From Octopus sinensis (lineage: Eukaryota): a stretch of DNA of 35,880 nt. Of the stretch, positions 1 to 35,880 are shown one piece after another. How positions within the stretch are numbered: position 1 is the first letter of the stretch; every line of letters begins with the position of its first letter. The DNA lies in contig NW_021826273.1 of the NCBI RefSeq assembly GCF_006345805.1, forward strand, positions 1-35,880, in the 5' to 3' direction. Made by a program: the position numbers and the translations under genes. The notes below the pieces were generated by a model. The model did not search any database, was not told the DNA's origin, and was given only the letters and a program-made list of their open reading frames with translations.

Positions 1-90
1 GATAGATAGATAGGTAGATAGATAGATGGATAGAGAGAGAGACAGACAGACAGACTGACAGACAGACAGTCAGACAGAGGAGGGAGAGAG
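1..90. repeat. (GATA)n/(GACA)n/(GA)n compound microsatellite
   Basis: Direct reading of tandem units. Confidence 0.95.
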
Positions 91-417
91 GGATGTAAGT
101 AGCTATGGATATATGTGAGAGGTTTCAATAGATTCCATTTATATACCTCATTAATCTGTACACGCAGTCATACATATCATATATACACCTATATAGATTA
201 CATGAAAGTGTAAATCTAGATGTCAATGAAGTTGTATATTTGAATGCTTGTATAAATTTTGTTTACATATTCGTGTGTGTGTGTGTGTGTGTGAGGGTGA
301 GAGAGAGAGTGAGAGAGAGAGATAACGAGTGCTGTGCTTGTAGAGATTAGATGATGATAGGACGCACATAAAAATCAAGACACACAAACCCATAGACAGT
401 GTGTGTGGTCCTGTATC

Positions 418-439
418 GCATATATATATATGTATGTGC

Positions 440-472
<33 letters not shown>

Positions 473-666
473 ATATATATTATATATGTATATATATATA
501 TACATATATATATACATATATATATATGTATATATATATGTATATATATAGTGTATATAATATATATATATATATATGTATTATGTATATATATATATAC
601 TATATATATATATGTATATATATTGTTATATATGTATATATATCTACATATATATATATATGGTAA

Positions 667-710
<44 letters not shown>

Positions 711-791
711 GTATATACATATATGTATATATATATTGTATATATATATATATATATGTATGTATATATATATATGTATGTATATATATAA

Positions 792-826
<35 letters not shown>

Positions 827-850
827 ATATATATATATATATATATAATA
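418..850. repeat. Degenerate (TA)n microsatellite
   Basis: Direct; source of the spurious YI-rich ORFs. Confidence 0.97.
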
Positions 851-935
851 TACACCCTGCACACATACACACAACACACACCACATATATGTATGTATTT
901 ATGTTTGCCTGTCAGTTTACTCCTGTGCTTCGGTG

Positions 936-939
<4 letters not shown>

Positions 940-988
<49 letters not shown>

Positions 989-995
989 GCGTGCG
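940..995. repeat. (TG)n microsatellite
   Basis: Direct. Confidence 0.97.
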
Positions 996-1334
996 TACCA
1001 TCATCATCTAATCTCTCCGAACTCATCTTAAAAATTTGAAAGAGAAGAAACGGTAGAACTTATGGCGAAACGACAGCCGAGTTAAATGTTGTTCCCTGTG
1101 GGCTGCTCAATTGATGTTTACTGGTTATACCGTGGGACCGAAGAAACAAAATACAACGAAATAGATACGTTTTCTGTGAGACAATAACAGCATTCGACTA
1201 GGAATAGGCGGCGCGGCGGGGGAGGACTGTTGATATTTTTATATCTTTTTTTTTAAAATTGATTGATGGTTATTTATTGAAATTTGAGGTTATTTGAAAA
1301 GACATTTTTTATTCTGATTAATATCTCTGTCACT

Positions 1335-1510
1335 CATTGCATTGTGACCATGCTGGGGCAATGCCTTGAAGGGTTTATAAATGAGCAAATCTACCCCAGT
1401 ACTTTGTTTTTTTGGGGGTTTTTTGCGTGTATCTGATACTTATTCCATCAGAGTATTTTGCCGAACCGCTAAGTTACAGGAATGTAAGCAAACTATCATC
1501 AGCTATCGAA
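1335..1510 (-). mobile_element. Degenerate 3' half of SINE family A
   Basis: CCATGCTGG...CCCCAGTACTT...TTGCCGAACCGCTAAGTTAC matches the intact copies at 19935-20330 and 27591-27988. Confidence 0.75.
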
Positions 1511-1770
1511 TTGAAATTTGAGGTTACTTGAAAAGACATCTTTTATTCTGATTAATTTTTCTTCCACACTGTAGAACCGAACCACTAACCATGTAACTGG
1601 AAAGCAAACTTCTTACCACGAAGCCATGTCCCTGACTATAAATACTCTAGAAATTGAAGGCGATGAATTTTCCCAAGGATTTTTGTTACTTTTGACTTGG
1701 CCCCTTGGGGTCCAATAATTTATAGACTGGTGTGGGGTGCAAGAAGAGTAATATGGTGAATAGCATATCC

Positions 1771-1985
1771 ATTGCATTGTGACCATGCTGGAGCATTGCC
1801 TTGAAGGATTTATAGACGAGCAAATATACCCCAGTACTTTTTCTTTTGCGTGTATCTGATACTTATTCCATCAGAGTCTTTTGCCGAACCGCTGTGTTAC
1901 AGGGATGTAAGCAAACCATCATCAGCTATCAAGCAATTATGAGATGACAATCACAGATACAAAGACACATAAACCCATAGACAAT
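1771..1985 (-). mobile_element. Degenerate 3' half of SINE family A (near-duplicate of 1335-1510)
   Basis: Same motifs; shares private variants (CATTGCATTGTGACC, GCGTGTATCTGATACTTATTCCATCAGAG) with the 1335 copy. Confidence 0.75.
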
Positions 1986-2019
1986 GTGTGTGTCTGTGTG
2001 TGTATGTGTGTGTATGTGG

Positions 2020-2055
<36 letters not shown>

Positions 2056-2251
2056 TAAGTTGCTTCCCAACAAAGCATATTTCAACCGGTATCAACTTTA
2101 TATTTATACGCATCATTGCTTAGCGCCTTTATTCAGTATTTTATTTACGATGAGCCGCCGACTAGTCCAACAAGTCCTATAGTACGATGATGGATATATA
2201 ATAACAAAGACCTGTCTTTCTTGCCAGTTTGCAGCGTCCACCTTTCCAATC

Positions 2252-2301
2252 ACTGGTGCTGAAGAGAAGATAACAACTCCGAAATGTAAGCGTCCGCCAG
2301 T
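2252..2301 (+). ncRNA. Type I hammerhead ribozyme motif, canonical core
   Basis: Helix I ACTGGTG(2252-58)/CGCCAGT(2295-2301); CTGAAGA 2259-65; helix II GAAG/CTCC with one mismatch; GAAA 2281-84; helix III A-T,T-G,G-C around loop TAAG; GUC site ending at 2294. Confidence 0.75.
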
Positions 2302-2704
2302 CTGCTTAGGGGGCACTACGAATTAACTTGGTGTGTTTACACCTATCTGTCTACAGCGAGAAATTTTCTTCATTATAAAATACAATGAATGATTTCCTTA
2401 TTGGTTCGAATATGCTGCAACCATATTTGAACTGGTAACAAGTTTGTTCTTACTCACATCACTGTTTAGTGCTATTATTCTGTATTGTAATAAAGAAGTG
2501 AAATTGAAATAGTGCGTGTGTTCATTGATGTCATAATGACCCTCTCGAGACACCACAAAATACGTTCCAACACACGTGTTCTATCTAGAATCTTGCAAAC
2601 TTAACACAAAAATTTGGAATTTTAATAAAGTATTTGAACAGCAAAACAAAAACTACGTAACTCAAACTTAGATAAGAAAAACCTCTGCTAATGAAAATTC
2701 TATC

Positions 2705-3370
2705 ACCTGGTATAGCTGCAACCGCAGGATTTTGGTTTCAGTCCCACTGCGCGGCACCATGGACAAATGTCTTCTATTATAGATCCAGGTCGATCAATGC
2801 CTTATGAGTGAATACATGAACCAGAACATTCAAAAACATTCAAATCCAACGGGTTGTGCGCCTTCATGTATGCTTCCGCGTGTGCCTTCTATGCCTCTTG
2901 CTGGTCATAGAATGTATGTATGTATGTATGTATGTATGTATGTATGTATGTATGTATGTATGTATGTATGTATGTATGTATGTATGTAGTATGTATGTAT
3001 GTATGTATGTATCTATCTATCTATATCTATCTATCTATCTATCTATCTATATATGCATGTATGTATGTATGCATGTATGTATGTATGTATGTATGTATGT
3101 ATATATACACGTATGTATGTATGTATGTATGCATGTATGTATGCATGCATGTTTGTTTGTGCTTAATCTTATCTCGCATCACCGCTTGACAACCGGTGTT
3201 GGTTTGCTTACTTCACCGTAATCTAGCGTTTCGACAAAAGTTACCGATGGAATAAGTACTAAACGAAAAATAAATGAAATAAATACTGGGGTCGATTTAT
3301 CCGTCTAAGCCCTTCAAGACTCTACCCCCAACATGCTCGTAGTCCAATGTCTGAAACAAATAAAAGATAA
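2705..3370 (+). mobile_element. Old, degenerate SINE family A copy with expanded internal (ATGT)n/(ATCT)n
   Basis: Head remnant TTCAGTCCCACTGCGCGGCACC...GTCTTCTATTATAG; microsatellite 2912-3150; tail CGCTTGACAACCGG...CTGGGGTCGA...CTGAAACAAATAAAAGA. Confidence 0.75.
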
Positions 3371-3915
3371 CAGACTTTTGCCGCCATTACTACCGCCATC
3401 TAATGACCTCAGATAAGTCTGACCTTGTACTACATCTGGTCACGGCCATGCGACCTCTTTGTATCTCATTGTCTCGTCCCCTGTATACTATCCCCATTTC
3501 CCCACTCTTACTGCAGGCCCGATACTAACTGCTCCACACGCTCCTTTCTGCTCCGGAATGTTAATCCCCCGGAATTTCATCCCCGCTTCTGTTTTGACTG
3601 CAGTTGTTGATAAATGACATTAGGCCGAATCAGTGTCTCTGATCTCGAATGACCTGGACAGTTATAGACAGACAGACACACACACACCTATCTTATAGAA
3701 TGAAGTATTAAAATAAAAGCCCCCACCATACACACACGCGAACGCACACAAACACACACACTTACACACACGCATGCACGAACATGCAGGCTTATACACA
3801 CGCTTGTGTGTGTGTGTATGTGTGTGTGTGCATTTTTTCTCTCCTGTTCCAGCTCAGAGCTGCGATATATATATATATGTATATATATACATATACACAC
3901 ACGCATTTATATATA

Positions 3916-4089
3916 TTCTCTTGTTTCAGTCATTTGACTGAGGCCATGCTGGAGCACCGCCTTCAGTCGAACAAATCGACTCCAGGACTTATTCCTTGTA
4001 AGCCTAGTACCTATTGTATCGGTAACTTTTGCCGAACCAGCATCAGTTGTTAAGCGATGATGGAGAGAAAAACAGGGATACACACACAC

Positions 4090-4137
<48 letters not shown>

Positions 4138-4320
4138 CTGTGTGTGTGTGTGTGTGTGTGTGCGTGTGTGTGTGTGTGTACGATGGGCTTCTTTCAGTTT
4201 CCGTCTTCCAAATCCACTGACAAGGCTTTGGTCGGCTCGAGGTTATAGTAGAAGAAACATGCCCAAGGTGTCAGCAGTGGGACTGAACACGGAACAATGT
4301 GGTTGGGAAGCAAGCTTCAT
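3916..4320 (-). mobile_element. SINE family A, internally deleted copy
   Basis: Tail TTGTTTCAGTCATTTGACTG, internal (CA)(TA)(TG) repeat, head GGGACTGAAC. Confidence 0.88.
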
Positions 4321-4324
4321 TCAT

Positions 4325-4690
4325 TGGACTGTGGCCATGCTATAGCACCGCCTTGTAGAGTTTAGTTGAACTAATCGATCCCGATACTTACTTTATTTTT
4401 TTTATAAATCAAACAATTATTCTATCAGTCTCTTTTGCTGAACAACTAAGTTTAGGGACACAAACATGCCAACACCGGTTGTCAAAACAACACATAGACT
4501 ACACACACATAGATATATACATACACACATACGATGGGCTTCTTTCAGTTTCCTCCTTCAAATTCACTCGCAAAGCTCTGGTTGACCAAGAGTTGCAGAA
4601 GAAGAGCTTTTAAAGGTGCCACACTGTAGGACTGAACCGCTAACCATGTAACTGAGAAACAAAGTTCTTACCACACAGCCATATCCCTGA
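4325..4690 (-). mobile_element. SINE family A, degenerate copy
   Basis: GACTGTGGCCATGCT...ACGATGGGCTTCTTTCAG...TTACCACACAGCCA. Confidence 0.82.
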
Positions 4691-4814
4691 CTATAGATAC
4701 TCTTGAAATTGAAGACAATGAATTTTTCCAAAGCTTTTTGTTACTTTTGTCTTGGCCCCTTGGGTGCAAGATGAATAATATGGTAAATAGCATCGTATAC
4801 ACACACACACACAC

Positions 4815-4882
<68 letters not shown>

Positions 4883-5042
4883 GTATATATATATATATGT
4901 GGTGTACATTTAAACACATAAGGAATCCACTCGTGGAATTCAACACGTTAGAAAGAACAGCTAGCTTCTATAACCACAAAAATTAGGGATAAAATTCGAC
5001 AGGAACGAAATGAAAAAGTAAAAACATTTTACCTTCAAGTTT

Positions 5043-5123
5043 CCTGGACCAATTGGTTTCTGATTTTAGTTTAGCAAGCAAATAAATAATATTTGCTCAC
5101 GAGGTGAAATCGTCCTCAACAGG
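5043..5123 (-). ncRNA. Type I hammerhead-like motif, variant core UUGAGGA
   Basis: Minus strand: CCTG-TTGAGGA-CGATTT...[inner hairpin AGCAAATA/TATTTGCT]...AAATCA-GAAA-CCAATTGG-TC-CAGG; palindromic helix III ACCAATTGGT; GUC site. Confidence 0.6.
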
Positions 5124-5285
5124 TACACCTTGGGTTAAATACATAAACAACGAGGCAATCAAACTATATGCCTCCCGTTTATATATCCTAATTTTTCAAA
5201 ATCTACTGCGCAGACGCAGCCCTTCGCCGGCAATAAAAAAATGCCAACTTTTAAGATCGAAAATTATCCCAAAAACTTATAATAC

Positions 5286-5379
5286 TTGAACATATCAACG
5301 GGAAATGGAAAGTTAATTAAAATTTTCACCTCCTGGAGGTGAAAATTTTAATTAATTTTCCATTTCCCTTTGATATGTT

Positions 5380-5382
<3 letters not shown>
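5286..5382. repeat. Near-perfect palindrome, 48-bp arms, 1-nt spacer, 3 mismatches
   Basis: 5286-5333 versus reverse complement of 5335-5382. Confidence 0.95.
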
Positions 5383-5417
<35 letters not shown>

Positions 5418-5620
5418 TAGGTGAATGAATTATCCTATGTTTATCGTCAGCATGGAAAATTCGTTGAACCGAAACCTGGGTAGCGAATTCACGTCAGAAA
5501 CACGGTTGAAGCGACCTGTCCAAATGTAGAAACTCCGGGTTCATGTGCAGAAATTTGTGTTTTGTTTACCATGTAGGCAGTCATCGAAATTTTTGTTCGT
5601 CTTGTTGTCGAGAGAGGCTC

Positions 5621-5713
5621 CCTTTCTTTCCTGATGAGAAGATTGCATAATGCGCCCTTTATTCCTTTGGAATGAAACCATGTTGTCTTCGAAACATATG
5701 TCGAGAGTAAAGG
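5621..5713 (+). ncRNA. Type I hammerhead ribozyme, canonical core, extended helix II
   Basis: Helix I CCTTTCTTTC/GAGAG-T-AAAGG; CTGATGA 5631-37; helix II GAAGATTGCAT/ATGTTGTCTTC with inner hairpin TTTATTCC/GGAATGAA; GAAA 5691-94; palindrome ACATATGT 5694-5701; GUC, cleavage after 5702. Confidence 0.85.
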
Positions 5714-5757
5714 AATTTTGTTAACATCTTCGTTCGACTCCATTCTTTCATTTATTC

Positions 5758-6410
5758 CGCCCGTCGCATCGACCGCACCACCGCCCTGTCTCCTTCCTCT
5801 CACCCACCCACCCAACCGCACCCCCTTCCCCCTCCTTTTCCACCCCTCTACTCTACCCCTTCGTCGCAAGATACTACGTGCCTTCCGTCGCCTCCAGCTT
5901 GATCCCTAACCCACCCCTGTCCTCCTTCAAACGAGCCCGGAATCTACGCGACCTCCTGGTCCACAGCACCCTCTCTCCTTCCCCCTCAGCCTCACACGGA
6001 TCATTCCCTTGCTCTAGATCCCGCTGCAACACTTGCCCCTACATCACCAACACCACTGCTGTCACCGGCTCCAACCGGCGAACTGTACGTATTAGGTACT
6101 CTTTTACGTGCACCTCGTCTGGCCTCATATACTGCATTAAATGCAACCTATGCGGGATGCTGTGTGTAGGACAGACGGGACGCCGGTTGTCCGACCGATT
6201 CACAGAACATTTGAGGGACGTTCGCCTACACTCTTTTTCTCCCGTCGCACGCCACTTCCGCTCGGCCAGCCATTCCCTAGATGACATCTCAGTGTTTGGT
6301 CTCGCCCCCCACAATGGTCGTCCACTTTCTAGGCTCCACTTGGAGCAACGCTACATCTTCACCCTACAAACCACTACCCCACACGGACTTAACACAGCCC
6401 CCTCCTCTAA
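5758..6410 (+). pseudogene. Penelope-like element (Neptune-type) ORF C-terminus: linker plus GIY-YIG endonuclease, 5'-truncated and frameshifted
   Basis: RTPFPLLFHP...LQLDP / PLSSFKRARNLRDLLVHS; linker Cys motif GSFPCSRSRCNTC; LIYCIKCNLCGMLCVGQTGRRLSDRFTEH; VARHF; EQRYIFTLQTTTPHGLN. The YIG position reads CVG. Confidence 0.92.
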
Positions 6411-6429
6411 AGTTTTTTTTCCGGATAAA

Positions 6430-8030
6430 CACCCGAACACACACACACACCTACCTACCTCCCACACGCCTGTTCACACACACACACACACATCCATATA
6501 CACATCTACGTACATACATTCACACATTTAATCACACATACTTATAGACATACATACACACACTAACATACAAACCAACATGCACATACATACACACATA
6601 CATACATACACACACACATACACACTTACACACACACACACAGACATACATACATACATACACACATACATACGCACATACATACACACATACACACACA
6701 CACACACATCGCACATACATACTTCACACACCTATACTTACATACACACACACACATGCACACATACACGTATGCACACACACATACACTCACACTCACA
6801 CGCATACACACACACACATATACACGTACACGCACACATACACACACACACATACATACATACATTACACTTGTACACACACACACCCATACATACATAC
6901 ACCTATACACACACGCCGACACACATACATACACACAAACATAAACACACACACATACACATACACATACGCACACACACATATACTTACACACATGCAC
7001 ACACACACACACACATACATACATACACCCATACACATACACACACATACTTACATACTCCTATACGCACATACATACACACAGACATACACACTCACAC
7101 ATACATACACACACACATACTTACACACACACTCGCCTGCACGCGCACACACATGCATGACACACACCCATACACTCAACTCACATACACACACACCAAC
7201 ATATACACGCACACGCACACATACACGCACACACACACCTACATACCCTCACCCATACATACACACATACATACACACACACACGCATACACACGCATAC
7301 ACACGCACACACATACATACATACATACATACACACACACATACATACACACACCCATACATACACACATACATACACACACACGCACAGACATACACGG
7401 ACACACCCATACATGCATACACACATACACCTATACACACACGCCTACATACCTACATACACACACATGCATACACACACACACATGTACGCACATACAC
7501 ACACATATACGTACATACAGATATACTTACACACATGCACACACACATACATACGCACATGCATGCATGCATGCACACGCGCACACATACACGCATGTAC
7601 GCATACATGCATACACACACACACACGCACGTACAAATACATACATACACACACACATACATACACCCATACACATACATACATCCTATACACACAGACA
7701 TACACACTCACACATACATACACACACACACACTTACTCACACACTCGCATGCACGCGCACACACATGCACATACACACACTTCCACACATACACACGTA
7801 CATACATACACACTCATACACATACACACACACATACACACGGACATACATCTATACACACACATATACACACACATATTTACATACATTCAATCGGACA
7901 CACTGACACCCAGACATACACACAGACACACTCACACATCCACACACACACATACTTACACACACACTCGCAGGCGCGCGCCCATACATGCATGTGCGCG
8001 TTCGCGCACGCATACACACATGCATGCACC
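6430..8030. repeat. About 1.6 kb degenerate (CA)n/(CATA)n microsatellite
   Basis: Direct; source of the 525-aa HT-rich ORF. Confidence 0.96.
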
Positions 8031-8711
8031 ACGCCCGTGGGTTCCGACTAGATCTCTTGTTCGTATCTGGGGCCGGCGTGTTTCTTGGGTTTCTCTTACG
8101 CCTGTCACCGCGGGAGCACTTTTCCATCTTTCCCTCAGTTGCAGTTTGTTTCCTTAATAGCCCCACCTTTTGTACACACACGCACACACATACATACACC
8201 CACTCCCACGCACTCACACACACACATTTGCATATATATATACATTACACTTACACACACTTCAAATTTACTTGCCATACATACAACTACGCACACTGGA
8301 CACACACACACTACAACTCAACACACACACGGCACGTACATACGACGCCACCCATTCCCTCCTTCCTCCTTTTACCACTGACCACTGACTTGCGACTGCT
8401 ATGTCAACTACCTTTCGCCCTACGTACACACACTTACATACAGACGCACGAACTAACATATACATTTTTTTTATCTCGCCTTACACACACATACACACAC
8501 GCACACGTACACACTCACACATACATACACATTATTCTTCCCATTCATCGAGTTGTTACCAACCTTCCTTTCTCCGCTCTTTTGTCTTTAAAAACCAGCC
8601 CCTGTTATCCAAAACTTCCGGCCTTTCAGCATGTTTACTTCGTAAAAACTAGTCGCGTTTTTTTTCCCTCCGTTCGCCCACCTCGGGATCTTTCTTTCTT
8701 CCTTCTCTTAT

Positions 8712-8746
8712 GTTTCCGACGAAGAGCTCCGCTCGAAACGTCATAC
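8712..8746 (+). ncRNA. Minimal hammerhead-like motif in PLE pLTR
   Basis: GTTT-CCGACGA-A-GAGC(TCC)GCTC-GAAA-CGTC-ATAC; U4C core variant, palindromic ACGT, GUC site. Confidence 0.6.
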
Positions 8747-8835
8747 CCTCCTTCTTCCCGTTTTCCTGAGCGCCTAATAATAATACTTTAATTGTTCCAC
8801 GTGTTGTTGTTTTTCTGTTTTCCCGTTTGGATTAA

Positions 8836-8910
<75 letters not shown>

Positions 8911-8919
8911 GTGTGCGTG

Positions 8920-8996
8920 CGAGGGGGTGCTGAAAAGCTTCTGGATTTAGGGTGTTTTCTTTTACCTAATGCCAGGAACTTTTCACCACCACCTCG
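8920..8996. mobile_element. 77-bp Tc1/mariner-type MITE
   Basis: Imperfect TIRs CGAGGGGGTGCTGAAAAGCTTCTGG / CCAGGAACTTTTCACCACCACCTCG; TA on the right, TG on the left. Confidence 0.75.
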
Positions 8997-9068
8997 TATA
9001 TATGTATATATATGTGTGTATATAAGTGTGTACACACACAGACACACACACAAACATATATATATATA

Positions 9069-9415
9069 TGGCACCTTGGGCAAGTGTCTTCTACTATAGC
9101 CTTGGGCCGACCAAAGCCTTGTGAGTGGATTTAGTAGACGGAAACTGAATGAAGCCCGTCGTATATATATATGTGTGTGTGTGTGTTTATATGTTTGTGT
9201 GTCTGTGTTTGTCCCCTCCCCCCAATATCGCTTGACAACCGATGCTGGTGTGTTTACATCCCCGTCACTTAGCAGTTCGGCAAAAGGGACCGATAGAATA
9301 AGTACTAGGCTTACTAAGAATAAGTCCTGGGGTCGATTTGCTCGACTAAAGGCGGTGCTCCAGCATGGCCGCATTCAAATGACTGAAACAAATAAAAGAC
9401 TAAAAGAGTAAAGAG
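9069..9415 (+). mobile_element. SINE family A, 5'-truncated
   Basis: GGCACCTTGGGCAAGTGTCTTCTACTATAG...internal (TA)(TG)...TGACTGAAACAAATAAAAGA. Confidence 0.92.
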
Positions 9416-9424
9416 TATATATAT

Positions 9425-9470
<46 letters not shown>

Positions 9471-9473
<3 letters not shown>

Positions 9474-9701
9474 CCTTTCTACTTCCGGTCTTTCAATATG
9501 TGACCTCGTGAGTACCGCTAGCGATTTTTTTCCTCTGTCTTCCCTTCTCGGGATCTTTCCTTCTCCTATGTTTCCGACGAAGAGCTCCGCTCGAAACGTT
9601 AAACCCTCCTTCTTCCCTTCTTTCCTGAGCGTCCAATAATACTTTATTTGTTCCACGTCCTCGCGTTGTTGTGTGTTTTTTTTGTGTTTTCTTGTTTGGA
9701 T

Positions 9702-9706
<5 letters not shown>
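9471..9706 (+). mobile_element. Solo PLE pLTR fragment between (TA)n tracts
   Basis: High identity to 8680-8838 (CTCGGGATCTTTC...CCTGAGCG...GTTTGGATTAAC). Confidence 0.8.
9570..9604 (+). ncRNA. Minimal hammerhead-like motif in PLE pLTR
   Basis: GTTT-CCGACGA-A-GAGC(TCC)GCTC-GAAA-CGTT-AAAC; helix I GTTT/AAAC; GUU site. Confidence 0.62.
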
Positions 9707-9749
<43 letters not shown>

Positions 9750-9807
9750 CATATATATACATATATATATATAAACGCACACGCATACACCATTATAGTG
9801 TTATATT

Positions 9808-9846
9808 AAGTTCAAATTCCGCCGAGATCGACTTTAACGTTCATCC
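9808..9846 (+). mobile_element. Short fragment of SINE family B
   Basis: AGTTCAAATTCCGCCGAGATCGACTTT matches 25698-25725. Confidence 0.7.
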
Positions 9847-10115
9847 AGTGGTTAGGGCAGCGGACTCGCGGTCGTAGGATCGTGGTCTCGATTCCCAGAC
9901 CGGGTGTTGTGAGTGTTTATTGAGCGGAAACACCAAAAGCCTCACGAGGCAGGGCGCGGTGGCGATCCCTGCTGTACTCTTTCGCCGCAACTTACTCTCA
10001 CTCTTTGTTCTGTTGGCCAGCGGGGTGGCGTCGTTTGAAGGCTAAAACAATGTGAAGCGCATTGTGACCAGCGATGTGTAGCAACATCTGATTCGCCTGG
10101 TCGGCCATGTGATCT
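9847..10115 (+). mobile_element. tRNA-derived SINE family C (5' few nt missing)
   Basis: A-box-like AGTGGTTAGG, anticodon-arm-like region, B-box-like GTCTCGATTCCC, then a non-tRNA GC-rich body. Confidence 0.6.
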
Positions 10116-10137
10116 TGAGATATTATATTATATTGAA

Positions 10138-10531
10138 CTAGCAGTATCGCCCGGCGTTGCTCGGGTTTGTAAGGGAAATAACTATATAAGTATTTTTAGA
10201 GATGTAAAGTATAATAGCCATCTCAATATGGCTAAGCACAAAGGGGGGTGTTACTGTAGCTTTTTACGTTCTGAGATTTAATAATACATTTTTAGAGAGT
10301 TACTTCCCTTATATATGCTAAAAATGCATTAAAAATGGGAAAAAATGATGGTAATTTTATTTTAAATCGTAGACTTATCGTAGACGCGCGCTAATACCCA
10401 GAAGGGCTCGATATGAATCACGACTATAAGATACCCGCTTTTGGCTAAACTGTACTGCAAAATGTGGGAGTAGTTAGGAATCTAAATCGTAGGAGACAGA
10501 CACCACACAACCTCACTTTTATATATATAGA
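10138..10531 (-). mobile_element. Complete non-autonomous Helitron (394 bp)
   Basis: Minus strand: A|TCTATATATATAAAA 5' end; subterminal GC hairpin CCCGAGCAACGCCGGG (10150-10165); 3' CTAG|T; inserted in AT with no TSD. Confidence 0.88.
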
Positions 10532-10912
10532 TTATATTACATTATATATTATGTGAACACATACTTGACATTACATTCATTTTCGCCTTGAATCCACATT
10601 TTCAGTGAATCAGCAAAAGTATGAAATATAAGAAACGGAGAAAGGGAAAGCAAGAAAGAAAATAGGAGAAAAGAAAGAAGTCAGTTGTATAGACGGAGAT
10701 ATTCCAGTGTGTTTTCCCAATGGTATTTACTGAAAGAAAAGGGGATGTTACTTAGTAAGAAAGACTGAACTGTGAAGTCGGTGGCACACAACGCAACTTG
10801 TTTCTTTCTGTCTGACACAAGACTCTCTTACGCCATTTTATATATTCTCCTCCGCCGCTGTAGCTTTATAATTGATATTATTACCACCTCGCCCTTCCTT
10901 TCTCTGCATGGC

Positions 10913-10938
10913 TATATATATATATGTATATGTAAATA

Positions 10939-11014
<76 letters not shown>

Positions 11015-11204
11015 GGTATATATATATTCATATATATATATACACATATATATATTCATATATACATCTATATATCTATGTATATACATATATATATGCA
11101 TATATGTGTATGCATATCTGTATGCATATATGCATGTATATATGTATGCATGCATGTATGCATGTATGTATGTATATGTATATATATATGCACGCATGCA
11201 TGTT

Positions 11205-11245
<41 letters not shown>

Positions 11246-11341
11246 ATGTATCTATGTAGTATGTATGTATGCATGTATGTATATGTATATATATATATAT
11301 ATATAATATATGTATAAATTTCAACTATATATGTATATATA

Positions 11342-11431
<90 letters not shown>
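10913..11431. repeat. Compound (TA)n/(TG)n/(TATG)n microsatellite
   Basis: Direct. Confidence 0.95.
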
Positions 11432-11434
<3 letters not shown>

Positions 11435-11861
11435 AAGCATGTGTGTATGCAAGCATAACATACTCTCACTGTGCAAAGCTATCACCTCTTTCCCATTATT
11501 TCTCTTTCTTTCTGCTCTTCTCCCTCTCCATCTGTCTCCTCTCTCCCTCTCTCTCTCTCTCATTCTCTCACTGCCTCTCTAACGTGCATGTATTCATGCA
11601 TAGTATTCTCCCGTATGTGTCTGTCTACCTGCATATCTGTCTACATGTCTATTTCTCACATTCTCGCTCTCTCTCTCTCACTCAGTCCCTATCTCTTATC
11701 GGCTCTATTCTGCCTTTTGCCTCATGTTTTCTTTACTATTCTCTAACACAAACTCTTCAGCACTTTTCTCTTTACATACGCATAAAAACATATAGAAATA
11801 CATACTTAGATCCTTTTATATAGTCAGACAAGTATACAGAGAGGCAGACAGGCAGGCAAGC

Positions 11862-11957
<96 letters not shown>

Positions 11958-12005
11958 TAATAAATTGATTGATAGATTAATAAATTGATTGATAGATAGA
12001 CAGAC

Positions 12006-12090
<85 letters not shown>
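11862..12090. repeat. (GATA)n array
   Basis: Direct. Confidence 0.97.
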
Positions 12091-12091
<1 letters not shown>

Positions 12092-12894
12092 CTTTCTTTT
12101 ATTAGCCACACAGGGCTGAATACAGAGGGGACCAATACAAATGCAGAGCTTTTCTTTTCGAAAGTGGAAAAAAAAGAAAATAAATGTAAGATTGCGATCA
12201 AAAGGGATCGAGAGGAGGAAAAAATTTATCACAGAAATAATTATAAAAAACATTGATAAAACAAGATTGGGTTCATCCGTGGGAAGAAAAGCCAACAGAA
12301 AAGACCACGGGAACCTCAGTCAGGGAGGAAATAACCACATGAGAGCAAAATGCTCTCTCTCTTTCTTTTTTACGATTTACAGGGTCATGCTCAAAATGGT
12401 TTCGTCACTCACACGCACCATCTTTGCAACATTCACCCATCTTTTTTTGAATCTTTCGCGAGACAAAACTTCCCTCTCCATTCTCACCTTCCTTTTCAAG
12501 TGGTATTTGAAAAAGTTGATGATCGATTGGCCAGAGAGGTAAGTGTTTGCCTCTAATCCTTCCGCTCGGGTCCACCACACACATTCTTTCACCATGGCCA
12601 CCAGTACGATGAAAACTGCCTTGCCTTCCCGGTTGTTGGGAAGGGGGCGGAGCAATTCTCACGATAGACTCGACCGATAGGCGAATTCGTCCCACACGTG
12701 ACAGCAGCCGTTCGGCATAAGCCACAGGTCTGAAATGGTTGGACATTGCACGAGTGCGTGCAGAACGGTTTCGTCGCTCTGACCGCATCTCGGGAGAGTC
12801 GGTCCAGTGTGTCTGGAACCCTGTCTGTAGAGCTTATCCCGAACAGGTAATGCTTCTCGATAGCACTGCCAGGCCAGGGATCTTTGGTGATCAC
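12092..12894 (-). mobile_element. 5'-truncated Tx1/L1-clade LINE (ORF2 C-terminus plus 3' UTR) in (GATA)n
   Basis: Minus-strand RDKLY...PRCGQSDETVLHALVQC (zf-RVT-like), AMVKECVWWTR...FFKYHLKRKVRMERE...FKKRW, stop at 12377; 3' end GTGTGGCTAATAAAAGAAA then (TATC)n. Confidence 0.88.
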
Positions 12895-12912
12895 AGATAA
12901 ATTGATTAATTG

Positions 12913-12913
12913 T

Positions 12914-13005
<92 letters not shown>

Positions 13006-13010
13006 CAGAC
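12913..13010. repeat. (GATA)n array
   Basis: Direct. Confidence 0.97.
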
Positions 13011-13316
13011 AGGTAGGTTGATATGTTTCTTTATTGGCTACACAGAGGGGACAAAATACAAAGTAGAGCTTTTCTTTTTGGGAAGGAAAAAAAAAAGTGG
13101 GGTAGAATTTCCATCAAAAGGGATCGTGGAAAAAAAAAGAAGCCGATCAATAGGGATGGTGTATCACAGAAATGTCAATGGGAAACAGATTAGGTTTATC
13201 CGTGGACAAAAAAGCCTATGGAAAAGACCACGGTAACCTCGGGCTATAATGTTATGCAAAAAAACACATTACAGTAACTCTTTTTTCCTTTCTTTTTTTG
13301 GTTCATAGGATCATGG

Positions 13317-13925
13317 TCAAGATCTCGACGATCCGACGCGGTTTGTCCAAGTCCACGTTGGCACGTTCGGATGGTCGAGTCGGAACCTGTCAGACAAATG
13401 GAAACGTTTGAGCAGGTCTTTGAGGCTCTTACACCCCCTTCTATTCCTATCCCTTCCCACATAATCTAGATGCGTGTCCAAGGTAGCGTTCCAATCCCCT
13501 ACAAACAGTAAAGGTCTAGACGTACCCAGGAAAACCTCTAGACGTCTGAAGAAATCCGCCCGACCCGTTAAGGACGGTGTATAAACTGCCATCAGACGGA
13601 ATGCACGCCCATTTCTGCCATCCACGTCCAAGACAACCAGCCTACCCTCCGGGTCTAGGAATATTGCTCTTACTTTTACATTTAGACTCTTTCGAAAAAG
13701 CACCGCGGTACCTCCACCACCCATGTTTGGCAGACAGGGAGAAAAATAAATGTCAAATTGATTGCCAAACATGGACTCGAGGGCCCGCGGCTTACTGAGT
13801 CTGGTTTCACTGATAGCTACTATATCCACGTTCAGTGACTTGATGTCGTTTAGAAGGTAACCTTGCTTCCAAGCCGACGCCAAGCCACGCGCATTCACAC
13901 AACCTAATTTAAGCATACTTGACAT
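13317..13925 (-). pseudogene. LINE ORF2 N-terminal APE-type endonuclease, truncated
   Basis: CVNARGL, DIVAISETRL, GTAVLF, DPEGRLVVLD, AVYTPS, VGDWNA, DRFRLDHP, WTW; ends at SRS before the expected LD.. and SDH motifs. Confidence 0.93.
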
Positions 13926-14019
13926 TTACGAAAATTGTGTTTTACACACTACATTAGAAGAGACAAGAGGCAAGAGGGGGAGGTCACTTACTCATTTTAA
14001 AAGTTTCATTTTTTTTCTC

Positions 14020-15818
14020 CTACTTTTGTATTGTTTTGATGAGATGTTTGTATAGTTTTTTCGACAGGTATCGTTGAAACCCGCCTACCGCATTCGGAAA
14101 TATTGTTTTCAGTATGTGGTGTTGTGCTTGTGTTATGTGTAAAATTCTGATGTGTTTCGGTGGTGTGGTGTGCGGATGATTGTTTGTCTTAAAGTCATCT
14201 TCACAGATGACCGTGCTGGATGTGATGTAGTCCATTAATTCTTTATTGTCTGTGTCTATTGCAGTTAGTTGTGTGTGTGGTTTTACGGTTTCATTGCGTT
14301 TCTGATTGTCTAGGGGGATGTTGTCCGGATTTAGATATCTCCCTGCTTTACTTCCTTGTTTGGTGGATTTTGGGGATCTTTTCCTTTTACCCCCTGTGGC
14401 TATTTGCCATTCCGTCGAACTTTCGTCGTCCGACGTATCAGTATGGGGTAGAGGCAAAGCATTTGGGTTCATATGTATGCTTGTAGAAATTGTTGATGTT
14501 TTGTGCGGTGTTTGTGTTGTTGTGGTGTTAGGGGTAGAATTTGTCTTCTCGTCACTGTTTTCTGTCTTTTTAATTGTCGTCCTCGGGGTGTGGGTTGTTG
14601 GTCTATTTTTTGTTGATTCGACATGTTGAGTTGGTTGTGACGTCAACGGGTTTGTGTTGGTATGTTCTTTTTGGTGACGTTGTTGGGGTTTGTTTGCTGG
14701 TTTGTTGTTTTTCTTGGCATTGTTCCATAATTGAGTGTGTTGGCGTTGGTGTTGGTGTTGGCAACAAGGGTTTTTTTATTTGTTTTCTGATTTGTTCTTT
14801 CTTGTTTTTTCTGTACCAGAGCACACTTGGCAATTAAATGTTCGGTGCTGCCACAGTTGTAGCATCTAGGTTTTTTTGCCTTCTGCTATAATATATAGGC
14901 TTTGCCCATTTTCCAAATGGATCTTATCCGGTAGGCTCTTGATAGAGGCCCCCTCAATCTGTATGGTCACCACTATAGTTTTTTCATCCCAATTGTCGTT
15001 TAGGTACACGGCGGTTTCCAAAATATTGATAGTTTTCAAATGATAACAGATTGCCCCTGTTATCCAATTGTTAGGAATGTCGGGGGGTACATTTTTAATA
15101 GTGATTCGACTCACTCTCTGATTTTTGTAGTATGGGACCATGATGATATCATCATTTAACAAAGACTCAGTAGAGTGAGCTTTTGCCACTTCCTGGTTAG
15201 GGAAGCGGACCACTACTGTGTTAAACTGGGGACCCCAGTTTATGTATTCTTTTTCTTTCATTGTTTTTTAAGCATTTTTCTACATCCGTTTTTGTAATCT
15301 GTTCATTTAGTTTTTTGTTTTTTCTTATAATTTTATAAATAATTGTCTTATTTTCTATTTCTTGCTTTATGTGTTTGAGGTGTATGTAGCACTAAATCTT
15401 GCCCTCTGGTTGTAAAGAGAGATCTTGTTTCTAAAAGTTCTTCGTTCGTGAAATGTATAATCTGTTTCTTCTGACGCAGAGTGTCAGCGAAATTTGCTGG
15501 TGCTGTTAATTCTGTTATATTAACATCTTCACTATTAGATAGTTCATTTTTATTGTTGTTCTTGTTGTTGCTGTTGTTTTTGTCAATAGTTTTCGTGTGA
15601 GTTTTATTTTTATCATTTATGTTGGTCGTGGTGGTGGTGGTGGTGGTGGTGGAGGTAGTCTCGTGGTTGCTGTTGTTAGTGGTGGTGGTGGTGGTGGTGA
15701 CAGGGCTGTTACCGCACGTGGTTGCAGCGTTCATACCACCGATATTCATGTTTGCACTTTGCGTGCGTACGTTCTTTTTTCTCCTAGCGTTTTCCAAACT
15801 AGGAAAATGCTGGTCCAT
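14020..15818 (-). pseudogene. LINE ORF1 (RRM-like region plus CCHC zinc knuckle), frameshifted
   Basis: Consecutive minus ORFs 15818-15348, 15261-14866, 14833-14603 and 14646-14020; RITIKNVPPDI motif; CYNCGSTEHLIAKC at 14864-14823 after a slip in an A7 run. Confidence 0.85.
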
Positions 15819-16060
15819 AAAGGAACGCGACCAGCGTTCTTACAATAAAATTTCTCGACATTTTCTAATGTCGAGAAGAAAATTACAGAAATGAAATGGG
15901 GTTGAAACTGCCCCTAGGGGCGAATTCCTCCCTTGGAAAAGCACTCAAACGAAAGTTGGGTGCCTTACACACCTTATTTGCAAAAATGTACACAAAATAT
16001 GGGCTATAAATAGTCAAAATAAACGATTACCTTCGGAGCCGAACTGACATCACGTCCGTC

Positions 16061-16194
<134 letters not shown>

Positions 16195-16233
16195 ATAATT
16201 GATTGGTAGATTGATTGATTGATAGATTGATAG

Positions 16234-16593
16234 ATATGTTTCTTTATTAGCCACACAGGGCTGCACATAGACGGGACAGATTACAAAGTAGACCTCTTCC
16301 TTTGGGGGAGAGAGAAAAAAAGTGGGGTAGGTTTTCGATCAAAATGGATCGTAAAAGGGAAAGAAAAAAAAGAAAAAGAAAAAAACGATCAATAGGGATC
16401 GTATATCACAGAAATGTCATGATGTAAAGTAAAAGCCTACGGAAAAGACAACGGTAACCTCGATCAATAATGTTACTTGTTACCACATTTGTTTGCAAGT
16501 AGGTAACCCCCAGTTTAAGATTTGTCCGAGTTCATAGGATTATGCTCAAGGTGGCTTCGTCATTCATACGTGCCATCCTTGCTACATTCACCC
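16234..16593 (-). mobile_element. Short 5'-truncated Tx1-clade 3' fragment in (GATA)n
   Basis: WVNVARMARMNDEATLSIIL* plus 3' UTR ending GTGTGGCTAATAAAGAAACATATC. Confidence 0.88.
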
Positions 16594-16895
<302 letters not shown>

Positions 16896-16896
16896 A

Positions 16897-17084
16897 ACGG
16901 GCAGGTTTACGAAGGCAGGTGGAGTACAAACAAACAATGTATAGTATGACGCTCAGGAATGGAAATAAAACAAATCTTTTACGTTTCGAGCCTACGTTCT
17001 TCGATAGAAAGATACACAGAAAAGAAACAAGGAGAGAAACAAGAAGAGAAAAAAATTGCGTGTAGGGGCTAACGATCCAACATG
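16897..17084 (-). mobile_element. Solo PLE pLTR fragment (diverged subfamily) between (TA)n tracts
   Basis: Minus strand shares CGAAGA.C..., GCTCGAAACGT, TTCCTGAGCGTC and TCCAC with 9471-9706. Confidence 0.72.
16974..17013 (-). ncRNA. Degenerate minimal hammerhead-like motif
   Basis: ATCTTT-CTATCGA-A-GAAC(GTAG)GCTC-GAAA-CGTA-AAAGAT; 6-bp helix I, but core G5 and A6 altered, so probably inactive. Confidence 0.45.
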
Positions 17085-17125
17085 ATATATATATATATAT
17101 ATATAATATATATATATAGATAGAT

Positions 17126-17204
<79 letters not shown>

Positions 17205-17539
17205 AAGAAGGGGAGAAGGAGAGAGCGAAAGAGAGAAAGAGAGAAGGCAAGTGGGAGAGAGAGAACGGGATAAACAGAAGTCAATAGAATGTGTGTGTGT
17301 GCTTGCGTGTGTGTGTCTGTTTATATTTATCTGAATTAAATGTTTTTGTTTTTTTTCGAGTGATGCCAAATGTTTTACGTTTTCATTTTGCATTTCAATC
17401 AACACCATTCGCGAACGCGCAAATACACACATACATACACACACGCACACGCTCAAATACACACACACTCACAAACATTAATTTTTAATCGGCAAAATGT
17501 TACAAAACTTATTCAAGAACTGAGACTTGCATAGCATTT

Positions 17540-18056
17540 ATCACACACACACACAACACATGCTCACACACAAACACATGCTCACACACACACACATCCT
17601 CACACACACACACATGCTCGCACACACATGCTCACACACACACACATGCTCAAACACACACACATGCTCAAACACACACACACATGCTCACACACACACA
17701 TGCTCACACACACACATGCTCACACACATATACATGCTCACACACACATGCTCACACACACACACATGCTCACACACACACACATGCTCACACACACATG
17801 CTCACACACACACACACACATGCTCACACACACACACATGCTCACACACACATACATGCTCATACACACATACTCACAGACATGCTCACATACACACATG
17901 CTCACACACACACACATGCTCACACACACATGCTCACATACACATGCTCACACACACATGCTCACATACACATGCTCACACACACACACATGCTCACACA
18001 CACACATGCTCACGCACACACACATGCTCACACACACACACACACACTTACACACA
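17540..18056. repeat. (CA)nCATGCT variable-unit minisatellite
   Basis: ATGCTCACACACACAC repeated about 30 times with variable CA count. Confidence 0.93.
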
Positions 18057-18089
18057 TGAAAATCGTATACTATATTATGTTTGTAGGTG

Positions 18090-18302
18090 CATGTATGTAT
18101 GTATGTATGTATGTATGAATGTATGTATGTATGTATGTATGTTTGTAGGTGCATGTATGTATGTATGTATTTATGTATGTATGTATGTATGTATGTATGA
18201 ATGTATGTATGTATGTATGTATGTATGTATGTATGTATGTATGTATGTATGTATGTATGTATGTATGTATGTATGTATGTATGTATGTATGTATGTATGT
18301 AT
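18090..18302. repeat. (ATGT)n microsatellite
   Basis: Direct. Confidence 0.97.
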
Positions 18303-18470
18303 ACGCGTTTGAGCGAGCGCGTGTTGCGTGCGTGTGTATACCAAACAGTCCGGTGAGGGAATGGTAAAAAAAAATGGGGGCCCGATGAATATTAAGCAAG
18401 GACATACATAAAAGAGGAGGGGAGTAAGGACAAAAATAATAAAGAAGTGGGAATCAAAACGTCTAACAAG

Positions 18471-18513
18471 CATCATCATCATCATTAATATCATCATCAT
18501 CATCATCATTAAT

Positions 18514-18559
<46 letters not shown>

Positions 18560-18586
18560 ACATCATCATCATCATTACCATCATCA
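18471..18586. repeat. (CAT)n microsatellite
   Basis: Direct. Confidence 0.96.
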
Positions 18587-18864
18587 GTCAAGACACAAAC
18601 CCCACCACTCTGCCCTAAACCCTTCCTTATCCCCACCCAATCCTTAAAGAAGAGTGGCCTGGGTATTTTTTTTCTCTTCTTTCTTTGCTTTGCTGTTCAG
18701 CATCCCTCTCCTGGTCCTTTCATAAACATCAGGCGTACATACGCACACACACACACGTACATTTATATATTGTGTGTATAATACGTACACCAAACATATA
18801 TAATAACATATACAAGCATGCGTATACATACATACATACATACATACATACATACATACATACA

Positions 18865-18896
<32 letters not shown>

Positions 18897-19057
18897 CATA
18901 CTCATATATTTATCCAAGTCTTCGTGAGTTGAGACGAATTCCCGTGAGAATTTTTCTTTTGCTGTGCTGGTATTAAGCTATTATTCAGCACCTCGTTACA
19001 CACGCACGCGCTAGGTCCCGCGCGAACACAAGGGCACACGCATATACATACATACAT

Positions 19058-19094
<37 letters not shown>

Positions 19095-19101
19095 ATATAT
19101 A

Positions 19102-19159
<58 letters not shown>

Positions 19160-19845
19160 TACATACATTTACATACACAGATGAGTATATATATTTACAT
19201 AAACATGCGCAAAGAAGGTCTAATTCGTATAGTAGTTACATTCAAGTACACATTTACATATTACACACACACACAAGCGTGCGAGGACGCGTGCACACAT
19301 TCACACAACCACACGCTCGCATATACACAAAATGTACATACACATAAAGACAAGATACACGTGTGTGTGTGTATGTATATGTATGTATGCGTACATATAT
19401 ATACAGGTACAGATATATATTCATATATATCTGTATATATATGTATATTTATATATAAGTGTATATATACATATATATATATATATATTTATTTATAAGC
19501 ATATATACGCGTGTATGTGTGTGTGTAGACACGCTTACCAATCAATAAAAACTCATATAGATGGTGTTTGTTCGCACATGACGCATCTATGTATGTGTAG
19601 ATATAGGATAAGATGTTTATATATACATACACAGAAGGGAACACATGCTTGGATAGACTTATACATATAAATCTATGAGTAAAACGTACGTGTTTGTTTG
19701 AATGGCCATACTTCAAATCCGTTTATATAAATATATATATGTATATACATGCGTGTCTGTGTGTATACAAACATATACACACGGCAACAGAGGGAGAGAT
19801 AGATAGACACACCCATATATACATCTTTATGCATACACACATAGG

Positions 19846-19889
<44 letters not shown>

Positions 19890-19899
19890 AACACACACA

Positions 19900-19934
<35 letters not shown>

Positions 19935-20330
19935 TCTTTTACTCTTTTACTTGTTTCAGTCATTTGACTGCGGCCATGCTGGAGCACCACCTTTAATCGA
20001 GCAACTCGACCCCAGGACTTAAATTTTGTAAGCCTAGTACTTATTCTATCGGTCTCTTTTGCCGAACCGCTAAGTTACGGGGACGTAAACACACCAGCAT
20101 CGGCTGTCAAGCAATTTGGAGGGACAAACACAGACACACAAACATATGCACACACATTCATATATATATACATATATACGACGGGCTTCTAGTTTCCGTC
20201 TACCAAATCCACTCACAAGGCTTTGGGCGGCCCGAGGCTATAGTAGAAAGCACTTACGCAAGGTGCCACGCAATAGGACTGAACCCGGCACCATGTGGTT
20301 GGTAAGCAAGCTACTTACCACACAGCCATG
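19935..20330 (-). mobile_element. SINE family A, near full length (tRNA head, CORE-like segment, internal microsatellite, tail)
   Basis: Minus: A box TGGCTGTGTGG, B box GGTTCAGTCC, internal (TA)(TG), 3' TGACTGAAACAAGTAAAAGAGTAAAAGA. Confidence 0.93.
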
Positions 20331-20544
20331 TATGTATGTATAAAACAAGTATACATATATATTTTATCAGAATTTAATGTATATATATATTTATATTTGT
20401 TTTGATTTAAAGATTATTTGCTTAAATACTATATGTATGTATATATGTGTATGTATGCATGTATGTGCATGTATATATGTGTACATATGTGTGTACGTCC
20501 TTATGTATGTATAAATATACCTATATACATACATATCTGTGTGT

Positions 20545-20640
<96 letters not shown>

Positions 20641-21063
20641 ATGCGTGTGTGAGTCGACTAAATTACAGTACTGCAGTATTTTCAAATGTTGAGTTTCAAT
20701 TTTTGTTTTCGCAACAACTTTTTTGTTTTATAACGATTCCTATACGTAAGCGATACCTTACTGCAAGGTTGAGATGTTGTTAATACATAAAATATTTTCA
20801 ATATTGCAGCAATTTTAGGATAAATTTTATTTTATTATCAAATTATTTTCAAATTAATACACAACTCGTTTGTACAATCATCTTATCTTTTACCCTTCTA
20901 CTGACTTCACTTAAGACATATAATTCATAAAATAGGAATGTATAGAAAGTATTTTGATTGAGCACTTAGTGGGATCTGTCAGCCTTCACTTTTCAAGATG
21001 GTGTAATTTAATTGTTCATTTTGAATTGATAAAAGGTGATTTTTTCTAAATTTTTTTATATAT

Positions 21064-21101
<38 letters not shown>

Positions 21102-21104
21102 AGC

Positions 21105-21192
21105 GCCAGCCTATAAGCTTGTTTCCCAACCACATGTTTCTGGGTCAGTCTCCCTGCGTTGCACCTTGAGTAAGTGTCTTCTGCTATAGCGT
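21105..21192 (+). mobile_element. SINE family A head fragment
   Basis: TTCCCAACCACATG...CACCTTGAGTAAGTGTCTTCTGCTATAG. Confidence 0.7.
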
Positions 21193-21395
21193 TTTTCTGT
21201 CCTTGTTTCGTATACATTCGATCCTTTTCCCAAGAAATCTAATGCTCGTAGCTTAGTTTTTCCTTGGGGCTGGCCAGATTGGAGCAATCCCAAGACTAAT
21301 CAGCCGAAATTGCCTGAAAATTAGAGGCTTCGAATGACTCGTCCCGTTTTTTTTGTATCGTCTATTTGAATGTTTTGCGTTCTTGTCCCATTTTG

Positions 21396-21475
<80 letters not shown>

Positions 21476-22019
21476 AAACAGCTTTTCTTGTATGCATGTT
21501 TAATTAAATGTATGACTATGTTCAAATTTTATTTTTTTATTCTAAATTTTTCGTATTTTCTTATCAAACTTTTTACAGTTGGTTTGAAACAATAGAGCTC
21601 CTATTCGTTTGTCGTTATCTTTCTTGATCATTTTAAATTTATTTTGTTTTACATTTTGTTTTTGACTTTGAGTAAATAATTAATTTTTGTATTATGATTT
21701 TCTATATCCATGATAAAAAACTAAAAAAAAATATGAAATATGTAAAATAAATTAAATAAAACTAGAACACAGCCATGTATTTAATGCAACATATATATAC
21801 ATATGTATGTATAGATGTACATATGTATATATGTATGAACATGTGTCGCTAAAGGCGTGAAATTGTTCTGAATTTTGGACGATATCTGATAAGGAAAGAG
21901 CATTTTCCGTGTTCATTTGTCGTCTTTCTGTGCAATTTTTTAATCTGTGTGTGTGTGTGTGTATGTGTGTGCGTGTGTGGTGTGTGTGTGTGTGTGTGTG
22001 TTGGGTGTGTGTGTTTGTC

Positions 22020-22225
22020 ACACCCTTTGACAACCGATGTTGTTTTATTTCCCTCCCCGTGACTTAGCTGTTCGGCATAAGAGACCCAAAGAATAGGTAC
22101 CAGACTTTTAGAAAAAAATAAGTACAGCGGTCGATTCATTCGACTAAAAATTCTTCAAGACGGTGCCCCAGCATGGCCGCAATCCAATGACTGAAGCAAG
22201 TAAAAGATAAAAGAAAATATAAAAG
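22020..22225 (+). mobile_element. SINE family A 3' half
   Basis: TTGACAACCGATG...CCCAGCATGGCCGCA...TGACTGAAGCAAGTAAAAGA. Confidence 0.87.
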
Positions 22226-22532
22226 ATATTGATTAATTAATCTAAATATAATGGCATCTATTTTGGAAAGGATTTGTCGAGGGATTGACGAATTAGGGAA
22301 CCAATATCCGGTATTTATCGAGAGGGAGTTAGTTTGTCCTGGAGAAACAAAATTGGAAAAGATGTCACAAGATACAATCGTGTCAACCAGGGTTAAGAGT
22401 ATCTGTATTTATTTATCAACGGGAGAAAAAATTCGATAAAGCATCAAACAAAGACATGATTCGTTCTGTATCCTCTCTGTGTAACATCAAGGTCATGTAA
22501 GTGGACATGTATTCCCCATCTCTCTCTCCCTC

Positions 22533-22566
<34 letters not shown>

Positions 22567-22568
<2 letters not shown>

Positions 22569-23046
22569 CTCCCTGAATAGGGAGGAGCGAGCCTGTTTTC
22601 TCTCGGTAGTTGCTGTGGCGAAAGAAGTAGTATGAAAGACGAGAGTGAAAGGAATTGCAACAGGCATGTTCATCTCCTGTCTTGAGCTAATCGACTTTTT
22701 CGTTTTCCACATGAAACGGAAAATAAGGCTGGAGAAGAAATGCCTGTCGCAAAGTGTGTTTCGTAAAAGATGGAAGTATATAGAAAGTATGTTGCGAGTG
22801 AAAGAACCTGTTTAATCGAGAATGTAAAAAAGGAGAAAGCAAAGTCTTCAGTGTGAGTATGTGGTTTGTGGGGTCGACCGCGTCCTCCGCTTCATTTTTT
22901 GTTAATCACTCATTCTCGTTTAATTGTATATATTTTAATTGTTTGTTTATTCATACGTTTCGTCTCATTCGATACCCTGACCCCAACGTTTGTTTTGTCT
23001 GTCCCCGTATTATCCCCTCTTTTTCTCAACCTTATGGTGAATAAAG

Positions 23047-23051
<5 letters not shown>
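22567..23051 (+). mobile_element. 5'-truncated Tx1-clade LINE (sister family) in (TC)n
   Basis: NREERACFLSVVAVAKEVV*KTRVKG...FFVFHMKRKIRLEKKCLSQSVFRKRW aligns with ORF 12377-12655; ends GTGAATAAAGAAATA then (TC)n. Confidence 0.82.
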
Positions 23052-23107
<56 letters not shown>

Positions 23108-23139
23108 GTGTACGCCGCCTATTAATGAGTATGTCTTAT

Positions 23140-23335
23140 CTTTTACCTTTTGCTTCAGCCAGGGGACTGCGGTCATGCTGGAGCACCATCTTGAAGAGTT
23201 TCAGCCGAAAAAAATATCATCCCCGCTACATATTTGTTTTAAGTCCAGAACTTGCTCTCTTAGTTTCTAGCGTCGAACCGCTAAGTTATGGAGACATAAA
23301 CCAACCGACACTGGTTGTCAAGCGATGGGGGAAAC
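23140..23335 (-). mobile_element. SINE family A 3' half
   Basis: GACTGCGGTCATGCTGGAGCACC...GAACCGCTAAGTT...GGTTGTCAAGCGATG. Confidence 0.82.
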
Positions 23336-23398
23336 AAATTCCAAACACAAATACATATATACATACACACACAAATGTACATGTATGTATTTATATGT

Positions 23399-23437
<39 letters not shown>

Positions 23438-23460
23438 CATATGTATATTTATTTTTATAA

Positions 23461-23875
23461 GTGCAGGCATGGCTGTGTGGTAAGAAGCTTGCTTCCCAAC
23501 CACATGGTTTCGGGTTCATTCCCAGTGCGTGGAACCTTGGGCAAGTGTCTTCTACTATAGCCTCGGGCTGACCAAATCCTTGTGAGTGGACTTGGTTGAC
23601 GGAAACTGAAAGAAGCCTGTCGTATATATATATGTGTGTGTGTGTGTGTATGTATGTGTGTATGTACGTTTGCGTGCCTGTGTTTGCCCCCCCCCGTCAT
23701 CGCCTGGCAACCGATGTTGGTGTTTTTACATCCCCGTAACTTAGCAGATGGGCAAAAGCGATCGATAGAATAAGTACTAGGCTTACAAAGAATAAATCCT
23801 AGGGTCGATTTGTTCGACTAAAAGGCAGTGCTCCAGCATGGCCGCAGTCAGATGACTGAAAAAAGGAAATAAGAA
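23461..23875 (+). mobile_element. SINE family A, full length
   Basis: GCAGGCATGGCTGTGTGGTAAG...GGGTTCATTCCC...CCTTGGGCAAGT...GATGACTGAAA. Confidence 0.93.
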
Positions 23876-23876
23876 T

Positions 23877-23911
<35 letters not shown>

Positions 23912-23937
23912 TATATATATGTATATATATATATATC

Positions 23938-23968
<31 letters not shown>

Positions 23969-24024
23969 TATATATAATATATATATATATACATATATAT
24001 ATAGATATATATAGATATATATAC

Positions 24025-24170
24025 ACGATGGACTTCCACACAGTTTTCGTTCACCAAATTCACTCATAAGGCTCTATTGTAGAAGACCCTTGCCCAAGGT
24101 ACGTGTCGTGCAGTGAGACTGAACCCGAAACCATATGGTTGTAGAAGAAGCTTCTTAACCACCTAGCCAT
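24025..24170 (-). mobile_element. SINE family A head half
   Basis: CCAAATTCACTCA...GTAGAAGACCCTTGCCCAAGG...ACTGAACCC. Confidence 0.8.
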
Positions 24171-24456
24171 GAGGTTTACAAAAGTTGGATCTACATAGCT
24201 ACTGGGACCCCCACGTATACACACTTGGACAAATATATACACAAACACAGACACAGACACACACATAAACATACAAACAAGTAAGCAAACAAACAAACAT
24301 TAATGCGTGTATGTTGTATGTATGTCTTCGCGTATGATGTCACGTAAAATGGCTGCCAATTCGAGCAGCAAAAACCGCCAAATGGCTTGGCCTCTGTAAT
24401 CTATAGTTGCAACACCCATTACGTTGTTCCGCTAAACTTGTAGCTGATAACACCTC

Positions 24457-24985
24457 CCCACCACCACCACCATCATCACTACCACCACCACCACCATCAC
24501 CACCACCACCATCATCACCACCACCACCACCACCACCACCACCACCACCACCACCATCACCACCATCACCATCATCACCACCACCACCACCACCACCACC
24601 ATCATCACCACCATCATCACCACCACCACTACCATCACCACCACCACCACCATCACCACCACCACCATCATCACTACCACCACCACCACCACCATCACCA
24701 CCATCACCATCATCACCACCACCACCATCACCACCACCATCATCATCACCACCACCACCATCACCATCACCATCATCACCACCACCATCACCACCACCAC
24801 CATCATCACCACCACCACCACCACAAACACCACCACCATCATCACCACCACCATCATCACCACCACCACCATCATCACCACCACCATCATCACCACCACC
24901 ACCATCACCACAAACATCATCCTCATCGCCACCACTACCATCACCACCACCACCATCTTCATCATCACCACCACCACCTCCACCA
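24457..24985. repeat. About 530-bp (CAC)/(CAT) trinucleotide array
   Basis: Direct; gives spurious poly-Pro, poly-Gly and poly-Val ORFs. Confidence 0.96.
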
Positions 24986-25006
24986 TAATGCTTTGTCCTT
25001 AAGTGT

Positions 25007-25408
25007 AGGCGCAAGCATGGCTGTGTAGTTAAGAAACTTGCTTTGCAACCAACTGGATTCGAGTTCAGTCCAACTGCGAGCTGGTGACTTCTACTATTGC
25101 CATGGGGCGACCAATGCTTTGCAACGGAATTTGGCTGACTGTAACTGTATGGAAGCCCATCATAAATTCGTGTGTGTGTGTGAGTATGTTCGCCAGCCCC
25201 AACGCACCGCTTGACAGCCGGTTTTGGCCTTTTTTTACGCTCCGTATAATAGCGGTTCGTCAAAAGAAACTGATAGAATAACCACGAGATTAAAGAAAGG
25301 AAAAAACAACAACATAAACACTGTGGTCGATTTGTTCGGCTAAAATTCTTTAAAGGCGGTGCCCCAGCATGGCCGTAGGTCGGTAATTGAAACAAATAAA
25401 ATATAAAG
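25007..25408 (+). mobile_element. SINE family A, degenerate full length
   Basis: CATGGCTGTGTAGTTAAG...GAGTTCAGTCC...CCCAGCATGGCCG. Confidence 0.85.
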
Positions 25409-25627
25409 ACACAAACCATATGCACATCTCTCAGATGTTTACAGACACATGCAGATACACATACATATACATGCACAAAGCGCACACAGACGCGCGCGCG
25501 CACACACTCACAAACACACACACACACCAGACTTCAATCAGTGAATCCGATACATCTTCATTAGTTATTATTATTATTATTATTATTTTTTCTTCTCATC
25601 ATCATCATTATTATTATTATTATTATT

Positions 25628-26040
25628 GGCGAGCTGGCAGAAACGTTAAGCACGCCGGGCGAAATGCTTAGCGGTATTTCGTCTGCCGTTACGTTCTGAG
25701 TTCAAATTCCGCCGAGGTCGACTTTGCCATTCATCCCTTCGGGGTCGATAAATATAGTACCAGTTACGCACTGGGGTCGATGTAATCGACTTAATCCGTT
25801 TGTCTGTCCTTGTTTGTCCCCTCTGTGTTTAGCCCGTTGTGGGTAGTAAATAAATAGGTATTTCGTCTGCCGTTACGCTCTGAGTTCAAATTCCGCCGAG
25901 GTCGACTTTGCCTTTCATCCTTTCGGGGTCGATAAATAAAGTACCAGTTACGCACTGGGGTCGATGTGATCAACTTAATACGTATATCTGTCCTTGTTTG
26001 TCCTCTCTATGTTTAGCCCCTTGTGGGTAATAACGAAACA
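25628..26040 (+). mobile_element. tRNA-derived SINE family B dimer (full unit plus headless unit from 25857), in (TTA)n
   Basis: A-box-like TGGCAGAAACG, B box GAGTTCAAATTCC, body GCCTTTCATCCTTTCGGGGTCGATAAA, tail GTCCCCTCTGTGTTTAGCCC..TGTGGGTAATAA. Confidence 0.9.
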
Positions 26041-26049
26041 AATTATTAT

Positions 26050-26102
<53 letters not shown>

Positions 26103-26290
26103 AGGTGGCGAGTTGACAGAATCATTAAGCAAGCCGGGCGAAATGCTTAGAAGTATTTCAGCCGTCGCTACGTTCTGAGTTCAAATTCCGCCGAGGTCGA
26201 CTTCGCCTTTCATCTTTCGAGGTCGATAAATCAGTACCAGTTACGCATTGAGGTCGATGTAATCGACTTAATCTACTCCCCCCAAGCTAC
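26103..26290 (+). mobile_element. SINE family B monomer lacking the Tx1-like tail
   Basis: Homologous to 25628-25795, then diverges after ATCGACTTAATC. Confidence 0.85.
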
Positions 26291-26322
26291 AATTGTGGAA
26301 AAAAAAATTTGAAATCATCATT

Positions 26323-26324
26323 AT

Positions 26325-26381
<57 letters not shown>

Positions 26382-26435
26382 TACTACTACTTCTACTTCT
26401 ACTACTACTACTACTACTACTACTACTGCTACTAC
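26323..26435. repeat. (CTA)n microsatellite (complementary to (TAG)n at 26050-26101)
   Basis: Direct. Confidence 0.95.
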
Positions 26436-26828
26436 TCTTTTACTCACTTTTACTTGTTTCAGTCAGGTGACTGTGGCCATGCTAGAGCACCGCCTTTCGT
26501 CGAGCAAATAGACCCCAGGACTCATTCTTCGTAAGCCTAGTACTTATTCTATCGGTCTCTTTTGCCGAACCGCTAAGTTACGGGGACGCAAACACACTAG
26601 CATCGGTTGTCAAGCGATGTTGGGGGGACAAACACAGATACAAACATATGCACACACACATACATATATATGTATACATATACACGACAGGCTTCTTTCA
26701 GTTTCCGTCTACCAAATCCACTCACAAGGATCCGCGGCTATAGTAGAAGACACTTGCCCAAGGTGCCACGCAGTGGGACTGAACCCAGAACCATGTGGCT
26801 GGTAAGCAAGCTACTTACCACACAGCCA
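26436..26828 (-). mobile_element. SINE family A, near full length
   Basis: Same motifs as 19935-20330. Confidence 0.93.
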
Positions 26829-26860
26829 ATCCTAAACCTTTTATTATTATTATTATTATT

Positions 26861-27025
26861 TATGGGTTTTTCTTCTTTCAAATTTGCTTCCATTTCTTGC
26901 CGAGTGTCTTCCCGACTCCTAGGGCAAAGAAACTCATAGTATACATTGGTAGGCCATTAAACTATACTCACTAGTTCGTTCATTTTTTTTTGATAGAAAT
27001 AAAGTTAAATCAAAATACATGGGTA
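26861..27025 (-). mobile_element. Possible 3' end of an R4/Dong-like retrotransposon in (TAA)n
   Basis: Unique 165 bp flanked on both sides by (TTA)n; minus-strand CCTAGGAGTCGGGAAGACACTCGG resembles R4/Dong 3' UTRs as recalled; no coding evidence. Confidence 0.35.
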
Positions 27026-27066
<41 letters not shown>

Positions 27067-27143
27067 TATTATTATTATTATTATTATCCACTGTAAATCA
27101 ATTTTCCGGTCCTCAAACGGATTTCTCCCCCCATCCCCCCACC

Positions 27144-27203
<60 letters not shown>

Positions 27204-27590
27204 ATCGTTTCTACCTTCATTTTTTTCCCTTTCTTTGCACTTCCACCCTTTTCACCTTGGCACCCCTATTTCACCCTGCCAATCATTCATATCAAATTCG
27301 TTAAGAAAACTTACAAAGTCACCGTAGCTTTATATCTGATCTTTGCTAAGATTAATCTAATCCAAACTTTGGGTGGGATAAAAATGTTTATTAACATGAT
27401 ATTTTAATTAAATAGGATCTATATCTATCTCAAAATAGATACGGAAAGAGGTGGGGTATTAAATACAAAAAAAATATTACATATAAACATTTTTTTTTTA
27501 TTTTATAAAAATGTGAAGAAAATTTTTTTTAAATACTAAAAACAATTATCAAAGATATTGTAAAAACTTAAATTGAATCTAAATTACTGT

Positions 27591-27988
27591 TTACTCTCTT
27601 TTACTCTTTTACTTGTTTCAGTCATTTGACTGCGGTCATGCTGGAGCACCGCCTTTAGTCAAGCAACTCGACCCCGGGACTTATTCTTTGTAAGCCCAGT
27701 ACTTATTCTATCGGTCTCTTTTGCCGAACCGCTAATTGACGGGGACATAAACACACCAGCATCGGTTGTCAAGCAATGCTAGGGGGACAAACACGCACAC
27801 ACATATATATATATATATACATATATACGACGGGCTTCTTTCAGTTTCCGTCTACCAAATCCACTCACAAGACATTGGTCGGCCCGAAGCTATAGTAGAA
27901 GACACTTGCCCAAGGTGCCACGCAGTGGGACTGAACCCGGAACCATGTGGTTGGCAGGCAAGCTACTTACCACACAGCCACTCCTGCG
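27591..27988 (-). mobile_element. SINE family A, full length, well preserved
   Basis: Minus: GCAGGAGTGGCTGTGTGGTAAG...GGGTTCAGTCCC...; tail ending in (GTAAAAGA)n repeats. Confidence 0.94.
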
Positions 27989-28374
27989 TTTAAAATAATA
28001 TTTTTTAATTAAAATATAGTTGTAATAAGATAAGGCGAAATAAAATAGAAGAAAACTAAGGCAAATATCCGTTATAAGAAACAGTAGCAGTAATAGCTTA
28101 AAATAGATATTTGTGTATCATATCAGAATAGGATACATTACGAAGAGGCAAATTAACAATAGTATTCATCTGGAGATAATATTTCTTATGGACGTACCGT
28201 GTTAAAAACGCAAATGGATCAGTAACAGACGAAAATCGTCGAACGACGGCGCTGCGATTGCTAAATGCGCATTTTTGCTTCTTTGGACTTTCAAAGTCTT
28301 TTCACAATGTACCTGCATTAAATATGATACATACATGTCTATTTTAATCCACTACAACTTCTAATACATATTCT

Positions 28375-28570
28375 TTTATTCTTTGACTTCTTACGGTCCT
28401 TTCACTGCGGCCATGCTGGAGTACCACCTTCAGTCGAACAAGTCGACCCCAAGACTTATTCGTTTAAGTCTAGTACTTATTCTATCGAGCTTTTTGCTGA
28501 ACCACTAAGTTACGGGGACGTAAACACACTAACATCGGTTGCCCAGCGATGGTTGGGTGACAAACACAAA
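28375..28570 (-). mobile_element. SINE family A 3' half
   Basis: CTGCGGCCATGCTGGAG...CTAGTACTTATTCTATCG...TAAGTTACGGGGACGTAAAC. Confidence 0.87.
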
Positions 28571-28577
28571 TACATAA

Positions 28578-28740
28578 TCTACTACATATGTGGGAAATTC
28601 TGTGTGTTTGTGGAATTCTTAGCTAACTCCTCCTACATCGTTTTATCGATTTTGATGAAAATTGACACGTGACTAGAACTCATGTCTGGAAACCTCAGAT
28701 TGTTGAAAAATTCGATAATATAGACCCTAGAAGGGATCCT
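28578..28740 (+). mobile_element. Probable Helitron-like 5' fragment
   Basis: A|TCTACTA start and AACTCCTCCTAC...TATCGATTTTGATGAAAATTG, a motif typical of non-autonomous Helitron/Helentron interiors (recalled). Confidence 0.45.
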
Positions 28741-28753
28741 TATATATATATAT

Positions 28754-28814
<61 letters not shown>

Positions 28815-28988
28815 TATATAAAATTAAATTAAGGGTAAAAATTGATATTTATCAATTAGAACCAGTGGTCTAGCATATTAAAGAAAGAATCCGAAGATTA
28901 AAATATTTATATATACCAATTGGTATATATAGTCCTTAATTGGTATATATATTATATATATACATATATACATATATATATATAATAT

Positions 28989-29024
<36 letters not shown>

Positions 29025-29025
29025 G

Positions 29026-29057
<32 letters not shown>

Positions 29058-29072
29058 ATATATATATATATT

Positions 29073-29108
<36 letters not shown>

Positions 29109-29497
29109 ATTATATATATATCTTATATATTTTATTTTAAAAGCCCATTCACCCCTGGAATGGATCCTTATATGTAGCCAAGGGAAATAACCCATTCATT
29201 TTCCTAAATTATTTGGTAAAAATGAAATTGACTATGCTTATTTCTTAGTATTTGAACTGTTAGAGTTATTTCCGCAATTTATCTAGTACAACCCTTAAAC
29301 AAGTAAATAGTATTTTCCTAAACAATAGATCCACTTATTTTGGTTAGTGGCTTATTCACGAATATTCCAACACTAGCGCCCCTGAGGGTAATATTCTCTG
29401 GGAACGCTCAAAGTCTCTTTTCAGAGTTATTTACTTTGAATTGTTATTATCTCATATGTGATTGGCCTTTTATTACGTAACCAGTTATGTATATACA

Positions 29498-29621
<124 letters not shown>

Positions 29622-29878
29622 CAACAATTGAGGGCAAAATTAATTAATTATTAATCAATTTCACCAAGTGTTCAGTATGCAAAGGGACCATTCAAGGCGA
29701 ATTCAAATTATTACATTATATAAAAGGGCTTAGTAAAATAAATTACTTTGCTGGTGGAAAGGGGAGAACAGAGATTCTTCGCTTGCTTATTTTGAATTTG
29801 TTGGCACTGTTAGTTGGGAGCAGATCTTCGAAAGGGTATGTTCTTATTTTCAGTGTTTCCAAATCCAAACCAAGGAAT

Positions 29879-29935
29879 TTCTGAGCCGATGATAGAAATG
29901 TTGTTTTGACTAATCTTGAAACGTACGTTCTCGAA
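29879..29935 (+). ncRNA. Type I hammerhead-like motif (core CCGAUGA), copy 1
   Basis: TTCTGAG-CCGATGA(29886-92)-weak helix II (AGA/TCT, GTT/GAC)-GAAA(29918-21)-CGTACG-TT-CTCGAA; palindrome ACGTACGT; GUU site. Confidence 0.6.
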
Positions 29936-30421
29936 TAACCTTAGCATTTGATTTTTCGATGTCCTTACCCCCAAACTTTTGTGAGTTGAATTAAGCAAAC
30001 ACTATATATGAGAGAGATTTTCTTTAAGTATTAGAAATAGCCTTAAAAAAGTTTTTTAGCTGCTATTTCTAATGAGTTCAGTATGCGGCAAAGTAATTTA
30101 TTTTACTAAGCCCTTTTATATAATGTAATATTTGAATTCGCCTTGAATGGTCCCTTTGCATACTGAACACTGGGTGAAATTGATTAATAATTAATTAATT
30201 TTGCCCTCAATTGTTGAAATTATAATTAATCTCCCTCTGATTAATGCTTCGGATTTTACCGAAATAAGCATAGTGTTTGATGATTTTAACCCACGCTGGT
30301 GGAAAGGGGAGAACAGAGATTCTTCGCTTGCTTATTTTGAATTTGTTGGCACTGTTAGTTGGGAGAGATCTTCGAAAGGGTTGTTCTTATTTTCAGTGTT
30401 TCCAAATCCAAACCAAGGAAT

Positions 30422-30478
30422 TTCTGAGCCGATGATAGAAATGTTGTTTTGACTAATCTTGAAACGTACGTTCTCGAA
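30422..30478 (+). ncRNA. Type I hammerhead-like motif, copy 2 (identical, 543 nt downstream)
   Basis: CCGATGA 30429-35; GAAA 30461-64; ACGTACGT; GUU site ending at 30472. Confidence 0.6.
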
Positions 30479-30658
30479 TAACCTTAGCATTTGATTTTTC
30501 GATGTCCTTACCCCCAAACTTTTGTGAGTTGAATTAAGCAAACACTATATATGAGACAGATTTTCTTTAAGTATTAGAAATAGCCTTAAAAAAGTTTTTT
30601 AGCTGCTATTTCTAATGAGTTCAGTATGCGGCAAAGTAATTATTTTACTAAGCCCTTT

Positions 30659-30689
<31 letters not shown>

Positions 30690-30729
30690 CATACATATTA
30701 TATATATATATATATATATATATAATAAT

Positions 30730-30783
<54 letters not shown>

Positions 30784-30810
30784 CATATATATTATATATA
30801 TCTATATATA

Positions 30811-30881
<71 letters not shown>

Positions 30882-31557
30882 GGTGCCACTTCGATATGGT
30901 CGCTCACTTTCACAGAAATATTACCCTAATTATCCCTCATTATCCTTGAATAAGGGAAAATCAGAAAGGTGATCATAACGCTTTTAACCATTCATCTGCT
31001 TGATCAGAACTGATCGATAACTGAAGTATAACAATTAGAAGTCACTCGGTACATAAGTAGAAAATTCACTTTTTCTCTCAAGCTCCCTTTCTCTCTATTT
31101 CTTCCTTTGTCTTTCTCTTTCTTTTACTTTCTTTCACTTTCACTTCTTCCCTATCTCTTTCACTCTCTTTCCCTTTCTCTTCCCCCTTCTCTCTCTGTCT
31201 CTCTGTCCCTCTTTCTCTACTCCCACTACCCATCACCCCTCTTTCAATCTCTCCTCAATAACGCCCACAACATTCTTAACCCATCAACCCTCTGAAAGCT
31301 GTTGACCTCTTACCTTTAAATCCACCCTTTATCCACCCATCATCCTATCATCCAATTGTACCTTCAACTGATCTCTGCCTACTCAAGCCCATATGTATGT
31401 ATGTATTTATGTATGTATGTATGTATGTATGTATGTATGTATGTATGTATGTATGTATGTATGTATGTATACGTGTCTGTATGTCTGTATGTATGTATCT
31501 ATGCATGTACGTATGTATATATGTATGTACGTACGTACGTATGTATTTATATATATA

Positions 31558-31976
31558 TCTCTTTTACTCTTTTACTCTTTTACTTGTTTCAGTCATTTGA
31601 CTGCGGCCATGCTGGAGCACCGCCTTTAATCGAGCAACTCGACCCCGAGACTTATTCGTTTGTAAGCCCAATACTTATTTTATCGGTCTCTTTTGCCGAA
31701 CCGCTAAGCAACGAGAACATAAACACACCACCATCGGTTGTCAAGCAATGCTAGGGAGACAAACACACACACACAAACACACACACACGCATATATATAT
31801 ATATATATACATATATACGACAGGCTTCTTTCAGTTTCCGTCTACCAAATCCACTCACAAGGCTTTGGTTGGCCCGAGGCTATAGTAGAAGATTGTTGCC
31901 CAAGGTGTCACGCAGTGGGACTGAACCCGGTACCATGTGGTTGGTAAACAAGCTATTTACCACACAGCCACTCCTA
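31558..31976 (-). mobile_element. SINE family A, full length
   Basis: Same motifs as 27591-27988. Confidence 0.93.
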
Positions 31977-32057
31977 TGTTTGTATTTATATATGTTTGTA
32001 TGTATGTATGTATGTATGTATGTATGTATGTATTTATGTATGTATGTATGTATGTAT

Positions 32058-32215
32058 ACGTCAGGCTTCTTTCAGTTTCCGTCTTCCGAATTCACTCACA
32101 AGGCATTAGTCAGTTATTGTAGAAGACACTTACCCAAGGTACCGCGGAGTGGGATTGAAACAGAAATCACGTGATTGTCCCGCGAGCTTCTTAATCACAC
32201 AACCAAGCGTGCGTC
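32058..32215 (-). mobile_element. SINE family A head half, degenerate
   Basis: GGCTTCTTTCAGTTTCCGTC...GTAGAAGACACTTACCCAAGG. Confidence 0.8.
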
Positions 32216-32336
32216 TATATATGGAACTTCCGTTCGACGGCACTTACCCAAGCCAGCTGTTTGCTAGTTTCACTTCCCACCCTTCCGCGCTTGACCTCAA
32301 AGAATCGTTTCTTCGTAGAGCTACTGAAACTTGTAG

Positions 32337-32747
32337 GTGAGCAAACAGAAACGTTAGCACGCCGAGCGAAATGCTTAGCGGTATTTCGTCTGCCGCTACG
32401 TTCCGAGTGCAAATTCCGCCGAGGTCGATTTTGCCTTTCATCCTTTTGGGGTCGATTAAATAAGTACCAGTTACGCACCAGGGTCGATATAATCGACTTG
32501 ATCCGTTTGTCTGTCTTTGTCTTCTCTGTGTTTAGCCCCTTTAGGGTAGTAAAGAAATAGATATTCGGTCTGCCGCTTCGTTCTGAGTTCAAATTCCGCC
32601 GAGGTCGACTTTGCCTTTCATCCTTTCGGAGTCGATTAAATAAGTACCAGTTACGCACTGGGGTTGATATAATCGACTTAATCCCTTTGTCTATCCTTGT
32701 TTGTCCCTTCTATGATTAGTCCCTTGTGAGCAATAAAGAAATATCCA
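32337..32747 (+). mobile_element. SINE family B dimer with 14-bp target-site duplication
   Basis: Homologous to 25628-26040; ACTGAAACTTGTAG at 32323-32336 and 32748-32761. Confidence 0.9.
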
Positions 32748-32909
32748 ACTGAAACTTGTAGTTATGCTTTCATTTGATCAAAGAGAGACTGTCTCCCCTT
32801 ATGAAAGCTGGACACCCAGGTTTGCCATTCCATTATTTTTAAATTCTTTTATTCTTTTATGCGTTTCAGCCATGCGGCGACTGTGGTCATGAAATATGAA
32901 AGAAATTCT

Positions 32910-33310
32910 TGTATACAGTACTTAGGTGCACTACAACTGAGAAAAAAAAAGCTATCAGGTATGATACTTTAGGCGGATTTCAGGAAGCATGAAAGTTTTG
33001 AAGGATGTAGTTTGTCGACAGCTATCGAATGATGCGAATGGTTTATTCCATGCTTCAACAATTCTGAGCATGAAAAAAATGTTTCCGAAAGTCATGGATG
33101 CTGTGTTGTTATTTTGATTCTGCGAGAATATCCTCGAGTGTTTGTCATGTGGAATTCAAAAAGGTACCCAAAGATTTTCTTTGGAAGATGGCGGATAATC
33201 TTGTAGGTATTTATCAAGTCAGTTGCCAGACGTCTGAGCTTCAATGTATCCATGCCCAGGGAAGAAAGACGTTCAGAGTATGTTAGATGTCTGATAGAAC
33301 GGGATCAAGG
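32910..33310 (-). mobile_element. CR1-clade LINE 3' fragment
   Basis: Minus: [35 protein letters not shown]...TRG...RIVEAWNK matches the CR1 ORF2 C-terminal pattern (YEERL..L.L..L..RR...DLI..YKI; WN.LP). Confidence 0.85.
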
Positions 33311-33334
33311 GGGAACACGATCTTGAAAAACATA

Positions 33335-33945
33335 TGTGTGCGTGTGTGTGTATGTGTGCATGTGTGCGTGTGTGTATGTGTGCGTGTGAGAGCGTGTCTG
33401 TGTGTGTGTGTCTGTCTGTGTGTCTGTGTGTGCGCATATTTGTGTGCGTGTGTGTGTGTATGTGTGCATGTGTGCGTGTGAGAGTGTGTCTGTGTGTGCG
33501 CATATTTGTGTGCGTGTGTGTGTATGTGTGCATGTGTGCGTGTGAGAGTGTGTCTGTGTGTGTGTCTGTGTGTGCGCATATTTGTGTGCGCGTGTGTGTA
33601 TGTGTGCATGTGTGCGTGTGAGAGTGTGCATGTCTGCGTCTGTGTGCGCATATTTGTGTGGGTGTGTGTGTATGTATGCATGTGTGCGTGTGAGAGTGTG
33701 TATGTATGTGTGTCTGTTTGTGCGCCTATTTGTGTGCGTGTGTGTGTATGTGTGTATGTGTGCGTGTGAGAGTGTGTATGCGTGTGCATGTGTTTATCTC
33801 TGTATGTGCGCATATTTATGTGCGTGTGTGCGTGTGAGAGTGAGTATGTGTGTGTATGTGTGTGTGTGCGTGCGTGTGTGTGTGTGTATGTGCGTGTGAG
33901 AGTGAGTATGTGTGTGTATGTGTGTGTGTGTGCGTGTGCGTGTGC

Positions 33946-33997
<52 letters not shown>

Positions 33998-34020
33998 TGT
34001 GCGTGTGTACGTGTGTGTGT
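33335..34020. repeat. TG-rich higher-order minisatellite (about 64-80 bp units) grading into (TG)n
   Basis: Recurrent GCGCATATTTGTGTG...ATGTGTGCATGTGTGCGTGTGAGAG. Confidence 0.9.
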
Positions 34021-34029
34021 TCTCTTCTG

Positions 34030-34410
34030 TTTTTAATTATTTCAAATTCCCATGTAAGGGAGGGATTGGTTTCTATCAAAGACAAAAGCTCCATCGTTGA
34101 AATGTAGTTGACAAAAACAAATACCAATTTTGAAAATTGAGATTGTATTTGTAAAAGATTGTATTTGTAACGTGCGTGTTAACTGGTTGAGCTCTTTCTG
34201 AAAACGCTAGCTTATCCAGATTGTCTTTTAGGCATTTACTCACAAAACTAAGCGCCCCAGTTATTGGCATAAATGTGAATTCGTAATCTGAGTATAGAAG
34301 TTGGAAGTTTCGAAGCAAATGACCCAAGTTATCGTCTTTCTTTTCGATTTTCGAAGTGATATTCCCATCAGGGGGGGGGGCAGTTGACCTCTACCACACG
34401 TTGCATACGT
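34030..34410 (-). mobile_element. RLE-type (R4/NeSL-like) non-LTR retrotransposon 3' fragment
   Basis: Minus: VVEVNCP..DGNITSKIEKKDDNLGHLLRNFQLLYSDYEFTFMPITGALSFVSKCL matches the restriction-like endonuclease C-terminus (E..CP.D.N...K..K....L...P...GALG). Confidence 0.78.
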
Positions 34411-34452
34411 TTCTTTCTATGTCTGATGTATGTATATATATATACTTACACA

Positions 34453-34475
34453 TAGATAGATAGATAGATAGATAG

Positions 34476-34541
<66 letters not shown>

Positions 34542-34730
34542 TGTAAAGACACATCTTTTTGCTTATCGATACGATGGATATACACACATATGCACGCATA
34601 CATACGTACATACATACATACATACATGCATGCATGCATACATACATACATAAATACATGCATACATACATACATGCATACATACATACTTACATACATA
34701 CATACATACACACATGCATGCATACATACT
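34453..34730. repeat. (GATA)n and (CATA)n microsatellites
   Basis: Direct. Confidence 0.93.
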
Positions 34731-35279
34731 TAGGTATACAATCATTCACACACGTATTCAACCGCACCCATACGAGTATATACACACATATACACATGCA
34801 TATATATACTTACATATACGTATGTCAAAAGACGTACACTCACACAAGATAAAGAGATGATTGCTGCCAGATGTTTTTCTGTTAAAGTTCTGTAATTTAA
34901 TTTATTTTCCTAGTAATTCTAACCTTTATATGACTACATATACACATGAATGCATGTGTATATAACACGTACGTCCATATATACATAGATTTTATACATA
35001 CATACGTATATGCATATGTGTCTGTACGTATGCATATGTATATGTGTGTGTGTGTGTGTATAGTATATATATATATATATATAAGGAGAGAGAGAGAGAG
35101 AGCGAGAGAAAGATAGAGGAGAGATGCACATATGCATATATATGTATGTTTGTGTGTGTGTGTGTATATATACAACACACACACACGCGCGCGCACACAT
35201 AAGCACAGGCACATAGATATTAGCATTTTTATCATTCATACACATATGCAATGCTTATAAACATTTTTGTATTTCTACA

Positions 35280-35319
35280 CATATATATATATATATATAT
35301 ACATATATATTATATATAA

Positions 35320-35375
<56 letters not shown>

Positions 35376-35410
35376 GTATACATACATACATACATACATA
35401 CATACATACA

Positions 35411-35446
<36 letters not shown>

Positions 35447-35580
35447 TATTTATATATATTATATATATACATACATACATACATACATACATACATACAT
35501 ACATACATACATAAATACATACATTCTTACATGCATGCATACACACGTATACACACACACATACTCACTCATACACACAC
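35280..35580. repeat. Compound (TA)n/(CA)n/(CATA)n microsatellite
   Basis: Direct. Confidence 0.94.
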
Positions 35581-35880
35581 GTATGTCAACTTGCGTTTAT
35601 ATATGCATACATATGGTGTCAAATCATCTGGGCGTATTAAATTCTAGTTTTTGCTTTTGTGCATCAGAACAGCGTCAGGCTTACCTCGTATTTTCTTTGT
35701 TAAACGAATAATAAAATGAAGAGGTCATTTAAAAGAATTGAAATATGTTGAAACTGTATCATGAGGTTATAATTAATTTTTTTGAATAAGTGTCACTGAA
35801 AACTTAGGCTTTAATTTGTTGACGACGCATGACTGCGTATAATGAATGTACAGTTCCTACCCAATCCTTTTCTCTGGTTA

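What the first reader, a model, noticed from the sequence alone, without database searches (positions are those of the whole stretch)
5621..5713. Intact hammerhead with extended helix II just upstream of a Penelope endonuclease remnant
Seen: perfect CUGAUGA/GAAA/GUC core, about 10-bp helix I with a single bulge, 11-bp helix II carrying a further 8-bp hairpin, and palindromic helix III ACAUAUGU. It lies about 45 nt before the truncated GIY-YIG coding remnant but is unrelated in sequence to the HHR at 8712. Inference: either a second PLE family's pLTR fused to the Neptune copy (template switch or nested insertion), or one element with two ribozyme types. This is the best candidate here for an active ribozyme.
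Basis: partly seen in the sequence, partly recalled or inferred. Interest (0 to 1): 0.8.

Follow-up and report, generated by a model that had tools for sequence, protein, structure and literature searches.

The report
Long-armed hammerhead of a Hydra retroelement
This is a hammerhead-ribozyme motif with an unusually long, branched arm that belongs to a very abundant Penelope-type jumping gene in this genome, not to the broken endonuclease gene beside it, which likely jumped in later; the ribozyme is predicted to cut only as a pair, and its activity is untested.

Summary
The hammerhead is there as described. It does not belong to the neighbouring endonuclease remnant. It sits in the 3' end of a Hydra-type Penelope-like family, whose own gene lies upstream in other copies. 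The motif has 8,814 genomic matches across several subfamilies, and Rfam misses it. The long helix II is conserved: 7 of 12 pairs show two-sided changes across 22 subfamily copies. Helix III is a perfect palindrome in 84 of the first 100 listed matches, in three different sequences, pointing to dimer-dependent cleavage. The window holds an ordinary two-arm truncated Hydra insertion (5416-5757) in (TA)n, joined to a separate Neptune-like copy (5758-8829) that carries its own hammerhead at 8716. The junction is unique. 'One element with two ribozymes' is refuted; nested insertion is favoured over a template switch. The proposed 5600-5730 construct is predicted to misfold. No solid genomic sign of in vivo cleavage was found. 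Verdict: a new structural variant of a known kind; the chimera is ordinary.

The parts
5383..5414 (.). (TA)n tract, left flank and likely target of the Hydra insertion
   Evidence: sequence; family ends abut (TA)n in most copies
5416..5568 (-). Inverted arm of the Hydra-type insertion: the 'tail' (+57 to +210 from the scissile bond), which in partial tandems runs on into the ATG of the next ORF; junction with the sense arm at about 5558-5560
   Evidence: (L009, L020)
5559..5757 (+). Sense arm: 5'-truncated 3' UTR/pLTR of the Hydra-type family, ending at the family's proximal 3' end (+54)
   Evidence: 98-99% identical to the best copies; 42 of 53 partner-arm hits end at +57 to +60, i.e. this end plus TA
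5600..5642 (+). Competing hairpin: 5600-5617 pairs with the helix I 5' strand, CUGAUGA and the start of helix II; significant only in this subfamily group
   Evidence: 2 of 18 copies at p<0.05, both from this group
5621..5713 (+). Type I hammerhead motif; predicted cleavage after C5702
5638..5690 (+). Extended domain II (53 nt): 11-12-bp helix II, asymmetric bulge, 8-bp side hairpin 5658-5676
   Evidence: unconstrained consensus finds only this helix; 7 of 12 pairs with two-sided changes
5694..5701 (+). Palindromic helix III ACAUAUGU, predicted dimer interface
5758..6417 (+). 5'-truncated Neptune-like ORF: Zn linker (CX4CxxC) and GIY-YIG; a different family
6418..8829 (+). Long CA-rich 3' UTR of the Neptune-like copy, ending before (TA)n at 8830
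   Evidence: 18 of 20 Neptune copies match 8530-8830 downstream
8716..8742 (+). The Neptune-like family's own minimal hammerhead (CCGACGA core)
   Evidence: 16 of 20 copies

Best explanation
The motif is the 3'-end hammerhead of a high-copy Hydra-type Penelope-like family, with a conserved long, branched helix II; it is predicted to cleave after C5702 mainly as a dimer, and the Neptune-like copy beside it likely inserted later into the (TA)n flank. Shown: family ownership, two-arm anatomy, two fixed 3' ends, covariation in helix II, conserved palindromy of helix III, and a unique junction. Inferred: reverse transcription starts inside the RNA at +55 or +210 downstream of the scissile bond and reads through it, so the template is uncleaved or re-ligated. 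Inferred: two hammerheads pair through the 8-nt palindrome to become active. The role of the distal helix II is untested; a protein-binding or folding element is my guess.
For: Family: copies extend upstream into an RT plus C-terminal GIY-YIG ORF with DKT, CxxC and CxH and no CCHH. The same motif follows ENs of 54-96% identity. Counts: 3,243 matches with ACATATGT and 8,814 with the loop relaxed; controls 0. Structure: 39 cells with two-sided changes against a shuffled mean of 17.6, 0 of 500 shuffles as high; slid controls 35-52% paired against 88%. Dimer: of the first 100 listed matches, 39 are ACATATGT, 44 ACACGTGT, 1 ACGTACGT, 14 ACATGTGT (self-pairs with G-U) and 2 other (counted by eye); palindrome duplex -7.0 kcal/mol. 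Read-through: 87 of 105 arms in this subfamily and 88 of 93 in the ACACGTGT subfamily extend past the scissile bond. Nesting: the junction occurs once in the genome; the Hydra arm stops at the family's own end; 4 of 19 other Neptune 5' junctions follow another PLE end plus TA (L034, L041 Hydra-type; L042, L046 Neptune-type). Private changes: Hydra 5 of 342 once 2 overlap sites are dropped, Neptune 5 of 939.
Against: No activity data. The hammerhead is never the minimum-energy fold: 2.8 kcal/mol above it alone and 4.9 in context. The window's junction has no TA left, unlike most other Neptune junctions. The age difference rests on 5 against 5 changes and is not significant. The 22 aligned copies are related, were picked by me and were found largely with patterns fixing the core and the first 3 pairs of helix II, so the shuffle counts are not probabilities. 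The side hairpin has no clear two-sided change (0 of 5 pairs, 1 of 8). The Hydra CxCX5C linker was not found and no tree was built.
Confidence: 0.72

Rival explanations
1. Template switch: one reverse transcription copied the Neptune RNA to 5758, jumped to Hydra RNA and finished with the inverted arm.
For: No TA and at most 1 nt of microhomology at the junction; the last A of the Hydra end is missing.
Against: The jump would have to land exactly on the Hydra family's own end (+54), and the left side is a normal Hydra tail arm on (TA)n. PLE ends followed by TA and a Neptune 5' end occur in 4 of 19 copies.
Confidence: 0.18
2. One element with two ribozyme types.
For: Both hammerheads are on the + strand, about 3.1 kb apart, flanking a PLE coding piece.
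Against: Junction unique; 0 of 20 Neptune copies have this hammerhead downstream; the 2 of 19 with a Hydra-type one upstream are other subfamilies, at other breakpoints, with TA between; the two ENs are unrelated by BLASTP (best E = 0.8).
Confidence: 0.02
3. The hammerhead is an efficient monomer, with the long helix II and an internal loop of helix I forming the stabilising tertiary contact.
For: Canonical core; a nearly invariant UAA about 6 nt from the core on the 3' strand of helix I; invariant C5646-G5682 pair (22 of 22). Chrysovirus hammerheads with 6-bp helix II cleave well (PMC13725137 passages), though these have a longer helix III.
Against: Monomer helix III is 2-3 bp and costs about 0.6 kcal/mol to close; palindromy is kept across different sequences.
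Confidence: 0.15
4. The fold is kept for binding the element's protein or positioning RT, and cleavage is weak or dispensable.
For: Most arms read through the scissile bond. No excess of 5' ends at the site genome-wide in the ACACGTGT subfamily: 9 true junctions of 16 matches at position 0 against 7 of 7 at the +3 control. In an anole PLE, hammerhead mutants did not affect insertion in vitro (PMC11167929).
Against: The catalytic letters are invariant in the aligned copies (partly by selection). 4 of 105 arms of the window's subfamily start exactly at position 0, 2 of them ambiguous through GAGAG microhomology.
Confidence: 0.25

Closest known systems
Hydra-clade PLEs (Craig et al. 2021, PMC8557442; includes Hydra-1_Obim)
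   Same: C-terminal GIY-YIG without CCHH, CxxC and CxH motifs, DKT, (TA)n targets, type I hammerhead near the 3' end, inverted 5'-truncated arms, tail at one end. The N-terminal ORF motifs run colinear with the printed Hydra-1_Obim protein by eye.
   Different: The 26 published Hydra hammerhead rows have stem II of 3-7 bp and loop II of at most 10 nt; here domain II is 53-59 nt. The tail is about 155 nt against 30-40. RWL instead of RWK, and a long Asn-rich linker instead of CxCX5C.
Metazoan PLE minimal hammerheads (Cervera and de la Pena 2014, PMC4209133)
   Same: Type I topology, short palindromic helix III, larger than usual helix II, G10.1-C11.1 pair, dimer model.
   Different: Their helix II is 6-8 bp with no side hairpin and usually an extra nucleotide after the core; here 11-13 bp, a side hairpin and no extra nucleotide.
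PLE-X1_sMoe and PLE-X1_sTam hammerheads (same supplement)
   Same: PLE hammerheads with a long domain II (9-bp stem plus 35-nt loop in sMoe), flagged as non-canonical, so a long domain II has precedent.
   Different: Spike moss, EN-minus, 28S rRNA-targeted elements; no sequence relation was tested.
Non-LTR retrozymes (PMC7229834; bioRxiv 10.64898/2026.07.22.740005)
   Same: Type I hammerheads in short animal repeats, linked to PLEs.
   Different: No head-to-tail 170-400-nt monomers here; copies are truncated arms of a coding element.

Membership tests
Type I hammerhead ribozyme | Core CUGAnGA / GAAA / NUH with three helices, helix I open | tested here: met
Type I hammerhead ribozyme | Self-cleavage after C17 | not testable with these tools
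   only assembled contigs were available
Type I hammerhead ribozyme | Match to an Rfam hammerhead model | tested here: not met
   0 matches at E up to 10 on 5415-5800; probably due to the 53-nt domain II (inference)
Type I hammerhead ribozyme | Loop I - loop II tertiary contact | tested here: inconclusive
   conserved UAA in helix I and mismatches at helix II positions 4-7; no partner identified
Hydra-clade PLE | RT followed by C-terminal GIY-YIG lacking CCHH, with CxxC and CxH around the conserved E and N | tested here: met
Hydra-clade PLE | DKG changed to DKT | tested here: met
   L020, L169, L339
Hydra-clade PLE | RWK motif near the N terminus | tested here: inconclusive
   RWL at that place in L009 and L020
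Hydra-clade PLE | CxCX5C linker | tested here: not met
   absent from all listed long ORFs; an Asn-rich stretch lies there. Filed as Hydra-type, not as a proven member.
Hydra-clade PLE | Insertion into (TA)n | tested here: met
Hydra-clade PLE | RT groups with Hydra in a tree | not tested
   reference proteins were not available as stored sequences
Neptune-clade PLE (5758-8829) | DKG, CX2-5CxxC linker, CCHH-type EN | tested here: met
   translations; Nematis shares the linker and no tree was built
Non-LTR retrozyme | Non-coding head-to-tail repeats of 170-400 nt, each with a hammerhead | tested here: not met

The most novel reading that the evidence does not exclude
Branched-helix-II hammerheads are an overlooked structural class of PLE ribozymes: at least 8,800 copies in this genome, invisible to Rfam and to short-spacer descriptors, whose conserved distal helix II is a functional module such as the docking site that lets the element's protein switch cleavage on. 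The Naiad 'half-core' cases with 35-50-nt spacing (PMC8557442) may be the same thing.
Probability: 0.3. Interest if true: 0.65.

Novelty: new variant of a known kind. Interest (0 to 1): 0.4.

Why it matters
What PLE hammerheads do is still open. A radiation of subfamilies with natural covariation, three different helix III palindromes and a removable side domain is a ready test set for the dimer and protein-assistance models. It also shows that hammerhead counts from Rfam or short-spacer descriptors can miss thousands of copies in one genome. The chimera itself teaches little beyond PLEs piling up at shared (TA)n tracts.

Tried and rejected
Second cleavage site at GUC 5607-5609 (type III fold, or a 93-nt circle): GUC in 3 of 19 copies and GUU in 6; the fold lies 9.1-9.5 kcal/mol above the minimum; no 5702-to-5610 joint among the 15 joints shown of 21. 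Rejected.

Upstream anti-ribozyme hairpin as a conserved switch: 2 of 18 copies at p<0.05; kept only as a trait of this subfamily group.

Genomic footprint of cleavage: 4 of 105 arms start at position 0 and 1 at -1 in this subfamily, 3 of 93 at -1/0 in the ACACGTGT subfamily. The genome-wide test gave 9 true junctions (7 of 16 matches dropped as small indels or substitutions) against 7 at +3. Not supported. Arm ends look denser at -25 to -3 in both samples, but palindromes there mimic microhomology; not followed up.

Expression: no RNA holder listed; 4 of 24 runs laid, contigs only, none seen bridging 5757/5758 among the pieces shown; no verdict.

Pfam: no family for the Neptune remnant and nothing above cut-off for two Hydra-type ORFs. 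Metagenome pattern scan: 2 hits, neither with the architecture. Whole-window Rfam and repeat scans were swamped by microsatellites. Earlier findings: none returned. Lunse et al. on dimeric PLE hammerheads was not held and was seen only as cited in PMC6765202.

Full report
Observation. Helix II has one U-U and two G-U among its 11 positions. A simple hammerhead descriptor found this one site in the window and none in 200 Markov resamples. Rfam found nothing on 5415-5800, and the free fold is not the hammerhead.

Whose ribozyme. A search with 5415-5760 gave 2,257 candidates, 40 of them scored. In most copies 5559-5757 is followed by the reverse complement of 5416-5568 or by (TA)n, and preceded by a 3' UTR and an ORF. 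That ORF is an RT followed by a GIY-YIG with DKT, CxxC and CxH and no CCHH. This matches the description of the Hydra clade (PMC8557442, section 11 and passages). RWK reads RWL, the CxCX5C linker is missing and no tree was built, so I call it Hydra-type. The host is probably an octopus; this is recalled from genome size and comes from no call.

Anatomy of insertions. Copies end either about 55 or about 210 nt downstream of the predicted scissile bond. In 90 loci chosen by the tail sequence, 42 of 53 opposite-strand partner hits ended at the proximal site. The tail runs on into the ATG of the next ORF in L009 and L020. The window therefore holds a normal two-arm insertion: (TA)n, inverted tail arm, sense arm up to the proximal end. 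87 of 105 arms and 88 of 93 in a sister subfamily cross the scissile bond, so the copied RNA was uncleaved or re-ligated. This fits internal RT initiation and the dispensable, protein-assisted hammerhead of an anole PLE (PMC11167929, parts 1-2 of 4 read), and also the circle model (PMC4209133, parts 1-2 of 4 read). My data do not separate the two.

The neighbour. 5758-6417 belongs to another family (1,261 candidates, 40 scored) that continues upstream into its own RT and downstream through a CA-rich UTR to the 8716-type hammerhead in 16 of 20 copies. The two ENs are unrelated by BLASTP. The junction 19-mer occurs once in the genome. 4 of 19 other Neptune-like 5' junctions follow another PLE end plus TA; a review also states that PLEs tend to insert next to existing copies (PMC6765202 passages). 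Against nesting: the window's junction keeps no TA. Private changes (5 of 342 against 5 of 939) agree with Neptune being later but are too few to decide.

The long arm. Patterns gave 3,243 matches with ACATATGT, 83 shorter ones and 8,814 with the loop relaxed; reversed-pattern controls gave 0. Both arms of an insertion are counted, so insertions are fewer. The motif follows ENs down to about 54% identity. On 22 copies picked to span subfamilies, unconstrained consensus folding returned only helix II. 7 of its 12 pairs change on both sides, and C5646-G5682 is invariant. The side hairpin is kept in most copies but shows little covariation. The copies are related and the patterns fixed the core, so the shuffle controls overstate significance. 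The 26 published Hydra hammerhead rows have stems II of 3-7 bp and loops of at most 10 nt; two spike-moss PLE-X motifs have long domains II (supplement table). The same paper's relaxed search used spacers of 7-17 nt and noted Naiad half-cores 35-50 nt apart. I found no description of this variant in five searches or in the parts of the supplement seen (1 of 59 parts read whole). Subscription papers, Repbase and Dfam were not searchable. The retrozyme preprint was read in part 1 of 5, without its supplements; PMC7229834 and PMC13725137 were seen as passages.

Likely activity. 84 of the first 100 listed matches have a perfect helix III palindrome in three sequences, and 14 more self-pair with G-U. 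Closing helix III in a monomer costs about 0.6 kcal/mol, while the intermolecular duplex gives -7.0. Dimer dependence is the best reading. A pile-up of 5' ends at the scissile bond was hinted in this subfamily (4 of 105) but not borne out genome-wide in the sister subfamily (9 against 7). The sequencing data were contigs only and give no verdict.

Verdict. A real, conserved, high-copy structural variant of the PLE hammerhead in a Hydra-type family, next to an unrelated Neptune-like copy most likely through nested insertion at (TA)n. New variant of a known kind; interest 0.4.

Noticed in passing
window 29619-30666: Another PLE-like insertion between (TA)n tracts: an inverted arm plus two tandem copies 543 nt apart, each with a hammerhead-like core (CCGAUGA at 29886 and 30429) and palindromic helix III ACGUACGU.
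   Followed up: no
window 9471-9700: Second, 76% identical copy of the Neptune-type 3' end with a CCGACGA hammerhead core at 9574.
   Followed up: partly
window 5288-5380: Near-perfect palindrome with arms of about 45 nt (-59 kcal/mol) just left of the insertion's (TA)n; no copy among the fetched loci.
   Followed up: no
L171:1201-1277 (-): A more distant long-domain-II hammerhead (59 nt) with ACGUACGU helix III and no Hydra-type EN within 1.2 kb; owner unknown.
   Followed up: no
L026, L081, L151, L282: The RT-EN linker of these Hydra-type ORFs is a long Asn/Ser-rich stretch that differs strongly between subfamilies, in place of the Cys linker.
   Followed up: no
loci: 5' ends of arms look denser 3-25 nt upstream of the scissile bond (helix III and the 3' strand of helix II) in two subfamilies; RT pausing or palindrome-driven inversion are both possible.
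   Followed up: partly
window 8716 and L340-L359: The Neptune-like family's hammerhead has CCGACGA (U4 to C) in 16 of 20 copies, a family-wide departure from the canonical core.
   Followed up: no
L034, L041: Two of 19 Neptune-like 5' junctions sit beside Hydra-type ends, which may be more than shared use of the many TA tracts (71 in this window) would give; not tested properly.
   Followed up: partly

What the first reader, a model, noticed from the sequence alone, without database searches (positions are those of the whole stretch)
25810..25856. tRNA-SINE B carries the 3' tail of the Tx1-clade LINE
Seen: SINE tail TTGTTTGTCCCCTCTGTGTTTAGCCCGTTGTGGGTAGTAAATAAATA versus LINE end (minus 12140-12092) TTGTATTGGTCCCCTCTGTATTCAGCCCTGTGTGGCTAATAAAAGAAAG. 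It is repeated in all four dimer units but absent from the 26103 monomer. Established: shared 3' tails identify stringent SINE-LINE partners, usually CR1/L2/RTE, whereas mammalian L1 recognises poly(A). Inference: a Tx1-mobilised SINE that may inherit microsatellite targeting. The 25628 copy is in (TTA)n, but the 32337 copy is not in a repeat.
Basis: partly seen in the sequence, partly recalled or inferred. Interest (0 to 1): 0.75.

Follow-up and report, generated by a model that had tools for sequence, protein, structure and literature searches.

The report
Octopus SINE shares Tx1-like LINE tail
An abundant short repeat (SINE) of this octopus-like genome ends in the same ~45-base tail as a group of young Tx1-like LINEs that sit in (TATC)n microsatellites, so it is likely copied by their enzyme, yet the SINE copies themselves do not land in that microsatellite.

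Summary
Window 25810-25856 and the LINE end at 12140-12092 (minus) read as quoted. On majority sequences of 27 SINE and 29 LINE copies the tails match at 36 of 43 positions. No shuffle of 5000 reached that score, and the match ends at the 3' terminus of both elements.

The LINE is 6.2 kb. Its ORF2 has an APE endonuclease, a reverse transcriptase and a C-terminal zinc-binding (zf-RVT) domain. It scores 322 bits against Xenopus Tx1 ORF2 and 200 bits against human L1 ORF2p. Families A, B and D/E all carry the tail and sit in (TATC)n. I made no formal tree.

The targeting inference fails. None of 54 terminal SINE junctions lies in (TATC)n. Copies have ordinary 8-20 bp target duplications that often start GGTA, AGAA or TATA.

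The closest tail belongs to an old 1.9-kb element without a reverse transcriptase (41 of 45). The 26103 copy is not tail-less: it carries a second tail type ending in (ATT)n.

Verdict: a real SINE-LINE tail pair, and a new member of a known kind. Mobilisation is inferred. No paper found in the text searches describes it; Repbase and Dfam were not checked.

The parts
25628..26041 (+). SINE with tail T1, dimer: head 25628-25672, unit 1 25673-25856, unit 2 25857-26041. It lies between (ATT)n and ATTATTATT(TAG)n.
   Evidence: (period 184, 2 copies, 92% matches)
25810..25856 (+). T1 tail of unit 1, the finding itself
25994..26041 (+). T1 tail of unit 2
32337..32743 (+). Second T1 SINE dimer. The whole dimer is flanked by the 14-bp target duplication ACTGAAACTTGTAG (32323-32336 and 32748-32761). 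Tails lie at about 32516-32559 and 32692-32743.
26103..26316 (+). SINE with the same head and body but another tail (type T3), which runs into ATT/TAC repeats
12092..12891 (-). 5'-truncated copy of LINE family A: end of ORF2 with the zinc-binding motif, the 3' UTR, and the tail at 12092-12140. (TATC)n lies on both sides.
   Evidence: 94% identity to positions 5413-6227 of the full-length copy
13020..16060 (-). Diverged, internally deleted LINE of the same group: 5' end, ORF1 with a CCHC knuckle, and the APE endonuclease joined directly to a 3' UTR, with no RT. The tail lies at about 13020-13062 and has a 12-nt deletion.
16239..16600 (-). Third LINE 3' end (family B type): last ORF2 codons, 3' UTR and tail at 16239-16290
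11862..12090 (.). (TATC)n array directly 3' of the family A tail. Further arrays at 12914-13009, 16061-16236 and 16594-16684 separate the LINE pieces.

Best explanation
The last ~45 nt of this abundant SINE subfamily (tail T1) are homologous to the 3' terminus of a group of young Tx1-like LINEs in the same genome, and the SINE RNA is likely reverse-transcribed in trans by their ORF2 protein through recognition of that shared tail. Shown: the tails are co-terminal and similar at consensus level. The LINE group (families A, B and D/E; 6.2 kb; ORF1 with a CCHC knuckle; ORF2 with APE, RT and zf-RVT) holds many copies with an open ORF2 and is flanked by (TATC)n. The SINE has 8-20 bp target duplications that abut the tail directly, with no poly(A) and no microsatellite of its own. 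A 4-bp hairpin with loop CUUGU(G) sits at the same place in every tail class. Inferred: the hairpin is the recognition element, and the LINE group, not a lost relative, is the mobiliser. Also inferred: the integration site is set partly by pairing of the nicked target with the RNA just 3' of the tail. That RNA would be (UAUC)n in the LINE. In SINE multimer RNA it would be GGUAU or AGAAA. This would explain why the LINEs are confined to (TATC)n while the SINE is dispersed.
For: Tail similarity: 36/43 to family A, 38/50 to family B, 41/45 to family C; 0 of 5000 shuffles reach the score, and the match is co-terminal within the whole LINE. The LINE is autonomous and young: a 1138-aa open ORF2 with Exo_endo_phos, RVT_1 and zf-RVT, and 27 of the 40 best ORF2 matches in the genome have no stop. 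All 20 ORF2-bearing loci examined (2 family A, 11 family B, 7 family D/E) end in the tail core AGCCCTGTGTGGCTA (one E copy, L165, with two substitutions), followed by TATC repeats. The SINE is abundant and of moderate age: 47 full T1 units in a random 800 kb, median 6.4% from their majority sequence. This is near the SINE and LINE expansion at JC 0.065 reported for O. vulgaris (PMC13282606, passages read). SINE copies end at ...GTAAAGAAATA followed directly by the TSD. Hairpin: 88% of cells paired over 19 tails of 7 classes, 3 of 4 pairs changed on both sides, 0 of 500 shuffles as high, slid controls at most 54%. Junction bias: GGTA 13/54, AGAA 8/54 and TATA 7/54, against backgrounds of 0.25%, 0.7% and 2.1%. 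These starts are the first bases of the TSD in copies such as L035, L037, L051, L056, L057 and L058.
Against: Targets differ. The LINEs have (TATC)n at the 3' junction (at least 11 units in the next 60 nt in 22 of 30 copies, 1-5 units in 7, none in 1 truncated copy) and at the 5' end of 3 of 3 full-length copies. The SINE has 0 of 54 junctions in (TATC)n. If the endonuclease alone set the target, as is usually held for Tx1 elements (PMC4494074, passages read), the SINE should share it. The nearest tail belongs to an old RT-less family, about 22-29% diverged between copies, so the tail may have come from an older lineage. The SINE stem uses a register shifted by one base relative to the LINE stem. 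The hairpin has only 4 bp, and the fold energies are not better than shuffles (z -0.03 to -1.25). The covariation counts rest on a few related families, not on independent events. No experiment was possible.
Confidence: 0.6

Rival explanations
1. The tail is a shared module inherited from an older LINE lineage. The T1 SINE is, or was, mobilised by a different autonomous LINE that does not target (TATC)n, for example the unidentified driver of the 1.9-kb family C. The (TATC)n LINEs would then be only cousins.
For: Family C has the closest and longest match to the SINE tail (41/45, with the extra upstream TTTGTCTGTCCTTG). It also ends ...AAATAAAGAAAT next to unique DNA, as the SINE does. The SINE and family C both avoid (TATC)n.
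Against: No autonomous LINE with such a tail was found. Exact family C tail words occur only 5 times in 2.7 Gb. Family C copies are 71-78% identical to the query copy, much older than the SINE burst at a median 6.4%. The only young RT-coding elements seen with this tail type are families A, B and D/E. The search for other families was not exhaustive.
Confidence: 0.27
2. The transfer went the other way: an ancestor of the LINE group captured a SINE 3' fragment into its 3' UTR, and the tail has no role in recognition.
For: Sequence similarity alone does not give a direction. The same SINE body carries at least three tail types.
Against: The tail sits exactly at the 3' terminus of four RT-coding families that are only 80-83% identical in ORF2 protein. 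Its hairpin core AGCCCTGTGTGGCTA is kept while the rest of the 3' UTR diverges, which points to selection in the LINE.
Confidence: 0.08
3. Chance or low-complexity similarity.
For: Both tails are T- and A-rich and short.
Against: 0 of 5000 shuffles reach the score, the match is 3'-terminal in both elements, and it holds on family majority sequences.
Confidence: 0.01

Closest known systems
Stringent SINE-LINE pairs that share a 3' tail, such as eel UnaSINE1 with UnaL2 (Kajikawa and Okada 2002, cited in PMC4494074 and PMC4824008; I read only the citing passages)
   Same: A non-autonomous element with a promoter-bearing head carries the unique 3' terminus of a LINE in the same genome. The tail holds a small hairpin, there is no poly(A), and TSDs are present.
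   Different: Those partners are L2, CR1 or RTE LINEs. Here the partner is Tx1-like (L1 superfamily) and microsatellite-specific, and the SINE does not share its target.
L1-clade stringent pairs: maize and sorghum SINEs with LINE1-1_ZM, and Chlamydomonas SINEX-3_CR with L1-1_CR (Ohshima 2012, PMC3472496, passages read)
   Same: A SINE shares a structured 3' end with an L1-superfamily LINE. That survey found this in only 3 of 58 pairs.
   Different: Those are plant or algal L1 elements ending in poly(A). This is an animal Tx1-like group that abuts (TATC)n.
Crocodilian SINEU and Tx1-Mar (Kojima 2015, PMC4494074; abstract, section 16 and passages read)
   Same: A SINE proposed to be mobilised by Tx1-clade LINEs.
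   Different: That link rests on a shared target (the Mariner-N4_AMi transposon) and on shared U1 or U2 heads, and SINEU ends in poly(A). Here the link is a shared unique tail, and the target is not shared.
Microsatellite-specific Tx1 elements: Kibi at (TC)n, Koshi at (TTC)n, and crocodilian families at (TTCC)n or (TTTC)n (as described in PMC4494074)
   Same: An APE-type Tx1-like LINE flanked on both sides by one microsatellite.
   Different: The repeat here is (TATC)n. TATC and GATA do not occur in the main text of PMC4494074; its supplements and Repbase were not seen.

Membership tests
SINE-LINE pair with shared 3' tail (stringent type) | 3'-terminal sequence similarity, co-terminal in both elements, at family consensus level | tested here: met
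   36/43 identity, 0 of 5000 shuffles, best local match 3'-terminal in both
SINE-LINE pair with shared 3' tail (stringent type) | Conserved stem-loop in the tail | tested here: inconclusive
   A 4-bp hairpin at the same place in all classes, 88% of cells paired, 3 of 4 pairs covary. The LINE and SINE use registers one base apart, and fold z-scores are weak.
SINE-LINE pair with shared 3' tail (stringent type) | Overlapping periods of activity in the same genome | tested here: inconclusive
   SINE units have a median 6.4% divergence. 27 of 40 LINE ORF2 matches are open, and the 30 best-matching family A 3' ends are 94-100% identical to the full-length reference copy. No unbiased LINE age distribution was made.
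SINE-LINE pair with shared 3' tail (stringent type) | Shared insertion-site preference | tested here: not met
   LINE in (TATC)n; SINE 0 of 54 in (TATC)n. Both junction types hold a TAT core, which is only a weak likeness.
SINE-LINE pair with shared 3' tail (stringent type) | Trans-mobilisation shown by experiment | not testable with these tools
   None
Tx1 clade (L1 superfamily) of non-LTR retrotransposons | ORF2 with an N-terminal APE endonuclease, an RT and a C-terminal zinc-binding domain | tested here: met
   Exo_endo_phos 14-215, RVT_1 501-750, zf-RVT 971-1024. The best solved relative is human L1 ORF2p at E 5e-58, against R2 at 5e-20.
Tx1 clade (L1 superfamily) of non-LTR retrotransposons | RT phylogeny places it with Tx1 rather than L1 | tested here: inconclusive
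   Pairwise phmmer only: 322 bits to Xenopus Tx1 ORF2, 200 bits to human L1, and 263 bits between Tx1 and L1.
Tx1 clade (L1 superfamily) of non-LTR retrotransposons | Target-specific insertion | tested here: met
   (TATC)n on both sides of 3 of 3 full-length copies. 29 of 30 3' junctions start (T)TATC or ATATC. One copy outside an array has the TSD TTATCTCTT (L010).
tRNA-derived SINE | Head recognisable as a tRNA | tested here: inconclusive
   ARAGORN found 0 genes in the window. Rfam found no tRNA match at E <= 1 in 25500-26400. GAGTTCAAATTCC resembles a B box, but that consensus is recalled and was not tested.
tRNA-derived SINE | Short, non-coding, high copy number, flanked by TSDs | tested here: met
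   229-nt monomer, 2454 first-look candidates, 47 units per 800 kb, TSDs of 8-20 bp

The most novel reading that the evidence does not exclude
In this Tx1-like group the integration site is chosen by base pairing between the nicked target and the RNA just 3' of a tail hairpin that the enzyme binds. It is not chosen by the endonuclease alone. One enzyme would then give a strictly (TATC)n-bound LINE, whose RNA ends in (UAUC)n, and a dispersed SINE whose TSDs start GGTA or AGAA. Those are the very bases that follow the tail in SINE multimers (junctions at SINE positions 46 and 12). The other SINE tails that end in (ATT)n would be the same hairpin re-tuned to a sister enzyme.
Probability: 0.22. 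Interest if true: 0.72.

Novelty: new member of a known kind. Interest (0 to 1): 0.45.

Why it matters
Sharing of a 3' tail is the standard sign of which LINE drives a SINE. A Tx1-like driver would be an uncommon case: in a 2012 survey only 3 of 58 tail-sharing pairs involved L1-type LINEs (PMC3472496). The pair also offers a natural test of how microsatellite-specific LINEs pick their sites, because the same tail travels with and without the (TATC)n target.

Tried and rejected
1. Earlier notes of this scan, looked up by place, by sequence and by words, gave nothing.

2. The ESM Atlas look-up of ORF2 gave only the generic endonuclease plus RT name, with no clade.

3. The first homology search gave almost no names. 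A bridging search with a turtle hit (P0092) recovered the Swiss-Prot Xenopus Tx1 protein (P0186).

4. I took family C (found by chance in the random sample at L070/L144) for a third LINE. It has no similarity to ORF2 and no Pfam domain in 8 frames. It ends at a fixed 5' boundary about 1.87 kb from the tail, so I now treat it as a non-autonomous element.

5. I looked for a LINE that carries the T2 or T3 tails. All 79 sites in 800 kb are SINE-associated, so no partner was found.

6. tRNA detection on the SINE head failed.

7. Kojima 2018 (PMC5786205) has no mention of Tx1, octopus or OBi in the main text or in the one held supplement.

8. A formal RT tree was not made, because no L1-clade reference was available as a stored sequence.

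Full report
**What is at the coordinates.** Window 25810-25856 reads TTGTTTGTCCCCTCTGTGTTTAGCCCGTTGTGGGTAGTAAATAAATA. The minus strand at 12140-12092 reads TTGTATTGGTCCCCTCTGTATTCAGCCCTGTGTGGCTAATAAAAGAAAG, followed by (TATC)n.

The first string is the end of unit 1 of a SINE at 25628-26041. This SINE has a 45-nt head and two tandem 184-nt units. A second dimer lies at 32337-32743, and the whole dimer is flanked by the 14-bp duplication ACTGAAACTTGTAG.

A motif from the tail, with up to 3 mismatches, hits three of the four SINE units and two LINE ends. Shuffles of the window gave none. The fourth unit is more decayed.

**Is the similarity more than chance?** The window is contig C2744 of a 2.72-Gb, microsatellite-rich assembly. 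I fetched the 30 best genomic matches of the LINE 3' region and of the SINE monomer.
- Majority sequences of 27 of 30 SINE copies with a complete tail and of 29 LINE tails (29 of the 30 LINE loci) align over 43 columns with 36 matches.
- Five thousand shuffles of the SINE tail scored 13.8 +/- 2.4, maximum 29, against the observed 49.
- Aligned to a whole 6227-nt LINE on both strands, the 229-nt SINE matches best at SINE 186-223 with LINE 6184-6221, the 3' terminus of both. The score is 46, against 26 for anything else.

**The LINE.** Other copies continue upstream of the truncated window copy. Three long copies share a 6.2-kb body that begins GACGGACGTGCTGTCA and ends ...AATAAAAGAAAG, with (TATC)n on both sides.
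- One copy has a 1138-aa open ORF2 with Exo_endo_phos, RVT_1 and zf-RVT domains.
- The window's own copy shows an ORF1 with a CCHC knuckle.
- Among solved structures, human L1 ORF2p is the best match (E 5e-58, 200 bits, across endonuclease and RT). R2 proteins are far weaker.
- A bridging search recovered the Swiss-Prot Xenopus Tx1 ORF2 (P0186). The octopus ORF2 scores 322 bits against it. Tx1 against human L1 scores 263 bits.

These scores, the architecture and the site-specific insertion fit the Tx1 side of the L1 superfamily. Two published cephalopod repeat annotations list L1-Tx1 among their LINE classes (PMC13282606 and PMC8967140, passages read). I made no tree, because no L1 reference was held as a stored sequence.

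**LINE families and target.** A protein search of the genome returned 40 ORF2 matches, 27 of them without a stop. The 20 loci fetched fall into four sets:
- family A (2 loci, 97-98% protein identity to the reference ORF2);
- family B (11 loci, 83%);
- families D and E (7 loci, 80-81%).

All end in the core AGCCCTGTGTGGCTA (one E copy, L165, with two substitutions), then an A-rich stretch, then TATC repeats.

Of the 30 family A 3' junctions, 22 have at least 11 TATC units in the next 60 nt, 7 have 1-5 units, and 1 has a truncated tail. One 5'-truncated copy outside an array has the duplication TTATCTCTT (L010). So the TTATC after the tail comes from the target.

The window holds a chain of such pieces, separated by (TATC)n arrays:
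- family A, 12092-12891;
- an internally deleted, RT-less relative, 13020-16060;
- a family B type 3' end, 16239-16600.

**The SINE in an unbiased sample.** I took 80 random 10-kb stretches, 800 kb in all.
- They hold 63 tail sites. Four are LINE tails of family B type, and 59 score better as the SINE type; one of those 59 is family C, described below.
- Of the 59, 25 are internal junctions of multimers: 21 join to SINE position 46, 3 to position 12, and 1 to about position 39.
- A further 29 are terminal and 5 are truncated or other. A few of the 29 'terminal' junctions may in fact lead into diverged units.
- The sample holds 47 full units, with a median 6.4% divergence from their majority sequence. 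By extrapolation that is on the order of 10^5 units in the genome.

**Where the SINE lands.** I pooled 25 of the best genomic copies with the 29 terminal junctions of the sample, 54 in all.
- None has TATCTATC within 12 nt of the tail.
- The flank starts GGTA in 13, AGAA in 8 and TATA in 7. The backgrounds are 0.25%, 0.7% and 2.1%.
- Position 4 of the flank is A in 46 of 54.
- In 16 of the 26 best copies examined an exact duplication of 6-20 bp was found. In copies such as L035, L037, L051, L056, L057 and L058 it begins with these bases, so they belong to the target.
- A few junctions lie in (ATT)n or (TA)n. The window's 25628 copy in (ATT)n is one such case.

The SINE therefore does not inherit the LINE's (TATC)n target. 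This is the main result against the proposed partnership, if the endonuclease alone sets the target.

**Closest tail.** One site in the sample (L070, minus strand) has no SINE body, yet it matches the SINE further upstream than the LINE does. It belongs to an old family: copies are 71-78% identical to the query.
- The family is about 1.87 kb long with a fixed 5' boundary.
- It has no similarity to ORF2 and no Pfam domain in 8 frames.
- Its tail matches the SINE at 41 of 45 positions and ends ...AAATAAAGAAAT next to unique DNA.
- Exact words of that tail occur only 5 times in the genome.

The tail is thus a module shared by four RT-coding families, one non-autonomous long element and the SINE. 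By sequence the SINE is nearest to the old element.

**Other tails on the same SINE body.** In the sample, 140 SINE bodies reach position 160 or beyond. Besides T1 there are two related tails:
- T2: ...CAGGCCTTGTGCCTAKAGTAGAAA...
- T3: ...TGGCCTTGTGCCAAAATTTGAAA...

Many of these run into (ATT)n. There are 79 such sites, all SINE-associated. The window copy at 26103 is T3-like, so it is not tail-less.

**Hairpin.** Folding predicts a 4-bp hairpin at the same place in the SINE, family A, family B and family C tails. The energies are no better than shuffles (z -0.03 to -1.25).

I aligned 19 natural tails of seven classes.
- The helix at columns 39-42 with 48-51 pairs in 88% of cells, and 3 of 4 pairs change on both sides. 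No shuffle of 500 reached this, and slid controls reached at most 54%.
- The LINEs and family C fit better one base to the left.
- Family C changes A-U to G-C at the outer pair. T1 against T2 and T3 swaps C-G for G-C at two pairs, while the loop CUUGU is kept.

This is suggestive of a recognition hairpin. It rests, however, on few and related families and on a very short helix.

**Mechanism proposed.** Shown: a shared, co-terminal tail; young, open-frame LINEs; SINE copies with TSDs and no poly(A); and a dimer flanked as a whole by one TSD.

Inferred: the LINE's ORF2 protein binds the tail hairpin of the SINE RNA and starts reverse transcription there. The non-random TSD starts equal the bases that follow the tail inside multimers (GGTAT at position 46, AGAAAC at position 12). 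This suggests that the nicked target pairs with the RNA just 3' of the tail. With (UAUC)n in that place, the LINE would be held to (TATC)n. This last step is speculative.

**Comparison with what is known.**
- Tail sharing is the classical sign of stringent SINE-LINE pairs (reviewed in PMC3747384 and PMC4824008, passages read).
- L1-type partners were rare in a 2012 survey, 3 of 58 (PMC3472496, passages read).
- A Tx1-SINE link has been proposed for crocodilian SINEU. It rests on a shared target and shared heads, and SINEU ends in poly(A) (PMC4494074; abstract, section 16 and passages read).
- Text searches for Tx1, SINE and octopus, for SINE partner terms, and for Tx1 with SINE tail and microsatellite terms found no paper that names a LINE partner for octopus SINEs.
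- Repbase Reports, Repbase and Dfam entries, and the supplements of PMC13282606 and PMC4494074 were not seen. They may already hold this pair.

**Verdict.** This is a real feature and a new member of a known kind, with one unexpected trait: the tail is shared but the target is not. The interest is moderate.

Noticed in passing
window 25856/25857 and 32559/32560; L066, L079, L132, L140 and others: SINE multimers. In 800 kb of random sequence, 25 of 59 T1 tails are internal junctions: 21 join to SINE position 46 (GGTATTTCG), 3 to position 12 (AGAAACG) and 1 to about position 39. The window's second dimer has one TSD around the whole dimer, so it was made before or during integration.
   Followed up: partly
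window 26103-26316; L113:9640-9698, L121:6714-6772 and others: The same SINE head and body carry two further tail types (T2, T3) with a GGCC-CUUGU-GCC hairpin, many running into (ATT)n. There are 79 such sites per 800 kb, against 59 for T1. No LINE carrying these tails was found.
   Followed up: partly
L144:229-2100 (minus strand); L157: An old non-autonomous family, about 1.87 kb long, with no RT and no Pfam domain. Its 3' tail is the closest match to the SINE tail (41 of 45). A minority of copies (L147, L150; by eye also L152) share a further stretch of about 95 nt past the tail.
   Followed up: partly
window 13020-16060 (minus strand): An internally deleted LINE copy. It has ORF1 with a CCHC knuckle and the APE endonuclease joined directly to the 3' UTR at about 13322. 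The RT is missing, and the tail has a 12-nt deletion.
   Followed up: partly
window 9808-10100: A 25-nt fragment of the SINE B-box region is followed by a different repeat with its own B-box-like GGTCTCGATTCCCAGACC. This is probably another SINE family.
   Followed up: no
G000, 40 places listed: 27 of the 40 best ORF2 matches of this LINE group are open over about 1100-1185 codons, so the group looks recently active. The first look gave 59,047 candidates.
   Followed up: partly
5' flanks of L035-L061: Between the TSD and the SINE start as I defined it (GGCGAGCTGG) lie 3-8 further bases, usually (A)AGGC. The true 5' end of the SINE therefore lies a few bases upstream, and the window copies lack these bases.
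   Followed up: no
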